In this document: positions 1 through 64,000 of the stretch, in pieces
How positions within the stretch are numbered: position 1 is the first letter of the stretch
Layout of the letters: each line of letters begins with the position of its first letter
Assembly (NCBI GenBank): GCA_903835235.1
Contig: CAILMF010000041.1
Location: forward strand, 7,733-71,732
Length of the DNA stretch: 64,000 bases
Reading direction: 5' to 3'
DNA from: an uncultured Rhodospirillales bacterium
Lineage (GTDB): Bacteria; Pseudomonadota; Alphaproteobacteria; Acetobacterales; Acetobacteraceae
Program-made: the position numbers and the translations under genes
The notes under the pieces: model-generated
What the model was told of the DNA's origin: nothing
Database searches by the model: none
What the model saw: only the letters and a program-made list of their open reading frames with translations

Positions 1-932
1 CGCGCGGCCAGGCCGAGCATGCCGTGCCACAGATGCCGCGCCACGCGGTCCACCTGGGCCAGGAAGCCCGGCGCCAGGATCACGTCCATCACCGCGTTGC
101 CGGCAGCGCAGGCCAGCGGGTTGCCGCCGAAGGTGCTGCCATGGGTACCCGCCTTCAGGTACTTCGCCACCTTCTCCTTGGCCAGGATCGCGCCCAGCGG
201 GAAGCCACCGCCGATGCCCTTGGCCGAGGACATCACATCCGGCTCGATGCCCGACCACTGATGGGCCCACATCTTGCCGCTGCGGCCCATGCCGGTCTGC
301 ACCTCGTCCATCGCCAGCAGCACGCCGAACTCGTCGCAGGCGGCGCGGATGTCGCGCAGGAATTGCAGGTCGGCCGGGCGCACGCCGCCCTCGCCCTGCA
401 CTGGCTCGATCATCACGGCGGCGGTGCTGCCGTCGATCGCATCGCGCAGCGCGTTCATGTTGCCGAAGGGCACGTGGCGGAAGCCCTGCACCGGCGGGCC
501 GAAGCCGGCCAGGTACTTTTCATTGCCCGTGGCCGCCAGCGTCGCCAACGTGCGGCCGTGGAAGGCGCCTTCAAAGCACACCGCCACGTAGCGTTCCGGG
601 TGGCCCTGCTCGGCATGGTACTTGCGGACCGCCTTGATCATGCCCTCGTTCGCTTCGGCGCCCGAGTTGCAGAAGAACACGCTGTCGGCGAAGGAGGTCG
701 CGCAGAGCCGCGCCGCCAGCGTCTCGGCACCGGGGATGCGGTACAGGTTGGAGACGTGCATCACCTTGGCAGCCTGCTCGGCGATGGCCTGCACCAAATG
801 CGGGTGGCCATGGCCGAGCGAGGAGGTGGCAATGCCGGCGCCGAAGTCCAGGTAACGTCGCCCATCATTCGTCCACAGCCAGGCGCCTTCGCCCCGCTCG
901 AAAGCGAGGTCAGCGCGGTTGTAGGTCGGCAT
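1..932 (-). CDS. argD: acetylornithine aminotransferase (class-III PLP aminotransferase); 3' end runs off the window
   Basis: Absent from the ORF track because there is no stop inside the window. My reverse-strand translation from ATG 932..930 reads [47 protein letters not shown]...[15 protein letters not shown]...[20 protein letters not shown]...[14 protein letters not shown]...[12 protein letters not shown]. This is the ArgD/class-III pattern, including the PLP-lysine context. Track ORF 24..1046(+) is its antisense shadow. Confidence 0.85.
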
Positions 933-1076
933 CAGGGCGGGGATCACGGGTTTGCGCTCCAGTCCTTCCCCCGCGCCTGCGGTCATTCCGGGCGCTTCCG
1001 AGGGAAGAGCGGGATTTGGCCGAATATCGAGGCCTTCGTCAAATGAAGCGTTGGCAGTGCGCCTGGTTCGCTCGGA

Positions 1077-1370
1077 TCAGCGGCCGCGGGGACCGGTCGG
1101 GGTTTCGGAATTGGGGCCGCCGGCGGTGCTGCTGCCCATCATGCCCTGCGGCGTGATGCCGGTGGCACCCGGCGCGGTCAGCCCGGCGGCAGAGCCGTCA
1201 CTGCCGCGGTTGCGGGCCTGCGGGCTGGCGTCGCGGGGGTCTTGTGGCCGGGGCGAGGGGCCGGCGTCCTGGCCCTGGGTCTGGCCGGGCTGCGGGCCGC
1301 CCGCGTGCGGTGGTGCCTGCTGCGCAGCGGCCGGCGCGCCAAGCAGGATCATGGCAAGGAGCAGCCTCAT
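1077..1370 (-). CDS. small exported low-complexity (Gly/Pro/Gln/Ala-rich) hypothetical protein
   Basis: Track ORF of 97 aa. MRLLLAMILLGAPAAAQQ looks like a Sec signal peptide. The ATG at 1370 overlaps the stop of the upstream PRC-barrel gene (ATGA, 1367-1370), which suggests translational coupling. No family recognised. Confidence 0.5.
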   Translation of the reverse strand: MRLLLAMILLGAPAAAQQAPPHAGGPQPGQTQGQDAGPSPRPQDPRDASPQARNRGSDGSAAGLTAPGATGITPQGMMGSSTAGGPNSETPTGPRGR

Positions 1371-1840
1371 CCGCGACCTGCCGTGGCTTCATAGGTGAAG
1401 CCCGGCTGGGCGTTCAGGCTTTCTCGCGTAACGCCCGGCAGGGTCCAGCGGCTGCCGCCCATGCGGAGATTGTCGTAGGGGATCGCCACCAGCTTGGCGC
1501 CGATGCCGAGGAAGCCACCCACCGAAATGATCGCCACGGGCGGGCCGCCTTCGCGCGGGATCAGCAGGTCATCGACTTCGCCGATGGTCTCGGCGCTGTC
1601 GTTGTACACGCTGGCGCCGACCAACCGGCTGGCGCGCCGGCCCTCGCGCAGGGTGCGGCTGTCCACCACCTGGTTGTGGATGCTGCCGCCCGGGTTGGGC
1701 GGGGGAGGCGCCATGACGGCGCGGTCGGTGGCCGGGGCGCCCTCTGCGGTGCCCGCAGCCGGTTGCGCCACGGCAAGCAAGGGCACCGCCAGCAGCGCCG
1801 CCGTGGCAGCCATGGCGAGAAGTTGTTGGCGCGCGGTCAT
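1367..1840 (-). CDS. PRC-barrel domain protein, exported
   Basis: Track ORF 1367..1957 trimmed to the internal ATG at 1840, which is preceded by GGAGG. Signal peptide MTARQQLLAMAATAALLAVPLLAVAQP. The core LVGASVYNDSAETIGEVDDLLIP...VAIISVGGFLGIGAKLVAIPYDNL is typical of PRC-barrel proteins. Confidence 0.75.
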   Translation of the reverse strand: MTARQQLLAMAATAALLAVPLLAVAQPAAGTAEGAPATDRAVMAPPPPNPGGSIHNQVVDSRTLREGRRASRLVGASVYNDSAETIGEVDDLLIPREGGPPVAIISVGGFLGIGAKLVAIPYDNLRMGGSRWTLPGVTRESLNAQPGFTYEATAGRG

Positions 1841-1922
1841 GGGGGGTGACCTCCTGCGTTGATGGCAGGGGTCGAACGCCGGCGTGCCGCAGAGGTTGCC
1901 GCTGCAGCTGTGCGCGAAGCCG

Positions 1923-4900
1923 TTACGCCGTGGGGTGCGCGGCGGCGCCGGTGACAAGCCGCGCCCGCCGGCCGCCGACCAGGCTCTCGAAGGCGAGATA
2001 GACCGCCGGCGTGGTGTAGAGCGTCAGCAACTGCGACAGCGCCAGCCCGCCGATGATGGCGATGCCCAGCGGCTGGCGCAGCTCGCTGCCCTGGCCATGG
2101 CCGATGGCCAGCGGAATGGCGCCGAACAGCGCGGCCAGCGTGGTCATCAAGATCGGCCGGAAGCGTTCGCGGCAGGCTGCCAGAATCGCCTGCTGGGCGC
2201 TCTCGCCGTATTCGCGCTCATGCTCCAGCGCGAAGTCCACCAGCATGATGGCGTTCTTCTTCACGATCCCCATCAGCAGGATCACGCCGATGAAGGCGAT
2301 GATGGTGAAGGGCGTATTGGTGGCCAGCAGCGCCAGCAGCGCGCCGATCCCTGCGGTGGGCAGGGTGGAGATGATGGTGACGGGGTGCAGCAGGCTTTCG
2401 TACAGCATGCCCAGCACGATGTAGATGCTGAGCACCGCGGCCAGGATCAGCAGCGTCTGGCCGGATTGCTGCTGGCGGAAGGCCCGCGCATTGCCGGCGA
2501 ACTCCGCCCGCACCGTGGCCGGCAGGCCGATCTCCTCCTGCGCCCTGGCGATGGCCGCCGAGGCCTGGCCGAGCGAAACGCCCTCCGGCAGGTTGAAGGT
2601 GATGGTGGAGGCCGGGAACTGCCCCTGGTGGGTGATGGCCAGCGGTGCGCTGCTGCGCTCCAGGCTGACCAGCGAGGCGAGCGGAATGGGCACGTTGTTG
2701 GCGCCGGGCACCCAGATGCCCTCCAGCTGCGTCGGGTCCTGGGTCAGCGAGGGATCGACCTCCATGACAACGCGGTACTGGTTGCGGGTCCGGTAGATGA
2801 TGCTGACCTGGCGCTGGGCGAAGGCATTGTTCAGCGCGTTGTTGATGGCGAGGAAGCTGACGCCGAGCCGCGCCGCGCGGTCACGGTCCACCACCAGGCG
2901 GGAAACCAGGCCGGCGCGCTGCTGGTCGGACGAGATATCCGCCAGCTCCGGCATGGTGCGGAACTTCTTCACCAGCACCTCCGACCAGGTCTGCAACTCA
3001 TCCAGGTCCGGCGTCAGCAGCACATACTGGTAGGCGGCATTGCCCTGGCGCCCGCCGATGTTCACGTCGGATATCGGCCGCAGGAAAATCTGCGCCCCGG
3101 CGACAGCGCCCAGCGGGCGACGCAGCCGGGCCACGATGGCATCCGGCGTCACGCCGGGGCGCTCGCTTGGCGGCTTCAGCGAGATGAACATCCGTCCGTT
3201 GGAAACCGTGGCGCCACCGCCGCCGCCGACATAGGTGCCGATGCCGGCGATGGCGGGGTCCTGCATCAGGATACGCACCACCTGGTCCTGCATGCCGAGC
3301 ATGCGCTGGAAGGAGGTATCCGGCGAGGCCTGGATGACGCCGAACATCAGCCCGGTATCCTGGGCCGGGAAGAAGTCCTTCGGCACGATGACGTAGAGCC
3401 ACACCGTGACGCCGATGAGCCCGACGGTGAAGCCGACCATCAGCCGGCGGAAGCGCAGCAGGAAGCCGAGGCTGGCCATGTAGCCGTCGATCATCCAGTC
3501 CATGAACGCCTCGAACCGGCGGCCGAACCAGCCGGGCGGGCGTTCCGCGCCGGCGCGCGCCAGGTGGGCGGCGGCGGCGGGCGTGATGGTCAGCGAGATG
3601 ATGCCCGACAGCGCCACCGCGATGGCCAGGGTGACGCTGAACTCGCGGAACATGCGCCCGACGATGCCGGGCATGAACAGCAGCGGGATGAACACCGCGA
3701 TCAGCGAGACGGTGATGGAGAGTACGGTAAAGCCGATCTGCCGGGCGCCCTCCAGCGCCGCCTGCATCGCGGGCATGCCGCGTTCCCGCAGCCGGGTCAT
3801 GTTCTCGATCATGACGATGGCGTCGTCCACGACGAAGCCGACCGAGATGGTCAGCGCCATCAGGGTCAGGTTGTTCAGCGAGAAGCCGGCCAGGTACATC
3901 ACCGCCAGCGTGCCGAGCAGCGACAGCGGCACCGAGATGCCGGCGGCAAACACCGCGGCGCGGCGGCGCAGGAACAACGCCACCACGGCGATGACCAGCA
4001 CGATGGTGATGATCAGCGTGAACTGCACATCGCGCACGCTGGCGCGGATGGTCTCGCTGCGGTCGCGCAGGGTTGTCACGGTGATGCCCGCGGGTATCCA
4101 GCGCTGCAATTCCGGCATCAGCTTCTGGATGCCGTCCACCACCTCGATGACGTTGGCATCCGGCTGCTTGAAGATGATCAGAAGGATCGAGGGCCGGCCA
4201 TTGAAGGTGCCGGCCTGCCTGCGGTCCCGCACGCCCTGGCTGACCCGCGCCACCGCGTCCAGCCGCACCATGGCGCCACCGACCGCCTTGACCACCACGC
4301 CGGCGTAATCCTCCGGCGTGTTCAGCCGGTCGTTCACCACCACGGCGGCGGATTGGTCGGTGCCGTCGATCAGCCCGGTCGGTTGCGTCACATTGGCGCG
4401 GCCGATGGCGGTGCGGATATCCTCCAGCGAAACCCCGGCCGCGGTCGCCGCGCCAGGGTCCACCGCCACGCGCACCGCGGGCTGCTCGGCGCCGGTGACG
4501 ACGACCTGTGCCACGCCGGTGACGTTGGCGATGCGCGGCGAGATGATGCTGTCCACCGCGTCGTAGACTTGGCCGGGCGGCACCGTGTCGGACGTGATGG
4601 CGATGAGCAGCACCGGCGCGTCGGCCGGGTTGGCCTTGCGGAAGCTGGGCGGGTTTGGCAGGCCGGCCGGCAGGTCCTGCGTCGCGGCGTTGATCGCCGC
4701 CATCACGTCGCGGGCGGCGTCCTCTACCCGGCGGTTGAGGTCGAACTGCACGACGATGCTGGCCGACCCCAGCGTGGAGGTGGAGGTGAGTTCGTTGACG
4801 CCGGCGATGGCGCCCAGCCGGCGTTCCAGCGGCGCGGCGACGCTGGCGGCCATGACAGCGGGGTCGGCGCCCGGCTGGCTGGCGGAGATGACGATGGTCG

Positions 4901-5030
4901 GCAAATCCACCCGCGGCAGCGGTGCCACCGGCAGCACGAAATACGCCACCAACCCGGCCAGCGCGATGCCGATGGCCAGCAGCGCCGTGGCGATGGGCCG
5001 CTGGATGAAGGGCGCGGATATCGAGCTCAT
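1923..5030 (-). CDS. mdtC: RND multidrug efflux permease, MdtC-like
   Basis: Track ORF 1923..6077 trimmed to ATG 5030 (MSSISAPFIQRPIATALLAIG...), giving 1035 aa. AcrB/RND 12-TM architecture with conserved GFVVDDAIVMIEN and ...GIVKKNAIMLVDFA motifs. The ATG overlaps the mdtB stop (ATGA at 5027-5030). Confidence 0.9.
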   Translation of the reverse strand: MSSISAPFIQRPIATALLAIGIALAGLVAYFVLPVAPLPRVDLPTIVISASQPGADPAVMAASVAAPLERRLGAIAGVNELTSTSTLGSASIVVQFDLNRRVEDAARDVMAAINAATQDLPAGLPNPPSFRKANPADAPVLLIAITSDTVPPGQVYDAVDSIISPRIANVTGVAQVVVTGAEQPAVRVAVDPGAATAAGVSLEDIRTAIGRANVTQPTGLIDGTDQSAAVVVNDRLNTPEDYAGVVVKAVGGAMVRLDAVARVSQGVRDRRQAGTFNGRPSILLIIFKQPDANVIEVVDGIQKLMPELQRWIPAGITVTTLRDRSETIRASVRDVQFTLIITIVLVIAVVALFLRRRAAVFAAGISVPLSLLGTLAVMYLAGFSLNNLTLMALTISVGFVVDDAIVMIENMTRLRERGMPAMQAALEGARQIGFTVLSITVSLIAVFIPLLFMPGIVGRMFREFSVTLAIAVALSGIISLTITPAAAAHLARAGAERPPGWFGRRFEAFMDWMIDGYMASLGFLLRFRRLMVGFTVGLIGVTVWLYVIVPKDFFPAQDTGLMFGVIQASPDTSFQRMLGMQDQVVRILMQDPAIAGIGTYVGGGGGATVSNGRMFISLKPPSERPGVTPDAIVARLRRPLGAVAGAQIFLRPISDVNIGGRQGNAAYQYVLLTPDLDELQTWSEVLVKKFRTMPELADISSDQQRAGLVSRLVVDRDRAARLGVSFLAINNALNNAFAQRQVSIIYRTRNQYRVVMEVDPSLTQDPTQLEGIWVPGANNVPIPLASLVSLERSSAPLAITHQGQFPASTITFNLPEGVSLGQASAAIARAQEEIGLPATVRAEFAGNARAFRQQQSGQTLLILAAVLSIYIVLGMLYESLLHPVTIISTLPTAGIGALLALLATNTPFTIIAFIGVILLMGIVKKNAIMLVDFALEHEREYGESAQQAILAACRERFRPILMTTLAALFGAIPLAIGHGQGSELRQPLGIAIIGGLALSQLLTLYTTPAVYLAFESLVGGRRARLVTGAAAHPTA

Positions 5031-8000
5031 TCGGCGGCCAAAGCCTCGCGTCCGCTCAGCGCGGCGCGCAGGCGTTCCAACGCCAGGTAGATCGCCGGCG
5101 TGGTGTACAGCGTGATCACCTGGCTCAGCAGCAAACCGCCGATGACGGAAACGCCCAGCGGCAGCCGCAGCTCGCTGCCGGGGCCATGGCCCAGCACCAG
5201 CGGCACCGCGCCCAGCAGCGCCGCCATCGTCGTCATCATGATCGGGCGGAACCGCAGCACGGAGGCTTCGTAGATCGCCTCCTCCGGCGTGCGGCCGTGG
5301 TCGCGCTGCGCCTCCAACGCGAAGTCGATCATCATGATCGCGTTCTTCTTCACGATCCCCATCAGCAGCACGATGCCGATGATGCCGACCACGCTGAGGT
5401 CCAGCCCGCAGAGCCACAGCGCCAGCAGCGCGCCGATGCCGGCCGAGGGCAGCGTGGACAGGATGGTCAGCGGATGGATCATGCTCTCGTACAGCATGCC
5501 CAGCACGATGTAGATGACGATGATCGCGGCCAAGATCAGCCAGGGCGTGCCGGCCAATGAGCGGTTGAACTCCGCCGCGTCGCCGTTGAACTCGCCGGTG
5601 ATGGTCTCGGGCATGCCCAGCTGCGCCTCGGCGCGCCGGATCGCGGCGACCGCGGCGCCGAGCGAGACGCCTTCGGGCAGGTCGAAGCCGATGGTGACGG
5701 CGGGGAACTGGTCCTGCCGGTTCACCGTCAGCGGCCCGGCGCGGCGGCCGATCTCGGCGATTTCGCCCAGCGGCACCTGCACGCCATTGGCGCCGGGCAC
5801 GCGCAGCAGTGCCACCAGCGCGGGGTCGTCGCGCATCGCCTGCGTCGTCTCCAGCACCACGCGATACTGGTTTGACTGGCCGTAGATGGTGCTGATCTGG
5901 CGCTGGCCGAAGGCGTCGTACAGCACGTCGTCCACCGCCTGCATCGTCACGCCGAGCCGCGCCATGCGCTCGCGGTCCACCTGCACTGTCACGCGCAGCC
6001 CGCCCTCGCGCAGGTCGGTGGTCAGGTCGCGCAGCTCCGGCGCCTGGCGCAGCAGCGCCAGCAGCCGGCCGGACCACTCCGACAGCTCCACCGTGTCGGG
6101 GTCCATCAGCGTGTACTGGAACTGCGTGGCGCTGACGCGCGTGCCGATCTGGATATCCTGCACCGGCTGGAGATGCACGAGGATGCCGGGCACCGCTTCC
6201 AGCTGCGGCTGCAACCGCGCCGCCACCTGCTGGGCGCTTTCGGCCCTGGCGTCGCGCGGCAGCAATACCGCGGTCAGCCGCCCGGTATTCTGCGCCGGGT
6301 TGATCGGCCCGGCGCCGGCGACGCTGGTGGTGGAGACCACCGCCGGGTCGGCCAGCACGATCCGCGTGACCTCCTGCTGCAACTCGGAGACGCGGCGGAA
6401 GCTGGCATCCTGCGGCGCCTCCATGGTGATGGTGATGAGGCCGGTATCCTGCGCCGGCAAAAAGCCCTTGGGCACCAGGATGTACAGCGCCACGGTGCCG
6501 GCCACCGTCGCCGTTGCCAGCAGCAGCATCAGCGCCTCATGCCGCAGCGTCCAGCGCAGGCTTTCGGCGTAGCGGTCGCGCAGCCAGTCGAAGCCGCGTT
6601 CCGCCCAGCGGGAGACGGCGCTGGGCCGGTCCTCGCCATGCGGGCGCATCAGGTGGCCGGTCATCATCGGCGTCAGCGTCAGGGAAACGAACAGCGAGAC
6701 GACGACGGCGATGGTCAGGGTCAGTGCGAATTCGCGGAACAGCCGGCCGACCACGCCCTGCATGAACAGCAGCGGGATGAACACCGCGACCAGCGAGACG
6801 GTCAGCGAGACCACGGTGAAGCCGATCTGCCGCGCGCCCTTGTAGGCGGCGGCCAGCGGCTTCTCGCCTTCCTCGATCAGCCGGACGATGTTCTCGATCA
6901 TCACGATGGCATCGTCCACCACGAAGCCGGTCGCGATGGTCAGCGCCATCAGCGAGAGGTTGTCCATCGAGAAGCCGCAGAGCGACATGATCCCGAAGGT
7001 GCCGATGATGGACAGCGGCAGCGCCACGCCGGGCACGAAGGTGGCGCGCGCGGTGCGCAGGAACAGCCAGATCACCAGCACCACCAGCACCACCGCCAGC
7101 ACCAGGGTGAACTGCACCTCATGCACGCTGGCGCGGATGGTTTCGGTACGGTCGGCCACCACATGCAGCGTGGCGCCCGGGGGCACCGCGGCCTGCAATA
7201 TCGCCAGTTGCGCCCGCACGCGGTCCACGGTGGCCACGATATTGGCGCCGGGCTGGCGCTGCACGTCGATCAGCACCGCGCGCTGGCCATTGTACCAGGC
7301 GGCGTTCAGCGTGTTCTCCAGCCCCTCCACCGCCTCGCCGATATCCGAGAAGCGCACCGGTGCGCCGTTGCGCCAGGCGATGACGGTATTGGCGAAGGCC
7401 GCGGGCGTCACCAGCTGGTCGTTCGCCATGACGGCGCTGGCCTGGCGCGGCCCGTCCAGCCCGCCCTTCGGCCCCGCCAGGTTGGCACTGGCGATGACGC
7501 TGCGCACATCCTCCAGCGAAAGCCCGTAGCTGGCCAGGCGCTGCGGGTCCGCGCGCAGGCGGATGGCGGGGCGCATGTTGCCCTGCACGGTCACCCTGCC
7601 AACGCCGGTCACCTGGCTCAGCCGCTGCGCCAGCAGCGTATCGGCGGCATCCGAAAGCCGCGGCGTCGGCAGCGTCTCGCTGGTCAGCGCCAGGGTCATG
7701 ATCGGCGGGTCCGCCGGATTCACCTTGGCGTAGACCGGCGGGTAGGGCAGGCCGGACGGCAGCGTGCCGCGAGCCGCGTTGATGCCGGCCTGCACGTCCT
7801 GCGCGGCGTCGTCGATATCCCGCCCCAGGTTGAATTGCAGCGTGATGCGCGACACGCCGGGCCCGCTGACCGAGGAGATGCTGCTGAGCCCGGAGATCTG
7901 GTTCAGCTGGCGTTCCAGCGGCGCCGCGATCAACACCGAAATCGTCTCCGGCGAGGCGCCGGGCAGTTGCGTCGAAACCTCGATGGTCGGGAAGTCCACA

Positions 8001-8116
8001 TCCGGCAGCGAGGCCACCGGCAGCTTCAGGTAGCCGAAGATGCCCGTCAGCAGCACCGCCACCGCCAGCAGGAAGGTGGCGATGGGCCGGGCGATGAACG
8101 GCGCCGAGAAGTTCAC
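5027..8116 (-). CDS. mdtB: RND multidrug efflux permease, MdtB-like
   Basis: Track ORF 5027..8467 trimmed to GTG 8116 (VNFSAPFIARPIATFLLAV...), giving 1029 aa. Nearly collinear with E. coli MdtB as I remember it (NPADPPIMTLALTS, QRQPGANIVATVD, ATGFVVDDAIVMIEN, GEKPLAAAYKGARQIGFT). GTGA overlap with the mdtA stop. Confidence 0.9.
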   Translation of the reverse strand: MNFSAPFIARPIATFLLAVAVLLTGIFGYLKLPVASLPDVDFPTIEVSTQLPGASPETISVLIAAPLERQLNQISGLSSISSVSGPGVSRITLQFNLGRDIDDAAQDVQAGINAARGTLPSGLPYPPVYAKVNPADPPIMTLALTSETLPTPRLSDAADTLLAQRLSQVTGVGRVTVQGNMRPAIRLRADPQRLASYGLSLEDVRSVIASANLAGPKGGLDGPRQASAVMANDQLVTPAAFANTVIAWRNGAPVRFSDIGEAVEGLENTLNAAWYNGQRAVLIDVQRQPGANIVATVDRVRAQLAILQAAVPPGATLHVVADRTETIRASVHEVQFTLVLAVVLVVLVIWLFLRTARATFVPGVALPLSIIGTFGIMSLCGFSMDNLSLMALTIATGFVVDDAIVMIENIVRLIEEGEKPLAAAYKGARQIGFTVVSLTVSLVAVFIPLLFMQGVVGRLFREFALTLTIAVVVSLFVSLTLTPMMTGHLMRPHGEDRPSAVSRWAERGFDWLRDRYAESLRWTLRHEALMLLLATATVAGTVALYILVPKGFLPAQDTGLITITMEAPQDASFRRVSELQQEVTRIVLADPAVVSTTSVAGAGPINPAQNTGRLTAVLLPRDARAESAQQVAARLQPQLEAVPGILVHLQPVQDIQIGTRVSATQFQYTLMDPDTVELSEWSGRLLALLRQAPELRDLTTDLREGGLRVTVQVDRERMARLGVTMQAVDDVLYDAFGQRQISTIYGQSNQYRVVLETTQAMRDDPALVALLRVPGANGVQVPLGEIAEIGRRAGPLTVNRQDQFPAVTIGFDLPEGVSLGAAVAAIRRAEAQLGMPETITGEFNGDAAEFNRSLAGTPWLILAAIIVIYIVLGMLYESMIHPLTILSTLPSAGIGALLALWLCGLDLSVVGIIGIVLLMGIVKKNAIMMIDFALEAQRDHGRTPEEAIYEASVLRFRPIMMTTMAALLGAVPLVLGHGPGSELRLPLGVSVIGGLLLSQVITLYTTPAIYLALERLRAALSGREALAAE

Positions 8117-9408
8117 GGCTGCGGCCGACGTGGGCCGGCGCCATCGGGGCGCGGGCGGCGGCGCTCGGGCGGTGCCTCGCCAGTCGCCGGGGCGGCGGGT
8201 TGGCTGACCACCACCTGGGCGCCGGGTGTCAGCCGCAGCGCGCCACTGGTCACCACGCGCTCGCCGGGTTGCAGGCCGCCGCGCACCGCGGCTTCCGTCG
8301 CGGTCAGCACGCCCAATTGCAGCGGGCGCTGCTCCACCGTGTTGTCCTCCTTCAGCACGAAGGCGAAGGCGCCATCCGGCCCGCGCTGCACCGCCACCAG
8401 CGGAATGGTCAGCGCCTGGCGCAGCGTGGCCACGCGCATCCGCACGTTGATGAAGGCGCCCGGCCACAGCCGCGCATCGTCATTGGCGAATTGCGCCTTC
8501 AGCTTGATGGTGCCGGTGGTCTGGTCCACCTGGTTGTCCAGCGTCAGCAGCGCGCCCTCGGCGCGGACGCTGCCATCCTGCTCCAGCGCCTGCACCACCA
8601 CGGCGCCGCGGCCCAGCGCGTCCAGCACCGCGCCCAGGCGCTGCTGTGGCAGGGTGAAGACCACGGTGATGGGCCTGAGCTGCGTCACCACCACGATGCC
8701 GGTGGCGTCGCTGCCATGTACCAGGTTGCCCTGGTCCACCAGGCGCAGGCCAACCCGGCCATCCACCGGGCTGCGGATCGTGGTGAAGTCCAACTGGGTG
8801 CGGGCGCTGTCCACCGCGGCCTGGTCGGCCTGCACCAGCGCTTCGTACTGCGCCACCAGCGCGCGTTGCGTATCCAGCTGTTGCCGGCTGGCGCCGTTGC
8901 TGCGCAGCAGTTCCGTGTAGCGCGCAAGGTCCACCCGGGCATTGGCCAGCAGCGCCTGGTCCTGCGCCTGCTTGGCCTGGGCCTGGGCCAGCGCCGCCTG
9001 GTAGGTGCGTGGGTCGATCCGCGCCAGCACGTCGCCGCGCTTGACCTCCTGGCCCTCGGTATAGGCGACCTCCACCAGGATGCCGTCCACCTGGGCGCGG
9101 GCGGTGATGGTCGCCAGCGGCTGCACCGTGCCCAGCGCATCCAGCGTAATGGGAATGTCGGTGCGCGCGGCGGCCACCACCGTCACCGGCACCGGCCCGC
9201 CGAACCGCCCGCCACGGCCACCGCGCACCGGCTGTGCTTCCTCCTGCTTCGGGGCGAAGGGCCACCAGCCCAGCCAATACGCCGCACCGCCGGCCCCGCC
9301 TGCCAGCAGCAGCACCAGCAGGGCCAGCCACGGCCAGCGCCGGCGGCGGCGAGGCCGGGCCAGCGTGGCGGTTTCATGCGTGGTCGGCGGCAGCGGGGTA
9401 TCCGGCAT
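8113..9408 (-). CDS. mdtA: RND efflux membrane-fusion (periplasmic adaptor) protein, MdtA-like
   Basis: Track ORF 8113..9765 trimmed to ATG 9408 (MPDTPLPP...) with GGAG upstream and a single TM anchor WPWLALLVLLLAGG. HlyD/MFP family with strong MdtA-like stretches (IDPRTYQAALAQAQ, RSPVDGRVGLRLVDQGNLV, DQTTGTIKLKAQF). Confidence 0.9.
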   Translation of the reverse strand: MPDTPLPPTTHETATLARPRRRRRWPWLALLVLLLAGGAGGAAYWLGWWPFAPKQEEAQPVRGGRGGRFGGPVPVTVVAAARTDIPITLDALGTVQPLATITARAQVDGILVEVAYTEGQEVKRGDVLARIDPRTYQAALAQAQAKQAQDQALLANARVDLARYTELLRSNGASRQQLDTQRALVAQYEALVQADQAAVDSARTQLDFTTIRSPVDGRVGLRLVDQGNLVHGSDATGIVVVTQLRPITVVFTLPQQRLGAVLDALGRGAVVVQALEQDGSVRAEGALLTLDNQVDQTTGTIKLKAQFANDDARLWPGAFINVRMRVATLRQALTIPLVAVQRGPDGAFAFVLKEDNTVEQRPLQLGVLTATEAAVRGGLQPGERVVTSGALRLTPGAQVVVSQPAAPATGEAPPERRRPRPDGAGPRRPQP

Positions 9409-9419
9409 GGCGGGCTCCG

Positions 9420-10835
9420 TCAGCTCCAGCCACCGCCCAACGCGCGGAACAGGCCAACGGCGGCCTGCAACCGTTGCAACCGGGCCTGGGCCAGTTGGTT
9501 GCGCGCGTTGAACAGGGTGATCTGGGTGTTCAGCAGCGTGATCAGGTCGATGGTGCCGGCGCGGAACTGCGCCTCCGAGATGCCATTGGCCCGTTCTGCG
9601 CTGGCGGTCGCGGCTTCCTGCAACGCCACCAGCGCGGTGGTCTCGCGCAGCGCGGCCGTTGCGGTCTCCACATCCACCAGGGCGGCGACGATGGCGCGCC
9701 GATAGCTCTCCAGCAATTCCTCGGCGCGGGCTTGGTTGAAGTCCCGCTGCGCCCGCAGCTGCCATTGCTGGAAGATCGGCTGGGTCACGCTGCCGACCAG
9801 CTGGAACAGCACGCTGCCCGGCCGCAGCAGGTTGTCGAAGATCAGGCTCTGGAAGCCGCCGGTGGTGGTCAGCTGGATCGTCGGCAGCATCGCCGCCCGG
9901 GCCACCGCGACATTGGCCTGGGCGGAGGCCAGGTTGGCCTCGGCCAGCCAGACATCCGGGCGGCGCACCAGCACATCCACCGGCAGGCCGGGCGCCACCG
10001 CCGGCAGGCGCACCTGCGCCAGCGGCACGCGCGGCATGGCCAGCCCCTGCGGCGCCTGGCCCGACAGCGTCCCCAGCGCGTAGAGATTGGTCTCCAGCGA
10101 TTGCCTGAGCGGCGGCACCGCGGCGCGCTGTTGCGCCACCAGGGTCTGCTGCTGCGCCAGGTCCAGCCCATTGGCGGTGCCGGCGGCAACGCGGCTCTGG
10201 ATCACCGCCAGCACCCGCTCGGCCACCTCCAGGTTGCCCTGCTGGATCGCCAGCTGTTCCTGCGCCGAGAGCACGGCGAAGTAGGTATTGGCCAGCGAGG
10301 CCTGGGTGGTGATGCGGACCACCCCGATATTGAACCGGCTGGCCGCCGCGGCTTCCTGCTGGACCAGCACGCTGTTGCGGGTACGGCCCCAGAAATCCAC
10401 CTCATAGGTCGCCGAAAGCTGGGCGCCATACAGCACGCGCTGGCTGAAGCGCGAGCGCCCCGCGACCGGCACGCCGCTGGCGGTGGAAAGCGGTGTCTGG
10501 CTGCGATTGGTGTTGAAGGTCGCGTTGCCGCTGGGCAGCAGCAGCTGGCCGGTGATGCGCACATTCGCATCGGCCTCGCGCAGTTGTGCCTCGGCGATGC
10601 GGATATCGAAGCTGGCGACATTGGCCGCCGCCATCAGCGCATCCAGCTCCGGCGAGCCGAAGCCGCGCCACCACTCGGCATCCGGCCAGGCTGCCGGCGT
10701 GGCCGGGTCTGCCGCCACCAGCCGGGCTGGCGTGGCCAGGCCGGAGGAGGGTGCATCCGGCCGCAACCCGCAGCCGGCCAGCAGCAGCAGGAGGGAGAGG
10801 CAGCCGGGCAGGGGGCGGAAGCGGGCGTGTCGCAT
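9420..10835 (-). CDS. NodT/OprM-family outer-membrane efflux lipoprotein
   Basis: Track ORF 9420..10871. It has a lipobox LLLLAGC and an OEP-type repeat architecture. It sits 11 nt upstream of mdtA in the same operon. The start is ambiguous (10871, 10847 or 10835); I chose 10835 (MRHARFRPLPGCLSLLLLLAGC). Confidence 0.85.
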   Translation of the reverse strand: MRHARFRPLPGCLSLLLLLAGCGLRPDAPSSGLATPARLVAADPATPAAWPDAEWWRGFGSPELDALMAAANVASFDIRIAEAQLREADANVRITGQLLLPSGNATFNTNRSQTPLSTASGVPVAGRSRFSQRVLYGAQLSATYEVDFWGRTRNSVLVQQEAAAASRFNIGVVRITTQASLANTYFAVLSAQEQLAIQQGNLEVAERVLAVIQSRVAAGTANGLDLAQQQTLVAQQRAAVPPLRQSLETNLYALGTLSGQAPQGLAMPRVPLAQVRLPAVAPGLPVDVLVRRPDVWLAEANLASAQANVAVARAAMLPTIQLTTTGGFQSLIFDNLLRPGSVLFQLVGSVTQPIFQQWQLRAQRDFNQARAEELLESYRRAIVAALVDVETATAALRETTALVALQEAATASAERANGISEAQFRAGTIDLITLLNTQITLFNARNQLAQARLQRLQAAVGLFRALGGGWS

Positions 10836-10990
10836 GAGTCTCGCCATTCTATAGGACGACCGGCGCGCCAACGGCAGGCCTTGTTACCCTTAGACATGCC
10901 ACCGGCGCGGCTCTGGTGGCGTTACCCTGCGCCAAGCTTCCGCCAAGGGCGCTGATGCGATATAACGCTGCGGGGAAATCGAGGCTGATC

Positions 10991-12049
10991 ATGACATTTT
11001 TGCGTGCTGCGGTACCGCTGGCGGTCGCCGCGTCCCTTTTCGTCGGGTCGGCCCCCGCACACGCGCAGGAGGCCGGCGCCGGTGGCGTCCCGCTCGACCG
11101 CCGGGCGGTGTTCGATATCGTCACCGAGAACGACTTCTACGCCAGCACGACGGACCGCTGGTACACCACCGGCACGCGGCTGGGTTACCTGCACCCTGAA
11201 CAGCGCCAGGCGGACCTGCCGGCACCGGCGGCCTGGCTGGACCGCCAGCTGGAGGGCCTGGGCTTCTTCGGCCCGGCGAATACCCGCTGGGGCATCAACC
11301 TTGGCCAGCACATCTACACCCCATCGGATGTCAGCCGGTTCAACCCGGACCCCAAGGACCACCCCTACGCCGGCTACGCCTTTTTCGACTTCATGCTGAT
11401 GCGCCGGACCGAAAGCTACCAGGACCGCTTCACCGTGCAGGCCGGGCTGGTCGGGCCGGGCAGCTGGGGCCGCAACAGCCAGGACTTCGTGCACGGCCTG
11501 CTGAACCAGGATGTCTCCCACGGCTGGAAGTACCAGCTGCGCCAGGAATGGGCGTTGGGCCTTGGCTTCGACCGCACCTGGCGGCTGCCGGCCAACAAGG
11601 GCACCCTGCCGCTGGGGCTGGAACTGGACGCGCTGCCGAGCCTGGCGCTGGCCGCCGGCAATGTCGCGGTCTATGCCCAGGGCGGCGGGCGTCTGCGCGT
11701 GGGCAGCAACCTGCACATGGACTACGGCCCCAGCCGGGTGCGCCCGGCCGCCGGCGACGGCCCTTCCGCGATCCATGGCAAGGGTGAGTTCGGCTGGTAC
11801 GTCTTTGCCGGCGCCGCCGGCCGTGCCGTGGGCCGCGACATCTTCATCGAGGGCAATACCTTCAAGCCCAGCCGCGGCCTGAACCGGCAGAGCCTGGTGG
11901 CGGACATGGATATCGGCGCGGCGCTGCTGATCCCGGTATACGACCGCTACGTGCGGCTCAGCTACACCCAGGATTGGCGCACGCAGGAGTTCGTCGGCCA
12001 GAAGCGCTACCACCACTTCGGCAGCTTCAACCTGAGCTACGCCTGGTAG
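10991..12049 (+). CDS. lpxR: lipid A deacylase LpxR-family outer-membrane protein (DUF2219-type)
   Basis: Track ORF 10916..12049 trimmed to ATG 10991, with GAGG upstream. Signal peptide MTFLRAAVPLAVAASLFVGSAPAHAQ. The body (FDIVTENDFYASTTDRWYTTGTRLGY...) and the beta-barrel-like C-terminus ...FGSFNLSYAW fit the LpxR family as I recall it. Confidence 0.65.
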   Translation: MTFLRAAVPLAVAASLFVGSAPAHAQEAGAGGVPLDRRAVFDIVTENDFYASTTDRWYTTGTRLGYLHPEQRQADLPAPAAWLDRQLEGLGFFGPANTRWGINLGQHIYTPSDVSRFNPDPKDHPYAGYAFFDFMLMRRTESYQDRFTVQAGLVGPGSWGRNSQDFVHGLLNQDVSHGWKYQLRQEWALGLGFDRTWRLPANKGTLPLGLELDALPSLALAAGNVAVYAQGGGRLRVGSNLHMDYGPSRVRPAAGDGPSAIHGKGEFGWYVFAGAAGRAVGRDIFIEGNTFKPSRGLNRQSLVADMDIGAALLIPVYDRYVRLSYTQDWRTQEFVGQKRYHHFGSFNLSYAW

Positions 12050-12104
12050 CAGCTAAGCGGCTGGTTCACCGCTTCAGGCGCTTGGCGCCTTTGCGGATCA
12101 GACG

Positions 12105-12830
12105 CTACGGCCGTACCGCCGGCGCCTCCACCGCCAGCCCGGCACCGCGCCGGGCCAGGAACAGCTCGATCTCGGTGTATTCCGCCGCGCCAAAGGCCGG
12201 CGCGGTGGCGCGCACGCCCACCATGCAGTTGCGCAGCCGGCGTTGCAGGCTGCCCAGCGCCTGCCATTCCAGCCGATACTGCGGGTAGCCATTGGCCTGG
12301 CCCTCGGGGATCAGCGCGCTGCCCAACCGCAGCCCGGCGCGCTCCTCATGGCATTGCGCGCAGCTCAGGTTCAACTGGCCGCGCCGCTGGCGGAACAGCG
12401 CCTCGCCCCGCGCCAGCGCCGGCGCCAGCCGCGGGTCCTCCGGCGGCGCCAGCGGCAGCCCGCGGGATTGCCGGGTGACGAAGGCCGCAAGCGCCAGCAG
12501 CGGCTCGCTTTCGCGGGCCAAGGGTGCGGCCTGCTGGCGTTCGGCGCGGCATTGCTGGATCCGCCCGGCCAGGTCGATCGGTGCCGCCGTTGCTTCGTCC
12601 CAGGCCGGGTAGCGCGTGGCCACGCCGGCCAGGCCGGCATGGCAATCGGCGCAGGCCTTCTGCGCCCGGCCCTCGGCGCGGTGGAACAGCGCCTCGCCCT
12701 CCTGCACCCAGAGCATGCCGGGATTGGCGCTGTCGTCGGCCTGCATCGCCTGCAACTCCCGCGACATGTCGAGCGCGCCGGAACGCGGTTCGGCCGCCGC
12801 CACCGAGACGAGCAGCAGCAGCCACTTCAT
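12105..12830 (-). CDS. soxA: dihaem cytochrome c SoxA
   Basis: Track ORF of 241 aa with a signal peptide MKWLLLLVSVAAA. Two CxxCH haem motifs (CADCH, CAQCH) and the downstream conserved Cys context LQRRLRNCMVGVR expected for the SoxA active-site haem ligand. ATGA overlap with the soxZ stop (12827-12830). Confidence 0.8.
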   Translation of the reverse strand: MKWLLLLVSVAAAEPRSGALDMSRELQAMQADDSANPGMLWVQEGEALFHRAEGRAQKACADCHAGLAGVATRYPAWDEATAAPIDLAGRIQQCRAERQQAAPLARESEPLLALAAFVTRQSRGLPLAPPEDPRLAPALARGEALFRQRRGQLNLSCAQCHEERAGLRLGSALIPEGQANGYPQYRLEWQALGSLQRRLRNCMVGVRATAPAFGAAEYTEIELFLARRGAGLAVEAPAVRP

Positions 12831-13147
12831 GTCACGGTGATGGCCCGCGTCTCGGTCTGGCGGAAATCGTCATCGCCTTCCCAGGTGAAGCTCAGCGTGC
12901 CGCTCTCGGTCGCCACCGTGGTGAAGCTGATGAAGGGGTTGGCGGCGATGGCGGAACTCAGCTCGGCCTGGAACACCACCTCCCCATCATAGTCGCAGGT
13001 GAAGCGGGTGATGATGTCGCGCGGCAGGATGGTGCCGTTGGTGCCCGGGCGGAAGCCGCTCTCCATCGGGTGCATGATCAGGGTGCGGATCTCGATGACG
13101 GCGCCCCTGGCCGCGCTGCGCGGCAGGTTCAGCAGCACGCGGGCCAT
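12827..13147 (-). CDS. soxZ: thiosulfate-oxidation carrier complex protein SoxZ
   Basis: Track ORF of 106 aa. IEIRTLIMHPMESGFRPGTNGTILPRDII...ISAIAANPFISF is the SoxZ pattern. Only 3 nt separate it from the SoxY-like stop. Confidence 0.85.
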   Translation of the reverse strand: MARVLLNLPRSAARGAVIEIRTLIMHPMESGFRPGTNGTILPRDIITRFTCDYDGEVVFQAELSSAIAANPFISFTTVATESGTLSFTWEGDDDFRQTETRAITVT

Positions 13148-13150
13148 GGC

Positions 13151-13588
13151 TCAGCTCTCGATGCAGGCGGCAAGGGTCACGATGACCTCCTGCCTGGTGG
13201 ACCAGAAGCTGCCATCGCTCATCGCCGCCACGGCGGTGATGAACTGCGACGTCGCCAGCCGCATGTGGGTGGCCAGCTCCGCCCGGCCGGCGCGCGGGCC
13301 GAAGCGCGCCGTCACCACCTGCGGCTGCGGGTTCTTTTCATTGAACAGGGCAATGGCGGTCACGTGGTCGGCCGTTGTCATCGGGCTGGCGACCGTGACC
13401 TTCAGCGGCACGACATTGCCGTTTTCCACCAGCGGCGGAATGTCCAGCTCCACCCGGCCTTCGCGCGGCACCACACCGCCGGTGAAGGCGCGGATCGCCG
13501 CGGCCTGATCCTCCGGCGTGGCCAGCCCGGCGGCCGGGCGCAGCGCCAGCGCCAGCAGCGCGCCGGCGGCGAATTCGCGCCTATTCAT
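13151..13588 (-). CDS. SoxY-related sulfur-carrier protein with non-canonical AACIES C-terminal arm
   Basis: Track ORF of 145 aa. Tat-type signal MNRREFAAGALLALALRPAAGLA and a SoxY-like immunoglobulin-fold body (VELDIPPLVENGNVVPLKVTV...). The C-terminus is ...VIVTLAACIES, not the canonical GGCGG. Confidence 0.8.
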   Translation of the reverse strand: MNRREFAAGALLALALRPAAGLATPEDQAAAIRAFTGGVVPREGRVELDIPPLVENGNVVPLKVTVASPMTTADHVTAIALFNEKNPQPQVVTARFGPRAGRAELATHMRLATSQFITAVAAMSDGSFWSTRQEVIVTLAACIES

Positions 13589-13970
13589 CAGCAGTGAGGG
13601 TCAGCAGGAAGGCAACCACGTCCTCGATCTCCGCTTCGGTCAGTATCGGCTTGCCGCGAAACGCCGGCGCCACGTCGCGCAGGCTGTTCGCCACGCCGTA
13701 GGAGGGCATGATGCTGTCCGGGTTCAAGCCCTGGCTGTCGGTGAGGCGCGCCCGCAGCGCCGCCGCGTCCCAGCGCCGCCCGGCGCCGGCCAGGGAAGGC
13801 GCCAGGTTGCCCTGGAAGCGTTCCTCCGGGAATGGCCCGGAATGGCACAGCAGGCAGAGCCCCTTCTGCCGGGTGGTGACGATGGCCCGGCCGCGCGCCG
13901 CATCGCCCTCGGCCCAGGCCGGCGTGGCGAGCAGCGCCAGGGCCAACCACCATCTAGCCGAAGACAGCAT
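13581..13970 (-). CDS. soxX: monohaem cytochrome c SoxX
   Basis: Track ORF 13581..14030 trimmed to the ATG at 13970 (MLSSARWWLALALLATPAWAEG signal peptide). Single haem motif CLLCH and GNLAPSL...PDSIMPSYG contexts. It overlaps the FCSD stop by 17 nt and the SoxY-like start by 8 nt. Confidence 0.7.
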   Translation of the reverse strand: MLSSARWWLALALLATPAWAEGDAARGRAIVTTRQKGLCLLCHSGPFPEERFQGNLAPSLAGAGRRWDAAALRARLTDSQGLNPDSIMPSYGVANSLRDVAPAFRGKPILTEAEIEDVVAFLLTLTADE

Positions 13971-15207
13971 GGGTAATGGTGGCGAACCAGCCCTCGGCAT
14001 ACTGCGCTTCCTGCGCGCGGAAGCTGGCATCGGCGTTGAGCGGGCTGATGCCGCCGGCGCCCGGCACGTCGCTCAGCAGGCCGTTGGCGGGCTGGTACAC
14101 GCCCGCGATGGAAATCCCATACTCCGGCGCCACCAGGCTGTAGCAGGTGTTCAGCAGCTTGGTCGGGCTGGGCGCTTCGCCCTGCAGCAGGCCCGCCACC
14201 ACCTGGGCGCAGGCGCGCGCCTGGGCATTGGCGGCAAAGGCGCTCTTTGGCATCGCCCCGCCGATGCAGGCATCCCCGACCACATGCACCCCCGGCCGCA
14301 GCCGGCTCTCGAAGCTCACCGGGTCCACCGGGCACCAGCCGCTGCGGTCCGCCACGCCGGCGAGGCGCGCGATCTCCCCGGCCTGCTGCGGCGGGATCAC
14401 ATTGCCCACGGCCGCGACATGCTTCTCGAAGTTGGTCTTGAAGCTGCGGGTCGCCGCGTCCACCTCGGTCACCTGGCCGCCAGCTGAACGCGAGACGTAT
14501 TCCAGATTCGGGTACAGCGCCGCCCAGGCCTGCTCGAACAGCCGCTGCTTGGAAAATTGGTCCTTGGCGTCCAGCACCAGCAGCTTGCTGCGCGGCTTGT
14601 TCTGCTTGAGGTAGTGCGCGACCAGGCTGGCCCGCTCATAGGGGCCGGGCGGGCAGCGATACGGGTTGGCCGGCACGCTCATCACCACCAGGCCGCCATC
14701 GGGCATGGCGCGCAGCTGGTCGCGCAGCAGCAGGGTCTGCGGCCCGGCCTTCCAGGCATGCGGCAGGCGCTCCGCGGCGGCTGGGTCGTAGCCGGGCAGG
14801 GCGGCCCAGTTGAGGTCCACACCCGGCGCCAGCACCACGCGGTCGAACGGCAGTGCGGTGCCATCGGCCAGCCGCACCGCGCGCTCCTCCACCGCCACGG
14901 CGCGCTGGTGCACCACGGTCACGCCGGCCCGCTTCAGCCCGTCATAGCCGAAGCGCTGGGCCGACATTTCCCGCAGCCCCGCGATGACGGCATTGCTGAA
15001 CGGGCAGGACATGTACTCGGCGCTGGCTTCCACCAGCGTCACCGCCACGCCCGCCGCGTGCAGCGTGCGGGCCGCGGTGGCGCCGGCGAACCCACCGCCG
15101 ACCACCACCACCTTGGGCTTCCCGGTCCCTTGGGCCAGCGCCAGCGCCGGGGCCGCGAGCAGCCCCAAGGAGGCCCCCAAGGCCAGGCGCCGGCGCATCC
15201 GGCTCAT
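13954..15207 (-). CDS. flavocytochrome-c sulfide dehydrogenase flavoprotein subunit (FccB/SoxF-like), Tat-exported
   Basis: Track ORF 13954..15618 trimmed to ATG 15207 (MSRMRRRLALGASLGLLAAPALALAQG). FAD Rossmann motif KVVVVGGGFAGATAA. FCSD C-terminal domain, 417 aa. Confidence 0.85.
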   Translation of the reverse strand: MSRMRRRLALGASLGLLAAPALALAQGTGKPKVVVVGGGFAGATAARTLHAAGVAVTLVEASAEYMSCPFSNAVIAGLREMSAQRFGYDGLKRAGVTVVHQRAVAVEERAVRLADGTALPFDRVVLAPGVDLNWAALPGYDPAAAERLPHAWKAGPQTLLLRDQLRAMPDGGLVVMSVPANPYRCPPGPYERASLVAHYLKQNKPRSKLLVLDAKDQFSKQRLFEQAWAALYPNLEYVSRSAGGQVTEVDAATRSFKTNFEKHVAAVGNVIPPQQAGEIARLAGVADRSGWCPVDPVSFESRLRPGVHVVGDACIGGAMPKSAFAANAQARACAQVVAGLLQGEAPSPTKLLNTCYSLVAPEYGISIAGVYQPANGLLSDVPGAGGISPLNADASFRAQEAQYAEGWFATITHAVFG

Positions 15208-15213
15208 GCTACC

Positions 15214-15235
15214 GGCAGGAGGCTTGCCTCCTGCC
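15214..15235 (-). promoter_or_regulatory. perfect 10+10 inverted repeat (GGCAGGAGGC-TT/AA-GCCTCCTGCC) 6 nt upstream of the FCSD start codon
   Basis: Read directly as ggcaggaggcttgcctcctgcc. On the mRNA, the only GGAGG near the start would pair with CCTCC. Confidence 0.4.
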
Positions 15236-15350
15236 GAGGCGCCGAACGGCGCCCGCCGGTCGCGCCCAAGGGCGCGCGGACCCGCGCGATGCGGCGAAAG
15301 CCAAGCCGCCGGACGGCGGCGCCCGGCGTCTGAGGGCGTGCAACGCAGCT

Positions 15351-15385
15351 GATACCGTCGGTCAAGGAACTTGGCCGACGGTATC
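15351..15385 (-). terminator. strong hairpin at the 3' end of iorB (11-bp perfect stem extended by a further 4 bp, GAA loop)
   Basis: gataccgtcgg-tcaaggaacttgg-ccgacggtatc. The right arm overlaps the iorB stop codon. There is no U-tract, so it is either a Rho-independent-like terminator or an RNA-stability hairpin. Confidence 0.5.
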
Positions 15386-17579
15386 AGTGCTTCAGGTCGG
15401 CATGGCGCAGCGGCAGGCGGCGCACCCGCTTGCCGGTGGCGGCGAAGATCGCGTTCAGCACCGCCGGTGCCGCCACCGCAATCGTCGGCTCGCCCACGCC
15501 ACCCCAGAAGCCGCCGGAGGGCATCACGATGCTCTCCACCGCCGGCATCTCGTCCATCCGCAGGGCCTGGTAGGTGTCGAAGTTCTCCTGCTCCATGCGG
15601 CCGTCCTTCACCGTGCATTCCTGGTAGAAGGCGGCGCCCAGCCCGTAGACGAAGCTGCCTTCAACCTGGGCGGCGATCTGCTGCGGGTTCACCGCATGCC
15701 CCGGGTCGGTGGCGGCGGTGATCTTGTGCACCTTCACCTCGCCGCCACGGCTGACCGAGACCTCGGCGCAGGCGGCCACATAACTGCCATAGCCCATGAT
15801 CGCGGCCAGGCCGCGATGGTGCCCGGCCGGCGCCGGCTTGCCCCAGCCGCCCTTGTCCGCCACCGCGTTCAGCACCGCCAACTGCTTCGGCGCGCCACGC
15901 AGCAGGGCGCGGCGGAACTCCAGCGGGTCCTTGCCGGCGGCATGGGCCACTTCGTCAATGAAGCATTCCATGTAGACGGCGTTCTGGTTCAGGTTCACCC
16001 CGCGCCAGAAGCCCGGCGGCACATGCGGGTTGCGCATGGCGTGGTCGATCAGCAGGTTCGGCACGCCATAGCCGAAGGTGAACTCGTTGCCGCCCTGCGC
16101 CATGCCCTGGAAGACGCGGCTGTCCAGCCCGTTCTCCAGCAGGTTCGGCGCAATGCCGGCCACGATGGACTGGCCGGAGATGCGCACATGCATGGCGTCC
16201 ACCTTGCCATCCGCATCCAGCCCGGCGGTCAGCCGGCACTGGGTGATGGGGTGGAAGCGGCCATGCAGCATGTCCTCCTCGCGGCTCCACAGCAGTTTAA
16301 CGGGCACGCCCGGCATCTGCTTGGCGATCTGCACCGCCTGGGTGACGTAGTCATGCCAGCCGCGCCGGCCGAAGCCGCCGCCCAGGTGGATCTTGTGGAC
16401 CTCGCATTGCTGCGCCCGGTGGCCGGAAGCCGCCGCCGCCGCGGCCAGCGCCGCGTCGCCATTCTGCGTCGGGCACCAGACTTCGCACTTGTCGGCGGTC
16501 CACACCGCCGTGGCGTTCATCGGCTCCATCGTCGCGTGGTTCTGGAACGGGAAGCTGTAGGTCGCCTCGATCTTCAGGACCGCCTTGCCCATGGCTTCCG
16601 CCATGTTGCCGGCGCGGTTGCCGATAAAGGCCTGGGTTGCGGTCAGGCCCTCGGCCACCATGGCGTCGATGTCGGCCTGCTGGATGCGGGCGTTGGGGCC
16701 CTCGTCCCACAGGATCTCCACCGCATCCAGGCCGGTCTTGGCCTGCCACCAGGTCTCCGCCACCACGGCCACGGCGGTCTCACCCACCTGCACCACCTTC
16801 TTGACGCCCGGCTTGGCCATGGCGGCGGCGGCATTGAAGCTGCGCACCTTGCCGCCGAACACTGGGCAATCCTTGATCGCGGCGTTCAGCATGCCCGGCA
16901 GCTTCAGATCGGCGCCATAGACCTGCTTGCCGTTCACCTTGTCCCGCGTGTCCAGGCGGGCCATCGGCTTGCCGGCGATCTTCCAGTCCTTCGGGTCCTT
17001 CAGCGTGATGCTGGCGGCCGCCGGCGGGGTGATGGCCGCCGCCGCCACCGCCACCTTGCCGTAGGTGGTGCGGCGATTGGTCTTGGCGTGGATGATGGTG
17101 CCCTTGTCCACCGTCAGTTCGGCGGCCGGCACCTTCCAGCTCTCGGCCGCGGCCTGCACCAGCATGATCTTCGCCGCGGCGCCGCCCTTGCGGACGTAGT
17201 CGTGGCTGGCGCGGATGCCGCGGCTGCCGCCGGTTGACATGTCGCCCCAGACCCGGTTGCGCAGCAGGTTCTGCGTGGGCGTCGGGTATTCCGTGGTCAC
17301 CTTGGCCCAGTCGCAGTCCAGCTCCTCGGCCACCAGCTGGGCCAGGCCGGTCAGCGTGCCCTGGCCCATCTCGCTGCGGGCGATGCGGATGACGACGGTG
17401 TCGTCGGCCTTCACCACCACCCAGGCATTCACCTCGGGCGGAATGGCGGTTGCGGCGGCCGGCGCGCTCTGGCCGGCGGCCTCCTCGATGAAGGGCGCCT
17501 GGATGGCCAGGGTGAAGGCGCCGAGCGCGGCGGAGGCCTTCAGGAAGCCGCGGCGGGAAGACGGTGCGATGTGCGTCAT
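15384..17579 (-). CDS. molybdopterin-binding aldehyde oxidase/isoquinoline 1-oxidoreductase beta subunit (IorB-like), Tat-exported
   Basis: Track ORF 15384..17627 trimmed to ATG 17579, with GGGAGGG upstream. Tat motif SSRRGFLKASAALGAF. Xanthine-dehydrogenase-family Mo-binding domains (SEMGQGTLTGLAQLVAEEL...). Confidence 0.85.
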   Translation of the reverse strand: MTHIAPSSRRGFLKASAALGAFTLAIQAPFIEEAAGQSAPAAATAIPPEVNAWVVVKADDTVVIRIARSEMGQGTLTGLAQLVAEELDCDWAKVTTEYPTPTQNLLRNRVWGDMSTGGSRGIRASHDYVRKGGAAAKIMLVQAAAESWKVPAAELTVDKGTIIHAKTNRRTTYGKVAVAAAAITPPAAASITLKDPKDWKIAGKPMARLDTRDKVNGKQVYGADLKLPGMLNAAIKDCPVFGGKVRSFNAAAAMAKPGVKKVVQVGETAVAVVAETWWQAKTGLDAVEILWDEGPNARIQQADIDAMVAEGLTATQAFIGNRAGNMAEAMGKAVLKIEATYSFPFQNHATMEPMNATAVWTADKCEVWCPTQNGDAALAAAAAASGHRAQQCEVHKIHLGGGFGRRGWHDYVTQAVQIAKQMPGVPVKLLWSREEDMLHGRFHPITQCRLTAGLDADGKVDAMHVRISGQSIVAGIAPNLLENGLDSRVFQGMAQGGNEFTFGYGVPNLLIDHAMRNPHVPPGFWRGVNLNQNAVYMECFIDEVAHAAGKDPLEFRRALLRGAPKQLAVLNAVADKGGWGKPAPAGHHRGLAAIMGYGSYVAACAEVSVSRGGEVKVHKITAATDPGHAVNPQQIAAQVEGSFVYGLGAAFYQECTVKDGRMEQENFDTYQALRMDEMPAVESIVMPSGGFWGGVGEPTIAVAAPAVLNAIFAATGKRVRRLPLRHADLKH

Positions 17580-17595
17580 GTTCTGTCCCTCCCGC

Positions 17596-18060
17596 TCAGC
17601 CGCGCCGCGCATTGGCGTCGGCGGCACGCTTGATGCCGGCGATGACCCGGTTGTAGGTGCCGCAACGGCAGATATTGGTGATGTTCTCGCGGATCTCGGC
17701 CTCGGTCGGCTTCGGGTTGGCTGCCAGCAGCGAAGCGGCGGCCATCAGCATGCCGGACTGGCAGTAGCCGCATTGCGGCACGTCCAGCGCCACCCAGGCC
17801 TGCTGCAGCGGGTGAGTGCTGTTGGGCGAAAGCCCCTCGATCGTGGTGATCTTCTGGTTCGGCTGCACCGCCGAAACCGGCAGCGCGCAGGAACGGACGG
17901 CCTGGCCGTCCACCTGCACCGTGCAGGCGCCGCATTGCGCGATGCCGCAGCCATACTTGGTGCCGGTCATGCCCAGCTGTTCGCGGATGACCCAGAGCAG
18001 GGGCGTGTCAGGGTCAACCTGCACGTCATGAACCCGCCCATTGACGTTCAACTTCGTCAT
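17596..18060 (-). CDS. (2Fe-2S)-binding small subunit of the molybdoenzyme (IorA-like)
   Basis: Track ORF of 154 aa. It has both [2Fe-2S] cluster motifs: GCGIAQCGACTV and CGYCQSG...CRCGTY. Confidence 0.9.
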   Translation of the reverse strand: MTKLNVNGRVHDVQVDPDTPLLWVIREQLGMTGTKYGCGIAQCGACTVQVDGQAVRSCALPVSAVQPNQKITTIEGLSPNSTHPLQQAWVALDVPQCGYCQSGMLMAAASLLAANPKPTEAEIRENITNICRCGTYNRVIAGIKRAADANARRG

Positions 18061-18227
18061 TTCGCCCCTCCTGCAAGGATATTTGCCCGGACCCTAGCAG
18101 CCTGCCTGGGCCGGGCGCCAGCCTGACGGATTGTTTCGTTGCGGCGGGCCACAAGGATACGCCGCCCCCGGTTCCCGCCACCGCCCGTCCTGGGCTAGCC
18201 TCGGCCGACTCCAGGGGAGAATGGTCC

Positions 18228-18962
18228 ATGATCGAGCGCGACGTCATCGTCACCACCAAGTACGGCCAGATGCCGAGCTTCACCTGCCACCCCGACAGCG
18301 GCGGGCCGTTCCCGGCCATCATCCTGTACATGGACGCACCGGGCATCCGCGAGGAGCTGCGCAACCTGGCGCGGCGCATCGCCAAGGCCGGCTACTTCGT
18401 GGTGCTGCCGGACATGTACTACCGCATGGGCCATATCCGCTTCGACACCGCGCGCCGCAACGACGCCATGTCGGCGATCATCCGCCCGACCATGAACCAC
18501 CTGACCAACGAGATGGTCATGGACGATACCGCCGGCCTCATCGGCTACATCGACGCGCAGGACGCGGCGAAGCCCGGTCCCATCGGCTGCGTCGGCTACT
18601 GCATGTCCGGCCGGCACATCACCAATGCGCTGACCCGCTTCCCCGACCGGATGAAGGCGGGCGCCTCGCTCTATGGCGTCGGCATCGTCACGGAAGCCGA
18701 GGACAGCCCGCATCTGGCGCTCAGCAAGGCGGCAGGCGGCGAGTTGTACTACGCCTTCGCCGAGACCGACCAGACGGTGCCGGACTTCGTCATCCCCAAG
18801 CTGCGCGCCGCGCTGGAAGCCACGGGGGTGCCGAGCCAGGTGGATGTCTACCCCGGCACCTTCCACGGCTTCGCCTTCCCGGAACGCCCGGTCTATGACC
18901 ACCACGCCGCCGAGGACAGCTGGGCCAAGATCTTCGCGATGTGGGCGCGCCGGCTGAAGTAG
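18228..18962 (+). CDS. dienelactone hydrolase family protein
   Basis: Track ORF of 244 aa with a GGGGAGA RBS. PAIILYMDAPGIREELRNLARRIAKAGYFVVLPDMYYR and the nucleophile elbow GCVGYCMSG are typical of DLH alpha/beta hydrolases. Confidence 0.75.
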   Translation: MIERDVIVTTKYGQMPSFTCHPDSGGPFPAIILYMDAPGIREELRNLARRIAKAGYFVVLPDMYYRMGHIRFDTARRNDAMSAIIRPTMNHLTNEMVMDDTAGLIGYIDAQDAAKPGPIGCVGYCMSGRHITNALTRFPDRMKAGASLYGVGIVTEAEDSPHLALSKAAGGELYYAFAETDQTVPDFVIPKLRAALEATGVPSQVDVYPGTFHGFAFPERPVYDHHAAEDSWAKIFAMWARRLK

Positions 18963-19026
18963 CCGCCCGCTTCACCTGTTGGGCCGGCGGTGTAGGATGC
19001 CGGCATAACAACAGGCGGGAACGGCG

Positions 19027-20970
19027 ATGCGGCAGGATTTTGCCAAGGCGGTACGGGCGGCGGTGGCCGATGAGGCGCAGCTGCGCGCCGCCCTGGCCGA
19101 GGCCGATATCGCCCCCTTGCTGATGGTGCTGGTGCAGCTGACCGGCGACACCGCGCTGCTGGACCAGGTGGCCCCGCACATCCAGGGCCCCTGGAGCTTC
19201 CTGGAAACCGTGCCGCCCGAGATGAAGGCCGCCCTGCGCGACCGGCTTGTCTCGGTATTGCGGGACTACGCCCGCGAAGGCCGCGCCGAGCCGCCCCGCC
19301 CGGACGAAGCCACGCTCCAGCGCATGATGAGTGCCGGCGTCGGCCAGCCGGTGCCGGCCGAGTACATCCCGCTGCTGCTGGAGGAAATGCGCTTCACGCC
19401 GGAAGACGAGCGCGCGGTGCGCTGGCGTCGCCAGCCGGCCGGGTTGGCGCGGTTCCGCGTGCTGATCATCGGCGCCGGGCTGACCGGGCTGTGCACCGCG
19501 ATCCGGCTCCAGGAAATGGGTATCCCCTTCACCATCCTGGAAAAGAACGCCGAGCTCGGCGGCACCTGGCTGGAGAACAGCTACCCCGGCTGCGCGGTGG
19601 ACACGCCGAACCACTTCTTCTCGTTCAGCTTCAACCCGAACGACAAGTGGTCGCGCCACTTCTCTCGCCGCGACGAGATCCTGGCCTATCTGCGCGACAT
19701 GGCCGCGAAGTACGACCTGCTGCCGCACATCCGCTTCAACGTTGAAGTGGATCGCGCCAGCTTCGATGCGCGGAGAGCGCAATGGCAGGTGGAGTTGCGC
19801 CGCCGCGACGGCGGGCAGGAGACGCTGAGCTGCAACGCCCTGGTCAGCGCCGTCGGCCAGCTCAACCGTCCCGCGCTGCCGGATATCGAAGGTATCGACG
19901 ACTTCGAAGGCCCGGTCTTCCACACCGCGCGCTGGGACCATACCGCACCGCTCAAGGGCCAGCGCGTCGCCATGCTCGGCACCGGGGCATCGGCGATGCA
20001 GGCGGCGCCGTCCATCGCGCCGGAGGCGGCGCACCTCACGGTGTTCCAACGCTCGCCGCACTGGGCGGTGAACAACCCGAACTACCACAAGCAGGTGGCC
20101 CCCGGCAGCACCTGGGCGCTGGAGCATCTGCCCTATTACTCGCAATGGCTGCGGTTTCAGCTGTTCTGGGCAAGTTCCGATGGCTTCCACGCCACCCTCT
20201 CGCCCGACCCGGAATGGGACCAGCCGGCGCTGTCGCTGAACGCCGCCAACCACCGCATGCGTGACATGCTGGTGGCGCACATGCGCAGCGAACTGGATGG
20301 CGACGAGGCGATGCTGGCCAAGGTGACGCCGGGCTACCCGCCCTATGGCAAGCGAATGCTGCGCGACAACCACTGGTACCGCATGCTGAAGCGCCCGAAC
20401 GTGACGCTGGAGACGGGCCGCATCGCCCAGGTGGAACGCGACGGCATCCGCATGCAGGACGGCACGTTCCACCCGCTCGATGTCATCATCCTCGCCACCG
20501 GCTTCCAGGCCAGCAAGATGCTCTGGCCGATGGAGATCGTGGGCAGCGAGGGCCGCAGCATCCGCGACCTGTGGGGCGATGACGACCCGCGCGCCTATAT
20601 GGGCATGACGGTGCCGGGCTTCCCCAACCTGTTCATCACCTACGGCCCCAACACCAACCTGGCGCATGGCGGCAGCATCATCTTCCACACGGAATGCCAG
20701 GTTCGCTACATCTGCCAGGCGCTCCGAGAAATGCTGGAGCACGACCTGGCCACACTGGAGGTGAAGCGGGACGTGCACGACGCCTACAACGTGAAGGTGG
20801 ATGACGCCTGCCAGCGCATGGTCTGGGCGCATCCCGGCGTCACCAGCTGGTACAAGAACCGGCACAACCGCGTCACCGTCACCTCGCCCTGGCGGCTGCT
20901 GGACTACTGGCGAATGACCAAGGAATTCCAGCCCGACGACTTCCACGCCCGGCAAGGAGCCGACGCATGA
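19027..20970 (+). CDS. type I Baeyer-Villiger flavin monooxygenase with ~140-aa N-terminal extension (HAPMO-like)
   Basis: Track ORF of 647 aa. The first Rossmann motif IIGAGLTG starts only at about aa 147. BVMO fingerprint FEGPVFHTARWD (FxGxxxHxxxWD) at aa 293-304. Second dinucleotide motif GTGASA. Confidence 0.85.
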   Translation: MRQDFAKAVRAAVADEAQLRAALAEADIAPLLMVLVQLTGDTALLDQVAPHIQGPWSFLETVPPEMKAALRDRLVSVLRDYAREGRAEPPRPDEATLQRMMSAGVGQPVPAEYIPLLLEEMRFTPEDERAVRWRRQPAGLARFRVLIIGAGLTGLCTAIRLQEMGIPFTILEKNAELGGTWLENSYPGCAVDTPNHFFSFSFNPNDKWSRHFSRRDEILAYLRDMAAKYDLLPHIRFNVEVDRASFDARRAQWQVELRRRDGGQETLSCNALVSAVGQLNRPALPDIEGIDDFEGPVFHTARWDHTAPLKGQRVAMLGTGASAMQAAPSIAPEAAHLTVFQRSPHWAVNNPNYHKQVAPGSTWALEHLPYYSQWLRFQLFWASSDGFHATLSPDPEWDQPALSLNAANHRMRDMLVAHMRSELDGDEAMLAKVTPGYPPYGKRMLRDNHWYRMLKRPNVTLETGRIAQVERDGIRMQDGTFHPLDVIILATGFQASKMLWPMEIVGSEGRSIRDLWGDDDPRAYMGMTVPGFPNLFITYGPNTNLAHGGSIIFHTECQVRYICQALREMLEHDLATLEVKRDVHDAYNVKVDDACQRMVWAHPGVTSWYKNRHNRVTVTSPWRLLDYWRMTKEFQPDDFHARQGADA

Positions 20971-21737
20971 GCGAACCCCTTCTGGTCCAGCGCGAGGGCG
21001 GCATCGCCTGGCTGCGCTTCAACCGGCCGGAGCGGCTGAACGCGATCGACGCCGCCATGGCCCTGGCCTTCCGCGACGCCGTCCGCGCCCTGCCCGGCGA
21101 CACCACGCTGCGCTGCGTGGTGCTGGCCGGGGAGGGCCGCGCCTTCATGGCCGGCGGTGACATCACCGCCTTCGGCAACGCGGACGCCATCGCCACCATC
21201 ATGGACCCGATGCACGAGGCGCTGGCGCTGCTGGCCGCCCTGCCGGTGCCGGTGCTGGCCAGCGTGCAGGGCGCCGCTGCCGGCGGCGGCATGAGCATCG
21301 CGTTGGCCGCCGACCTGGCCATTGCCGCCGACAACGCGAAGTTCAACCTGGCCTATCTGCGCCTCGGCACCTCGCCGGATTGCGGTGGCAGCTGGAACCT
21401 GGCGCGGCTGGTCGGGCTGCGCCGCGCAATGGGCATCGCCCTGCTGGAGGAAGTGCTGGACGCGCCGGCCGCGCTGGCCGCGGGGCTACTGAATAAGGTA
21501 GTGCCGGCGGCCGAGTTGGCCGAGGCCACCGCCGCCATGGCGCGCAAGCTGGCCGCCGGCCCGCGCGAGGCCAGCGGCCGCACCAAGCTGCTGCTGCGCG
21601 CCGCCGCCGGCCGCGACCTGCCGGCGCAGCTGGATGCCGAGCGGGAGAACTTCCTGGCCTGCGCCGGCACCGCCGACTTCGCCGAGGGCGTCGGCGCCTT
21701 CCTCGGCCGCCGCACGCCGGATTTTCCGGGGCGGTAA
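20967..21737 (+). CDS. enoyl-CoA hydratase/isomerase (crotonase) family protein
   Basis: Track ORF of 256 aa. LRFNRPERLNAID...VVLAGEGRAFMAGGD...GAAAGGGMSIALAAD is the crotonase-fold pattern. ATGA overlap with the BVMO stop. Confidence 0.85.
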   Translation: MSEPLLVQREGGIAWLRFNRPERLNAIDAAMALAFRDAVRALPGDTTLRCVVLAGEGRAFMAGGDITAFGNADAIATIMDPMHEALALLAALPVPVLASVQGAAAGGGMSIALAADLAIAADNAKFNLAYLRLGTSPDCGGSWNLARLVGLRRAMGIALLEEVLDAPAALAAGLLNKVVPAAELAEATAAMARKLAAGPREASGRTKLLLRAAAGRDLPAQLDAERENFLACAGTADFAEGVGAFLGRRTPDFPGR

Positions 21738-21830
21738 CGCTTGGGGGCAGGCAGCGCGCAGGCGCTCGGGGGCAGGTAGCGCCTGCCGGCGTAAGCTGGC
21801 AGCCTGCGCGCAACGACGGAGGAAACCGAG

Positions 21831-22784
21831 ATGCGGCGGCGTTCAGCCCTGGCCCTGCCTGCCCTGCTGCTTGCCGGCCGCGCCCAGGCGCAAGGCTTCC
21901 CGCAGCGCCCGGTCACCATCGTGGTGCCCTTCCCACCCGGCGGCTCCACGGATGTCGCGGCGCGGCTGCTGGCGGAACCCATGGCCGCGGCGCTTGGCGA
22001 ACGCGTGGTGGTGGAAAACCGCGGCGGCGGTGCCACCGTCGTCGGCACCGACTACGCTGCGCACGCCCCGGCCGACGGCTATACGCTGCTGATGGCGTCG
22101 GGCACCGCCTCCACCATCAACCCCATCATCGCCCGCAACCTGCCCTACAAGCCCAGCGATTTCGCGCCTGTCTCCCTCGTCGCCAAGCTGCCCTTCGCGG
22201 TCAATGTGCGCCCCGGCCTGCCGCAGACGCTGGCCGAGATCGTGGCGCTGGCCAAGGCGCAGCCGGGCCGGCTGACGCATGGCACCAACGGCCCGTCCAG
22301 CTTCAACAACATCGCCTGGGCGTTGGTGCAGGATGCACTTGGCTTCCGCACCCAGGACGTGACCTATCGCGGCGACAGCGCGCAGCTGAACGATTTTGCC
22401 GGTGGCCGGCTCGACCTCATCGTCGTTGGCGGCAGCACCGGCCTGCAGGCGGAACGCAACCGCATGGGCAAGCTGGTCGCCTGGACCGGGGACCGCCGCA
22501 TGCCCAGCACGCCCGACGTGCCGCTGGTGGCGGAGCTCAGCCCCGGCTGCGTCGCGCAGACCTGGTTCTGCCTGCTGGCACCCGCCCGCACGCCGCCGGA
22601 AGCCATCGCCAAGCTCAACGCCGCGGCTCAGCGCGCCATCGCCGCGCAGGAATTCCAGGACCGCATGCTGGCCGAGGGCCAGTTCGCCGAAGCCAGCACG
22701 CCCGAGGGCCTTGGCGCCTTCCTGCGCGCCGAGGATGCCCGCTGGCGCCCGGTGCTCGCCCGCCTGAACGTGCAGATGGACTGA
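21831..22784 (+). CDS. Bug-family (TctC-like) tripartite tricarboxylate transporter substrate-binding protein
   Basis: Track ORF of 317 aa. A signal peptide followed by FPQRPVTIVVPFPPGGSTDVAARLLAEPM...ENRGGGATVVG...DGYTLLM, the Bug signature. Confidence 0.85.
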   Translation: MRRRSALALPALLLAGRAQAQGFPQRPVTIVVPFPPGGSTDVAARLLAEPMAAALGERVVVENRGGGATVVGTDYAAHAPADGYTLLMASGTASTINPIIARNLPYKPSDFAPVSLVAKLPFAVNVRPGLPQTLAEIVALAKAQPGRLTHGTNGPSSFNNIAWALVQDALGFRTQDVTYRGDSAQLNDFAGGRLDLIVVGGSTGLQAERNRMGKLVAWTGDRRMPSTPDVPLVAELSPGCVAQTWFCLLAPARTPPEAIAKLNAAAQRAIAAQEFQDRMLAEGQFAEASTPEGLGAFLRAEDARWRPVLARLNVQMD

Positions 22785-22788
22785 CCCG

Positions 22789-23994
22789 ATGAGCGAAGCC
22801 GAATCCCCCTACGCCTGGTGGCGCCTGCTGGCGGCCGTGCTGCTTTCCACCATCGGTGGCGTGGGGTTGTGGAGCATCGTCGTGGCGCTGCCGGCGGTGC
22901 AGGCGGAATTCGGTGTGGCGCGGGCGGGAGCCTCCTTGCCCTATACCTTCACCATGCTGGCCTTCATGGTCGGCGGCGTGGTCATGGGCCGGCTGGCAGA
23001 CCGCTTCGGCGTGGTGCTGCCGGTGGTGATCGGCGCGCTGTCGCTGGGGGTTGGCTATACCGCCACCGCCTTCGCGCCCGATATCGGCAGCTATGCCGCG
23101 CTGTATGCGATCTTCATCGGCGGCATGGGCAGTTGCGCGGTGTTCGGCCCGCTGGTGGCGGATACCTCGCTGTGGTTCACCCGCCGGCGCGGCATCGCGG
23201 TGGCGCTCTGCGCCAGCGGCAACTACTTCGCGGGGGCCTTCTGGCCGCCGGTGCTGCAGCACTTCATCGCGGAATACGGCTGGCGCAGCACGCATCTCGG
23301 CATCGCCGCCGTCTGCGTCGTCACCATGCTGCCGCTGGCGCTGGCCATGCGTCGCCCGCCGCCGAAGCAGACCGCCGGCGCCACCGCACTCGCCGCCGGC
23401 GGCCTGGCGCGGCTCGGCCTCTCGCCCAATGCGTTGCAGGCGCTGCTGGTGCTGGCCGGCCTGTCCTGCTGCGTCGCCATGGCCATGCCGCAGGTCCATA
23501 TCGTCGCCTATTGCGTGGACCTCGGCTACGGTGCGGCGCGCGGCGCCGAGATGTTGGCGCTGATGCTCGGCTTCGGCGTCGTCTCCCGCCTGATCAGCGG
23601 CGTCATCACCGACCGCATCGGCGCCGCGGCCATGCTGTTCCTCGGCTCCTTCCTGCAGATGATCGCGCTGGCGCTGTTCCTGCCCTTCGACAGCCTGTCC
23701 TCGCTCTACGTGGTCTCGGCCATCTTCGGGCTGTTCCAGGGTGGCATCGTGCCCAGCTACACCATGCTGATCCGGCAGTTCTTTCCGCCCGCCGAGGCCG
23801 GTTTCCGCATCGGCCTGGTACTGTCCTCAACGCTCGCCGGCATGGCACTGGGCGGCTGGCTCTCGGGCCTGATCTTCGACGCGACAGCAAGCTACCAGAT
23901 GGCCGTGGTCAACGGCATCGCCTGGAACCTGCTCAACCTTTCCATCGCGGGCTGGCTGCTGCTGCGTACCCGCGCCACCACGGCCCTGGCCTGA
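22789..23994 (+). CDS. MFS transporter
   Basis: Track ORF of 401 aa with about 12 hydrophobic segments and a GRLADRFG loop motif between TM2 and TM3. Confidence 0.8.
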   Translation: MSEAESPYAWWRLLAAVLLSTIGGVGLWSIVVALPAVQAEFGVARAGASLPYTFTMLAFMVGGVVMGRLADRFGVVLPVVIGALSLGVGYTATAFAPDIGSYAALYAIFIGGMGSCAVFGPLVADTSLWFTRRRGIAVALCASGNYFAGAFWPPVLQHFIAEYGWRSTHLGIAAVCVVTMLPLALAMRRPPPKQTAGATALAAGGLARLGLSPNALQALLVLAGLSCCVAMAMPQVHIVAYCVDLGYGAARGAEMLALMLGFGVVSRLISGVITDRIGAAAMLFLGSFLQMIALALFLPFDSLSSLYVVSAIFGLFQGGIVPSYTMLIRQFFPPAEAGFRIGLVLSSTLAGMALGGWLSGLIFDATASYQMAVVNGIAWNLLNLSIAGWLLLRTRATTALA

Positions 23995-24012
23995 GACAAG
24001 GAACCCCCAAAG

Positions 24013-25101
24013 ATGCGCCTCGGCCTGTTCATGATGCCGCTGCATCCGCCCGAACGCCCGATGCACGAGACCCTGGCGGAGGACACCGAAAAATCCCTGC
24101 TGGCGGACCGGCTGGGCTTCCACGAACTCTGGATCGGCGAGCATTTCTCGGCGTCGTCGGAGCCCATCGCCTCGCCCATGATGTTCATGGCCAGCCTGCT
24201 GCCGCGGACCAACCTGACCTTCGCCACCGGCGTCATCAACCTGCCGAACCACCACCCGGCCATTGTCGCGGCCGAGGTCGCGCAGTTCGACCACATGAGC
24301 CAGGGCCGCTTCATCATGGGCATCGGCCCCGGCGGCCTGGCCAGCGACTGGGAGCTGTTCGGCAATACGGATGCAGCCCAGCGCGGCCAGCGCATGCTGT
24401 CGCACATCGACACCATCCTGCAGATCTGGCGGCAGGACCCGCCCTATGAGATCGAGGGTGCCCGGATTACCAAGGCGGTCATCCCCGAATTCGGCGTCGG
24501 CACCATGCCCAAGCCCTTCCAGCGGCCGCACCCGCCCATCGCCATCACCGCCCGCAGCATGGACAGCTTTGGCGTGCGCACCGCGGCCGAACGCGGCTGG
24601 TCCGTCGTCTCCGCCAACTTCGTCGCTGAGCGCATCGTGGAAGGCCATTGGCGCACGATGAGCGCGGCGCTGGCCGCGAATGGCCGCCAGGCCAGCGGCG
24701 CGGATTGGCGCGTCTCCCGCAACTTCTGCATCGCCGCGACGGATGCCGAGGCCGAGGACCGCATGCTCGCGGCGGAAGGCGCCAACCGCTACTACTTCCA
24801 CTACCTCAGCACCCTGGCCCGCCGCGCCGGCCAGTTGGAAACGCTGAAGCCCCGCAGCGACACGCCGGATGAAGCGGTGACGCTGGAAGCCATCATCCGC
24901 GACTGCGTGATCTGCGGCTCTCCCGGCACGGTGCTGGACCGGCTGATTGCCTTCCGCGACCGCGTTGGCCCCTTCGGCCACCTGCTGATGGCCGGCTTGG
25001 ACTGGTCAGGCCAGAATGCGGCCTGGGAAGCCGAGACGATGCAGCGGCTGGCGGAGGCGGTGATGCCGCGCTTCCGCCAGCATGTGGCGGCTACAGCCTG
25101 A
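24013..25101 (+). CDS. LLM-class (luciferase-like) flavin-dependent oxidoreductase
   Basis: Track ORF of 362 aa. MRLGLFMMPLHPP...ADRLGFHELWIGEHFS...LPNHHPAIVAAEVAQFDHMSQGRFIMGIGPGG is the LLM pattern. Confidence 0.8.
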   Translation: MRLGLFMMPLHPPERPMHETLAEDTEKSLLADRLGFHELWIGEHFSASSEPIASPMMFMASLLPRTNLTFATGVINLPNHHPAIVAAEVAQFDHMSQGRFIMGIGPGGLASDWELFGNTDAAQRGQRMLSHIDTILQIWRQDPPYEIEGARITKAVIPEFGVGTMPKPFQRPHPPIAITARSMDSFGVRTAAERGWSVVSANFVAERIVEGHWRTMSAALAANGRQASGADWRVSRNFCIAATDAEAEDRMLAAEGANRYYFHYLSTLARRAGQLETLKPRSDTPDEAVTLEAIIRDCVICGSPGTVLDRLIAFRDRVGPFGHLLMAGLDWSGQNAAWEAETMQRLAEAVMPRFRQHVAATA

Positions 25102-25133
25102 TCACCCGAGGCGCTTGCGCCGCCGCGCGTGGC

Positions 25134-25523
25134 TCAACCCATGGCGCCGCCCTGCAACTGCATCAGCGCTTCAAGCCGCGCCGCGTCCTTGGCCGGCGCC
25201 TTGAAGCGCAGTGTCACCTGGTCATCGGCCGTCGAAATCTCGGCGTGGCGGCGGTCCAGCGGGCCTTCTCGCACCAGGCTTTCCAGCGCCAGCTTGGCCG
25301 CTTCCCGGTCACGGAAGCGTGCCGCCACCGCCACGCTGCCGTTGGGCGCCTGGCCGCCATGGGGGCTGTCCATCATGTCCTGCGGCGGCACCGCGCGGGC
25401 GCCCTGGCTGGCGGTGCTGGCTGCGGCATCGCTGGCCGGAAAGCTGTCCACCACGCCCGTTTCCACGTTGCGGTCGGGTGTCAGCGCCGGCATCTCGTTC
25501 TGGCGATAGGTCTGGTTCGGCAT
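25134..25523 (-). CDS. hypothetical protein (129 aa)
   Basis: Track ORF. Codon third positions are GC-rich as in neighbouring genes. It contains a DSFPASD motif. No family recognised and no signal peptide. Confidence 0.45.
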   Translation of the reverse strand: MPNQTYRQNEMPALTPDRNVETGVVDSFPASDAAASTASQGARAVPPQDMMDSPHGGQAPNGSVAVAARFRDREAAKLALESLVREGPLDRRHAEISTADDQVTLRFKAPAKDAARLEALMQLQGGAMG

Positions 25524-25601
25524 GGCGAGTCCCTTTCGGTTTCCCCGCCAACGCCACCTGGGCGCGAAGGTTCAGCCGCCGCCGCGCGCGGTGGGGCTGA
25601 T

Positions 25602-26660
25602 TCAGCCCAGCCGTTCTTCCCGATACAGCGAAAGCTTCTCCTGCGCCGCCTTGTCGCTGTAGCCGAACAGCGTCAGCGGCGTTTCCGCCCGCAGTTCCAG
25701 CGCGTTCCAACTGGGCACCACGAACAGGTCGCGCTCCTCCAGCCGGAACTCGCGGCCCTCCACCCGCGCGGTGCCGCGGCCTTCCACCACCACGAAGGTG
25801 GTGCCGTCCGTCGCCCGTCGCGGCTTCGTCTCGAACCCCGCCGGCAGATGCCGCACATGCGCCGCGATGGTCGGCATGATCGGGCCACTATTCGCCGGGT
25901 TGGTGAACTCCAGCGCATGGCCCAGGTGCGGGTCGGGCACGTCGGCGGCGGCCACGGCCATCAGGCTCTCCCGCCACTGGGCGTAGGGGTAGTGGAAGAT
26001 CGGCTGCTGCTGCGGCCGGCGTTCGGCCGCGGTGGCGCGGAACGGGCGCATGTTGCGGCCATAGCGGTGCAGGTTGTCGCCGGACGGGATGCTCTCGCTC
26101 TGCATAGGGCTTTCCAGCCGCTCGGCAAAGCTGGCGTCGTAGAAGCGCACGGTCGGAATATCCAGCCCATCCAGCCAGATCATCGGCCGGTCGCTGGTAT
26201 TGCCGTGGTCGTGCCATTGCCAGTTCGGCGTCAGCACCAGGTCGAAGGGCTGCATGTAGCAGCGCTCCCCATCCACGGCGGTATAGGCGCCAGCGCCTTC
26301 GATGACGAAGCGCAGCGCGCATTGGGTGTGGCGGTGGCAGGGCGCCACCTCGCCCGGCAAAATCAGCTGCAACCCGGCGTAGAGGCTGGGCACCACGGCA
26401 GAGGTGCCGGGCAGGCCCGGGTTCTCCAAAATCAGCACGCGGCGCTCGGCCTGCTCGGCGCTGATCAGGTCGCCGGCGCGCAGCAGATAGTCCCGCGCCG
26501 GGCCGTATTGCCACAGGTGGGGCTGCGCCACGCTGCGCGGCACCGGCGTGACCAGGTTGGCCAACACTTCCCACAGCGGGTACAGGCTGTGCGGCGCCAT
26601 TTCGCCATACAGCTTTTCCAGCTGGGCGCGCTGGTCGTTCGGGGTGGCGATGCCGTCCAT
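25602..26660 (-). CDS. gentisate 1,2-dioxygenase (bicupin)
   Basis: Track ORF of 352 aa. YPLWEVL...AERRVLILENPGL...SLYAGLQLILPGEVAPCHRHTQCALRFVIEGAGAYTAVDGE...TPNWQWHDHGN...WLDGLDIP is the GDO pattern. Confidence 0.8.
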   Translation of the reverse strand: MDGIATPNDQRAQLEKLYGEMAPHSLYPLWEVLANLVTPVPRSVAQPHLWQYGPARDYLLRAGDLISAEQAERRVLILENPGLPGTSAVVPSLYAGLQLILPGEVAPCHRHTQCALRFVIEGAGAYTAVDGERCYMQPFDLVLTPNWQWHDHGNTSDRPMIWLDGLDIPTVRFYDASFAERLESPMQSESIPSGDNLHRYGRNMRPFRATAAERRPQQQPIFHYPYAQWRESLMAVAAADVPDPHLGHALEFTNPANSGPIMPTIAAHVRHLPAGFETKPRRATDGTTFVVVEGRGTARVEGREFRLEERDLFVVPSWNALELRAETPLTLFGYSDKAAQEKLSLYREERLG

Positions 26661-26706
26661 GGGTCGGTTCCTCCGGGGCTGCGAGCAGTCTAACGCCGGG
26701 CGCCGC

Positions 26707-27675
26707 CTACTCCAACTTCACCCCCGTCGCGGCGACGATCGGCCGCCACTTCTCGGTCTCCGCCCGGACGAAATCGGCCACCTGGTCGGGCGTGGCCGGC
26801 GGCGAGGGCTCGATTCCCGCCTCGATCAGGTCGCGCTGGAAGGCGGGGTCGGCCAGCGCCTTCAGCGTGGCGTCGTGCAGCCGCACCACCAGCTCGGGCG
26901 GGGTGCCGGCCCGCACCGCCAGCATGGACCACAGCGCCGCCTCGAAGCCCGGCAGGCCCAGCACCTCGGCCACGGTGGGCACGTCAGGTGCCAGTGCCGA
27001 CCTTTCCCGCGAGCAGACCGCCAGCATCTTCACCTTGCCCTCCCGGTGGTGTGGCAGGCTGGTCACCACCGTGTCGGTGGCGGCGTCGATCTGCCCGGCC
27101 AGCAGGTCCACCATGGCCGGGCCATTGCCGCGGTAGGGCACCGGCAGCCAGTCCGCCCGCACCTCGTGCTTCAGGTATTCGCCGACCATGTGGACATAGG
27201 TGCCGGTGCCGGGATTGGCGAAGCGGAGCTGCCCCGGTCGCGCCTTCGCCAGCGCCACCAGCTGCGTCAGGCTGGTCGCCACATCGCTGCGGGCAATGAC
27301 GCAGACCGAGTTGGCCCCCACCAGCGCCACCGGGCTGAAATCCACGAGGGGATCGTATTGCGGCCTGGACACCACCAGCGGGTAGAGCGAATGGGTGGAG
27401 GCGCCGGCGAACACCAGGGTGTAGCCATCCGGCCGGGCGCGCAGCACATCGGCCATGCCGATGGCGCCGCTGGCGCCGGCGCGGTTGTCCGGCACCACGT
27501 TCTGGCCAAGCTCCTGCCCCAGCCGGGTGGCGATGCGCCGGGCGAAGGCATCCGTGCCGCCACCGGGCGCGAAGGGAATCACCAGCCGCAGCGGCCGGTC
27601 GGGGAAGCCGGACTGGGCGAGGCCAAGCGCAGGCGTCGCCAGCGCGCCACCGACAAAAATACGGCGCGCGATCAC
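26707..27675 (-). CDS. Bug-family (TctC-like) substrate-binding protein
   Basis: Track ORF 26707..27693. I prefer GTG 27675, which makes a GTGA overlap with the upstream stop and gives the signal peptide (M)IARRIFVGGALATPALGLAQS. FPDRPLRLVIPFAPGGGTDAFARRIA...DNRAGASGAIG...DGYTLVF. Confidence 0.85.
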   Translation of the reverse strand: MIARRIFVGGALATPALGLAQSGFPDRPLRLVIPFAPGGGTDAFARRIATRLGQELGQNVVPDNRAGASGAIGMADVLRARPDGYTLVFAGASTHSLYPLVVSRPQYDPLVDFSPVALVGANSVCVIARSDVATSLTQLVALAKARPGQLRFANPGTGTYVHMVGEYLKHEVRADWLPVPYRGNGPAMVDLLAGQIDAATDTVVTSLPHHREGKVKMLAVCSRERSALAPDVPTVAEVLGLPGFEAALWSMLAVRAGTPPELVVRLHDATLKALADPAFQRDLIEAGIEPSPPATPDQVADFVRAETEKWRPIVAATGVKLE

Positions 27676-28166
27676 AGCCCAGCCTCCGCCCAATTCGCCG
27701 CCGGCTCGGCCGGGTGGCTGGCGAAGCCCGCCGCATGCACGCCCGAGATCGCCGCGTATTCGTCCTTATCCGAGGCATCGCCGGAGACGCCCACCGCGCC
27801 GATCGCCTCGCCATCGGCGTTCAGCACCAGCACGCCGCCGGGCACCGGGATGAAGCGCCCCTCGCTGGCCGCCGCGATGGCAGCCTGGAAGGCCGGCCGC
27901 TCCTTCAGCCGGTCGCGGATGACGCGGCTGCCGATGCCCATGCCCAGCGCCGCGCTGGCCTTGCCCTCGGCAATGGCGCGCCGCAGCGTGCCGGCGCCAT
28001 CCTGCCGGCGAAACGCGACCAGGTTGGCGCCGGCATCCAGCACCGCCACGGCCAGCGGCAGCAGCCCCGCGGCGGCGCCGGCGGCCAGCGTCGCCTCGAT
28101 CATGCGTTCGGCATCGGCCAGCCGCAGCGAGGCCTGGACATGCTTGACGTAGTAATCCGCGCTCAT
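27672..28166 (-). CDS. GlcG/HbpS-like haem-binding (DUF336) protein
   Basis: Track ORF 27672..28295 trimmed to ATG 28166, with GGAGGA upstream. LPLAVAVLDAGANLVAF.RQDGAG...GGVLV...GEAIGAVGVSGDASDKDE is the DUF336 pattern. Confidence 0.75.
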   Translation of the reverse strand: MSADYYVKHVQASLRLADAERMIEATLAAGAAAGLLPLAVAVLDAGANLVAFRRQDGAGTLRRAIAEGKASAALGMGIGSRVIRDRLKERPAFQAAIAAASEGRFIPVPGGVLVLNADGEAIGAVGVSGDASDKDEYAAISGVHAAGFASHPAEPAANWAEAGL

Positions 28167-28266
28167 GCGGCGCTTCCTCCGGGGTTCTTGCGGGCAGTCT
28201 AGAGTGTGATCGTCGCAGGCGGAATCGCCGGAGACGTCAGGCGCTTCCATCTGCGCCTGACGGACT

Positions 28267-28860
28267 CTAGCCCCGAAACTCCGGCATTGTCGCATGCCCT
28301 GGCGCCGTCACCCCGCGCTGGCGCAGCAGCAGCCAGGCGCAGCGCAGCGCTATCAGCAGGTCGCCGCGCAGCGTCACCCGCGCGGCGTAGTGCGCATCCA
28401 ATTCAAGCCGCTGCTCCCACGGCACCGCGTTGCGCCCCGCGGCCTGCGCCAGCCCGGCCAGCCCGGGCCGCACCCGCAGCCGCTCCGCCTGGCGCGGCGT
28501 GTAGCGCTGAGTATAACTGGGCAGCAGCGGGCGCGGGCCGACCAGGCTCATCTCCCCGCGCAGCACGTTCAGCAGCTGCGGCAGCTCGTCCAGCGCGCTG
28601 GCCCGCAGCAGCCGGCCGAAGCGGGTCATGCGCGCCGCGTCATCGCCGGCGCCGTGGCGCAGACTGCGCAGCTTCACAAGCACGAAGACCGCGCCGCCCA
28701 ACCCCGCCCTCTGCTGGGTGAACAATACCGGGCGGCCCAACGCCAGCCGCACCGCAAGCATCGCCGCCAGCAGCAGCGGCGCGATCAGCACCAGCAGCAG
28801 CGTGGCGCCAACCACATCCACTGCCCGCTTGCCCCAGGCGTTATACATCGCGGGCGTCAT
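28267..28860 (-). CDS. small monotopic phosphoglycosyl (undecaprenyl-phosphate sugar-phosphate) transferase, WbaP-C/ExoY/PglC-like
   Basis: Track ORF 28267..29844 trimmed to ATG 28860 (ATGA overlap with the upstream stop), giving 197 aa. KRAVDVVGATLLLVLIAPLLL...PVLFTQQRAGLGG..F.LVKLRS...DELPQLLNVLRGEMSLVGPRP is the bacterial sugar transferase signature. Confidence 0.85.
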   Translation of the reverse strand: MTPAMYNAWGKRAVDVVGATLLLVLIAPLLLAAMLAVRLALGRPVLFTQQRAGLGGAVFVLVKLRSLRHGAGDDAARMTRFGRLLRASALDELPQLLNVLRGEMSLVGPRPLLPSYTQRYTPRQAERLRVRPGLAGLAQAAGRNAVPWEQRLELDAHYAARVTLRGDLLIALRCAWLLLRQRGVTAPGHATMPEFRG

Positions 28861-30098
28861 ACATCTCGGGCCTCGGCCTCCACCGCCAGGGAGAGCAGCA
28901 ACCCCAGCGCGAACCAGGCCATGCGGTTGCCGAGATCGGTACTGACCATCACGGTCAGCGCCACCGGCAGGGTCAGCGCCGCCACCCGCGCGGCCCGCCC
29001 GGGGGCGACATGCCGGGCCTGGCGCAGCGCCAGCACCACCCCGCCGCCGAAGGCGCCGAGCCACAGCACCAGCCCGGGCAACCCGCCCTCCGCCAGGGCT
29101 TCCAGCGCATGGTTGTGCGGGTACATGCCGCGCCGTTCGCCGAAGCCGGCCGCCTGGGGGAAGCCGCCGGTGCCCAGGCCCAGCGGCGCCGCCTCCCCGC
29201 CCCAGCGCAGCGCCTCCCGCCACAGGATCGTCCGCGCCGGCGTGGCGGTGGTCGGCTCGCCGAACACCCGTTCCAGCGTGCGTAACCCGGCGGCGCCGCG
29301 CGGCGAGGCCAGCAGCAGCCCCAACCCGAGCAGCCCCAGGCCCAGCATGGCGCCGAACCAGCCCAGCGCCGCCAGCCAGCGCCCGCGCAGCGCCCAGAAC
29401 AGCGCCGGCGCGCCGGCCACGCCCAGCCCCGCCGCCAGCAAGGCCAGCCGCCCGCCCGGCACCAGCACCGCGGCCGCAAGCGCCAAGGTCAGCCCCAGCC
29501 AGGCCAGGCGCGCCAGCCCCCGCGCCTCCGCCACGCGCACCGCCGCCAGCCCGGCGGCGCAGGCAATGGCCAGCCCGGCCAGCTGGTACTGCACCCGCAC
29601 CAGCTCGGCATCGCCGCCGGCACCGCCCAGCACCACCTGGCGCGTCGCCACGCCCCAGGCGATGCCGCCACCGACCACCACCCCCACCACCAGCGTGGCG
29701 GTGCAGCAGCGCCGCAGCGCCGGGGCATCGGCGCCCACCAGCACGCCGGCCAGAAGCATCGAGGGCGCCAGCAGCACCAGGCCGGGCAGCTTCTCGGCCA
29801 GCACATCGTCCGAGGCGCTCCAGGCGCCGGCCAGCACCAGCCACAGTACCAGGGCCAGCGCCGCCGCCAGCGGCAGGGCCAGGCCGCGCGCCAGCCGCCA
29901 GCGCCGCACCAGCAGCAGCACCGCCAGGGAGGGCACCAGCGCGGCAAAGGCCAGCGCCGTCAGGTCGAAGGGCAGGCCGGCCAGGCCGGGGACGGATTTC
30001 AGCGCGCCGGCGAAGTGCATCACCGCGGCCAGCGCGCCGCTGCCCGCCGCCAGCACCGCGGCATCCGGCCGCCAGGCCGGTGCCGCCGCATTCACCAC
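28857..30098 (-). CDS. O-antigen ligase/polymerase family (Wzy_C) membrane protein
   Basis: Track ORF of 413 aa, polytopic. The periplasmic loop ...GLGTGGFPQAAGFGERRGMYPHNHALEALAEGGLPG matches the Wzy_C motif. GTG start at 30098 or 30095 (GTGA overlap with the wzz-like stop). Confidence 0.7.
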   Translation of the reverse strand: MVNAAAPAWRPDAAVLAAGSGALAAVMHFAGALKSVPGLAGLPFDLTALAFAALVPSLAVLLLVRRWRLARGLALPLAAALALVLWLVLAGAWSASDDVLAEKLPGLVLLAPSMLLAGVLVGADAPALRRCCTATLVVGVVVGGGIAWGVATRQVVLGGAGGDAELVRVQYQLAGLAIACAAGLAAVRVAEARGLARLAWLGLTLALAAAVLVPGGRLALLAAGLGVAGAPALFWALRGRWLAALGWFGAMLGLGLLGLGLLLASPRGAAGLRTLERVFGEPTTATPARTILWREALRWGGEAAPLGLGTGGFPQAAGFGERRGMYPHNHALEALAEGGLPGLVLWLGAFGGGVVLALRQARHVAPGRAARVAALTLPVALTVMVSTDLGNRMAWFALGLLLSLAVEAEARDV

Positions 30099-31000
30099 AG
30101 GCCGAAGCCGCGCCGCCAGCCGGCGCGCATCAGCTGCACCCCGTGCCGGCGCGGCCCAGTCCAGGGTTTCGGCTGCCAGCCCAGCAGCACCAGGGCAAAC
30201 ACCGCGCCGCCGACCGCCAGCGGCACCGCCACCACCAGCAGCACCAGCAGCAGCGGTCGGTTCGGCACCGAGGGGCGCTGTTCCACCATGGGCGCCGAGA
30301 CCACCCGCGCCGCCACCGTGCGGTCCGCCCCCACCACCAGCCGGGCGCGCTGTTGCTGGCCCAGCAGCTCGTACAGGCTCTGGCGCACATAGAGGTCGGT
30401 CTCGGCCTCAAGCTGCGCCCGCAGCGCCGCGATACGTCGGCCCGCCAGCTCCGCCAGGTCGCCGCGCACCTTGGCTTCGGCGAAGCCGTGCAGCCGGGCC
30501 AGCGCCTCCAGCGCCATACCGCGGTCGCGGTGCTTCAACTCCAGCGCGAAGGTGATGCTGGCGGTGCTCTGGGTGACCGCCAGGTTGCGGTCCAGCCAGT
30601 TGCGGGCGTCGTCCAGGTCGGCCTCCAGCCGCAGGCCGAACACCTCCCGCATCGACCCGGTCAGCCCGGCCGAGCGCAACCGCGTCAGATACGCCAGCAG
30701 CGCGGTATCCCGCGCCAGCATCTCCACCGCCTCGGCCGAGCGCAGCGCGTCCAGGTAGATCGCGAAATTGCCGCCGGGACGATTGTCCAGCAGCCCGCCA
30801 TTGGCCAGCAGGCTGGCCGGCGCCAGCAGGGAGGAGGTGGCGATGCCGGTGGATTCCGCCGGCGCCACCACGCCGCGGGCGACGTAGCTGCGCGGCCAGG
30901 TCATCACCACCAGCGCGGTCAACGCGAACAGCAGCAGGGTCGCCAGCGCCACGCGCCCGCGCACCGCCCATACCCCGCGAAGTACCTGTTCAAGCGGCAT
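30092..31000 (-). CDS. Wzz-like polysaccharide co-polymerase (chain-length determinant) without kinase domain
   Basis: Track ORF 30092..31051 (TTG); I prefer ATG 31000. It has one N-terminal TM and one C-terminal TM (LLLVLLVVAVPLAVGGAVFALVLL) flanking a coiled-coil-rich periplasmic segment (AALRAQLEAETDLYVRQSLYELLGQQQ). Confidence 0.55.
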   Translation of the reverse strand: MPLEQVLRGVWAVRGRVALATLLLFALTALVVMTWPRSYVARGVVAPAESTGIATSSLLAPASLLANGGLLDNRPGGNFAIYLDALRSAEAVEMLARDTALLAYLTRLRSAGLTGSMREVFGLRLEADLDDARNWLDRNLAVTQSTASITFALELKHRDRGMALEALARLHGFAEAKVRGDLAELAGRRIAALRAQLEAETDLYVRQSLYELLGQQQRARLVVGADRTVAARVVSAPMVEQRPSVPNRPLLLVLLVVAVPLAVGGAVFALVLLGWQPKPWTGPRRHGVQLMRAGWRRGFGLW

Positions 31001-31061
31001 GCACCACCCCAATGACGCGGCCAGGGTGGGCCGCTGCGCCGCTGATTTCAACCGGTGGTGG

Positions 31062-32810
31062 TCAGAAAAGGGTAACGACGGTTAACAGACGGGAAACCGG
31101 CGCGGCGGTTCGCGCGACCAGCACCGGCACCGCGGAAATCTCGCCGTAAGCCAGGCTCTCCCAGCCCTGCTCCAGCGCCAGGGCCAGCGGGGCGTCGCAG
31201 GAGATGACGAGCCTGGCCCGCGGGCCTACCACGCCGTCCTCGGTCACCCGCCATTCTCCCGGCGCCAGCCGCCAGCGCAGCGCCAGGGTCGCGAAGCGGC
31301 CGGCAACGCGATCCTCCACCTGCCAGACCCGGCCTTGCACGGAGACCCGCCGCTCATGCCGGCGGCGCCTGGCATCCCGCACCCAGCCACCATCGGCCAG
31401 CCGCCCGCCTGCCGGCCAGCGCGCGAACAGGAAGCGGGAGACCCTGGGCATCTGGTCCTCGCCATCGAAGCCGATGGTGTTGTGCCCCGCCGTCCCGGTC
31501 AGCAGGTCCAGCCACCATTCGCGGCCGGCCCCGGGATTATAGGCGCCGGAGCCGCCATCCCGCAGCAGGGCGCCGTGGCGGTCGGCCAGGTCGAAATGCA
31601 GCAGGTCGGCATGGCCCGGCCGGAAGCGCAGCGGTCCCACCCGCAGCACGCCGCGCGCAGCTTCCGTTGCCCAGCCTTCCAGCCCCTCGTTCCGCCAGCG
31701 CCCGGCCCTGATGAAGCCGCCCGTCTGCAGCGGCTGCAACCCCAGCCAATCGCAGCCGGCCTCCGGCCCGAAGCCGCCGCCGTGCCCACAGAACAGCCGG
31801 GTCGCGCGCTCCAGGCTCGGGCGGGCGTCATCCGGCCCGGCCAGGGCCAGGTCGGCAAAGGCCGAGCCATCCTGGTGGCCCAGCCGGGGCGCGGCGCCGG
31901 TCGCGGCATCGGTCAGCCGCCACAGCAGGCCGGTGGCCGCGGCCATGCGCTGCCGGGTGGCGGGCGAGAGCCCCGGCGCGCCCTGCCGCCGCGCCAGCCA
32001 TTCCGCCACCGCGACCACGTCCAGCAGCAGCCGGTGATACCCGGTGCTGAGCTGGGCAAAGGCGCCGTCCGGCCCAACCAGCCGCAGGACATGCCGGTTG
32101 AGCCGTGCCGCCCCGCGCCGGGCCAGGGCGGCATCGCCAAGCGCCAGGCCGATGCCGAGCAGCCCGGCGGCCTCGCTGACCGGGTGGTTGTTGTCCTGCG
32201 CCATGGCATAGCCCGGCGCCGCGCCGATCCGCCGCGCATGCAGCGCCAGCAGCGCTCGTGCCCCCGCGGGTGGCGGCGCGCCCAGCAGGGCCAGGGCCAG
32301 GCAGAGATGCAGCGCCCGCAGCGCGGCCTCCTGCCCGCAGGCCCAGTTCGGCCCGCGAAAGGCAGGGTTGTGCCGGCACCAATCGGCCAGCAGCGCGGCG
32401 GCGCGGGCGCCATGCCCCGCCCCTGGCGCCAGCCGTTGCGCCTGGGCCAGCAGCGGCAACTCGGCCCAGCGATTGGCTTCCCAGACCGGCCGGACATCCC
32501 CCGATGCAAACAGGTTCAGCCGCGCCGCCGGCACCTGCGGCGGGAAGGGACCATGCCAGGGGCGCGGTGCCGCCTGGGCGGCCGCGGCCAGCACGGCGGC
32601 GGCATGCGCGGCGGGAAGGGCGGGCGCCGCGGGCGCGGCTGCCGGCCACAACGCCCCCAGCTCTGCCTGGTCCGGCACATCCGCCAGCGCGCGACGCAGC
32701 AGGGCGCGCCCAAAGGGGCTGCGATGCCAGGCCGCCAGCGCCACCGGGCGCGGTCCCAGGCGCCATGCGGCATCCATCAGCAGCAGGGGCCGGCCGGCTT
32801 GATACGACAT
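31062..32810 (-). CDS. heparinase II/III-like (alginate-lyase superfamily) protein
   Basis: Track ORF of 582 aa. WEANRWAELPLLAQA...NPAFRGPNWACGQEAALR...AQDNNHPVSEAAGLL...STGYHRLLLD...HADLLHFDL...GTAGHNT fit the Hepar_II_III N- and C-domain pattern as I recall it. Confidence 0.65.
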   Translation of the reverse strand: MSYQAGRPLLLMDAAWRLGPRPVALAAWHRSPFGRALLRRALADVPDQAELGALWPAAAPAAPALPAAHAAAVLAAAAQAAPRPWHGPFPPQVPAARLNLFASGDVRPVWEANRWAELPLLAQAQRLAPGAGHGARAAALLADWCRHNPAFRGPNWACGQEAALRALHLCLALALLGAPPPAGARALLALHARRIGAAPGYAMAQDNNHPVSEAAGLLGIGLALGDAALARRGAARLNRHVLRLVGPDGAFAQLSTGYHRLLLDVVAVAEWLARRQGAPGLSPATRQRMAAATGLLWRLTDAATGAAPRLGHQDGSAFADLALAGPDDARPSLERATRLFCGHGGGFGPEAGCDWLGLQPLQTGGFIRAGRWRNEGLEGWATEAARGVLRVGPLRFRPGHADLLHFDLADRHGALLRDGGSGAYNPGAGREWWLDLLTGTAGHNTIGFDGEDQMPRVSRFLFARWPAGGRLADGGWVRDARRRRHERRVSVQGRVWQVEDRVAGRFATLALRWRLAPGEWRVTEDGVVGPRARLVISCDAPLALALEQGWESLAYGEISAVPVLVARTAAPVSRLLTVVTLF

Positions 32811-32981
32811 TGCAATCGCGAGGATAACCGGGCTTAAGATTGTATCAACCTGGAGTTCTCGCCCTGGGGTTGCGTGCTGCGCTGCAACTCATCCTTGGTC
32901 GGACCTTTGGGTGCATGCCCACGCCTTTAGGTTCGGTCGATTTCCATCCGCAAATCCTCCTTCCTGCGAGCCGCCCTGCTG

Positions 32982-35774
32982 TTGCTGCCCCTGGTGCTGG
33001 CGGCGGCGGTGCTGGCCGCGGGCGGGCTGCGGGTGCCGGGCGCCCGGGCACAGGGCAGCCTGCTGAGCCCGCCGGCGCTGCCTTCCACCCTGCCGGGCGG
33101 CGGCTCCCTGCCGTTGCTGCCCCCGGCGGCGCAGCAGGACATTCTACAGCGCATGCTGGACGCCGCCGGCGCCGGCCGGCCGATGCAGCCTGGTGGCGCC
33201 GGCCCCGCCACTACCATGTTGCCCAACTCGCCGCCGCCCGCCGCCACCGCCCAACCCCCGGCGGCCATGGCGGCGCCGATGCTGGCCGCGGCCGAACCAG
33301 GCTCCCCGGCCGAGGCCTTCTTCCAGGCGCGGGCGGAACCCGGCGCCCCGCTGCTGCGGCAATTCGGCTATGACAGCCTGCAGGCAACCTCTGCCGGCGG
33401 CCCCACCGGCATGTCCTTCGGCGCCCTGCCGGACGACTATGTGGTGGGCCGCGACGACGAGGTGGTGGTGGCCTTCCGCGGCCGCGCCCGCGCCTCGCTC
33501 TCCGCCCGGGTCACCCGCGACGGCAGCCTGATATTGCCGGACCTGGCGCCGATCCCGGCCGCCGGGCGCACGCTGCGAGAGCTTCGCGCCGACCTCTCGG
33601 CCCGGGTGGCGCGGGACCTTTCGGGCTCGGAGGTCTTCGTCTCCATCGGCCAGGTCCGCCAGGTAGCGATCTTCGTGGGCGGGGAGGTCGGCCGCCCCGG
33701 CATGCAGGCCCTGACCGCCTTCGGCTCGGTGCTGGATGCGCTGGTCGCGGCCGGCGGCATCAAGCGCACCGGCAGCCTGCGTGCCATCCGGGTGGAAGGC
33801 CCGGCCGGCCGCCGCATCGTCGACCTCTACGCCGTCATCGCCGGCGAGGGCGACAGCCCCGACCTGACCCTGCGCGAGGGCGAGCGCATCCTGGTGCCCT
33901 CGCTGGGCGGCGTGGTGGCGATGGGCGGCGAACTCACCCGCCCCGGCATCTACGAATTGCCCGCCGGCACCAGCAGCCTGCCGCTCAGCGCCATGCTGGC
34001 CCTGGCCGGTGAACCGCTGCGCCCCACCGGCAGCCGCTTCCTGGTGCAGAGCACCGAGGCCGATGGCCGCCGCAGCTACCGCGAGATCACCCCGCGCGAC
34101 CCGATCCGCCGTGGCGACCTGCTGGTGGTGCAGCCCGGCGCCGATGTGGTGGCCAACCAGCTGCGGCTGGGCGGCCATGTCGCGGTGCCGGTGACGCGGG
34201 CCGCCGGGCGCGGGCTGACCCTGCGACGCCTGCTCTCCGACCCGCGCCTGGTGCGGGCGGACCCTTATCCGCGCCTGGGCGTGGTCTGGCGGACGGATGC
34301 GCAGAGCCGCAGCCGGCGCTGGCTGCCCTTCGACCTGGGCCGGGTACTTGCTGGGCGCGCCGACCTGCCGCTGGCCGAGGGCGACGAGGTGGTGGTGCTG
34401 GGCCTGGCCGACGTGATGTGGCTGGCCAGCCCCAGCGTGCAGCAGGCGCTGCGCGGCACCTTGCCGCCGCCGACCAGCCCCGGCGCCGGCGCCCCGCCGG
34501 CCGCTGCCACCACCACCAGCGATGGCCTGGCGCCCATCGGTGGCCCTGCGGCGCCGCCCGGCCTGCCCGGCCAGGGCGGCCCGGACTGCCCGGCGCTGAC
34601 GCAACTGGCCGTTGCCGCGCAGGCCGCGCCGCAGCGCTACGGCCATGCCCGCGGCGCCGGCTTCCCCGACAGCGCGGGACGGCTGACCTGCCCGCAGGTC
34701 TTCATCGACCACCCGAGCCTGCTGCCCTACCTGCTGGACCAGACCGTGCTGCTGACTGGTGAGGTCCGCCACCCCGGCCTCTACCCCGTGGTGAACGATA
34801 CCGGGCTGGACCAGGTGCTGGCCGCAGCCGGCGGCGCCACCGATACCGCCGATCTCTCCACCATTGAATTCGCCCGCGAACCCGCCGAGCAGACCGCGAC
34901 GCTGCCGCTGACCCGACAGTTGCTGGACCTGCGCAGCGGCAACTTCGCCGCCGTGCGCCTCTCGCCGCGCGACGCCATCCGCCTGCCGCGCGGCTTCTCC
35001 GACCGCGACCTTGGCCCGGTGACGCTGGCCGGCGAGTTCATGCGCCCCGGCGTCTTCGACATCCGCCGCGGCGAGCGCCTGTCCGATGTTGTTGCCCGCG
35101 CCGGGGGGCTGACCCCGCAGGCCTATCCCTATGGCGCCATCTTCACCCGCGCTGCCTTGCGCGCTCGCCAGCAGGACGGTTTCCGCCGCACCGCCGCGCA
35201 GCTGGAACAGGGCATGATGCAGGTCGCCTCCGGCCAGGCCATGGCCGGGCTTTCCGGCCCGCTGGACCTTGGCGGCGCGGTGCAGGCCGGCAGGCAATTG
35301 GCGGCCAGTCTGCGCAATACCCCGGCGCTTGGCCGCATGGTGGTGGAGGCCAACCCGGTGGTGCTGGCCAGCCGGCCGGAGCTGGACGTGCTGCTGGAAC
35401 CCGGCGACCTCATCTTCATGCCGAAGCGCCCGGGCGACGTCACCGTCATCGGCGCGGTGCTGAACCCCGGCAGCCTGCAATTCGCCACCGGCATGAAGGC
35501 CGGCGACTACGTCCGCGCCGCCGGCGGGGAACAGCGCTACGCCGATGGCTCGCGCGCCTTCGTGGTGCTGCCCAATGGCAGTTCCGTGATGGCCGGCCTG
35601 GGCAGTTGGCAGTTTCCCGGCCCGCCGATCCCGCCGGGTTCCATGATCGTGGTGCCGCAGGACCCCTCGCCCTTCGAGGTCTGGGGCACCTTGCGGGAGG
35701 TCAGCAACCTGATGGCCCAGGTCGCGGTCTCCACCGCCACGCTGGCGCTGATGGGCCGGGTCGTTGGGTTCTGA
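32982..35774 (+). CDS. giant outer-membrane polysaccharide export protein (Wza/OPX-like; Poly_export domain plus about six SLBB repeats)
   Basis: Track ORF of 930 aa with a TTG start. Poly_export core DDYVVGRDDEVVVAFRGR...VTRDGSLILPDLAPIPAAGRTLRELRADL. Repeated SLBB cores (GEVGRPG, GELTRPGIYE, GEVRHPGLYP, GEFMRPGVFD, GAVLNPGSLQ). Hydrophobic C-terminal helix. The reading frame is open from 32931, so the true start is uncertain. Confidence 0.8.
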   Translation: MLPLVLAAAVLAAGGLRVPGARAQGSLLSPPALPSTLPGGGSLPLLPPAAQQDILQRMLDAAGAGRPMQPGGAGPATTMLPNSPPPAATAQPPAAMAAPMLAAAEPGSPAEAFFQARAEPGAPLLRQFGYDSLQATSAGGPTGMSFGALPDDYVVGRDDEVVVAFRGRARASLSARVTRDGSLILPDLAPIPAAGRTLRELRADLSARVARDLSGSEVFVSIGQVRQVAIFVGGEVGRPGMQALTAFGSVLDALVAAGGIKRTGSLRAIRVEGPAGRRIVDLYAVIAGEGDSPDLTLREGERILVPSLGGVVAMGGELTRPGIYELPAGTSSLPLSAMLALAGEPLRPTGSRFLVQSTEADGRRSYREITPRDPIRRGDLLVVQPGADVVANQLRLGGHVAVPVTRAAGRGLTLRRLLSDPRLVRADPYPRLGVVWRTDAQSRSRRWLPFDLGRVLAGRADLPLAEGDEVVVLGLADVMWLASPSVQQALRGTLPPPTSPGAGAPPAAATTTSDGLAPIGGPAAPPGLPGQGGPDCPALTQLAVAAQAAPQRYGHARGAGFPDSAGRLTCPQVFIDHPSLLPYLLDQTVLLTGEVRHPGLYPVVNDTGLDQVLAAAGGATDTADLSTIEFAREPAEQTATLPLTRQLLDLRSGNFAAVRLSPRDAIRLPRGFSDRDLGPVTLAGEFMRPGVFDIRRGERLSDVVARAGGLTPQAYPYGAIFTRAALRARQQDGFRRTAAQLEQGMMQVASGQAMAGLSGPLDLGGAVQAGRQLAASLRNTPALGRMVVEANPVVLASRPELDVLLEPGDLIFMPKRPGDVTVIGAVLNPGSLQFATGMKAGDYVRAAGGEQRYADGSRAFVVLPNGSSVMAGLGSWQFPGPPIPPGSMIVVPQDPSPFEVWGTLREVSNLMAQVAVSTATLALMGRVVGF

Positions 35775-35777
35775 TGC

Positions 35778-37853
35778 ATGAGGCCTGGCTGGGCCTGGCT
35801 CGCCCTGCTGCTGGCCCTGGCCGCGCCGCTGCGGGCTGAGGAAATCCCCGCCAGCGGCAGCAATTTCGGCGGCGTCGGCCTGATCGAGACCCGCAACGCC
35901 CGGCTGCGGGAGGACGGCACGCTGGAGATCGGCACCGCCTGGCGCCGCCAGCGCGACTTCTGGTTCCTCAATATCCAGGCGCTGCCTTTCCTGGAGACCA
36001 CCTTCCGCCTGACCAACCGGCTGAACGGCACCACCGGCCGCGGCACCACGGTGGACCGCGCCTTCGACGCCAAGCTGCGCCTGCTGCGGGAAAGCCAGTG
36101 GCTGCCCGCCCTGGCGGTGGGCGTGCAGGACGCGGTCGGCACCGGAATCTACGGCGGCGAATACCTGGTGGCGTCCAAGCGCCTCGGCCCGGTGGACCTG
36201 ACGCTCGGCCTGGGCTGGGGCAGGCTGGGCACGGGCGCGGACCTGCCGAATATCGGCCTGCTTGGCAACCGCAGCCGCAGCGTCGGCCAGGGCGGCACGC
36301 CCAGCTTCGGCACCTATTTTCGCGGGCGGGATGTCGCGGTGTTCGGCGGTGCCGAATGGACGCTGCCGCCGCTATGGGGCGTGGCAGGCTTCCGCGCCAA
36401 GCTGGAATACAGCGGCGACGCGCTGCGCGACGAACGCGGCGGCTGGCCCGCCCGCACCTCTGGTCTGCGCGGCCGCGCCGCCAGCCGCTGGAATGCCGGG
36501 CTGCAATGGCAGGACGAGCACTTTGATATCGGCGCCCACTTCATCCACGGCACCGATGCGCTGCTGCGGATTTCGCTGCGGCTGGACGCGCATCGCCCGC
36601 CCAGCCTGCCGGTGGAAGTGCTGCCGCCGCTGCCGCCCCGCCCGGCGGCCGAGGCGCCGGACCCGACCCCGGCGGCGCTGGCCGCGCTGCGCCGCGCCGG
36701 GTTCCGCCCGCTGGCCTTCGCCATCCAGGGCGCCGAGGCGCGCGTGCTGGTCACTGGTGGTCGCTTCCGCCGGCTGTCCCAGGTGGCCGGCCGCGTTGCG
36801 CGCGCGCTGCAACCGGCCCTGCCGCCGCAGGTGGAGACGCTGCGCGTGGAATGGCAGCGCCAGGGGGTGACGACGGCGCGCCTGGTGGTGCTGCGCCAGG
36901 GCTTCGAAACCCCGCTGGCCAGCGCCGAGGAAGTGCTGGCCAGCGCCCGCCTGCTGCCGGCCGAGGACGCCCCCTGGCCGCCGCGCGCGAAGGCCGCGGC
37001 GCCCTGGCTGGCCAATGGAGTGGACTGGGGCATCGTGCCCCGCCTGCCGGTGCAACTCGGAGACCCCCATACCGGCGCCCGCTGGCAGCTCGCCGTTGCC
37101 GCCGGCGGTCGGGTCAGCCTGGGGGAGGGATTCGCCATCGCCGGCTCGCTCTCCCAGGCGGTGGCCGGCAATCTCGGCGGCGGGCTGCCCTCCAACAGCC
37201 TGCTGCCGCATGTCCGCAGCGATCTCGGCCGCTACGCCCGCGCCGGCAGCACCAGCATCCCCGCGCTGTATGCCGAACGCATCTGGACCCCGGCCGAGGA
37301 TATTTTTGCCCGCGTCACCGGCGGATTGCTGGAGCCGATGTTCGCCGGCATCTCCGGCGAGGCGCTGTGGCGGCCGGCGGCGCGCGGCTTCGCGCTGGGG
37401 CTGGACCTCAACTGGGTGCAGCAGCGCGACTACGGCCAGAAGCTGGCCCTGCGCCGCTACCAGGTCACCACCGGGCATCTCTCCGCCTATGCCGAACTGC
37501 CCTGGTTCGGCCTGTTCGGCGTGCTGCGCGGCGGGCGCTACCTGGCCGGGGACTGGGGCACCACCATCGAATTGGGCCGCCGGTTCGAGAACGGCATCGA
37601 GATCGGCGGCTTCGCCAGCTTCACCACGGCCGGCTTCCGCCGGTTCGGCGAAGGCAGCTTCGACAAGGGCATCTACCTGCGCATCCCGCTGGAGATCTTC
37701 GGCCCCGAGACCACTGCCAGCGCCGGCACCACGCTGCGCCCGGTGGTGCGGGATGGCGGCCAGCGCCTGGCGGTGGACAACCCGCTATGGGAGGTGACGC
37801 GCGACGGCCGCACCGAGGCGCTGGGGCGCGGCTACCTCGGTTTCCTGCGCTGA
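35778..37853 (+). CDS. YjbH/GfcD-family outer-membrane exopolysaccharide protein
   Basis: Track ORF of 691 aa with a signal peptide. SNFGGVGLIETRNARLREDG..., AFDAKLRLLRESQWLPALAVGVQDAVGTGIYGGEYLVASK and C-terminal GHLSAY...RYLAGDWGTTIELGRRF.NGIEIGGFAS...FGEGSFDKGIYLRIPL are collinear with E. coli YjbH as I remember it. Confidence 0.85.
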   Translation: MRPGWAWLALLLALAAPLRAEEIPASGSNFGGVGLIETRNARLREDGTLEIGTAWRRQRDFWFLNIQALPFLETTFRLTNRLNGTTGRGTTVDRAFDAKLRLLRESQWLPALAVGVQDAVGTGIYGGEYLVASKRLGPVDLTLGLGWGRLGTGADLPNIGLLGNRSRSVGQGGTPSFGTYFRGRDVAVFGGAEWTLPPLWGVAGFRAKLEYSGDALRDERGGWPARTSGLRGRAASRWNAGLQWQDEHFDIGAHFIHGTDALLRISLRLDAHRPPSLPVEVLPPLPPRPAAEAPDPTPAALAALRRAGFRPLAFAIQGAEARVLVTGGRFRRLSQVAGRVARALQPALPPQVETLRVEWQRQGVTTARLVVLRQGFETPLASAEEVLASARLLPAEDAPWPPRAKAAAPWLANGVDWGIVPRLPVQLGDPHTGARWQLAVAAGGRVSLGEGFAIAGSLSQAVAGNLGGGLPSNSLLPHVRSDLGRYARAGSTSIPALYAERIWTPAEDIFARVTGGLLEPMFAGISGEALWRPAARGFALGLDLNWVQQRDYGQKLALRRYQVTTGHLSAYAELPWFGLFGVLRGGRYLAGDWGTTIELGRRFENGIEIGGFASFTTAGFRRFGEGSFDKGIYLRIPLEIFGPETTASAGTTLRPVVRDGGQRLAVDNPLWEVTRDGRTEALGRGYLGFLR

Positions 37854-37903
37854 GGCACGGGGCTGCTTGCGGGAAGCGCCGGGCCGGGGCACACCGCGCG
37901 CCG

Positions 37904-38965
37904 ATGCAGCTCCAAGCCCTTGCCCAGCACCTGGCATTCGCGCTCCTGCTTGCCGGGATCTCCGCGCTGGCCGTCCGCGCCATGATCCGCTGGCCGATCC
38001 TGGACGACCCGGCGCGCCGGGCGGCCACGGCGCATACCCGGCCCACGCCGAAGGGCGGTGGGGTCGGCGTGGTGCTGGCCTTCGTGCTGGGCATGCTGGT
38101 GCTCTACGCCCAGGCCAACTACGCGCGCCTGGCCGGGCCGCAATTCCTCGGCGTGATCCTGGCCGCCGTCGCCATGGCGGGCGTGGCGCTGGCCGATGAC
38201 GTGAAGGATTTCCGCTTCGTCGTGAAGCTGGTGGCCCAGGCGGGCGCGGCGCTGGTGGCGCTGGCCAGCGGGCTGGTGCTGGAACGCCTCTCGCTGCCCT
38301 GGATCGGGGTAGTGGAACTGGGCTGGCTGGGCTGGGTGCTCACGCTGTTCTGGATTCTCGGCTGCACCAACGCCGTCAACTTCATGGACGGGCTGGACGG
38401 CCTGGTGGGCGGCGCGGTCCTCATTGCCTGCGCCGCGCTGGCGGTCATCGCGGCCGGACAGGGCGGCTGGTTCGTCTATGCCGCGGCGCTGTTCCTGGCC
38501 GCGGGCTTCGCCGGCTTCCTGCCGTTCAACCTGAACCCCGCGCGCATCTTCATGGGCGATGTGGGCGCGCAGTTCGCCGGCTTCGTGCTGGCGGTGCTGG
38601 CGGTGGCGGCGGCGGGGTTCGACAGCAACCAGATCAGCTTCCTGGTCGTGCCGCTGCTGCTGTTCGGCCTGCTGTTCGACGCCTGCTTCACCCTGGCCCG
38701 CCGCGCCCTGATGCGGGAACGGATCAGCCAGCCGCACCGCACCCACCTGTACCAGCTGGCGCATCGCAGCGGCCTGCACCCGCGCGGCGTGGCGATGGCG
38801 CATTGGGGGTTTGCGCTGTTCCAGGCCGACCTGGCGGCGATTTTCCTGAAACTGCCGCCGTCTTGGAAACCCTTCATCGTGCTGCCGGCGCTGGCGGTGC
38901 AATTGGCCTGGACGCTCTATGTGCGGCGCCGCATGCGCCGCGCCGGGCTGGGCTGGCAGGGCTAG
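37904..38965 (+). CDS. polytopic phosphoglycosyl transferase, glycosyltransferase family 4 (WecA/MraY-like)
   Basis: Track ORF 36851..38965 trimmed to ATG 37904, giving 353 aa. PTPKGGGVGVV, LADDVKDF, NAVNFMDGLDGL and PARIFMGDVG are the MraY/WecA family motifs. Confidence 0.85.
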   Translation: MQLQALAQHLAFALLLAGISALAVRAMIRWPILDDPARRAATAHTRPTPKGGGVGVVLAFVLGMLVLYAQANYARLAGPQFLGVILAAVAMAGVALADDVKDFRFVVKLVAQAGAALVALASGLVLERLSLPWIGVVELGWLGWVLTLFWILGCTNAVNFMDGLDGLVGGAVLIACAALAVIAAGQGGWFVYAAALFLAAGFAGFLPFNLNPARIFMGDVGAQFAGFVLAVLAVAAAGFDSNQISFLVVPLLLFGLLFDACFTLARRALMRERISQPHRTHLYQLAHRSGLHPRGVAMAHWGFALFQADLAAIFLKLPPSWKPFIVLPALAVQLAWTLYVRRRMRRAGLGWQG

Positions 38966-39011
38966 AGCAATATCCGTTCTGATGGGATCATCAGAACGGA
39001 TTTCTTGCTCT
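38964..39011. repeat. palindromic intergenic element copy 1 (12-bp perfect inner stem ATCCGTTCTGAT/ATCAGAACGGAT inside an AGAGCAA...TTGCTCT outer stem)
   Basis: Read directly. It lies immediately 3' of the GT4 gene. About 39/47 nt are identical, with compensatory stem changes, to the inverted copy at 47009-47042 and its flanks. Confidence 0.7.
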
Positions 39012-39037
39012 GCAATCTATTGGATCAACAGCACGAA

Positions 39038-39068
39038 ATCCGCTCACACTGATTCAGTGTGAGCGGAT
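39038..39068. repeat. 14-bp perfect hairpin ATCCGCTCACACTG-att-CAGTGTGAGCGGAT (loop carries GATTC)
   Basis: Read directly. It lies 3' of the convergent yjbF-like gene and probably acts as its terminator or stabiliser. Confidence 0.6.
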
Positions 39069-39119
39069 GGTGCTGAGTTTCCCGCCTCCCCCGCGCCAGA
39101 CGGCCCGGCGGCGATCCAC

Positions 39120-39788
39120 TCAGCTGGCGGGGCTGAGTTCCTCCAGCCGCAGCGCCGGCAGGTTCGGCCCGATCCACTGTTCGCTGCGCAGCACCGCGCC
39201 GGTCTCGGCATCGGCCCAGAAGCGGTTGGTGAACTCGGCCAACTGCGGGCTGGTGCAGCGTTCCTCCACCAGCAGCGTGCCGGCATCCTCCGGCACTGGG
39301 CGTGCCCGCAGCCGGCAGTCCAGCCGCAGGCCGAACCGCATGCCCCCGGGCTGCCGGTCGGCGGCGCCGATATCGACCTGGCGCCGCAGGCTGCGGCCGC
39401 GTTCCACCAGCGCCCTGGGGTCGGCCAGCGGGTCCGCGCCTTCCTGGTGGCTGGCGGTCAGCGCCTGGCTCAGCCCGGCGGTGGCCACCACCCGCGCGCC
39501 ATCCGTCGCCACCGCGAAGCCGCCGGGCGTGCGCCACAGCCGGCGCTCGCCCGTCGCCTGCACCAGCATGGCATGCGCCCGCCGGCTGCCCAGCCACAGC
39601 CGCAACGCCGCGCCGTCCGGCTCCGGCGGTTCGGCCCGGCGGTCGAAGCCGGCGCCGGTCAGCAGGGTCTCCGCCTCGGCAATGCCGGGCAGGCTCTCCT
39701 GCGCCTCCCGCCAGGTGGCACGCAGGCTTGGCGGGTTGATGTTGCAGGCGGCCAGCAGCAGCAGGCAGGGCAGGGTCCGGAAGCGCAT
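39120..39788 (-). CDS. YjbF/GfcB-family lipoprotein
   Basis: C-terminal part of track ORF 39120..40631, starting at ATG 39788 (MRFRTLPCLLLLAACN lipobox), 222 aa. VATDGARVVATAGLSQ and EFTNRFWADAETGAVLRSEQWIGPNLP resemble E. coli YjbF (NGRLVKTVGL, FTNTFW...Q.LGP) as I remember it. Confidence 0.65.
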   Translation of the reverse strand: MRFRTLPCLLLLAACNINPPSLRATWREAQESLPGIAEAETLLTGAGFDRRAEPPEPDGAALRLWLGSRRAHAMLVQATGERRLWRTPGGFAVATDGARVVATAGLSQALTASHQEGADPLADPRALVERGRSLRRQVDIGAADRQPGGMRFGLRLDCRLRARPVPEDAGTLLVEERCTSPQLAEFTNRFWADAETGAVLRSEQWIGPNLPALRLEELSPAS

Positions 39789-39853
39789 GCCGGCAGCGTA
39801 ACAGCCACCGGCAGTTGCGGCGAGGCCTTGCTGCGCTAACGCGGGCCGCGTCT

Positions 39854-41869
39854 TCAGGCCGCCGCCGGCGCGCCCTTGCCCTTCCACTGCCAGCCCACCA
39901 GGGCCAGCGCCAGGATGATGCCCAGCACATGCGGCACCGGCACCACGCCCACGCCGAGGATGCCATCCACCAGTGCCGGGAAGATCATCATCAGCCCGGC
40001 GACGGCCATGGCCACACGCTCCCACCCCGCCATGGCGACGCGCAAAAAGCCTTGGCAGGCCGCGGCCAGCGCCGCCAGCCCGGCGGCGGCCAGGAAGATC
40101 TGCCAGCCGATATCCGCGCCGGTCAGCCCCGGCTTGCTGCCCAGCAGCAGCGCCACGCCCTCGGGGTCGGTGACGAAGACGAAGGGCAGGATGAAGGCCG
40201 GCAGCGTGTACTTCCACGCCTGCAGGGTGGTGCGGTACGGGCCTGCCCCGGTAATGGCGGCAGCGGCGAAGGGGCTGAGCGCCGTCGGCGGCGACACTTC
40301 CGAGAGGACCGCGTAGTAGAAGACGAACATGTGCGCGGCATAATCCGGCACGCCCAGCTTGATCAGTGCCGGCGCCGCGACCACGGCACAGATGATGTAC
40401 GAAGCCGTCACCGGCACCGCCAACCCCACCACCCAGACGATCAGCGCGGTATACAGCGCGGTGATGAGCAGCGAGCCACCGGCCGCCTGGATCGCGATCT
40501 CGGAGAATTTCAGCCCCAGCCCGGTCAGCGTGATGACGCCGACGATGATGCCGGCACAGGCGCAGGTGGCGGCGATGCCGACGCTCTGCACCGCGCCCGA
40601 CGCCAGCGTTTCCATCAGCTTCATCGGCCACAGCGCCGAAGCCCGGGTCAGGAAGCTCAGCACCACCGCAACGCCCATGGCGTAGAGCACCGACATGGTG
40701 GGCGAGAAGCCCCAGATCATGAAGATGATGATCGCCAGCAGCGAGGAGAAGTGGAAGCCGTACTTTTTCGTGAGTGCCCAGGCGCTCTCCACCGCCATGG
40801 GTTCTTCCGCGCGCCCGAGCGCGCCGATGCGGCGCTGGTCCAGCTCCACCATGAACAGCAGGCTGGCGTAGTAGAGCACGGTCGGCACCGCGGCCATGCG
40901 CAGCACCTCCAGGTAGGAAATCTTCAGGTACTCGGCGATGAGGAACGCCGCCGCGCCCAGCACCGGCGGGGAGATGATGGCCCCCAGCCCGCCTGCCGCC
41001 AGCAAGCCGCCGGCGTCATCCGCGCGGTAGCCGACGCGCTTCATCATCGGCCAGGCCACCGTGCCCAGTGTGACCGTGGTGGCCACGCCGGAGCCGCTGG
41101 GACCACCGAGCAGGAAGGAGGACAGCACCACGGTGCGCCCGGCCGAAGCCGCCTTGCCACCGGTGGCGGCAAAGGAAAAATCCACGAAGAACTTGCCGGC
41201 GCCGCTGGCCTGCAAAATCGCCCCGTAGATGGTGAACAGGATGATGATGGACGACGACACATCCACCGCCGGGCCGAAGATGCCATCCAGCGTGATGGTG
41301 ATGTGCGGGATCAGCCGCACCTCGTCATAGCCCTGGTGGCGCCACGGCGGCGGCAGGTGGTTGCCGAAGAAGGCATAGGCCAGGAAGCACAGCGAGACGA
41401 TCGGCATGACCCAGCCGGTGGAGCGCCTGGTCACTTCCAGCACCAGCACCACCAGCGCCCAGCCCACCACCAGGTCCATCGGTTCCGGGAAGACATAACG
41501 GTCCAGCAGGTCGTCGCCGCCGGCGATCAGGTAGTAAACGACGTAGAGGCCGGAGGCGATCAGCGCATAGTCCCACGGCATCAGCCGGTTGCGGAACCGC
41601 TTGGCCACCGGGAACAGCAGGAAGCCCAGCACCAGCGCGAAGCCGACATGCACGAAGCGCAGCGTCGTCGTCGGCACAATGTCGTAGGCCGCCCACAGGT
41701 GGAACAGCGCCATGGCCAGCGCCACCAGCAGCGCCACCCAGCGCAACACGCCGGTGAAGCGATGCTGCGCGCCCTCCTCCTCCTCGATCAGCGCCTCCAC
41801 CCGGGCGGCGGTGGCTTCATCAAGCGCACCAGGCGCGATCTCCGGCGGTAGGACGGAATGGCTGGACAT
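39854..41869 (-). CDS. TRAP transporter fused 4TM/12TM permease (TAXI-type system)
   Basis: Track ORF 39854..41941. I prefer ATG 41869, which has GAGGA 11 nt upstream. It is a large polytopic protein with the DctQ-like/DctM-like fusion layout typical of TAXI-TRAP permeases. Confidence 0.9.
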   Translation of the reverse strand: MSSHSVLPPEIAPGALDEATAARVEALIEEEEGAQHRFTGVLRWVALLVALAMALFHLWAAYDIVPTTTLRFVHVGFALVLGFLLFPVAKRFRNRLMPWDYALIASGLYVVYYLIAGGDDLLDRYVFPEPMDLVVGWALVVLVLEVTRRSTGWVMPIVSLCFLAYAFFGNHLPPPWRHQGYDEVRLIPHITITLDGIFGPAVDVSSSIIILFTIYGAILQASGAGKFFVDFSFAATGGKAASAGRTVVLSSFLLGGPSGSGVATTVTLGTVAWPMMKRVGYRADDAGGLLAAGGLGAIISPPVLGAAAFLIAEYLKISYLEVLRMAAVPTVLYYASLLFMVELDQRRIGALGRAEEPMAVESAWALTKKYGFHFSSLLAIIIFMIWGFSPTMSVLYAMGVAVVLSFLTRASALWPMKLMETLASGAVQSVGIAATCACAGIIVGVITLTGLGLKFSEIAIQAAGGSLLITALYTALIVWVVGLAVPVTASYIICAVVAAPALIKLGVPDYAAHMFVFYYAVLSEVSPPTALSPFAAAAITGAGPYRTTLQAWKYTLPAFILPFVFVTDPEGVALLLGSKPGLTGADIGWQIFLAAAGLAALAAACQGFLRVAMAGWERVAMAVAGLMMIFPALVDGILGVGVVPVPHVLGIILALALVGWQWKGKGAPAAA

Positions 41870-42110
41870 GCCGGTGGTATCCTCGGTGGTCTGGCTGAAC
41901 GAACGCCGCCTGGGGGGGGCGACCTCCCCGGGCGGCGTCATAGTCTGGCTGGAGCGAAGGCGGCTGAAGCGGGGGGCGGGCAGGTGGCTGCGCCCGTGGT
42001 TTCGCCGGCGCCCTGCCCATGGTTCCGGCCCCGGGCAGCCCCTGCCGCGAAACCGCCATACAAGGCGCCGCCGGCGCCCGGCTCGCCCGGGTTTCGGCGG
42101 CGCGCCCTGG

Positions 42111-43076
42111 CTACAGCGAGGCGCCCTGGCGCTTCCAGAAGGCTTCCGCCGCGGGGTGCCAGGGCACGCCGGCCGCCGCCGTCTTCTGCCCGGCCAGGGT
42201 GAAGTTGCGGGCTTCGGCGTGCACCTGCTCCAGCTCGGCCTTGGCCTTCCAGGTGGTCTCCAGCATCTGCGTCACCAGCGCATCCGGCATGGTGTCCAGC
42301 ACGGCGATGATGTTGGCCACGCTCATCTGGTGGTTGTCCACGGTCTGGCCGGGGTAGGTATTGGCCGGGATCACCTCCGGGAAGTACACTGGGCCGTACT
42401 TCTCCACGATCTTCGGGATGTACTGCGCGTGGTCGACCATGCGCAGCGTGATGCCAGGCGATGCCCCGAGGTCGGTGATGGCGCTGGTCGGAATGCCCGA
42501 GACGAAGAAATACGCGTCCAGCTTGCCGTCCTTGATCGCATTCGTCCCCTCGGCCGGTGAAAGCCGTTCGCGGGCGCGAAAATCCTTGTCCTTGTCGATG
42601 CCGGCGGCTTCCAGCAGGCGGAAGGCCATGATCTCGGTGGCGGAACCCGGGGCGCCGGTGGCCACGCGCTTGCCCTTCATGCCCTCGATGCTGGTGATGC
42701 CGCTGGCCGTGGTGGTCACCACCTGCATGCGGTTGGTGTAGATCACCGCAATCGCCCGCACCTTCACCGGCCGGCCGCGGAAGCGCTCGGCGCCGTTCAC
42801 CGCATCCACGCTGGCATCGACCTGGCTGAAGATCATGCCGACGCGGCCGGCGCCCAGCAGCTGGTTGTTCGCCACGCTGCCGCCGGTGGTCTCCACCGTG
42901 GCACTCATGCCCGGGATGTTGCGGCTGAGGATATTGGCCAGCCCCCCGCCCAGCGGGTAGTACACGCCGCCCGTGGTGCCGGTGGCGATGGCGAGCTGCG
43001 TGCCCTGGGCGCGGGCTGCCGGCGCGCCCAGCAGCAGGGCAGGGGTCGCAAGGGCAAGGCGGCGGTTGATCAGCAT
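42111..43076 (-). CDS. TAXI-family TRAP transporter solute-binding protein
   Basis: Track ORF 42111..43190 trimmed to ATG 43076, with GGGAGGA upstream. Signal peptide, then IATGTTGGVYYPLGGGLANIL...ETTGGSVANNQLL...GKRVATGAPGSATE, the TAXI signature. Confidence 0.9.
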   Translation of the reverse strand: MLINRRLALATPALLLGAPAARAQGTQLAIATGTTGGVYYPLGGGLANILSRNIPGMSATVETTGGSVANNQLLGAGRVGMIFSQVDASVDAVNGAERFRGRPVKVRAIAVIYTNRMQVVTTTASGITSIEGMKGKRVATGAPGSATEIMAFRLLEAAGIDKDKDFRARERLSPAEGTNAIKDGKLDAYFFVSGIPTSAITDLGASPGITLRMVDHAQYIPKIVEKYGPVYFPEVIPANTYPGQTVDNHQMSVANIIAVLDTMPDALVTQMLETTWKAKAELEQVHAEARNFTLAGQKTAAAGVPWHPAAEAFWKRQGASL

Positions 43077-43219
43077 GGCGGGTCCTCCCGGAAACGGCTT
43101 GGCCGACAGATAGCGGCGCACCCCCTGGCGGGAAAGCGCAATCGCCACGGCTTGCGCTGGCGCAAGGCGCCCGCCCTGCCGGCGTGGCAAGCATGCCGCA
43201 GCTTTGCAGGAGGTCTGCC

Positions 43220-43918
43220 ATGAACAAGCTTACCGCCCGAGACCTGATGACGGTCGATGTCGTTACCGTGCCGCCGGAGACCCCGGTGGTCGCGATGGCG
43301 CGGCTGCTCTCCGAACGCGGCATTTCCGCCGTGCCGGTGATGGACAGGGAAGGTGCCGTGCTCGGCATCGTCACCGAAGCCGACCTGATCCGCCGCCTGG
43401 CCGGCGAGGAGGACAAGCCCGCCGGCTGGCTCAGCAGCCTGTTCGCCGACCCGGGCGAGCAGGCCGAGCGCTATGCCCGCACCCACGGCGCCAGCGCGCG
43501 GGACGTGATGACCGAGGAGGTGGTGACGGTGGCCGAGGACACCACCGCCGCCCACATCGCCCACCTGATGGAGACCAGGCATATCCGCCGCGTGCTGGTG
43601 GTGACCGGGGGCAAGCTGCGCGGCCTTGTTTCCCGGGCCGACCTGCTGCGAGCCCTGGTGGCGCCGCCGCCGAGCGACGCCGACCTGAGCGACGAGCGCA
43701 TCCGCCTGGCGGTGCTGGCGGCGATGAAGAAAGAGCCCTGGGCCGATACCTTCTACACCCTGGTGGAGGTGAAGGACGGCACGGTGGAGTTCCACGGCTT
43801 CATGCGGACCGAGGCGGTGCGGCGCGGCCTGCGCGTGCTGGCCGAGAACATCCCCGGCGTGAAGGCCGTGGTCGACCGGACCGAGATGATGCCGACCTAC
43901 CTGTACGCGGCGGCCTGA
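43220..43918 (+). CDS. CBS-pair plus BON domain protein
   Basis: Track ORF 43184..43918 trimmed to ATG 43220, with GGAGG upstream. Two CBS motifs (LTARDLMTVDVVTV...ISAVPVMD, ARDVMTEEVVTV...RRVLVV) and a C-terminal BON-like segment (VEVKDGTVEFHGFMRTEAVRRGLRVLAENIPGVKAVVD). Confidence 0.8.
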   Translation: MNKLTARDLMTVDVVTVPPETPVVAMARLLSERGISAVPVMDREGAVLGIVTEADLIRRLAGEEDKPAGWLSSLFADPGEQAERYARTHGASARDVMTEEVVTVAEDTTAAHIAHLMETRHIRRVLVVTGGKLRGLVSRADLLRALVAPPPSDADLSDERIRLAVLAAMKKEPWADTFYTLVEVKDGTVEFHGFMRTEAVRRGLRVLAENIPGVKAVVDRTEMMPTYLYAAA

Positions 43919-43924
43919 GCGGCG

Positions 43925-43958
43925 GCCTGCGGGGTGCGGAGCGCCGCGCCCCGCAGGC
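43925..43958 (+). terminator. 10-bp GC hairpin (GCCTGCGGGG...CCCCGCAGGC) 3' of the CBS-BON gene
   Basis: Read directly. There is no U-tract. Confidence 0.4.
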
Positions 43959-44152
43959 CGGGTCGGGCTGTCATAAATGAGCAATGCGCATTCGCTAATT
44001 CAGCAAAGAAACTGCCAAAAACAAATCATTAACATCGCGTTGATCGCTTGGTGAACGATCCGTAATAGCGCTCATCAACCTCCCGAAATACCCGGCACCG
44101 CCGTTCCGGCGGGGCCGCCGTATTGTCACGGGCACAGGCGGAGAGCGAAGCG

Positions 44153-46885
44153 ATGTCCTATACGCTGCAGATCCTGAGCTATTACGGCGAGAGCGGCATG
44201 CTCGGCGTGCAGACCGCGCCGATCATGGGCGCGATGATCGACCGGTTCGACGACCAGTACGCCAACACCATCAAGATCGCCGAGGGCGACACCTTCATCC
44301 CCGGCCCCTGGCTGGTCGGCGGCGCCGATCCCTCGCTGAACGCCCTGGTCGGCACCACCGCGCTCGGCCGCCCGGACATCGCCATCCTGAACGCCTTCGG
44401 CACCACCGTGTCGTCGCTCGGCAACCATGAGTTCGACCTCGGCTCCCCGGTGTTCCAGGGCGCCCTCGCCGCCTCCGGCAGCGGTGCCACCGGCTGGGCC
44501 GGCGCGCTGTTCCCCTACATCACCGGCAACATCAACGTCAGCGCCGACAGCTCGCTGCGCGGCCTGTCCGACAAGTCGCTCGGCGGCACCAGCACCAACA
44601 GCTACGCCGGCCTCGAGACCAGCGCGATCAAGGGCAAGATCGCCCCCTACGCGATCAAGACCATCAACGGCGAGAAGATCGGCTTCGTCGGCGCCACCAC
44701 CTACGAGCTGGCCAACAAGTCCTCGCCGAATGGCACCGTCACCGTGGGCGTCGCCAGCACCGCCGACAGCGTGAAGATCCCGGAACTGGCGGCGATCATC
44801 CAGGCTTCGATCAACACGCTGACCGCGGCCGGCGTCAACAAGATCATCATGGTCGACCAGCTGGACACGCTGAGCCGCAACCAGGCCCTGGCCCCGCTGC
44901 TGACCGGCGTGGACATCATGGTGGCCGGCGGTGGCCATGAGCGCCTGGGCGATGCGACCGACACCGCGGTGGGCTTCAACGGCCACGACGCCAACTTCGC
45001 CGGCGCCTTCCCGATCGTCACCGCCGGCGCCGACGGCAACACCACGCTGATCGTCACCACCGACACCGAGTTCAGCTATCTCGGCCGCCTGGTGGTGGAC
45101 TTCGATGCCAACGGCGTGATCGACCCGACCAGCCTCAACCCGGCGGTCAACGGCGCCTACGCCTCCACCGCGACCAACCTGCAGGCCGCCTACGGCACCA
45201 CCGCCAGCGCCGCCGACATCATCGCCGGCTCCACCATCGGCAGCCAGGTGCAGGGCATCACCAGCGCCATCAACAACGTGATCGTCGCCAAGGATTCCAA
45301 CATCTTCGGCTACACCAACGTCTACATCGAAGGCGACCGCGTCTATGGCCGCGCCCAGGAAGTCAACCTGGGCGACCTGACCGCCGACGCCAACCTGTGG
45401 AAGGCCGCCCAGGCCGTCGCCCCGGGCACGCTGATGGTCTCGCTGAAGAATGGTGGCGGCCTGCGCGCCTCCATCGGCTCGGTCGACGAGGATGGCGTGA
45501 AGACCGCGCCGATCGCCACCTCGGTGAAGCCGGCCGGTGGCATCAGCCAGCTCGACATCGAGAACGCGCTGCGCTTCGACAACAAGATGATGGTGGTGGA
45601 CTTCACCGCCCAGGGCCTGAAGAACGTGCTGGAATACGGCACGACGCTGGCGGCCGGCAATGGCGGCTTCGCCCAGATGGGCGGCGTCCGGGTTTCGGTG
45701 GACGCCACCAAGACCGCCGGCAACAAGGTGCGTGACATCGCCGTCATCGACCTCGACGGCAACGTCATCGCCCGCGTCTGGGAAAACGGCCAGCTCTCGG
45801 CCGATGCCCCCTCGGTGATCTCCATGGTGGTGCTGAACTTCACCGCCAACAACGGCGACGGCTACCCGATCAAGGCCAATGGCACCAACTTCCGCTACCT
45901 GAAGACCGACGGCACGCTCTCCGCCGCCGCCGACAAGTCGCTGGACCTGACCGCTGCCGCCGGCTTCACCAGCGCCGGCATCACCGCCGCCGACCTGGTC
46001 GGCGAGCAGCTGGTGTTCGAGCAGTACCTGCAGACCTTCCACGCCACCCCGGCCACCGCCTACGACGTGGCCGACACCACCAAGGCGAGCGACCTCCGCC
46101 TGCAGGACCTGGCGTTCCGCGCCAACACCGTGATGCAGGGCGAGGACTACGCCGGCACCACGCGCAACGACAGCCACACCGGCACCGCCGGCAACGACAG
46201 CCTGGCCGGTGGCCGCGGCAACGACTCGCTGGACGGCGGCCTGGGCAACGACAGCCTGAGCGGTGGCCTGGGCCGTGACACCCTGGCCGGCGGCAATGGC
46301 AACGACACGCTGCTGGCCGGCGATAGCAACGACAGCCTGGATGGCGGTCTCGGCAACGACGTGCTGAACGGCGATGCCGGCAACGACACGCTGCTTGGCG
46401 GTGCCGGGAACGACCAGCTGGCCGGCGGTACCGAGCACGACAGCCTCGACGGCGGTATCGGCAATGACAGCCTGACCGGCGGTGACGGCCGTGACACCCT
46501 GGTTGGCGGTGAGGGCGCTGATACGCTCGCCGGCGGCCTGGGCCGCGACATGCTGACCGGTGGCGCCGGTGCCGATGGCTTCGTGCTGATGGCCCAGACC
46601 GCCAACTACGACAATGTGACCGACTTCGTCAGCGGGGTGGACTTCCTGATCATCTCCGCCGCCGAGTTCGGTGCCGGCCTGTCCGCCGGGATGGACCTGT
46701 CCACCGGCGGCCATTTCGTGTCCGGTCTCCGCGCCACCGCGGCGACCGCCACCTTCCTGTACGACGCGACGACGGGTCGCCTGCAGTTCGACGCCGACGG
46801 CATCGGCGCCGGCGGGCGCCAGCTGATTGCCGTGCTGGATGGTCACCCGACCCTGGTCGCCAGCGACCTGCACGTCATCGCCTGA
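44153..46885 (+). CDS. secreted 5'-nucleotidase/metallophosphoesterase-like protein fused to an RTX Ca-binding repeat block and a T1SS-type C-terminal domain
   Basis: Track ORF 44123..46885 trimmed to ATG 44153, with GGAGAG upstream. No signal peptide. GDTFIPG and GNHEFD metallophosphatase motifs, followed by a 5'-nucleotidase C-domain-like region. 15 consecutive GGxGxDxLx nonapeptides. C-terminal DNVTDFVSGVDFLIIS...LQFDADG...DLHVIA. Confidence 0.85.
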   Translation: MSYTLQILSYYGESGMLGVQTAPIMGAMIDRFDDQYANTIKIAEGDTFIPGPWLVGGADPSLNALVGTTALGRPDIAILNAFGTTVSSLGNHEFDLGSPVFQGALAASGSGATGWAGALFPYITGNINVSADSSLRGLSDKSLGGTSTNSYAGLETSAIKGKIAPYAIKTINGEKIGFVGATTYELANKSSPNGTVTVGVASTADSVKIPELAAIIQASINTLTAAGVNKIIMVDQLDTLSRNQALAPLLTGVDIMVAGGGHERLGDATDTAVGFNGHDANFAGAFPIVTAGADGNTTLIVTTDTEFSYLGRLVVDFDANGVIDPTSLNPAVNGAYASTATNLQAAYGTTASAADIIAGSTIGSQVQGITSAINNVIVAKDSNIFGYTNVYIEGDRVYGRAQEVNLGDLTADANLWKAAQAVAPGTLMVSLKNGGGLRASIGSVDEDGVKTAPIATSVKPAGGISQLDIENALRFDNKMMVVDFTAQGLKNVLEYGTTLAAGNGGFAQMGGVRVSVDATKTAGNKVRDIAVIDLDGNVIARVWENGQLSADAPSVISMVVLNFTANNGDGYPIKANGTNFRYLKTDGTLSAAADKSLDLTAAAGFTSAGITAADLVGEQLVFEQYLQTFHATPATAYDVADTTKASDLRLQDLAFRANTVMQGEDYAGTTRNDSHTGTAGNDSLAGGRGNDSLDGGLGNDSLSGGLGRDTLAGGNGNDTLLAGDSNDSLDGGLGNDVLNGDAGNDTLLGGAGNDQLAGGTEHDSLDGGIGNDSLTGGDGRDTLVGGEGADTLAGGLGRDMLTGGAGADGFVLMAQTANYDNVTDFVSGVDFLIISAAEFGAGLSAGMDLSTGGHFVSGLRATAATATFLYDATTGRLQFDADGIGAGGRQLIAVLDGHPTLVASDLHVIA
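46181..46585 (+). repeat. 15 consecutive RTX nonapeptide repeats (coding, inside the exoprotein gene)
   Basis: GTAGNDSLA GGRGNDSLD GGLGNDSLS GGLGRDTLA GGNGNDTLL AGDSNDSLD GGLGNDVLN GDAGNDTLL GGAGNDQLA GGTEHDSLD GGIGNDSLT GGDGRDTLV GGEGADTLA GGLGRDMLT GGAGADGFV. Confidence 0.9.
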
Positions 46886-46893
46886 ACCAGTAG

Positions 46894-46933
46894 CCAGGGC
46901 GGGCAGCGTCCTACTGGGCGCTGCCCGCCCTGG
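46894..46933 (+). terminator. 15-bp perfect GC-rich hairpin 9 nt after the RTX gene stop
   Basis: CCAGGGCGGGCAGCG-tcctactggg-CGCTGCCCGCCCTGG. There is no U-tract. Confidence 0.55.
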
Positions 46934-47008
46934 ATGTGCTGGGAAGCTGGCAGGCTGCGTCCACCTGAACGCAGCGCTTGCTCCAGAAGTCATTGAATCC
47001 AGAAGAAG

Positions 47009-47042
47009 AAATGCGTTCAGATGATTCCATCTGAACGCATTT
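47009..47042. repeat. palindromic intergenic element copy 2 (15-bp perfect stem AAATGCGTTCAGATG/CATCTGAACGCATTT, loop ATTC)
   Basis: Read directly. It is an inverted-orientation relative of the element at 38964-39011. Confidence 0.7.
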
Positions 47043-47107
47043 TGCTTTAGAGCCTGATCCGCGAAGGCGGAATCGCCGGAGCGGTGAATCAGCCTCTCAA
47101 ACAAAGC

Positions 47108-47143
47108 CTACAGCGTGATCAACCAAAGTGGATCACGCTGTAG
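47108..47143. repeat. 13-bp perfect hairpin CTACAGCGTGATC-N10-GATCACGCTGTAG
   Basis: Read directly. It lies in the gene-free region. Confidence 0.6.
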
Positions 47144-47620
47144 CCGGCTGCGGAAAAACCCCGGCCACGCGCCGTTCTCGTCACCACCGGGCTGGACCCG
47201 GTGATCCCTCATCCATTGATGTGAGGTGGCCCTTGGATGCCCGGTACAAGCCCGGGCATGCCGATCATGGTGCCAAGCTGCGAATTTCCGCATCCTGTTG
47301 GGGCCGCTACCCCCGGCCAACCGCCCTGGCACAGCAATGGCGCCAGGCGGGGCTTCCCGCCGAAGCCAGCGCGCGCCGCCGATGGGCCGGTTCGGGTTTC
47401 GACCCGCCAGGGCTGCTTTCCGCGGGCGAGGCCATGGTGTGCCGGCGCGCTTGGTACCGGATACGGCTGCTGGCAGATGAATATCGGCCAGGCCTGGGGC
47501 AGGGCGCAGCGAGGCGACGCGTCACGCTGTTCCAGCAAGGCTGCTGCCGGTGCCGCCGCGTGGCAGTTGCCGCGAGGCGCGCCAGCGCAAATGGCATTTT
47601 GCTGCGGCGCACAATTTCAC

Positions 47621-47649
47621 TTGCAAGCCCGGCTCGGGCCGGCTAGCTT
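47621..47649 (+). promoter_or_regulatory. sigma70-like promoter candidate TTGCAA-N17-TAGCTT
   Basis: -35 TTGCAA at 47621-47626, a 17-nt spacer, then -10 TAGCTT at 47644-47649. It is positioned to drive the short transcript that ends at the 47716-47747 terminator. Confidence 0.35.
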
Positions 47650-47654
47650 CGGAC

Positions 47655-47747
47655 TTGGCGATTAGGTCAGTTTCACTGACCTCTTGGCTTTCTTGGACGT
47701 TTCCTCCCTAAACTCGGCGGTGCCCACAAGGCACCGCCTCTTTTTTT
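47655..47747 (+). ncRNA. candidate ~90-nt trans-acting sRNA with a single-stranded anti-Shine-Dalgarno-like UUCCUCCCUAA motif
   Basis: 5' hairpin AGGTCAGT-ttc-ACTGACCT (47664-47682). Unpaired linker CTTGGCTTTCTTGGACGTTTCCTCCCTAAACT. Textbook intrinsic terminator at the 3' end. No credible ORF. The 5' end is inferred from the promoter guess only. Confidence 0.4.
47716..47747 (+). terminator. Rho-independent terminator (GGCGGTGCC-cacaa-GGCACCGCC followed by TCTTTTTTT)
   Basis: Read directly. It is the only hairpin in the window followed by a clean U-tract, and it is not preceded by any + strand protein gene. Confidence 0.8.
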
Positions 47748-47876
47748 GCCTGCGCAGGGAGGCGCGCTGCGGAAACACACTGACATATTGCGGCAGGCGC
47801 GGTCAAGACGACATAAAGTGTCGTGCCAGCCTCGGTTACCGCCAGAAGCTCGACAATCCTGAATTCGTGCCGCCGC

Positions 47877-49130
47877 TCAGCGCTGTCCCGCCGGCAGCCG
47901 CACCGTCGTCAGCACCGCGGCCCCGACGCCCAGGAAGACCAGCACCGTGGCCATGCCGGCGCGCTGGCTCTGGGTTGCCGCCGTCACCACGGCCAGCACG
48001 GCCGGGCCGAAGAAGCCGGTGACCCGTCCGCTGAGCGCGAACAGCCCGAAATGCGCCGCCGCCTCGCCCGCCGGCGCCAGGCGCGCCATCAGCGTGCGGC
48101 TGGCCGCCTGGGCCGGCCCCATGAAGATGCCGAGCGCGAGCGCCAGCGCCCAGAAGGCCGGCTTGCCGGAAACCACCAGCAGCCCGCCGCCGATCAGCGT
48201 GATGGCGGCCAGCGAGACCAGCACCGTGCGCTTGCTGCCGAAGCGGTCCTCCACCAGGCCGAAGCCGGCGGCGCCCAGCCCGGCCGTCACGTTCAGCGCA
48301 ATGCCGAACATGATCACCTCGTCCACCGTCATGCCGAAGACCCCGGCGGCGAAGATGGCGCCGAAGGCGAACAGCGTGTTCAAGCCATCGGTGTAGAACA
48401 GCCGGGCGAGCAGGAAGCGCGCCAGCACCGGCTGCCGCGGCAGCCCCTTCAGCACCCGCCAGGTTTCGCTGAGGCCAGCCCGCGCCGCCGCCCACCAACT
48501 GGGGCGGTCGCCGGCCGGGTCCGGCATGGCCAGCAGCACCGGCCAGCAGAACAGCGTCACCCAGGCGGCGCACAGCAGCGCGGTGGCGCGGACATGCTCG
48601 GCATTGGCGCGGTCCAGCCCGAACAGCGCGGGGTTCGGCTGCACCAGCAGGAACAGGCACAGCAGCAGGCAGACCAGGCCGCCGGCATAGCCCAGCCCCC
48701 AGGCCAGGCCACTCACCCGCCCCAGCTTTTCCGGCGGCGCCAGCCCCGGCAGCAGCGCGTTGTAGAACACCGTCGCCAGCTCGAACGCCACCGTCGCCAC
48801 GCCGACGCAGACCAGCGCCCACAACGCAAACTCCGGCTTCGGCTCGGCGAACCAGATGCCGGCGGTGAACACCACCATGACGCAGGTGCACAATGCCAGC
48901 ATGAAGCGCCGCCGCCCGCCGGCATCCGCAACCGCGCCCAGCGCCGGGGAAAGCAGCGCGATGGCGATGCCGGCGCAGGTCTGCATCCAGCCCCATTGCG
49001 CCTGGCCGGTCGCCGGGTCCGCCGCGATGCCCTGGGTGAAGTAGGCGGCGATGACGAAGGTGGAGACCACCGTGGGGAAGGCGGAGTTCGCCCAGTCGTA
49101 GAAGGCCCAGGCCCATGCCTTGCGGTGCAT
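47877..49130 (-). CDS. MFS transporter, UMF1/Atg22-like family
   Basis: Track ORF of 417 aa. WAFYDWANSAFPTVVSTFVIAAYF at the N-terminus is characteristic of the UMF1 family. About 12 TM segments. Confidence 0.75.
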   Translation of the reverse strand: MHRKAWAWAFYDWANSAFPTVVSTFVIAAYFTQGIAADPATGQAQWGWMQTCAGIAIALLSPALGAVADAGGRRRFMLALCTCVMVVFTAGIWFAEPKPEFALWALVCVGVATVAFELATVFYNALLPGLAPPEKLGRVSGLAWGLGYAGGLVCLLLCLFLLVQPNPALFGLDRANAEHVRATALLCAAWVTLFCWPVLLAMPDPAGDRPSWWAAARAGLSETWRVLKGLPRQPVLARFLLARLFYTDGLNTLFAFGAIFAAGVFGMTVDEVIMFGIALNVTAGLGAAGFGLVEDRFGSKRTVLVSLAAITLIGGGLLVVSGKPAFWALALALGIFMGPAQAASRTLMARLAPAGEAAAHFGLFALSGRVTGFFGPAVLAVVTAATQSQRAGMATVLVFLGVGAAVLTTVRLPAGQR

Positions 49131-49134
49131 CGCC

Positions 49135-49806
49135 TCAGAACCCCAGGCGCAGCGCGCCGCCCTTTTCCAGCGCGCGCTGCCAGGCGGGCCGGGCGCGCAT
49201 CCGTTCCAGCCAGGCCCATAGCCTGGGGTGGCTGGCGGCGGTCAGCCCGCCACGCGCGGCGCTGGCCTCGGCCACGAAGATCATCTGCACGTCCGCCGCG
49301 CCGAAGCCCGCGCCGCTGAAATGCGCCGCCTCCGCCAGGGCCGCGTCCATGTAGGCCAGCTGGTCGCGGATCTGCCCTTCCACCCGCACGCGCAGCGGCA
49401 TCAGTGCCTTGCGGAGGATGGCGCGCACCGGCCAGGGCGCCTTGTCCGTCCGGTTCAGGATCAGCTTGACCAGCAGCGGCGTCATCGCGCTGCCCTCGGC
49501 GAAGTGCATCCAGTGCAGGTGCCGCACCCAGTCCGCACTGCCGCGCGCCGGGGCGAACTGCCCGCGCAGGTCATGGCGCTGCAGCAGGTACTCCAGGATC
49601 GCGCCGGATTCCGCCAGCGGCGCGATGCCGTCATCCTCCAGCACCGGCGACTTGCCCAGCGGATGCACCGCGCGCAGCGCCGCCGGCGCCGCCAGCGTGG
49701 CCGGGTCTCGCCGATAGGTCACGACCTCATAGGGCTGGCCCAACTCCTCCAGCAGCCACAGCACGCGGTGCGACCGCGAGTTTTCCAGGTGATGAACGCG
49801 AATCAT
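49135..49806 (-). CDS. glutathione S-transferase family protein
   Basis: Track ORF 49135..49971 trimmed to ATG 49806 (MIRVHHLENSRSHRVLWLLEELGQPYEVV...HPLGKSPVLEDDG...ESGAILEYL), giving 223 aa. Confidence 0.85.
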   Translation of the reverse strand: MIRVHHLENSRSHRVLWLLEELGQPYEVVTYRRDPATLAAPAALRAVHPLGKSPVLEDDGIAPLAESGAILEYLLQRHDLRGQFAPARGSADWVRHLHWMHFAEGSAMTPLLVKLILNRTDKAPWPVRAILRKALMPLRVRVEGQIRDQLAYMDAALAEAAHFSGAGFGAADVQMIFVAEASAARGGLTAASHPRLWAWLERMRARPAWQRALEKGGALRLGF

Positions 49807-49818
49807 CTCGGCCCCCTC

Positions 49819-49867
49819 GGCATTGCGCCCCGGCATCGCCCCCGGCAACGCCCGTGGCAACGCCCCT
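49819..49867. repeat. four tandem degenerate ~12-bp repeats (GGCAWYGCSCCY) just upstream of the GST start
   Basis: ggcattgcgcccc ggcatcgccccc ggcaacgcccgt ggcaacgcccct, read directly. Confidence 0.6.
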
Positions 49868-50098
49868 TGGGGTGCCGCCAGTCTGCCCGCATCACTATCA
49901 CGCCAGCCAGCGCAAAGCCCGTTCCACCAGCGCCGCGACCGCCCATGTCGGCAATTGTCGGGATCCATCAAGTTGTGTCGTGGCGATAGACAATGCTCGT
50001 TGGTTGTAGAGAAAGGTCATCCTTAACGCTTTCCGGTTGTACTCCCGCCCGCTGGGAACCTATCTGGAACCCGCGAAAGCCGATCCGGAGCCTGCGCC

Positions 50099-50452
50099 AT
50101 GCTCGTCACTGACCAATCTGAATGGACCGTCCTCGGCCAGCCGGCCGGTGACCGCCGCCGCTGGCGCAACGCCCAGGTGGCACCGCGGACCGAGATGCTG
50201 CCGGCCGGCCCGGCCAGCTTCGTCGCCCCGGGGCCGGACCTGGTGCAGCTTGCGCTGCGGGCCGATGAACGCCACAGCAGCCGCGAGGCGATCCTGGGCC
50301 TGGTCCTGGCCGTGCTGATGCTGCTGGCGGTTGGCCAGGGCTGGCTCTGGCCGGTGCTGGCCGGCGCCTTCGTGGCCGCGCCGGTCATCGGCATTGCGCT
50401 GGAAAGCTGGGACGCGCTGGCGGACTGGCGCCGGAAGCGCCGGCAGGGCTGA
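50099..50452 (+). CDS. hypothetical small membrane protein (117 aa, two predicted TM segments)
   Basis: Track ORF with GC-rich third codon positions. The hydrophobic pair ILGLVLAVLMLLAV / WPVLAGAFVAAPVIGIAL is followed by a basic tail. A hairpin lies downstream. No family recognised. Confidence 0.45.
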   Translation: MLVTDQSEWTVLGQPAGDRRRWRNAQVAPRTEMLPAGPASFVAPGPDLVQLALRADERHSSREAILGLVLAVLMLLAVGQGWLWPVLAGAFVAAPVIGIALESWDALADWRRKRRQG

Positions 50453-50464
50453 CCTGCCGCGCAG

Positions 50465-50488
50465 CCCGGCCACAGCCGGGATTCTTCT
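50465..50488 (+). terminator. short GC hairpin CCCGGC-caca-GCCGGG followed by ATTCTTCT
   Basis: Read directly. It separates the 50099 ORF from the cupin-4 operon. Confidence 0.35.
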
Positions 50489-50556
50489 GGTCCTGCCGGC
50501 TCTCGCCGCCGCTGCCGATGATTCCGCCAGCGCCGGGATTGCGCTAGCCTCGCCGA

Positions 50557-51777
50557 ATGATCTCCTCCCTGGCTGAACTGCTGGCGCCCGTCTCGCCGGA
50601 GCGCTTCTTCGCCGAATACCACGACCGCCAGCCGCTGCACGTGAAGGGCGGTGCCGCCCGCTTCGCCAGCGTGCTGTCCTGGCGCCAGCTGAACCGGCTG
50701 CTGGACATGACGCATATCTGGTCCGCCCAGTCGCTGAAGCTGGTGCTGGATGAAAAGCCGGTGCCGGCCGACCAGTATTGCGCCCCCGCCACCAGCCGCG
50801 ACAACGACCAGGTGATGCAGCCCGTCGCCGCCCGGGTGATGGACTGGGTCAAGCGCGGCGCCAGCCTGGCCTTGAACGACGTGGACAGCCTGACCCCTGG
50901 GATGGCCGCGGTTTCCGCCGCGCTGGAAGGTGCCGGCTTGGGCAAGGCCCAGGCCAATGTCTATGTCAGCTGGCAGGCGCACAAGGCCTTCCCCAGCCAC
51001 TTCGACACGCATGATGTCTGGGCGGTGCAGGTGGAGGGCGAGAAGGTCTGGAACATCTGGGAAGGCCGCGCCGACTGGCCCATCGCCAACCCGCTGTTCC
51101 GCAACCTGGGCCAGGCGCATCACGACCAGGCCAAGGGGAAGCTGCGGGAGAAGGTCACGCTGCAGGCCGGCGACCTGCTGTATCTGCCGCGCGGCTGGTA
51201 CCACGACGCGCTGTGCGAGGGGCCATCCACCATGCACATCGCCTATGGCGTGCACGCGCCGCTGGGCATGGATGTGATGAACATGCTGATGGAACGCGCG
51301 CTGTACGAGCCGATCTTCCGCCAGCCGCTGCCGCGCCAGGACGGCAGCGCCGCCGCCCGCTTCGCGCTGACCACCCGTGCCGGGCAACTGGGCCAGAAGC
51401 TGGCCGAACTGGCCCGCGACCCCAAGGTGATGGAGGTGCTGGAAGGCTTCGTCGCCGGCTTCCACTACCAGCGCGGCGGCATGGACGTGCTGGCAGCGCG
51501 CGGCCTGGCCCCCGCCGCCAACCCGGCCGCCGACACCGAGGCCCCAAGCTTCCGCGTGCTGGCGCCGGGGCTGAAGCCGGTGCGCCGCGGCGCCGACTGG
51601 GTGCTGAAGACCGCGACCGGCGCCGTGCCGCTGGCCCCGCCGGAGGCCGAGGCCGCCGCCTGGCTGCTCGGCCGCCCCGATGTCACCGAAGCCGAGCTGC
51701 GCCAGGCCCATCCCGGCGTCGATGCCGCGGCGTTGCTGCCCCGCCTGGTCGGCGCCGGCCTGCTGGTGGCGGCATGA
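50557..51777 (+). CDS. JmjC/cupin-4 family Fe(II)/2-oxoglutarate-type oxygenase (RoxA/YcfD-like fold)
   Basis: Track ORF of 406 aa with no signal peptide. SHFDTHDVWAVQVEGEKVWNIW (HxD), GDLLYLPRGWYHDA and STMHIAYG (distal His) match the cupin-4 pattern. C-terminal helical/winged-helix-like tail. Confidence 0.75.
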   Translation: MISSLAELLAPVSPERFFAEYHDRQPLHVKGGAARFASVLSWRQLNRLLDMTHIWSAQSLKLVLDEKPVPADQYCAPATSRDNDQVMQPVAARVMDWVKRGASLALNDVDSLTPGMAAVSAALEGAGLGKAQANVYVSWQAHKAFPSHFDTHDVWAVQVEGEKVWNIWEGRADWPIANPLFRNLGQAHHDQAKGKLREKVTLQAGDLLYLPRGWYHDALCEGPSTMHIAYGVHAPLGMDVMNMLMERALYEPIFRQPLPRQDGSAAARFALTTRAGQLGQKLAELARDPKVMEVLEGFVAGFHYQRGGMDVLAARGLAPAANPAADTEAPSFRVLAPGLKPVRRGADWVLKTATGAVPLAPPEAEAAAWLLGRPDVTEAELRQAHPGVDAAALLPRLVGAGLLVAA

Positions 51778-52265
51778 GGCGCGCCACCCTCGCCATGGCC
51801 TTCGCGTTGGCGGTGCTGGCCGCCCCGGTGCTGGCCCAGGGCAACGCTCCGGCCCTGGCTCCGGCAGCCGAGCCGTCGCCCGCGCCCGCCGAGGCCCCGC
51901 GTCCGGGCTTCGATTGCGTCGGTGCCGAGCAGATCGAGGATGATGCCTTCGCCATCGCCTTCGCGCGCGGGGCGGCCACCCTGGCCCCGGCGGCCGAGGG
52001 CGCGCTGGAAGCCGTCATGCTCCGCGCCCGCGCCGAGCCGACCCGCCAGCTCTGCATTCTCGGCCATGCCGGCCCGCAGGAAGGCGGCGCCACCGCCAAT
52101 ACCCGCCTGGCCGCCCGCCGCGCCGCCACCGTGGCGGAGGACCTGGCCAGGCGCGGCCTGCCGCGGGACCGCCTGCGGGCCGAGGTGCGGGTCGCCGCCT
52201 TCGCCCGCGCCGCCGCCATCACGGCCGGCCGCAGCGTCACCGTCGTGCTGCTGCCCGCGCCATGA
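51774..52265 (+). CDS. exported OmpA-C-like (peptidoglycan-binding) domain protein
   Basis: C-terminal part of track ORF 51213..52265, starting at ATG 51774 (ATGA overlap). Signal peptide MRRATLAMAFALAVLAAPVLAQG. FARGAATLAP...LCILGHAGPQEGGATANTRLAARRAATVAEDLARRGLPRDRL...RSVTVVLL resembles the OmpA_C core. Confidence 0.6.
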   Translation: MRRATLAMAFALAVLAAPVLAQGNAPALAPAAEPSPAPAEAPRPGFDCVGAEQIEDDAFAIAFARGAATLAPAAEGALEAVMLRARAEPTRQLCILGHAGPQEGGATANTRLAARRAATVAEDLARRGLPRDRLRAEVRVAAFARAAAITAGRSVTVVLLPAP

Positions 52266-53743
52266 CCCTTCGGAGCCTGCCGATGCCACGCCTGTTCCTC
52301 GCCCTGCTGCTGGCCCTGTCGCCCTTCGGCCCCGCTTCGGCGCAGGAGGCGCAGCCGGCGAGGGAGGCGGTGGTCGCCAACGACACCGAGCGGCTGATGC
52401 AGGAAATCTACCTCTACGTCGTGGGGGCCGCCGAGCCGGGCCGCGACCGCCTGGCCAATGCGGTGCTGCCGCCGCGCGCCACGCTGCGCATACCGCTGCC
52501 GCGCGGCCAGGCCTGCAATTATGAGGTGCGCGTCGTGTTCGACGATGGCGACGACGACCGCCGCCGCATCGATGTCTGCCGCACGCCGCGCGCGACCTTC
52601 GCGGATACCGGCCCGCGCCGCGACCTGGCGGTGGTCAACGACAGCGACGTGGAATTGCGCGAACTCTACCTCTGGCCGTCTGCCGCCCGGGCGGCGGATA
52701 CCGGGACGGATCGGTTGGGCACACGCACCGTGCCGGCCGGGGAAACCCTGCCGCTCCGGCTGCGCGGCACCGCCGAATGCGTCTTCGACCTGCGCGCCGT
52801 CTTCGCCGACGAGACCGAGGAGAAGCGCCAGCGCGTCGACCTCTGCCGCGTCCCGCGCCTGGCCTTCGGCGACCCTAGCCTGCCGGTGCGCGAGGCCAAT
52901 GTCAGCAACCGCGCCCGCTTCACGGTGCGGGAACTCTACGCGCGCGCCATGGGCCAGGAAGCCTGGGGCGCCGACCGCCTGGGCAGCGCCACGCTGGAGC
53001 CCCGCGCCGATTTCGGGCTGCGCATCCGCTCGCGCGATTGCCGCTTCGACCTGCGCGCTGTCTATGAGAACGAGCGCGAGGAGGTGCAGCCCGGCCTGGA
53101 CCTGTGCCGCGGCCAGCAGGTGGAACTGGCCGGGCCAGGCCCCGCGGTGCCCGGCGAACTCCGCCGCATGCTGCTGGTCAACGGCTATGGCCGCCCCATT
53201 GCCCAGGTCTTCCTGATCTCGCCGGACCCGGACGACTGGGGCGAGGACCAGCTCGGCGACGCCACGCTGGCGCCCGGCGCCCGGCAGGAGCTCAGCGTCA
53301 CCAGCGGCTGCCGGGTGGACCTGCGCATCGTCTTCGACAGCGACGCGGCCGAGGAGCGCCGCGGCATCGACCTCTGCGCCAACAGCCTGGTGGTGCTGCG
53401 CCCCGGCTGGACCGTGGCCGAGCAACTGGACAGCATCGAGCCACTGGCCACCCCGACGGCGACGCCGGAGACGGTGGTGCTGGGCGGCGTGCGGCTGCGC
53501 AACCGCTCCACGCTGCCGGTGGTGGAACTCTACGTCGCCCGGCCCGGCGCGCCGCCCGGCCGCGACCGGCTGGGCAGCGCCGTCATCCCCGCCGGCGGCG
53601 TGCTGGATTTCTCGCCCCCGGCCGAGCTTGGCCAGGGGGCGGACCGCTGCCGCGCCGACCTGACCGCGGTGTTCCGCGATGGCCGGGCGCTTCGCCTGCC
53701 CGCCTTCGACCTGTGTTCCGGCGAGGAGGTTCCGCTGCAATGA
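52262..53743 (+). CDS. exported protein built from five tandem ~80-aa repeats, each with two conserved cysteines (unknown family)
   Basis: Track ORF of 493 aa. ATGA overlap with the upstream stop. Signal peptide ...LFLALLLALSPFGPASAQE. See the repeat feature and the finding. Confidence 0.7.
   Translation: MTLRSLPMPRLFLALLLALSPFGPASAQEAQPAREAVVANDTERLMQEIYLYVVGAAEPGRDRLANAVLPPRATLRIPLPRGQACNYEVRVVFDDGDDDRRRIDVCRTPRATFADTGPRRDLAVVNDSDVELRELYLWPSAARAADTGTDRLGTRTVPAGETLPLRLRGTAECVFDLRAVFADETEEKRQRVDLCRVPRLAFGDPSLPVREANVSNRARFTVRELYARAMGQEAWGADRLGSATLEPRADFGLRIRSRDCRFDLRAVYENEREEVQPGLDLCRGQQVELAGPGPAVPGELRRMLLVNGYGRPIAQVFLISPDPDDWGEDQLGDATLAPGARQELSVTSGCRVDLRIVFDSDAAEERRGIDLCANSLVVLRPGWTVAEQLDSIEPLATPTATPETVVLGGVRLRNRSTLPVVELYVARPGAPPGRDRLGSAVIPAGGVLDFSPPAELGQGADRCRADLTAVFRDGRALRLPAFDLCSGEEVPLQ
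52364..53731 (+). repeat. five in-frame tandem domain repeats (coding)
   Basis: Repeat consensus read by eye: N.s...v.ELY..p....WG.DRLG...l.pG..l.l.l....C.FDLR.VF.d..ee.r..iDLC....v.f. Units are at about aa 35-113, 120-203, 209-289, 300-381 and 405-490. Confidence 0.75.
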
Positions 53744-54549
53744 GAATCCTGCTGCTCGCCACCCTGCTGCTGTTGGCGACCCTGCCGGTCCAGGCGCAGC
53801 CGGTGCCGCCCCCGGTCGCGGTGCCCGAGGCGATGCGCGGCACCTGGTTCCGCGGCGAATGCGACCGGCCGGAGCAGATGCTGCACCTGACCATGCGCAG
53901 CGCCGCCCGCGTGCCGGCGGCCGGTCCTGGCCGGCTGTTCCGCTTCGGCAGCTTCCGCCCGGTGGCGGATTGGCTGTTCGCCGCCGGCATTGGCCCGGAC
54001 GCCCCCCGCCTGCTGCTGCGCGGCACGCGGGATGCGCTGGACACCGCCGAACCCGACCCCAAGCTGCGTGACGACCGCCTGCCCGGCGATACGCCGCCGC
54101 TGGCCTGGCACCGCTGCCCGCAGCCGCCGCTGGCCCTGGTGCTGCAGCACGCCGAGGGCATCGCCTTCATGGCAGCGCTGGAACAGGTGGAAGCCGCCTG
54201 CACCGCCGCCGTGCCCGGCTGCCTGGAGGCGATTCGCCGCCAGGGTGACGTCAACGACGATGGCGCGCTTTCCCTGGCCGAGCTGGCCCGGCTGCTGCGC
54301 GGTGCCGCCTGGGCCCTGGCGGTGCAGCAGGGGGCGGATTCCGCCACGTTGCTGGCCGGCGCGGTGACCCAGGCCGAACAGGCCCGCAACCTGGCGCGAC
54401 TGCTGCTGGACAGCCTGGACTACGACGCCGACGGCCGGATATCCGCCGCCGAAATGGCACAGGACCGGCTGCGCCTGAGCCAGGCTCCCGGCGCCCAGGG
54501 CGGCACGCCGTTGCCGTTGCCGGCGCTGCGCTCCTTGCTGGGCAGGTAG
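53740..54549 (+). CDS. exported protein with two canonical EF-hand Ca-binding loops
   Basis: C-terminal part of track ORF 53104..54549, starting at ATG 53740 (ATGA overlap). Signal peptide MRILLLATLLLLATLPVQAQP. EF loops DVNDDGALSLAE (aa 170-181) and DYDADGRISAAE (aa 227-238). Confidence 0.7.
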   Translation: MRILLLATLLLLATLPVQAQPVPPPVAVPEAMRGTWFRGECDRPEQMLHLTMRSAARVPAAGPGRLFRFGSFRPVADWLFAAGIGPDAPRLLLRGTRDALDTAEPDPKLRDDRLPGDTPPLAWHRCPQPPLALVLQHAEGIAFMAALEQVEAACTAAVPGCLEAIRRQGDVNDDGALSLAELARLLRGAAWALAVQQGADSATLLAGAVTQAEQARNLARLLLDSLDYDADGRISAAEMAQDRLRLSQAPGAQGGTPLPLPALRSLLGR

Positions 54550-54573
54550 CGCGGCCGCGGGCTTTGGCTGCGG

Positions 54574-55473
54574 CTACTCCGCCGCCTGCTTGGCCGGCTG
54601 CGTCCCGGGCTTCCTGATCCGCAGCCGCCGGATGCGCCGCGGGTCGGCCTCCAGCACGCGGAACTCCAGGCCGGAACCGTGGCTGACCAACTCGCCCTTG
54701 GCCGGCACGCGCCCCGCGAGCGTGAACACCAGCCCGCCGACGGTGTCGATATCGGCCGCGCGCTCATCCTCGGTCAGCACCGGGCCCAGCAGCGCCTCGA
54801 AATCCTCGACCGGCGTGCGGGCATCCAGCTCGATCGTGCCGTCCGGTTTCTCCACCATGTGCGGCGGGCCGTCCTCGTCATGCTCGTCCGAGATGTCGCC
54901 GACGATGGTCTCGACCAGATCCTCGATGGTGATCAGCCCGTCGATCCCGCCATACTCGTCCACCACCAGCGCCATGTGCATGCGCGCCTGGCGCATCTGC
55001 AGCAGCAGGTCCAGCACCGGCACGGCGGTGACCACGAACAGCGGCTTGCGCAATATGCCCGTGAGGGAAAACGGCCCCTCCCGCCCGATGGCGGCAAACA
55101 CGTCCTTGATGTGGACCATGCCGACCATCTCATCCAATTGCCCGCGATAGACCGGGTAGCGGCTATGGCCCTCGCGCTGCATCAGCCGCGTGGTCTGCTC
55201 CAGCGAGAAGTCTTCCGAGATGGCAATGATGTCGGCGCGCGGCACCATCACGTCATAGGCGGTCTTGCCGCGCAGCTTCAGCACGTTGCCGAGCAGCGCG
55301 CGTTCCTGGTCGTCCAGGTCGGTTTCCTCGCCCAGCGCGGTGCCGTGGCGCTGCGGGCCGTCCTGCTCCTCGATCAGCTCTTCCATGCGGTCGCGGACGC
55401 TCTCGGCCTCGCGCCGACGCATCAGCCCCTGCAAGCGCCACAGCAGCTTGCCGCGTTCGGCGGAACTGCTCAT
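54574..55473 (-). CDS. corC: CorC/HlyC-family protein (CBS pair plus CorC_HlyC transporter-associated domain)
   Basis: Track ORF 54574..55503 trimmed to ATG 55473 (ATGA overlap with the ybeY stop). DVMVPRADIIAI...GHSRYPVY...VGMVHIKD...VVDEYGGIDGLITIEDLVETIVGDI. Confidence 0.9.
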   Translation of the reverse strand: MSSSAERGKLLWRLQGLMRRREAESVRDRMEELIEEQDGPQRHGTALGEETDLDDQERALLGNVLKLRGKTAYDVMVPRADIIAISEDFSLEQTTRLMQREGHSRYPVYRGQLDEMVGMVHIKDVFAAIGREGPFSLTGILRKPLFVVTAVPVLDLLLQMRQARMHMALVVDEYGGIDGLITIEDLVETIVGDISDEHDEDGPPHMVEKPDGTIELDARTPVEDFEALLGPVLTEDERAADIDTVGGLVFTLAGRVPAKGELVSHGSGLEFRVLEADPRRIRRLRIRKPGTQPAKQAAE

Positions 55474-55985
55474 GCCGCCAGCCGCCCGACCGGCGCCTTC
55501 CACGGGTTGGGCAGCCTGAGCCGCGCCATGATCCGCGCCTCCGCCTGCTCCATCACCCGGGCCTCGCCGGCCAGCAGGTGGTCATGGCCCAGCAGGTGCA
55601 GCGTGCCATGCGCCACCAGATGGGCGAAATGCGCCTCCAGCCGGCGGCCAGCCGCCAGGGCTTCCCGCCGCACCACGCCCAGCGCCAGGGCGATATCGCC
55701 CAGGTGGTCCCCGTAGTCGTTGGGGAAGCTCAGCACATTGGTGGGTTTTTCCTTGCCGCGATGCTCGCCGTTCAGCCGCTTCAGCGCGCGGTCATCGGTC
55801 AGCAGCACCGTCACGGCGCCCTCGTACCCCTCGACCGCCAGGGTGGCGGCGACGGCACGGCGGGCCAGCATCTCGGCCCGCGGCAGCAGCCGGCGCCAGG
55901 CGGCGTCGGCAACAATAACCTCAGTCCCAACGACCGCGGGCGCCAAGCCCTGCCAGCCGTCGGGACGACTACTTCCCGGTTCCAT
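55470..55985 (-). CDS. ybeY: rRNA maturation endoribonuclease YbeY
   Basis: Track ORF 55470..56048 trimmed to ATG 55985. TNVLSFP and the zinc motif HLVAHGTLHLLGHDH. Confidence 0.9.
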   Translation of the reverse strand: MEPGSSRPDGWQGLAPAVVGTEVIVADAAWRRLLPRAEMLARRAVAATLAVEGYEGAVTVLLTDDRALKRLNGEHRGKEKPTNVLSFPNDYGDHLGDIALALGVVRREALAAGRRLEAHFAHLVAHGTLHLLGHDHLLAGEARVMEQAEARIMARLRLPNPWKAPVGRLAA

Positions 55986-56943
55986 CGTGGTCCTTCTTCC
56001 GCTGCCGGGCCGCATCCGCGCGGCCATAGGCAGAAACAATCCTGGCAACCAGCGGGTGCCTTACCACATCCCGCTCGTCGAAGCGTGTTACAGCAATGCC
56101 GGCCACGCCATCCAGTATCTTCAGCGCATCGACCAGCCCGCTGGGCTGGTGAGACGGCAAATCCACCTGGGTTGGGTCGCCGGTGATCACCATGCGGCTG
56201 CCCTCACCCATCCGGGTCAGGAACATCTTTATTTGGGCCGGCGTGGTGTTCTGGGCTTCGTCCAGAATGCAATAGGAATGCGCCAAGGTGCGCCCGCGCA
56301 TGAAGGCCAGCGGGGCGATCTCGATCTCGCCGCGCTCGATCCGCTTGGCCACCTGCTCGGCCGTCATCATGTCGTTCAGCGCGTCGTACAGCGGGCGAAG
56401 GTAGGGGTCGACCTTCTCCTTCATGTCGCCGGGCAGGAAGCCCAGCCGCTCCCCGGCCTCCACCGCGGGACGGCTCAGGATGATCTTGTCCACCCTGCCG
56501 GCCAGCAGCAGCGCCACGCCCTGGGCCACCGCCAGGTAGGTCTTGCCGGTGCCGGCCGGGCCGATGCCGAACACCATGTCGCAGCGCATCAGCGTATCCA
56601 TGTACGCCGCCTGGGCCGGGCTGCGCGGGGCGATGACGCCCTTGCGGGTGCGGATCTGCGGAATGTCCTGCAACGGCAGGCGGGGGTCGCTCTCGGCCTC
56701 GCCTTCCGCCATGCGCAAGGCCGCGTCCACTTCGCCGCTGCCCACCTTCTGCCCCTGCTCCAACTGCCGCCACAGCGCCTTCAGCGCCGACTCCGCCATC
56801 TCCACCCGCTCGGCCGGGCCGGTGATGGTCAGGCGGTTGCCGCGGTCCGCACATCGGACCCCCAGCCATTGCTCCACCTTCACCAGATGGCGGTTGTAGT
56901 CGCCATACAGCAGCGGGAGCCGGGCATTGTCGGCGAAGGTCAT
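55969..56943 (-). CDS. phoH: PhoH-family ATPase (YbeZ-like)
   Basis: Track ORF 55969..57012 (TTG); I prefer ATG 56943, which has a GGAGAGG RBS. Walker A GPAGTGKTYLAV. RPAVEAGERLGFLPGD. ILDEAQNTT. Confidence 0.9.
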   Translation of the reverse strand: MTFADNARLPLLYGDYNRHLVKVEQWLGVRCADRGNRLTITGPAERVEMAESALKALWRQLEQGQKVGSGEVDAALRMAEGEAESDPRLPLQDIPQIRTRKGVIAPRSPAQAAYMDTLMRCDMVFGIGPAGTGKTYLAVAQGVALLLAGRVDKIILSRPAVEAGERLGFLPGDMKEKVDPYLRPLYDALNDMMTAEQVAKRIERGEIEIAPLAFMRGRTLAHSYCILDEAQNTTPAQIKMFLTRMGEGSRMVITGDPTQVDLPSHQPSGLVDALKILDGVAGIAVTRFDERDVVRHPLVARIVSAYGRADAARQRKKDHDGTGK

Positions 56944-57008
56944 GGTGACCTCTCCGGCAGCACCGGCGGCGGGGTTCCGCACGGGGCGGAGCGCAAGGGT
57001 GGCGGTGG

Positions 57009-58451
57009 TCAAGCGGGCGCTGGCTCCTGGTTGGCTGGCATGTTGCGGGTCTGCCCATCCGCGGCTGCCAGCGCGCCGTTGAGGGAGTTGGGTTGCACCC
57101 CCACCACCCTGACCGGGGCGATGGTGCCGATGAGGCCGGCCGGCCCCAGCAGATGGATCGGTTGCAGCCAGGGCGTGCGTCCCGCCACCTGGCCGGGGTG
57201 GCGCCCCGAGCCAGTGAACAGCACGTCCATGGTCATGCCAATGCGCGAACGGTTGAACGCCTGCTGCTGGTCCCGCAGCAGCGCCTGCAATTCGGCCAGC
57301 CGCGCATCCATCAGCGCCTCGGCCACCTGGTTGGGGGCGCCGGCCGCCGGCGTGCCGGGGCGGGCGGAATACTTGAAGCTGTAGGCGCCGGCGAAGCCGA
57401 CCGCGCGAATCAGCGCCAGGCTGGCCTCGTGGTCCGCCGCGGTTTCCCCGGGGTGCCCCACGATGAAATCGCTGGTCAGTTCCAGCCCCGGCTGCGCCTG
57501 GCGCAACCGGTCGACCACGCGGCGGAACTCGTCGGCGGAATGGCCGCGGTTCATCGCCGCCAGCACGCGGTCGCTGCCGGACTGCACCGGCAGGTGCAGC
57601 AGCGGCATCAGCTGCGGCAGGTCGCGATGCGCCGCCACCAGCTCGTCATTCACATCCCGCGGATGGCTGGTGGTGTAGCGCAGCCGGTCCAGCCCGGGGA
57701 TTTTTGCCAGTTCCCGCAGCAGGGCGCCCAGGCCGACCGGGCCGTTGTCGCCCTCGCCGTGATAGGCGTTCACATTCTGCCCCAGCACGGAAATTTCCCG
57801 CGCGCCATGCGCCACCAGGCGCTGTGCCTCGGCCAGCACCGCCGCCACCGGGCGCGAATACTCGCTGCCGCGGGTGTACGGCACCACGCAGAAGGAACAG
57901 AACTTGTCGCAGCCTTCCTGGATGGTCAGGAAGGCGGCAATGCCCTGGCCCTGGCTGGCTTCCGGCAGGTGGTCGAACTTGCTCTCCACCGGGAAGTCGG
58001 TGTCCAGCAGGCGGTTGCCGGTGGGGTGGCCGCTCTGCGGGTTGGGCGGCAGCGCGCCGGCCCGGGCGACGCGCGCCACCAGCTCCGGCAGGCGGTGGTA
58101 GCTCTGCGGCCCCAGCACAATGTCCACCCAGGGCGCCCGGGCGGTGATCTCGGCGCCCTCGGCCTGAGCCACGCAGCCGGCCACCGCCAGCGTCAGCATC
58201 TCGCCGCGCCCGGCCTTTTCCTGCTTCAGCTCGCGCAGCCGGCCAAGCTCTGAGAAGACCTTCTCGGCGGCCTTTTCCCGGATATGGCAGGTGTTGAGGA
58301 TCACCATATCGGCCAACGCGACATCATCGGTCGGCGCATAGCCCAGCGGCGCCAGCACGTCGGCCATGCGGTCGCTGTCGTACACGTTCATCTGGCAGCC
58401 ATAGGTGCGGATATGCACGCGGCGCTTGGTGGGTTTCCCGGTCTGGCTCAT
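57009..58451 (-). CDS. miaB: tRNA (N6-isopentenyl-A37) methylthiotransferase MiaB
   Basis: Track ORF of 480 aa. N-terminal [10 protein letters not shown]...NTCHIREKA cluster, radical-SAM [15 protein letters not shown], and a TRAM C-terminus. Confidence 0.95.
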
Positions 58452-58610
58452 GAAAGGCTCCGCCGCCCGGCAGGGACAGGGCCGGGATAACCGGCGCCAT
58501 TGCGCGCCGGGGCGGTCGGGGTCAAGCGTTGGGTGGTCTTCAGCGCCACCAACGCGGAACAGGAGCGATTCGCGTCATGGCCTCAGCGTCGTGGATGCCA
58601 TGGCGCCGGG

Positions 58611-59558
58611 TCAAGCGTGGTGAGATGACAGGGTCGTGGCATGGTGCGCCACCGCGGCCAGCGGCCGGGCCCCGCGGTTCTGCCGCAGGTCGGCCGCGCC
58701 GGCGCTGACCACGCGGCTGCATTCCCGCGTCATCACCTTGCGGTCGGGCATCGCCTCGGGCGGGAAGGGCTGGTGCAGCAGCACCGTCACCCGCGCGCCC
58801 TCGCGCCGCAACAGCTGCCAGGAATGGCTGCCCAGTTCCATGTCGCCGAACCAGGCGAAGACCGCGCGGTCCCGCCGCAGCGCCGGCAGCCCGCCCAGAC
58901 GGTCATACACCACCGATATCGGCTGCACCTGGCGGGCTTCCTTGGCCACGCCCAGGAAGGCGCTGCGGAAGGGCAGCACGCGGGTGCCGTCGTTGCTGGT
59001 GCCCTCGGGGAACAGGATCAGGCTGTCGCCGGCCTGCATCTTCGCCTTCATCGCATCCGCTTCCCGCCCCGTGGTGCCGCGGTTGCGGCTGACGAAGACG
59101 GTGCGGCCCAGCCGGGCGATCAGGTTCACCAGCGGGTAGCTGTCCACTTCCGCCTTGGCGACGAAGCAGGCTTCCAGCGTGCCGCCCAGCGCCAGAATGT
59201 CCAGCCAGCTGGAATGATTGGCCACGTACAGCACCGGCCGGTCGCGGCAGACCTCGCCAACCACCTGCACCTTCAACCCGATCAACCGGCACAGGGTGCG
59301 GTGGTAGACCCGGGCGAACTGCGCCTTGGCCCGCCCCGGGAACAGCAGCAGCACCGCCTGCAGCGGCAGCGCCACCGCGGTCCACAGCATCACCAGCACC
59401 AGGCGGCGCACGGCGCGCAACTGCCCACCCTGGGGCCGGTCGGCGAACAGCTCCCGCGGGGCGGCGGCATGCCGCCGGGAGGTGAAGCGCAGCGGACCTT
59501 TCCGCTTCAGCCGGCGTGGTTGCAGGCTATCCATTGGCGATGATGAAGCGACGTCCAT
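58611..59558 (-). CDS. lysophospholipid (PlsC-family) acyltransferase, possible OlsA
   Basis: Track ORF 58611..60359 trimmed to ATG 59558 (alternative 59534). An N-terminal TM, the HX4D motif NHSSWLD, and FPEGTSNDG. Confidence 0.8.
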   Translation of the reverse strand: MDVASSSPMDSLQPRRLKRKGPLRFTSRRHAAAPRELFADRPQGGQLRAVRRLVLVMLWTAVALPLQAVLLLFPGRAKAQFARVYHRTLCRLIGLKVQVVGEVCRDRPVLYVANHSSWLDILALGGTLEACFVAKAEVDSYPLVNLIARLGRTVFVSRNRGTTGREADAMKAKMQAGDSLILFPEGTSNDGTRVLPFRSAFLGVAKEARQVQPISVVYDRLGGLPALRRDRAVFAWFGDMELGSHSWQLLRREGARVTVLLHQPFPPEAMPDRKVMTRECSRVVSAGAADLRQNRGARPLAAVAHHATTLSSHHA

Positions 59559-59698
59559 GGATGTGCCGGGTAACCCGCCGGGCACGACAGGGCAATGACA
59601 GCAACGCGACGGCTTGATGACAGGTTGACGGCCCGCCCCCGGGGTGGTCACACCGCAGCGCGACGCGGCGGCCATGCCGCAGCGCGAAAGGAAGCCTG

Positions 59699-60664
59699 AT
59701 GCGCCTGACCATCCTCGGTGCCGGCCCGGTCGGCCTGGCCTCGGCCGCCCTGGCGGGCGCGCGCGGGCATGGCGTGACGCTGTGGTCGCCGCGCGGTGGC
59801 GGCACCCGGGGCATCCGCGATGCCGTGCTGGCGGAAGGCCAGCTTTCCGGCCGGTTCCCGGTGTTGGTCGCCGCCGACCTCGGCCGCGCGCTGGCCGATG
59901 CCGAGGTGCTGCTGCTGGCGGTGCCGGGCCACGCGCAAGGCCAGGTGATGCGCCGCGTCGCCGCGGTGGTGCAGGGCGCCCCGGCGGTGCTGGTGGCGCC
60001 GGCCACCTCGCTTTCCCCGTTGCTGCTGGACCGGCTGCTGGTGGCGCGCGGCATCCGGGCGCCGATTGGCGCCCTGGCGACACCGCCGATGACGGCGCGG
60101 CGCCTGGGCGGCGACCGGGTCTGGATCGGGGCGATTCGCCACAAGCTGTGGCTGGGGGCGGTGCCCGCCGCCGCCACCGCCCGGCTGGTGCCGCTGGTGG
60201 AGGCGCTGTTCGGCCTGCCGGTGGAACCGCTGGCCGATGCGCTGGCCGCCGCCCTGGCCGACCTGATGCCGCTGCTGCATGCCGCCCAGGCCCTGTCCCC
60301 GGCACTGGGCCCGGCGGGCCAGGCCGACCCCGCCGCGCTGGCCCGGTTGCTGGCGGCATTGACCGCCGAGCGCGACACGCTGGCCGCCGCCTTCGGCCAC
60401 CGCCTGCCGGATGCGCAGCACTTCATGGCCGAGGTGGGCGGGCTGCCGCAGCCCGAGCCCGAGCGCGCGCTGGCCGAAGCGCCGCATGCGCTGAGCTTCC
60501 TGCTGGCGCTGGGCCGTGCGGCGCGCGTGCCCATGCCGGTGGCGGAAGCCACCTTGACGCTGCTGGAGGTACTGGGCGGCCGCACGCTGCGCGGCAACGC
60601 CATATTGGCGGAGTTGGACCCGAAGACCCTGGCGCGGCAGCTCCAGCACGGCGCCGCGGCCTGA
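59699..60664 (+). CDS. NAD(P)-binding octopine/nopaline-dehydrogenase-like family protein
   Basis: Track ORF of 321 aa. N-terminal Rossmann motif MRLTILGAGPVGLASA. The C-terminal helical domain has ...LGRAARVPMPVAEATLTLLE, which resembles opine-DH/ketopantoate-reductase-type tails. The family assignment is tentative. Confidence 0.5.
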   Translation: MRLTILGAGPVGLASAALAGARGHGVTLWSPRGGGTRGIRDAVLAEGQLSGRFPVLVAADLGRALADAEVLLLAVPGHAQGQVMRRVAAVVQGAPAVLVAPATSLSPLLLDRLLVARGIRAPIGALATPPMTARRLGGDRVWIGAIRHKLWLGAVPAAATARLVPLVEALFGLPVEPLADALAAALADLMPLLHAAQALSPALGPAGQADPAALARLLAALTAERDTLAAAFGHRLPDAQHFMAEVGGLPQPEPERALAEAPHALSFLLALGRAARVPMPVAEATLTLLEVLGGRTLRGNAILAELDPKTLARQLQHGAAA

Positions 60665-60676
60665 GCCGAGGCGGGG

Positions 60677-61534
60677 CTATTCCTCAACCTCGATGTCGGC
60701 GATCCAGCCGACCCGGCGCTCATAGTGCTTCGAGTACTTGGCGTTGATCAGGTCGGTCTTGACCACGATGCAGACATCCGTGGTGTTGAACTGTTCATCC
60801 AACACCGCGCCGTCACCGATGAAGCCGCCGAGCCGGAGATAGCCCTTGATCAGGGGCGGCAGGTCGTTCAGCGCGCGCATGCTGTTCACGGCGTCCGGCG
60901 GCAGCCGGTCCATCGGCACATAGCGTTCGGTCAGGGCGCGCGGCCGGATGTCCTCGGGCGCCAGGTGGTTGCGCCACAGATAGGTCAGCTGCGGCGCCAG
61001 CGCGGTCAGGTTGGTGCCGGGCAGGCTGGCGCAGCCGAACAACAGGTCCACGCGGTGCAGCAGCACATAGGCCGCGATGCCGCGCCACAGCAGCTGCATG
61101 GTGCCGCGGGTGCGATAATCCGTGGCGACGCAGGAACGGCCCAGTTCCATGATCTCGCCGGGCCGCTCGATCAGCTTGGCGACATCATACTCGGCCGAGG
61201 AATAAAACCGGCCGACCTTTGCCGCGGCGGGGCGGCGGATCAGCCGGTAGCAGCCGACGATCCCCTCCGGCCCATCGCCGAGGTCATGATCCACCACGAC
61301 CAGGTGGTCGGCGACCGCATCATATTCATCCACATCGCGCCGGCTGGCGGCAGTGGCGGCATCGGCCCGGGCGCCCATCTCGTCGTAGAATACGCGGTAG
61401 CGCAGCGCCTGCACCGCATCCACCTCGGCGGCGGTTTCGGCGATGCGCACCCCAAGGTTGTTGGAGCGCAATTCGACGAAGCCCACCTCGGCCAGGGGGA
61501 GCGGGTCGGGCGTCGCCAGGGGCTCGGCACTCAC
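60677..61534 (-). CDS. olsB: GNAT-type N-acyltransferase, ornithine-lipid synthase OlsB-like
   Basis: Track ORF of 285 aa. GTG start forming a GTGA overlap with the fur stop. ALRYRVFYDEMGA...HLVVVD...VGCYRLI...FYSSAEYD...LGRSCV...YR...LLWRGI and the GYLRLGG tail fit the OlsB/hemolysin-like acyltransferase family. Confidence 0.75.
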   Translation of the reverse strand: MSAEPLATPDPLPLAEVGFVELRSNNLGVRIAETAAEVDAVQALRYRVFYDEMGARADAATAASRRDVDEYDAVADHLVVVDHDLGDGPEGIVGCYRLIRRPAAAKVGRFYSSAEYDVAKLIERPGEIMELGRSCVATDYRTRGTMQLLWRGIAAYVLLHRVDLLFGCASLPGTNLTALAPQLTYLWRNHLAPEDIRPRALTERYVPMDRLPPDAVNSMRALNDLPPLIKGYLRLGGFIGDGAVLDEQFNTTDVCIVVKTDLINAKYSKHYERRVGWIADIEVEE

Positions 61535-62028
61535 GCGGTGCGTTCCCGCAGGCGGCGGCGTGGGGCGGGGGCAGGGGTCACCGGGCGGGTTTCCGGGAAT
61601 TTGCGGCCGAACAATTCCAGCCGGTGCCCGACCAATTCGAAGCCGAGGCGCGCCGCGATCTCGCGGGCCAATTCCTCATGCCGCTCATCCGAGAACTCCA
61701 GCACCCGGCCGCTGTCGATGTCGATCAGGTGATGATGCTCGCCATGCTCAGCGGGTTCATACCGGGCGCGGCCGCCGCCGAAATCGTGGCGTTCCAGGAT
61801 CCCCTTCTCCTCCAGCAGGCGCACCGTGCGGTAGACGGTGGCGATGGAGATGCGGCCATCCTGCGTCACCGCCCGGCGATACAATTCCTCGACATCGGGG
61901 TGGTCCTCGGCCTCGGACAGCACGCGGGCGATGAGCCGGCGTTGGCCGGTCATCTTCAGCCCGCGTTCCACGCACAGGCGCTCGATGCGGGACAGGTCCT
62001 GTGGGGCGATCGGCGCTCGAGTCTGCAT
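61531..62028 (-). CDS. fur: Fur-family metalloregulator of the alphaproteobacterial Cys-less Fur/Mur type
   Basis: Track ORF 61531..62298 trimmed to ATG 62028, giving 165 aa. IERLCVERGLKMTGQRRLIARVLSEAEDHPDVEELYRR...ISIATVYRTVRLLEEKGILERHDFGGGRARYE...HHHLIDIDSGRVLEF...HRLELFG is near-collinear with Bradyrhizobium Fur as I recall it. No CxxC pairs. Confidence 0.85.
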   Translation of the reverse strand: MQTRAPIAPQDLSRIERLCVERGLKMTGQRRLIARVLSEAEDHPDVEELYRRAVTQDGRISIATVYRTVRLLEEKGILERHDFGGGRARYEPAEHGEHHHLIDIDSGRVLEFSDERHEELAREIAARLGFELVGHRLELFGRKFPETRPVTPAPAPRRRLRERTA

Positions 62029-62260
62029 GCAGGGGGTGCAAGCTCTCCGTGAGGCGGGCCCGGTGCCCACCCTTGGTGTCCTGGGGGCACCATAGCCGGC
62101 CTGGACGCCGGCGGCCATCACCGAGCGTGATGGCCCCTGGTGATATAATGGAACCATGCGGGGCCATGGGTTTCGGCCGGTCACCTGGCCGCCGAAACCC
62201 TGGTATCCGCCGAAATCCTGGGCGTGCCGAACCTGCCCTGCCGGGCTGGCCGGCGGCTGA

Positions 62261-62731
62261 TCAGCCGGTCTTGGCCGGGCCGGTGGGCGCCGCGGCATCC
62301 CGCCGCGGACGCCCCGGGGGGCGGCCGCGCGGCTTGGTGCCCAGGCCGATCTTCTTGGCCAGCGAGGAGCGGTGCTTGGCGTAGTCGGGCGCTACCATCG
62401 GGTAGTCGGAGGACAGGCCCCAACGCTCGCGGTACTGCTCCGGCGTCATGTTGTAGCTGGTCTGCAGATGCCGCTTCAGCATCTTCAGCTTCTTGCCGTC
62501 TTCAAGGCAGATCAGGTAGCCCGGCGTGATCGACTTCTTCACCGGCACCGCGGGCTGCGGACGCTCCGGCTCCGGCTTGGCCTGCGGTACGCCGACATTG
62601 GACAGCGTGCGGTAGACTTCCTGGATCAGGTTGGGCAGATCGGTCAGTGCCACTGGATTGTTGGACACATGCGCCGCGACGATTTCGGCGGTCAGTCCCA
62701 ACAGGTCAGCATTTGCGGTTTGTTCGGGCAT
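62261..62731 (-). CDS. mucR: MucR/Ros-family transcriptional regulator
   Basis: Track ORF 62261..62773 trimmed to ATG 62731. LTAEIVAAHVSNNPV...ITPGYLICLEDGKKLKMLKRHLQTSYNMTPEQYRERWGLSSDYPMVAPDYAKHRSSLAKKIGLG. Confidence 0.9.
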   Translation of the reverse strand: MPEQTANADLLGLTAEIVAAHVSNNPVALTDLPNLIQEVYRTLSNVGVPQAKPEPERPQPAVPVKKSITPGYLICLEDGKKLKMLKRHLQTSYNMTPEQYRERWGLSSDYPMVAPDYAKHRSSLAKKIGLGTKPRGRPPGRPRRDAAAPTGPAKTG

Positions 62732-62766
62732 GGAAGACTGTGTCCCCTCGATTCGTGGCGGGTATA

Positions 62767-62790
62767 TTGCCATGAAAACCGGTTTGGCAA
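62767..62790. promoter_or_regulatory. 24-bp near-perfect palindrome TTGCCA(TG)AAACC|GGTTTGGCAA in the mucR / tusA-like divergent region
   Basis: Read directly. It has operator-like dyad symmetry with a perfectly palindromic AAACCGGTTT core. Confidence 0.35.
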
Positions 62791-62821
62791 CGCCTGCAAT
62801 CGATTTTTTGAACTACCGAGG

Positions 62822-63076
62822 ATGAAATCTGTGGATATGCAAGAACATCCAGTCGATCGGGAGTTGGATATCACGGCGGAGACTTGCCCGATGACCTTCG
62901 TCCGTACCCGCTTGGCGCTTGATAGGATGGCCAGCGGACAACTACTGCGGGTAAGGCTGAAGGGGGCGGAGCCCCGCGCCAACGTGCCGAAAACCGCGAC
63001 CGAACAAGGCCATGCCGTACTGGCCTGCGACGACCAGGCCGATGGCAGCACGTTGCTGGTGATCAGGAAGAACTGA
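62822..63076 (+). CDS. TusA/SirA-like sulfurtransferase-fold protein
   Basis: C-terminal part of track ORF 62372..63076. LDITAETCPMTFVRTRLALDRMASGQLLRVRLKG...VPKTATEQGHAVL fits the TusA fold with the conserved Cys. The start is ambiguous (ATG 62822, GTG 62831 or ATG 62837). Confidence 0.65.
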   Translation: MKSVDMQEHPVDRELDITAETCPMTFVRTRLALDRMASGQLLRVRLKGAEPRANVPKTATEQGHAVLACDDQADGSTLLVIRKN

Positions 63077-63506
63077 GGTCAGGCGCGATGCCGCGCCGCA
63101 TGACCTCCGCGTCTCGCCCTGGGCCATAATAGTCGCGGCGGCGGCCGACCGGAGAAAACCCCAACGCGGCATACAACCCCCGTGCTGGCAGGTTGTCGGC
63201 CGCTACTTCAAGAAACATGGTCGCGGCGGCACGGGCCTGGGCGCCCGCCAGCGCCGCCAGCAGCAGCGCGGCCCCCAGGCCCCGGCGACGCGCCGCCGGC
63301 ACCACGCCGATTGTCAGTATTTCCGCCTCGTCCACGGCCACCCTGGCCAGTACCAGGCCAGCATCCGGCTGCCACAGGCCAAAGGTGCCGGGCATTTCCA
63401 GCATCAGCCGCATGGCGTCGGCGCCCCAGGCCTCGGCGGGTGGGAAGGCCAGCCCGTGCAGCCCGGCCAGCGCCAGGGCGTCGGCGGGGCAGATCGGCAG
63501 GATCAC
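63063..63506 (-). CDS. rimI: ribosomal-protein-alanine N-acetyltransferase (GNAT)
   Basis: Track ORF of 147 aa. EILTIGVVPAARRRGLGAALL...FLEVAADNLPARGLYAALGF. It sits directly downstream of tsaB with a 4-nt overlap, the conserved tsaB-rimI arrangement. Confidence 0.8.
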   Translation of the reverse strand: MILPICPADALALAGLHGLAFPPAEAWGADAMRLMLEMPGTFGLWQPDAGLVLARVAVDEAEILTIGVVPAARRRGLGAALLLAALAGAQARAAATMFLEVAADNLPARGLYAALGFSPVGRRRDYYGPGRDAEVMRRGIAPDLSSS

Positions 63507-64000
63507 GGTTGCCGCACGGCCGGGGGTTCCACGTACATCGGCTGGGCCGGCAAGCCGGGCAGCGCCCCGGCCAGGCGTCGTGCCGCTACCCTGGCCACCG
63601 CGGCGGCTTCGGGCATTCGCGGCCCGGCCAGCAGCGTATTGGCGCCGCGCGCCGCCAGCCTGGCCGCCACCGCCAGCGCGGCATCGCCGGCCACCGCCAC
63701 CGGGCCGGCCGGGCGGGGCAGGGCGGCCTCGTCCATCGCCTGCGGCTCGCCCAGCGCCACGAGGTTGCCAAAGGGCGGGGCGGCGGCGAAGCGCTCCAGC
63801 ACCACCCGGCCGCGCCTGGTGTCCACGGCGGTCCAGACCTCTCGCCCGGCGCGCTGTTCCGCCGGCACCGCCTCGGCCAGCGCTTCCCCGGTGGTCACGC
63901 CGACCACGGGAATGCCCGCCCCCAGCGCCAGCCCTTCCGCCAGGGCCAGCGCGGTGCGGATGCCGGTGAAGCCGCCCGGCCCGACCACCGCCGCCACCGC
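63503..64000 (-). CDS. tsaB: tRNA t6A37 biosynthesis protein TsaB (YeaZ); 5' end outside the window
   Basis: Track ORF 63503..63997, with the frame open to the window edge. ...VVGPGGFTGIRTALALAEGLALGAGIPVVGVTT is the TsaB/YeaZ core. Confidence 0.8.
   Translation of the reverse strand, partial: AVAAVVGPGGFTGIRTALALAEGLALGAGIPVVGVTTGEALAEAVPAEQRAGREVWTAVDTRRGRVVLERFAAAPPFGNLVALGEPQAMDEAALPRPAGPVAVAGDAALAVAARLAARGANTLLAGPRMPEAAAVARVAARRLAGALPGLPAQPMYVEPPAVRQP

What the first reader, a model, noticed from the sequence alone, without database searches (positions are those of the whole stretch)
12105..15207. SoxB-less sox-like operon whose carrier protein ends in AACIES instead of the GGCGG swinging arm
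Five co-directional, overlapping or abutting genes are present in this order. First, an FCSD flavoprotein with a Tat signal. Second, SoxX (CLLCH). Third, a SoxY-like carrier with Tat signal MNRREF. Fourth, SoxZ. Fifth, SoxA (CADCH, CAQCH and the RNCM active-site Cys context). Canonical SoxY carries the sulfur substrate on the Cys of a C-terminal GGCGG arm. Here the reverse-strand read of 13151-13180 gives ...VIVTLAACIES-stop, with no glycine hinge. No soxB (sulfate thiohydrolase), soxCD or other sox genes occur anywhere in the 64 kb. In the established Sox cycle, SoxB is needed to release sulfate from the carrier. I recall that protein-family annotation recognises a SoxY-related AACIE-arm subgroup, but I know of no biochemical characterisation of it. 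The locus may therefore be a distinct carrier-cysteine sulfur pathway fed by sulfide dehydrogenase rather than a thiosulfate oxidiser.
Basis: partly seen in the sequence, partly recalled or inferred. Interest (0 to 1): 0.6.

Follow-up and report, generated by a model that had tools for sequence, protein, structure and literature searches.

The report
Molybdoenzyme-linked, SoxB-independent Sox-like sulfur-carrier operon
The five genes are real, but they are the tail of a conserved seven-gene periplasmic operon that pairs a variant sulfur-carrier protein with a molybdenum enzyme instead of the usual SoxB; the cluster type is widespread and already named, but nobody has shown what it does.

Summary
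Window 12105-15207 (minus strand) encodes an FCSD-type flavoprotein, SoxX, SoxY, SoxZ and SoxA. All are intact and under purifying selection. SoxY ends in ...VTLAACIES and scores above the cut-off of NCBIfam TIGR04487, "SoxY-related AACIE arm protein".

The genome is 99% complete. It has no SoxB, no second SoxY and no second SoxA.

The two genes just upstream encode a [2Fe-2S] subunit and a Tat-exported xanthine-oxidase-family molybdenum subunit. They are syntenic with the sox-like genes in nearly all 80 related loci examined. They also sit beside the AAC/SAC-arm SoxY genes from a 401-genome sample wherever the flank reached. The flavoprotein is sometimes missing or moved.

About half of carrier genomes also have a canonical SoxB, so the module is independent of SoxB rather than exclusive of it.

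The cluster type has been noted in Starkeya novella and, I infer, in Bradyrhizobium and Polynucleobacter. This scan has also met it before on other DNA. Its function is untested.

My best reading is that sulfide-derived sulfane sulfur is loaded on the carrier cysteine and oxidised by the molybdenum enzyme, so no SoxB is needed. The chemistry is inferred, not shown.

The parts
17596..18060 (-). [2Fe-2S] small subunit of a xanthine-oxidase-family molybdenum enzyme (154 aa). It has no signal peptide and is probably exported together with the large subunit.
   Evidence: NCBIfam and Pfam hits to Fer2/Fer2_2 small subunits. All cluster cysteines are invariant in 52 orthologues. It is syntenic with the sox-like genes in the related loci.
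15384..17579 (-). Molybdenum-cofactor large subunit (731 aa) with a twin-arginine signal (MTHIAPSSRRGFLK), of the IorB / membrane-bound aldehyde-dehydrogenase type.
   Evidence: Pfam MoCoBD_1 and MoCoBD_2. The closest solved chain is 8gy3_C, the Gluconobacter aldehyde dehydrogenase large subunit, E 1.7e-73 over residues 8-730, with the catalytic GEP glutamate kept. The EMGQG, GGGFGR and GEPT motifs are invariant in 52 orthologues. It lies upstream of the AAC-arm SoxY clusters in the 80 loci and in the sampled genomes wherever the flank reaches.
15208..15383 (-). Highly structured 176-nt spacer between the molybdenum genes and the FCSD gene. It holds a long perfect hairpin at the stop codon, a GC-rich terminator-like hairpin, and a hairpin that pairs the GGAGG just upstream of the FCSD start.
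   Evidence: Sequence. MFE -119 kcal/mol, z = -4.5 against shuffles. Terminator-like site at 15328-15307. In relatives the spacer ranges from 0 to several hundred nt, so the two halves are probably co-transcribed with a chance for differential expression (inference).
13954..15207 (-). FCSD/SoxF-type sulfide dehydrogenase flavoprotein (417 aa) with a Tat signal. No FccA cytochrome gene is present.
   Evidence: Pfam FCSD_central and FCSD-flav_bind. E 1e-111 to 1e-124 to 5n1t_A, 3vrd_B and 1fcd_A. A Cys is kept in each of the SCPF, RCPPGPYERAS and NTCYS motifs, which by my recollection of 1FCD are the FAD-linking Cys and the redox-disulfide pair. It is the only FCSD in the genome.
13581..13970 (-). 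SoxX, a monohaem cytochrome c (129 aa as called on public contigs; CLLCH).
   Evidence: TIGR04485 80 bits, cut-off 61. Gene call.
13151..13588 (-). SoxY paralogue with a Tat signal and the carrier Cys142 in a ...VTLAACIES end.
   Evidence: TIGR04487 195.5 bits, above the 172 cut-off. Sequence. V137, T138, A141 and C142 are invariant in 52 orthologues. It falls in the AAC clade.
12827..13147 (-). SoxZ partner of the carrier (106 aa, no signal peptide).
   Evidence: PF08770 91.5 bits; TIGR04490 80.4 bits, cut-off 76.
12105..12830 (-). Dihaem SoxA (241 aa) with an intact active site.
   Evidence: TIGR04484 204 bits. The alignment to 1h31_A and 2c1d_A keeps both CXXCH motifs, the haem-1 Cys (QQCR), the active-site Cys (RNCM) and the YRL motif.

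Best explanation
The locus is one copy of a self-contained, SoxB-independent periplasmic module of seven genes. These are the [2Fe-2S] and molybdenum subunits of a xanthine-oxidase-family hydroxylase, an FCSD-type flavoprotein, SoxX, an AAC-arm SoxY, SoxZ and SoxA.

Shown: all parts are intact, predicted to be exported, conserved in synteny and under purifying selection. The AAC arm and the molybdenum enzyme go together across families and classes. The module occurs with or without a canonical Sox system.

Inferred mechanism:
1. Sulfide is oxidised by the flavoprotein and/or coupled by SoxXA to Cys142 of SoxY, giving a carrier persulfide.
2. The AAC arm presents this sulfane sulfur to the molybdenum centre.
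3. The molybdenum centre adds oxygen from water in two-electron steps, taking over the roles of SoxCD and SoxB.
4. The resulting S-sulfinate or S-sulfonate leaves as sulfite, or as thiosulfate after attack by a further sulfide, and the carrier is regenerated without a hydrolase.
5. Electrons pass from the [2Fe-2S] clusters and FAD to the SoxX/SoxA haems, the only cytochromes in the operon, and on to the respiratory chain.
6. In this genome the solitary SoxC-type sulfite dehydrogenase could finish the oxidation to sulfate.

My confidence that this is a distinct molybdenum-coupled carrier system is about 0.8. The 0.45 given below is for inorganic sulfide or sulfane sulfur as the substrate. For the specific sulfur-oxygenation chemistry my confidence is about 0.2.
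For: Family assignments and motifs.

No SoxB and no second SoxY, SoxA or FCSD in a 98.97%-complete genome.

The seven-gene synteny Fer2-MoCoBD-FCSD-SoxX-SoxY-SoxZ-SoxA holds in nearly all of 80 loci, from Acetobacteraceae, Reyranella, Bradyrhizobium, Xanthobacteraceae, Rhizobiaceae, Methylobacteriaceae, Telmatospirillum and Geminicoccaceae.

In a 401-genome Pseudomonadota sample, 13 genomes besides this one carry an AAC/SAC-arm SoxY. Nine of them show the molybdenum large subunit beside the cluster. In the other four the short flank ends inside FCSD. This includes variants below the TIGR04487 cut-off and genomes outside the class. None of the 19 GGCGG loci examined shows a MoCoBD hit in the sequence held.

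The AAC arm is separated from the GGCGG type by a single branch with 99/99 support.

Catalytic residues are kept in SoxA, FCSD and the molybdenum enzyme.

dN/dS is 0.12-0.32 for all seven genes against L008 and L009.

The module stands alone in many genomes. SoxB is absent from about 23 of 50 carriers, and 10 of the 13 sampled carriers have no second SoxY-like hit.

No other gene is conserved in the flanks, so the module is self-sufficient.

A SoxC-family sulfite dehydrogenase plus cytochrome c lies elsewhere in this genome.

Literature: the S. novella second sox cluster, with its XO-family molybdenum enzyme, is not induced by thiosulfate (PMC3797975). B. diazoefficiens soxY2 is not needed for thiosulfate oxidation (PMC5748708).
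Against: To my knowledge no xanthine-oxidase-family enzyme is known to oxygenate a sulfur atom. Known members attack carbon centres, and the closest solved relative is an aldehyde dehydrogenase.

No substrate, product or carrier adduct has been observed for any member.

FCSD is missing from a minority of modules, so sulfide input through it is not universal.

A SoxC-family sulfite dehydrogenase is found in only 28 of 50 carrier genomes, and not in the three closest relatives, which are MAGs of unknown completeness. A dedicated sink for sulfite is therefore not a constant companion.

I could not confirm that the Bradyrhizobium soxY2 and Starkeya soxY2 genes are AAC-type. That link rests on the matching cluster architecture and on genus-level hits.
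Confidence: 0.45

Rival explanations
1. Organic or organosulfur substrate. The molybdenum enzyme does what its family normally does, which is to hydroxylate a carbon centre of an aldehyde, N-heterocycle or C=S/thiol compound. SoxXA first tethers a thiol-bearing substrate to SoxY-Cys142 as a mixed disulfide. Hydroxylation at carbon then releases the organic product and leaves a carrier persulfide, which FCSD or SoxXA chemistry clears. This would be a periplasmic desulfurisation or detoxification route in soil and freshwater heterotrophs.
For: The closest solved homologue is an aldehyde dehydrogenase, and the catalytic Glu and molybdenum-binding motifs are typical of carbon hydroxylases. The hosts are mostly heterotrophs from soil, peat and freshwater. 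The module is not induced by thiosulfate, glucose or methanol in S. novella.
Against: FCSD-type flavoproteins and SoxXA are, as far as I know, only described acting on inorganic sulfur. FCSD keeps the conserved cysteines expected of an active sulfide dehydrogenase. No transporter, regulator or catabolic gene for an organic compound is conserved beside the module.
Confidence: 0.25
2. Cofactor-maintenance system. The Sox-like part generates a persulfide on the AAC arm and delivers it to the molybdenum centre, to restore the terminal Mo=S ligand that xanthine-oxidase-family enzymes need. That ligand could not otherwise be repaired once the enzyme is in the periplasm. The real substrate would then be an unknown organic compound.
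For: The molybdenum enzyme and the AAC arm are tightly linked. No hydrolase is needed. Expression is low in S. novella. By my recollection, cysteine persulfides are the sulfur donors for Moco sulfuration in Moco sulfurase and XdhC-type systems.
Against: Five genes, including two high-capacity redox enzymes, would be a heavy investment for repair. Other periplasmic members of the family, such as PaoABC and the aldehyde dehydrogenase of 8gy3, have no such helper. Nothing here tests the idea directly.
Confidence: 0.08
3. Electron-transfer sharing only. SoxXA simply replaces the cytochrome c subunit that three-subunit IorAB/aldehyde-dehydrogenase enzymes normally carry, and the two halves of the operon catalyse unrelated reactions.
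For: There is no dedicated cytochrome c gene next to the molybdenum subunits, and SoxX directly follows them when FCSD is absent.
Against: This does not explain why SoxYZ, and specifically its AAC-arm form, always travels with the molybdenum enzyme, nor why SoxA keeps its catalytic cysteine.
Confidence: 0.1
4. Spare or isoenzyme parts of the ordinary thiosulfate-oxidising Sox system, used interchangeably with canonical SoxYZ and SoxB.
For: SoxA, SoxX and SoxZ pass the NCBIfam 'true Sox' cut-offs. About half of carrier genomes also hold a canonical sox cluster.
Against: This genome and about half of the carriers have no SoxB or GGCGG SoxY at all. soxY2 is dispensable for thiosulfate oxidation in B. 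diazoefficiens. The second cluster is not induced by thiosulfate in S. novella.
Confidence: 0.05

Closest known systems
NCBIfam TIGR04487, 'SoxY-related AACIE arm protein' (curated paralogue family of SoxY)
   Same: The window's SoxY scores 195.5 bits against a cut-off of 172. It has the AAC[ILVT]E end, a Tat signal and the SoxY fold.
   Different: Nothing differs; it is a member. The family name records the motif only, and no function is attached. Related arms below the cut-off (AACVIG, AACVVL, SACTE, SACID) share the same gene neighbourhood.
Starkeya novella 'second sox gene cluster' soxX2Y2Z2A2F2 (Snov_1982-1977) with an XO-family molybdenum enzyme (Snov_1975/1976), PMC3797975
   Same: It has the same parts list: SoxXA, SoxYZ, a SoxF-like flavoprotein and an XO-family molybdenum enzyme, with no SoxB or SoxCD. 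The authors judged it non-functional or condition-specific because expression was very low.
   Different: The gene order differs. There the flavoprotein and molybdenum genes lie on the other side, as in L123 here. S. novella also has a full canonical sox cluster, which this genome lacks. I could not check the S. novella SoxY2 C-terminus.
Canonical Sox thiosulfate-oxidising system (SoxXA, SoxYZ, SoxB, SoxCD; Paracoccus / Rhodovulum type)
   Same: It has a dihaem SoxA with the Cys-ligated active-site haem, SoxX, a SoxYZ carrier with a cysteine near the C-terminus, and an associated FCSD/SoxF-type flavoprotein.
   Different: There is no SoxB. The arm is AAC rather than GGCGG, and the cysteine lies 2-6 residues from the end rather than at a fixed third-from-last position. 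A xanthine-oxidase-family molybdenum enzyme takes the place of the sulfite-oxidase-family SoxCD in the operon.
Periplasmic IorAB / membrane-bound aldehyde dehydrogenase type molybdenum hydroxylases (PDB 8gy3)
   Same: A [2Fe-2S] small subunit plus a Tat-exported MoCo large subunit, with the catalytic Glu and molybdenum-binding motifs kept.
   Different: There is no dedicated cytochrome c subunit; SoxX and SoxA are the only cytochromes in the operon. Identity to the aldehyde dehydrogenase is low and the substrate is unknown.
Flavocytochrome c sulfide dehydrogenase FccAB (PDB 1fcd, 3vrd, 5n1t)
   Same: The flavoprotein aligns end to end, and a Cys is kept in each of the three conserved motifs.
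   Different: No FccA cytochrome gene is present. It resembles the monomeric SoxF arrangement, and it is optional within the module.

Membership tests
NCBIfam TIGR04487 SoxY-related AACIE arm protein | HMM score above the curated cut-off and above the score for the GGCGG-type model | tested here: met
   195.5 bits (cut-off 172), against 96.3 bits (cut-off 125) for TIGR04488.
NCBIfam TIGR04487 SoxY-related AACIE arm protein | C-terminal AAC-I/V/L/T-E arm in place of GGCGG | tested here: met
   The protein ends ...VTLAACIES-stop. The same pattern occurs in all 80 homologues.
NCBIfam TIGR04487 SoxY-related AACIE arm protein | Falls in the AAC clade, separate from GGCGG SoxY | tested here: met
   A single branch with 99/99 support separates 41 AAC rows from 19 GGC rows.
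Canonical Sox thiosulfate-oxidising system | SoxY with the GGCGG swinging arm | tested here: not met
   The only SoxY in the genome is the AAC type.
Canonical Sox thiosulfate-oxidising system | SoxB sulfate thiohydrolase in the genome | tested here: not met
   No TIGR04486 match at E <= 0.001 in a 98.97%-complete genome.
Canonical Sox thiosulfate-oxidising system | SoxXA cytochrome complex with a Cys-ligated active-site haem | tested here: met
   TIGR04484 and TIGR04485 score above their cut-offs. The active-site Cys and both CXXCH motifs align with 1h31_A.
Canonical Sox thiosulfate-oxidising system | SoxCD sulfane dehydrogenase within the sox cluster | tested here: not met
   None in the window. 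A solitary SoxC-family gene plus cytochrome c lies on contig C70.
Canonical Sox thiosulfate-oxidising system | Thiosulfate-dependent cytochrome c reduction or growth | not testable with these tools
   Needs culture or enzymology. The published hints on similar clusters are negative.
Flavocytochrome c sulfide dehydrogenase (FccAB) | FccB flavoprotein with the FAD-linking Cys and the redox-active Cys pair | tested here: met
   The SCPF, RCPPGPYERAS and NTCYS motifs align with 3vrd_B and 5n1t_A. The roles of the cysteines are from my recollection of 1FCD.
Flavocytochrome c sulfide dehydrogenase (FccAB) | Adjacent FccA dihaem cytochrome subunit | tested here: not met
   The gene after FCSD is SoxX. 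No other cytochrome is called in the operon.
Xanthine-oxidase-family periplasmic molybdenum hydroxylase (IorAB / aldehyde dehydrogenase type) | [2Fe-2S] small subunit plus MoCo-binding large subunit with the catalytic Glu | tested here: met
   The invariant cysteines and the GEPT motif are shown.
Xanthine-oxidase-family periplasmic molybdenum hydroxylase (IorAB / aldehyde dehydrogenase type) | Dedicated cytochrome c third subunit | tested here: not met
   No such gene is present. FCSD or SoxX follows the large subunit in every locus.
Xanthine-oxidase-family periplasmic molybdenum hydroxylase (IorAB / aldehyde dehydrogenase type) | Oxidation of an aldehyde or N-heterocycle | not testable with these tools
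   The substrate is unknown.

The most novel reading that the evidence does not exclude
A xanthine-oxidase-family molybdenum hydroxylase oxygenates sulfane sulfur tethered to the AAC-arm SoxY, using water as the oxygen donor and cytochromes as electron acceptors. This would be an oxygen-independent counterpart of persulfide dioxygenase. It would replace SoxB plus SoxCD and give abundant soil and freshwater heterotrophs (Bradyrhizobium, Reyranella, Polynucleobacter, Acetobacteraceae) a hitherto unrecognised periplasmic route from sulfide to sulfite or thiosulfate.
Probability: 0.2. Interest if true: 0.8.

Novelty: new member of a known kind. Interest (0 to 1): 0.5.

Why it matters
Genome surveys usually count soxXYZA genes as thiosulfate-oxidation potential. 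A recent SoxY phylogeny removed, as poor quality, every sequence without the GGC motif (PMC11237559).

This family was found in at least 403 species genomes. It occurs in about 3% of a Pseudomonadota sample: 9 of 401 genomes score over the curated cut-off, and 14 of 401 carry an AAC/SAC arm. Carriers include dominant soil and freshwater genera. The family therefore causes a systematic mis-annotation.

It is also a well-defined unknown. It is a compact, self-sufficient periplasmic module whose chemistry must differ from the textbook Sox cycle. If the molybdenum enzyme acts on carrier-bound sulfur, that would be a new reaction type for its enzyme family and a new branch of the oxidative sulfur cycle. 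If the substrate is organic, it would be a new way of using a protein-cysteine carrier in the periplasm.

Cultured carriers exist, so the question can be tested directly.

Tried and rejected
1. Complex prediction of the molybdenum large subunit, the [2Fe-2S] subunit and mature SoxY, each with a 52-row alignment. The score was 0.31 against a mark of 0.32 and the tool gave no verdict. I count it neither for nor against binding.

2. Conserved flanking genes. I clustered 3129 flank ORFs from the 80 loci. No family was present in more than 24 loci. The commonest were lineage-specific (an Lrp/AsnC regulator after the Reyranella clusters, an M19 peptidase, an aldolase) or had no Pfam hit. No regulator or transporter gives away the substrate.

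3. Sulfite dehydrogenase as an obligatory companion. TIGR04555 is over its cut-off in only 28 of 50 carrier genomes, so it is not a constant partner.

4. Paralogues of the molybdenum enzyme in this genome (37%, 31% and 30% identity). I looked for a neighbouring multihaem cytochrome that SoxXA might have replaced. Nothing clear was seen.

5. Literature. There are no papers with 'AACIE' plus SoxY and none linking iorAB with sox genes. Masuda et al. 2010 (PMC2849208) and Kappler & Maher 2013 (PMC11113948) are not held. The identity of Bradyrhizobium soxY2 with the AAC type therefore rests on inference.

6. A frameshift hiding a GGCGG end. Rejected: the stop follows AACIES directly and the motif is conserved in 80 homologues.

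7. A decaying remnant. Rejected: dN/dS is 0.12-0.32 in all seven genes.

Full report
**Observation**

The minus strand of window 12105-15207 carries five tightly packed genes.
- FCSD-type flavoprotein: 13954-15207, 417 aa, N-terminus MSRMRRRLAL.
- SoxX: 13581-13970, CLLCH.
- SoxY: 13151-13588, starts MNRREF and ends VIVTLAACIES followed directly by TGA.
- SoxZ: 12827-13147.
- SoxA: 12105-12830, with CADCH, CAQCH and RNCM.

NCBIfam and Pfam confirm each assignment. SoxY passes the curated cut-off of TIGR04487, "SoxY-related AACIE arm protein" (195.5 bits against 172). It fails the GGCGG-type model TIGR04488 (96 bits against 125).

**Not an artefact**

All 80 homologues fetched from species-representative genomes end in VT[LIM][AGSP]AC[ILVTA][ED] plus one to four more residues. 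In a 52-sequence alignment V137, T138, A141 and C142 are invariant. Pairwise dN/dS against two relatives at 83-87% amino-acid identity is 0.12-0.32 for all genes.

SoxA keeps both haem-binding motifs, the haem-1 cysteine and the active-site cysteine when aligned with the Rhodovulum and Paracoccus structures. The flavoprotein aligns end to end with FccB of 5n1t, 3vrd and 1fcd. It keeps a cysteine in each of three conserved motifs; by my recollection of 1FCD these are the FAD-linking cysteine and the redox-disulfide pair.

**The rest of the genome**

The window lies in a 5.97-Mb assembly of 87 contigs, 98.97% complete. Its closest relatives are Acetobacteraceae MAGs.
- There is no SoxB match.
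- There is only this one SoxY, one SoxA and one FCSD.
- The genome does hold a solitary SoxC-family sulfite dehydrogenase (TIGR04555, 569 bits) followed by a c-type cytochrome on another contig. "No soxCD" is therefore true of the window but not of the genome.

I ran tblastn with the window's proteins against the 80 loci. The conserved unit is seven genes on one strand:
1. a [2Fe-2S] small subunit (window 17596-18060);
2. a Tat-exported molybdenum-cofactor large subunit of the xanthine-oxidase family (15384-17579);
3. FCSD;
4. SoxX;
5. SoxY;
6. SoxZ;
7. SoxA.

This order holds across Acetobacteraceae, Reyranella, Bradyrhizobium, Xanthobacteraceae, Rhizobiaceae, Methylobacteriaceae, Telmatospirillum and Geminicoccaceae. 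In five loci FCSD is absent and SoxX follows the molybdenum genes directly.

A separate sample of 401 Pseudomonadota genomes gave nine matches over the TIGR04487 cut-off, counting this genome. After inspecting C-termini and neighbours, 13 genomes besides this one carry an AAC- or SAC-arm SoxY. These include variants below the cut-off (AACVIG, AACVVL, SACID) and genomes outside the class, among them two small genomes of 1.7-1.9 Mb. Nine of the 13 have the molybdenum large subunit beside the cluster. In the other four the short flank ends inside FCSD. None of the 19 GGCGG loci examined showed a MoCoBD hit in the sequence held.

A maximum-likelihood tree separates 41 AAC rows from 19 GGC rows by a single branch with 99/99 support. 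No further gene is conserved in the flanks. The module is thus self-contained, and its defining partner is the molybdenum enzyme rather than the sulfide dehydrogenase.

**Relation to SoxB**

Of 50 carrier genomes searched, 23 have a full-length SoxB elsewhere and about four more have fragments. The rest have none, including the three closest relatives and most Reyranella genomes. In the phylum sample, 10 of the 13 carriers have no second SoxY-like gene. One genome (G012) holds both a GGCGG SoxY and the AAC module. The module is therefore independent of the canonical system: it neither needs it nor excludes it.

**The molybdenum enzyme**

Its closest solved relative is the large subunit of the Gluconobacter membrane-bound aldehyde dehydrogenase (8gy3_C, E 1.7e-73, aligned over residues 8-730). 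The catalytic glutamate (GEPT) and the EMGQG and GGGFGR motifs are invariant. Enzymes of this type normally carry their own cytochrome c subunit. Here the only cytochromes in the operon are SoxX and SoxA.

The 176-nt spacer before the FCSD gene is strongly structured (z = -4.5). It includes a terminator-like hairpin and a hairpin that sequesters the GGAGG ahead of the FCSD start. In relatives the spacer shrinks to zero. I read this as one operon with possible internal modulation.

**What is published**

Kappler and Nouwens described a "second sox gene cluster" in Starkeya novella, soxX2Y2Z2A2F2 with an XO-family molybdenum enzyme. They found it barely expressed on glucose, methanol or thiosulfate (PMC3797975).

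In B. diazoefficiens only soxY1 is needed for thiosulfate oxidation; soxY2 is dispensable (PMC5748708). The primary paper is not held. The Polynucleobacter genome paper noted extra Bradyrhizobium-like SOX genes, Pnuc_1154-1157 (PMC3308952).

A large SoxY phylogeny removed every sequence lacking the GGC motif (PMC11237559). No paper in the library mentions the AACIE arm or links iorAB-type genes with sox genes.

Earlier follow-ups in this scan reached the same picture on other genomes. I found the molybdenum linkage independently before reading them. I took from them only the Starkeya lead, which I then checked in the paper.

**Mechanism**

Shown: every component is predicted to be periplasmic and keeps its catalytic residues. 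SoxB is absent. The AAC arm co-varies with the molybdenum enzyme.

Inferred:
- Sulfide is oxidised by the flavoprotein and/or coupled by SoxXA to Cys142, giving a carrier persulfide.
- The less flexible AAC arm, with its acidic tail, delivers this sulfur to the molybdenum centre.
- The molybdenum centre adds oxygen from water in two-electron steps.
- A Cys-S-sulfinate would fall apart to sulfite and the free carrier, as the persulfide dioxygenase product does. A Cys-S-sulfonate could be displaced by sulfide. Either way no hydrolase is needed.
- Electrons would leave through the [2Fe-2S] clusters and FAD to the SoxX and SoxA haems.

The weak point is that no xanthine-oxidase-family enzyme is known to act on sulfur.

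The main rival is that the molybdenum enzyme hydroxylates carbon in an organic or organosulfur substrate tethered to SoxY. Lesser rivals are:
- periplasmic repair of the Mo=S ligand by SoxY persulfide;
- mere sharing of cytochromes between two unrelated reactions;
- spare parts for the canonical Sox system, which is contradicted for this genome.

A structure-based test of molybdenum enzyme and SoxY docking gave no verdict and is not used as evidence.

**Verdict**

This is a real, intact member of a named but functionally uncharacterised family. The operon boundary, the key partner and the "always SoxB-less" expectation all need correcting. It rates as a new member of a known kind, of moderate interest because the function is an open and directly testable question in very common bacteria.

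Noticed in passing
window 15208-15383 (minus strand): The spacer between the molybdenum large-subunit gene and the FCSD gene is unusually structured (MFE -119 kcal/mol, z -4.5). A 13-bp perfect hairpin overlaps the stop codon. There is a GC-rich terminator-like hairpin with a weak T tail. A 10+10 hairpin pairs the only GGAGG with CCTCC just upstream of the FCSD ATG. Another first-stage note (e1-3902163) flagged the last hairpin.
   Followed up: partly
G000 contig C70, locus L087:1192-2445 and 2375-2968: A solitary SoxC-family sulfite dehydrogenase (TIGR04555, 569 bits) is followed by a c-type cytochrome, far from any other sox gene. It is of the 'paralogous SoxCD' kind discussed in PMC13500833.
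   Followed up: partly
L064:2736-4934 and 5675-7795; L067:3342-5504 and 5687-7825; L083:2908-5037 and 5110-7272: Some Xanthobacteraceae-like loci carry a second, tandem molybdenum large-subunit paralogue (about 49-50% identity to the window's protein) between the first one and FCSD.
   Followed up: no
L123:11308-12555 (G327): In one genome outside the class, the FCSD gene sits downstream of SoxA instead of between the molybdenum genes and SoxX. This resembles the order reported for Starkeya novella.
   Followed up: no
L122 (G348) and L098 (G288): Two small (1.7-1.9 Mb) genomes outside the Alphaproteobacteria, possibly Polynucleobacter, carry the module with a SAC arm (VTLSACTEMI, VTTSACTEEP) and no FCSD.
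   Followed up: partly
window 18230-22000 (from the gene calls on L002): Divergently from the operon lie a dienelactone hydrolase, a 647-aa FMO-like (Baeyer-Villiger-type) monooxygenase, an enoyl-CoA hydratase, a TctC-family binding protein and an MFS transporter. Downstream of SoxA lie LpxR and an RND efflux system with two large pump genes. None of these is conserved with the module in other genera.
   Followed up: no

Follow-up and report, generated by a model that had tools for sequence, protein, structure and literature searches.

A composite operon in Acetobacteraceae joins a JmjC oxygenase gene and its OmpA-like neighbour to a repeat/EF-hand gene pair

Within the window, that is, the whole 64,000-nucleotide stretch analysed from an uncultured Rhodospirillales bacterium of the family Acetobacteraceae, four co-directional genes encode, in this order, a JmjC_2 oxygenase, an exported OmpA-like protein, a protein made of five Cys-pair repeat units and a protein with two EF-hand loops. 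The operon is real and, very probably, composite, in the sense that two separately conserved gene pairs are joined in it, and only in the lineage of the window. The first pair comprises a cytoplasmic JmjC enzyme similar to the ribosomal oxygenases (ROX) and a Sec-exported, disulfide-bearing OmpA_C-like protein, translationally coupled and conserved across the Roseomonas group of Acetobacteraceae; the second comprises the repeat protein, with four or five beta-sandwich units, and a periplasmic EF-hand protein to which it is usually translationally coupled. The second pair stands directly behind the first in the genus-level lineage of the window, and in another clade the repeat gene alone takes that place. 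The strictly conserved coupling is that of the JmjC and OmpA-like genes, which the initial annotation of this DNA had not singled out, and the repeat protein is a recurrent yet optional associate of that pair.

The four ORFs lie on the + strand at 50557-51777, 51774-52265, 52262-53743 and 53740-54549, all with the same GC3 (0.91, a high-GC coding composition), and signal-peptide-like N-termini can be read from the translations of proteins 2 to 4 and not from that of protein 1. In the coordinates and the export signals the initial annotation was right, as it was about the convergent gene found next past the EF-hand gene (corC, 54574-55503). It had also described the three internal junctions as ATGA overlaps, and the tetranucleotide is indeed present at 51774, 52262 and 53740, but the junction between the OmpA-like and the repeat genes is ambiguous, since public gene calls put the repeat start at Met8 (52283), 17 nt past the OmpA-like stop and with a GGAG ahead of it at 52272-52275; in one relative from the clade of the window, the gap between both genes is 44 nt. 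The 4-nt overlap of the EF-hand start with the repeat stop is kept in loci L081-L083, L086-L089, L091 and L092. Regarding the 5' limit of the unit, a short hairpin of GC pairs with a T-rich tract after it does precede the unit on the + strand (50465-50480), 3' of a 117-aa ORF (50099-50452), but this possible terminator is an unremarkable match, with a stem of 6 bp, all GC, a fold z-score of -1.5 and two terminator-like sites found against 1.3 expected, and it was rejected as a sign of a discrete unit. A scan with Rfam found no RNA elements in the operon or its leader.

Gene order was followed in 80 Acetobacteraceae genomes with a JmjC orthologue, genomes being scanned with the JmjC alignment as anchor, the neighbours being defined by tblastn of the window proteins together with public gene calls, and the repeat loci being reached by exact-protein look-ups. 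The OmpA-like gene follows the JmjC gene in all 78 loci that continue (the remaining two of the 80 end at a contig edge), and the two genes overlap by 4 or 1 nt in 76 of the 78. Furthermore, all named OmpA-like homologues share a contig with a JmjC homologue, and the locus tags of the two genes are consecutive in Craurococcus roseus and Siccirubricoccus deserti. The genes 3' of the pair vary freely: the repeat gene comes next in 13 of the 78 loci and is not adjacent in 65, and the EF-hand gene adjoins the JmjC locus solely in the genus-level clade of the window. Since the OmpA-like gene follows wherever the contig continues and the repeat and EF-hand genes seldom do, the OmpA-like protein is the constant partner of the JmjC enzyme.

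The single, coupled four-gene unit of the initial annotation therefore stands in part. It is compact and co-directional, and in the clade of the window the same four genes recur with the same flanks (L001, L086, L087, L092 and L093), but the quartet is not one co-conserved unit, which is largely the outcome that the initial annotation had named as a refutation. In a second clade (Roseococcus, Rhodovarius and Sediminicoccus) the JmjC and OmpA-like genes are followed by a four-unit repeat gene with no EF-hand gene, and none of the 12 three-gene loci of the type JmjC, OmpA-like, repeat contains that last gene. At other, unrelated sites, the repeat and EF-hand genes make up a pair of their own, overlapped by 4 nt, which in four genomes lies opposite tctCBA. 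Unrelated genes surround this pair in Belnapia, Crenalkalicoccus, Teichococcus and Roseomonas sp. OT10. The repeat and JmjC families are both confined to one set of genera, the JmjC/OmpA-like pair has the repeat gene linked to it in two clades that lie apart in the JmjC tree, and the repeat tree follows the clades of that tree, as is expected of orthologues that changed position. With the repeat gene adjacent in just 13 of the 78 loci, its link to the JmjC/OmpA-like pair could thus be historical. Of the ORFs located after the repeat gene, that of L054, on the + strand, was rejected as a gene (no Pfam match, a low-complexity translation and overlapping minus-strand ORFs), and that of L033 has no EF-hand similarity and gives a weak COQ9 match (0.0041) below the cut-off.

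The product of the first gene, of 406 aa and with no signal peptide, is a JmjC/cupin-4 2OG/Fe(II) oxygenase, as had been proposed. It matches JmjC_2 of Pfam (PF08007) at 5.3e-22, with 78.1 bits against a cut-off of 22, as well as Cupin_8, and its metal-binding triad is intact. The predicted ligands are H148 and D150, in the HxD motif HFD (50998-51006, + strand), and H216, the distal one, in RGWYH (51190-51204, + strand); together with the predicted 2OG-binding K163, they align with the corresponding residues of YxbC, including its own HFD and distal His, and are invariant across 11 genera. It is this H216, within LYLPRGWYH, and not the His of STMHIAYG listed by the initial annotation, that aligns with the YxbC ligand. 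Bacillus subtilis YxbC (PDB 1vrb, 7zcc), a JmjC protein whose PDB entry names it 'putative asparaginyl hydroxylase', is the best match among solved structures (4.7e-11), covering residues 4-256 of the enzyme and every ligand motif, but it has 341 aa and does not include the C-terminal domain of around 80 aa found in the window protein. NO66 is matched at 7e-11. Rhodothermus YcfD, on the other hand, reaches only 6e-3 with phmmer, E. coli YcfD was not retrieved with the same program at E 0.01, no NCBIfam family was matched, RoxA included, and the winged-helix Pfam domain of RoxA was not found. Judging from its sequence, the protein resembles YxbC and, among the ribosomal oxygenases, NO66 and MINA53, without being an orthologue of RoxA.

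ROX enzymes consist of a JmjC domain, a helical dimerisation domain and a C-terminal winged helix. E. coli RoxA/YcfD, Rhodothermus YcfD and human NO66 and MINA53 have in common with the window enzyme the JmjC_2/cupin-4 fold, the HxD...H triad and the basic 2OG-binding residue, and in the window enzyme, going by its model, the catalytic domain is probably likewise followed by a helical part and then a small domain at the C-terminus. They differ in that identity is of only 14-19%, and in that the window enzyme lacks the RoxA family and winged-helix matches and belongs to a family restricted to one Acetobacteraceae clade and coupled to an exported OmpA-like gene. The AlphaFold2 model of the enzyme was built from an alignment of 11 sequences at least 69% identical and is poor (mean pLDDT 54), so only its C-terminal domain and the coarse fold matches were used. 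At that level of confidence (pLDDT 54), its full-length Foldseek neighbours are NO66, MINA53 and YcfD, down to 3e-8, and the order of its secondary-structure elements, in the same pLDDT 54 model, fits the three-domain plan of ROX. The C-terminal domain (51532-51774, + strand), beta-strands followed by helices, is the sole part modelled confidently (pLDDT 77-90). Its local Foldseek matches are McbB, ThcOx, PqqD and the PbtF RRE, at E values of 0.05-1.1, which are weak and stem from a structure of poor overall quality; against Pfam and PDB profiles the domain gave no matches. On the basis of the model, the domain is possibly winged-helix-like, with an RRE/PqqD-like topology.

The partner (51774-52265, + strand) is a small exported protein of 163 aa with a signal peptide, and matches OmpA of Pfam (PF00691) at 1.5e-8, with 35.4 bits against a cut-off of 27.2, and YiaD in the PDB at 8.8e-5. 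OmpA-like domains bind the diamino acid of the stem peptide through the Asp of a G-x-T/A-D motif and the Arg of an R-A motif. Of the peptidoglycan-binding core claimed for this protein, the Pfam match above the gathering score and the Arg stand, but the canonical Asp of the (T/A)D motif is missing: Gly100 aligns in its place, and that position is variable across 69 homologues. Conserved in the same 69 sequences are the Cys C48 and C94, the RRA motif with its Arg, the N..L(S/A)..RA..V motif that defines the fold and an N-terminal QPRPFxCxGAE. The signal-peptide region is not conserved among them, so that a mechanism based on leader recognition is not indicated. With YiaD, Pal and the C-domain of Rv0899 the protein shares the OmpA match above threshold, the N..L(S/A)..RA..V motif and the Arg; it differs from them in having no lipobox or beta-barrel, in the replacement of the Asp, and in the addition of the two conserved Cys and QPRPFxCxGAE.

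The repeat protein (52262-53743, + strand; 493 aa when read from the ATGA and 486 aa when read from Met8, at 52283) has a signal peptide followed by five tandem units of around 85 aa, each with two invariant Cys, in agreement with the Cys-pair repeats described earlier (52358-52609, 52610-52876, 52877-53149, 53150-53416 and 53474-53740, all on the + strand). The unit is confidently predicted to be a six-strand beta-sandwich, on the basis of the model of unit 2 (pLDDT 93.3, six strands). Neither the protein, against Pfam and NCBIfam, nor its single units, against Pfam, matched a family, and Foldseek returned only generic beta-sandwich neighbours of the unit, none at E <= 0.001. The unit occurs in 2855 protein clusters, well beyond the family of the operon, often fused to S1C proteases; being widespread and having no Pfam model, this two-Cys beta-sandwich merits a family definition. 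The last gene (53740-54549, + strand) encodes an exported protein of 269 aa that carries a signal peptide and four conserved Cys, along with the two canonical EF-hand loops that had been reported, both of the 12-residue DxDxDG type ending in Glu: loop 1 (DVNDDGALSLAE, residues 170-181, 54247-54282, + strand), partly degenerate in some orthologues, and loop 2 (DYDADGRISAAE, residues 227-238, 54418-54453, + strand), conserved in 7 of 7 aligned orthologues. EF-hand_5 of Pfam is matched with 27.5 bits, above its cut-off of 25.9, and EF-hand_7 with 23.8 bits, under its 30-bit cut-off; the loops start 57 residues apart. No solved homologue was found for this protein, whose orthologues are 51% identical, with Cys and loops conserved.

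What could a cytoplasmic oxygenase be doing next to exported proteins? The JmjC enzyme would be a protein or peptide hydroxylase. Tentatively, and with real doubt, the OmpA-like protein may be its functional partner, most likely a substrate modified in the cytoplasm before export, and the repeat and EF-hand proteins would be periplasmic accessories in the same envelope function rather than primary substrates. Given the strict conservation of the JmjC/OmpA-like pair, the repeat or EF-hand protein is less likely than the OmpA-like one to be an obligate substrate. The explanation as a whole, a composite operon with the OmpA-like protein as partner or substrate, has in our opinion somewhat less than an even chance of being correct. 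Its most specific version, in which the OmpA-like pre-protein is hydroxylated ahead of Sec export, possibly docked via the RRE-like C-terminal domain, and then acts alongside the repeat and EF-hand proteins once in the periplasm, is unlikely. Speaking against the substrate reading, hydroxylation of a Sec substrate prior to its export would be unusual, and the nearest characterised JmjC relatives hydroxylate ribosomal proteins.

There are bacterial JmjC enzymes with a cluster-encoded target as neighbour, the RiPP hydroxylases CzlI (curacozole) and BipG/BpmG/PbsQ (biphenomycins), which act on the peptide product encoded in their own cluster (PMC11575548, PMC12707348, PMC12257519); for CzlI, YxbC ranks first among structural homologues (PMC11575548). 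Those systems differ from the present one in that they involve short precursor peptides and multi-enzyme biosynthetic clusters, whereas the neighbour here is a folded Sec-exported OmpA-like protein of around 140 aa, accompanied by no further tailoring enzymes. In the literature on YxbC and on JmjC with OmpA, no described system was found that combines a JmjC enzyme with such envelope proteins, in line with what the initial annotation had stated.

The enzyme might instead be an oxygenase of the ribosome or of translation factors, with a target in the cytoplasm as is the case for RoxA, NO66 and MINA53, and its linkage to exported genes would reflect shared regulation or inherited order rather than a common pathway. 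This is rather unlikely. Among characterised proteins, the ROX enzymes come closest to it in both sequence and fold, an export signal is lacking, its homologues are labelled as L16 Arg81 hydroxylase or MINA by JGI, and in 66 of 80 loci its gene is divergent from that of a cytoplasmic metabolic enzyme, NAD-glutamate dehydrogenase; nonetheless, the enzyme is not an orthologue of RoxA with neighbours that vary freely, the kind of outcome that the initial annotation had considered. An overlap of 4 or 1 nt with the OmpA-like gene, kept in 76 of 78 species, would hardly be expected if the two had no functional tie, and a family confined to one clade of Acetobacteraceae would be unusual for a core modifier of the ribosome.

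The hypothesis of the initial annotation, namely that the repeat or EF-hand protein has side chains hydroxylated before export in the way AspH acts on Ca-binding EGF repeats, is quite improbable. It draws on the tight packing of the four genes in the clade of the window, on the repeat gene being linked to the pair in two separate clades and on the shared genera of the JmjC and repeat families, but in most loci the repeat gene is not adjacent, the EF-hand gene is missing from the three-gene loci, and the repeat domain is found in thousands of clusters, often on proteases. The likeness to AspH goes no further than the broad notion that a 2OG oxygenase is matched with extracytoplasmic proteins that bind Ca and contain disulfides, and has no basis in sequence or fold: the oxygenase families are different, with no Pfam match of any operon protein to the Asp/Asn beta-hydroxylase family at E up to 1; EGF is a six-Cys module of around 40 aa, unlike the two-Cys beta-sandwich of around 85 aa; and the Ca-binding loops are on a separate protein from the repeats. 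Finally, the enzyme could hydroxylate an envelope precursor while it is in the cytoplasm, for instance at the diamino acid in the stem peptide of peptidoglycan, and the Asp-less OmpA-like protein would be adapted to bind the modified wall. The retention of the RRA Arg without the ligand-binding Asp and the strict coupling to a cytoplasmic oxygenase would fit, and JmjC enzymes such as JMJD5, JMJD6 and JMJD7 do hydroxylate Lys and Arg side chains, but there is no sign of muropeptide binding in the sequence, we know of no JmjC_2-family enzyme acting on such precursors, and this speculation from two observations is very improbable.

Coming back to the OmpA-like protein as partner, the module represents a clade-restricted oxygenase/envelope pairing of putative function, and its coupling across every examined genome in the clade makes it a concrete candidate enzyme/partner pair, present in the cultivable genera Roseomonas, Belnapia and Roseococcus. 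To our knowledge, bacterial JmjC oxygenases with a known substrate are very few, namely RoxA together with some tailoring enzymes of RiPP pathways. If the proposed hydroxylation were true, the enzyme would be the first JmjC protein hydroxylase of bacteria whose substrate is secreted and belongs to the cell envelope, and the known reach of protein hydroxylation would come to include that envelope; if the partner were not the substrate, the locus would still mark a divergent ROX-like branch.

The four open reading frames of the initial annotation are all present on the forward strand, and they encode a JmjC oxygenase of 406 aa (50557-51777), an OmpA-like protein of 163 aa (51774-52265), a repeat protein of 493 aa (52262-53743) and an EF-hand protein of 269 aa (53740-54549). 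Their composition matches that of real genes of a genome with ~72% GC, GC3 being 0.91 in every one of them and position-2 GC lower. Pfam recognizes JmjC_2 (5.3e-22) and Cupin_8 in the first protein, OmpA (1.5e-8, above threshold) in the second and EF-hand_5 (above threshold) in the fourth, and no domain in the repeat protein; in NCBIfam, neither the JmjC nor the repeat protein has a family. The ATGA proposed for the three internal junctions is found at all of them, although the middle overlap may in fact be a 17-nt gap, because in public gene calls the first codon of the repeat gene is that of Met8 (52283), 7 nt 3' of a GGAG; in a relative of the same clade, the gap between the OmpA-like and repeat genes is 44 nt. 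Regarding the limits of the unit, the downstream gene is indeed convergent (a corC-ybeY-phoH-miaB run opposite to the four genes), but the upstream hairpin that had been taken as the other boundary is statistically unremarkable.

A JmjC-anchored scan, with one genome per species, gave 213 relatives, and the neighbours at the best 80 loci were scored by tblastn with the window's proteins. At 78 of these best 80 loci the OmpA-like gene lies directly downstream of the JmjC gene, and at the remaining two the contig ends straight after the latter; the junctions are 4-nt overlaps in 61 of the 78 and 1-nt overlaps in another 15. The reverse search is concordant: all of the OmpA-like homologues found (94/94) fall in the same clade, and the named ones share contigs with JmjC homologues; in two genomes the locus tags of the two genes are consecutive. 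Given this adjacency, the overlapping junctions and the agreement of both searches, the JmjC and OmpA-like genes form a pair that is strictly conserved and translationally coupled (module A). The genes downstream of it depend on the genus, for instance an alanine racemase-like gene in Crenalkalicoccus and cysG in Sabulicella. Just upstream, 66 of the 80 loci (within L005-L080) carry a divergent gene for a ~1500-aa NAD-specific glutamate dehydrogenase (Bac_GDH), usually 90-830 nt from the JmjC gene (e.g., L085:5343-9863, minus strand). This enzyme makes 2-oxoglutarate, and a regulatory or metabolic tie to the 2OG-dependent oxygenase is possible. Bac_GDH is absent from the window at 49135-50556, the window's clade having instead a GST gene and, between it and the JmjC gene, a hydrophobic 117-aa membrane ORF (50099-50452, plus strand) that matched no family and is kept in the clade at 46-78% identity, with one weaker match (39%) in the Rubritepida MAG L030.

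Contigs from metagenome assemblies encode an OmpA-like protein identical to the window's, with the genes arranged as here; by the JmjC protein, uncultured Acetobacteraceae MAGs come closest (93-95% identity), followed by Belnapia, Siccirubricoccus and Crenalkalicoccus (~75%). The repeat and EF-hand genes have their own distribution as a second pair (module B). In Belnapia mucosa, Teichococcus cervicalis, Crenalkalicoccus roseus, Roseomonas sp. OT10 and two further genomes, the repeat gene is followed, with a 4-nt overlap, by an EF-hand gene (product of 270-310 aa) whose orthology was confirmed, and the surrounding genes in these six genomes are unrelated to module A. Crenalkalicoccus carries both modules on one contig at separate loci ~60 kb apart, and in Siccirubricoccus phaeus the repeat gene lacks its EF-hand partner. 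The commonest site of module B outside the JmjC locus is beside tctCBA (a tripartite tricarboxylate transporter operon), from which it diverges in four genomes (loci L082, L088, L089 and L091).

Are the four genes, then, conserved as the single unit that the initial annotation proposed? By tblastn, a repeat gene follows module A at 13 of the 80 loci and an EF-hand gene lies downstream at one; all four genes together, flanked as here by corC-miaB, are confined to the window's clade, among whose quartet carriers the identity of the repeat protein falls as low as 76%. Twelve loci from Rhodovarius, Rubritepida, Roseococcus and Sediminicoccus combine module A with a four-unit repeat gene (with 4-nt overlaps or 2-22-nt gaps in the Roseococcus/Sediminicoccus group), and in none of them did four queries, even at E 0.01, detect an EF-hand gene. 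In a neighbour-joining JmjC tree, these loci stand well apart from the window's clade, and the repeat-protein tree gives the same groups; the pattern fits one orthologous repeat gene that changed position. Its linkage to module A either arose twice or was ancestral and then lost several times; in both cases it is recurrent but dispensable.

The best solved relatives of the JmjC protein by sequence are YxbC of B. subtilis (4.7e-11), NO66 and MINA53, the match to Rhodothermus YcfD being weak (6e-3). As a whole, it is modelled poorly by AF2 (pLDDT 54), but the full-length matches are still NO66, MINA53 and YcfD. H148, D150, H216 and K163 are invariant, the distal metal ligand being H216 and not the His of STMHIAYG, as previously assigned. 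It is treated here as a divergent member of the JmjC hydroxylases resembling ribosomal oxygenases, not as a RoxA orthologue. Its C-terminal ~80 residues are modelled confidently, as strands and then three helices; local structural matches link them weakly to RRE/PqqD-type domains within that otherwise poor model, a reading that sequence searches did not support. The OmpA-like homologues, typically ~140 aa and all with a signal peptide, conserve a second Cys, an RRA motif and, where the mature protein is predicted to begin, QPRPFxCxGAE; the OmpA-C-like core has its Pfam match but lacks the canonical Asp. In Muricoccus and some Roseomonas, this protein reaches 200-330 aa through a long Pro/Ala-rich C-terminal extension (e.g., L066:11230-12219 and L080:11233-11847).

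The repeat protein does contain five tandem ~85-aa units with two invariant Cys apiece (52358-53740, plus strand). The unit is modelled by AF2 as a six-strand beta-sandwich (pLDDT 93) with generic structural neighbours only (best 2mca, E 7e-3), and a five-unit profile retrieved 2855 cluster representatives (50% identity) with 1-11 copies. Ten sampled repeat-domain proteins bear a C-terminal Trypsin_2 (S1C) protease domain in eight cases and, likewise behind the repeat, an FGE-sulfatase domain in one. With no Pfam model for it, this two-Cys beta-sandwich repeat, also present in the further proteins P0241-P0384, is a candidate new domain family. The EF-hand protein has four conserved Cys, and of its two loops, loop 2 is invariant but loop 1 is partly degenerate among orthologues. 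A few kb upstream, an ORF of ~910-920 aa (44123-46885, plus strand) is predicted to be another secreted Ca-binding protein; for this ORF, the gene table of L092, an identical contig, lists 5'-nucleotidase C-terminal and HemolysinCabind (RTX Ca-binding) domains. Elsewhere in the window, an Rfam RF00519 (suhB/MmgR sRNA) match (47679-47753, plus strand; 57.5 bits, E 3e-9) adjoins the 3' end of an MFS transporter gene (47877-49130, minus strand), and the sole tRNA gene is a tRNA-Ala (GGC; 29379-29466, minus strand).

Module A joins a cytoplasmic oxygenase with intact catalytic residues to an OmpA-like protein that is exported, and the proteins of module B are periplasmic. The strict gene coupling, together with the precedent of CzlI (PMC11575548), BipG and PbsQ (PMC12707348, PMC12257519), bacterial JmjC enzymes whose hydroxylation targets come from neighbouring genes, suggests that the OmpA-like protein is the partner, and most likely the substrate, of the oxygenase. 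The main rival is that the enzyme hydroxylates a ribosomal or other cytoplasmic protein, as its nearest characterised relatives do. The earlier proposal that the repeat or EF-hand protein is hydroxylated before export is weakened by the conservation pattern of the four genes. No description of a JmjC/OmpA-like system was found in the literature: the JmjC enzyme class is known, and what is uncharacterised is its conserved pairing with an exported protein.
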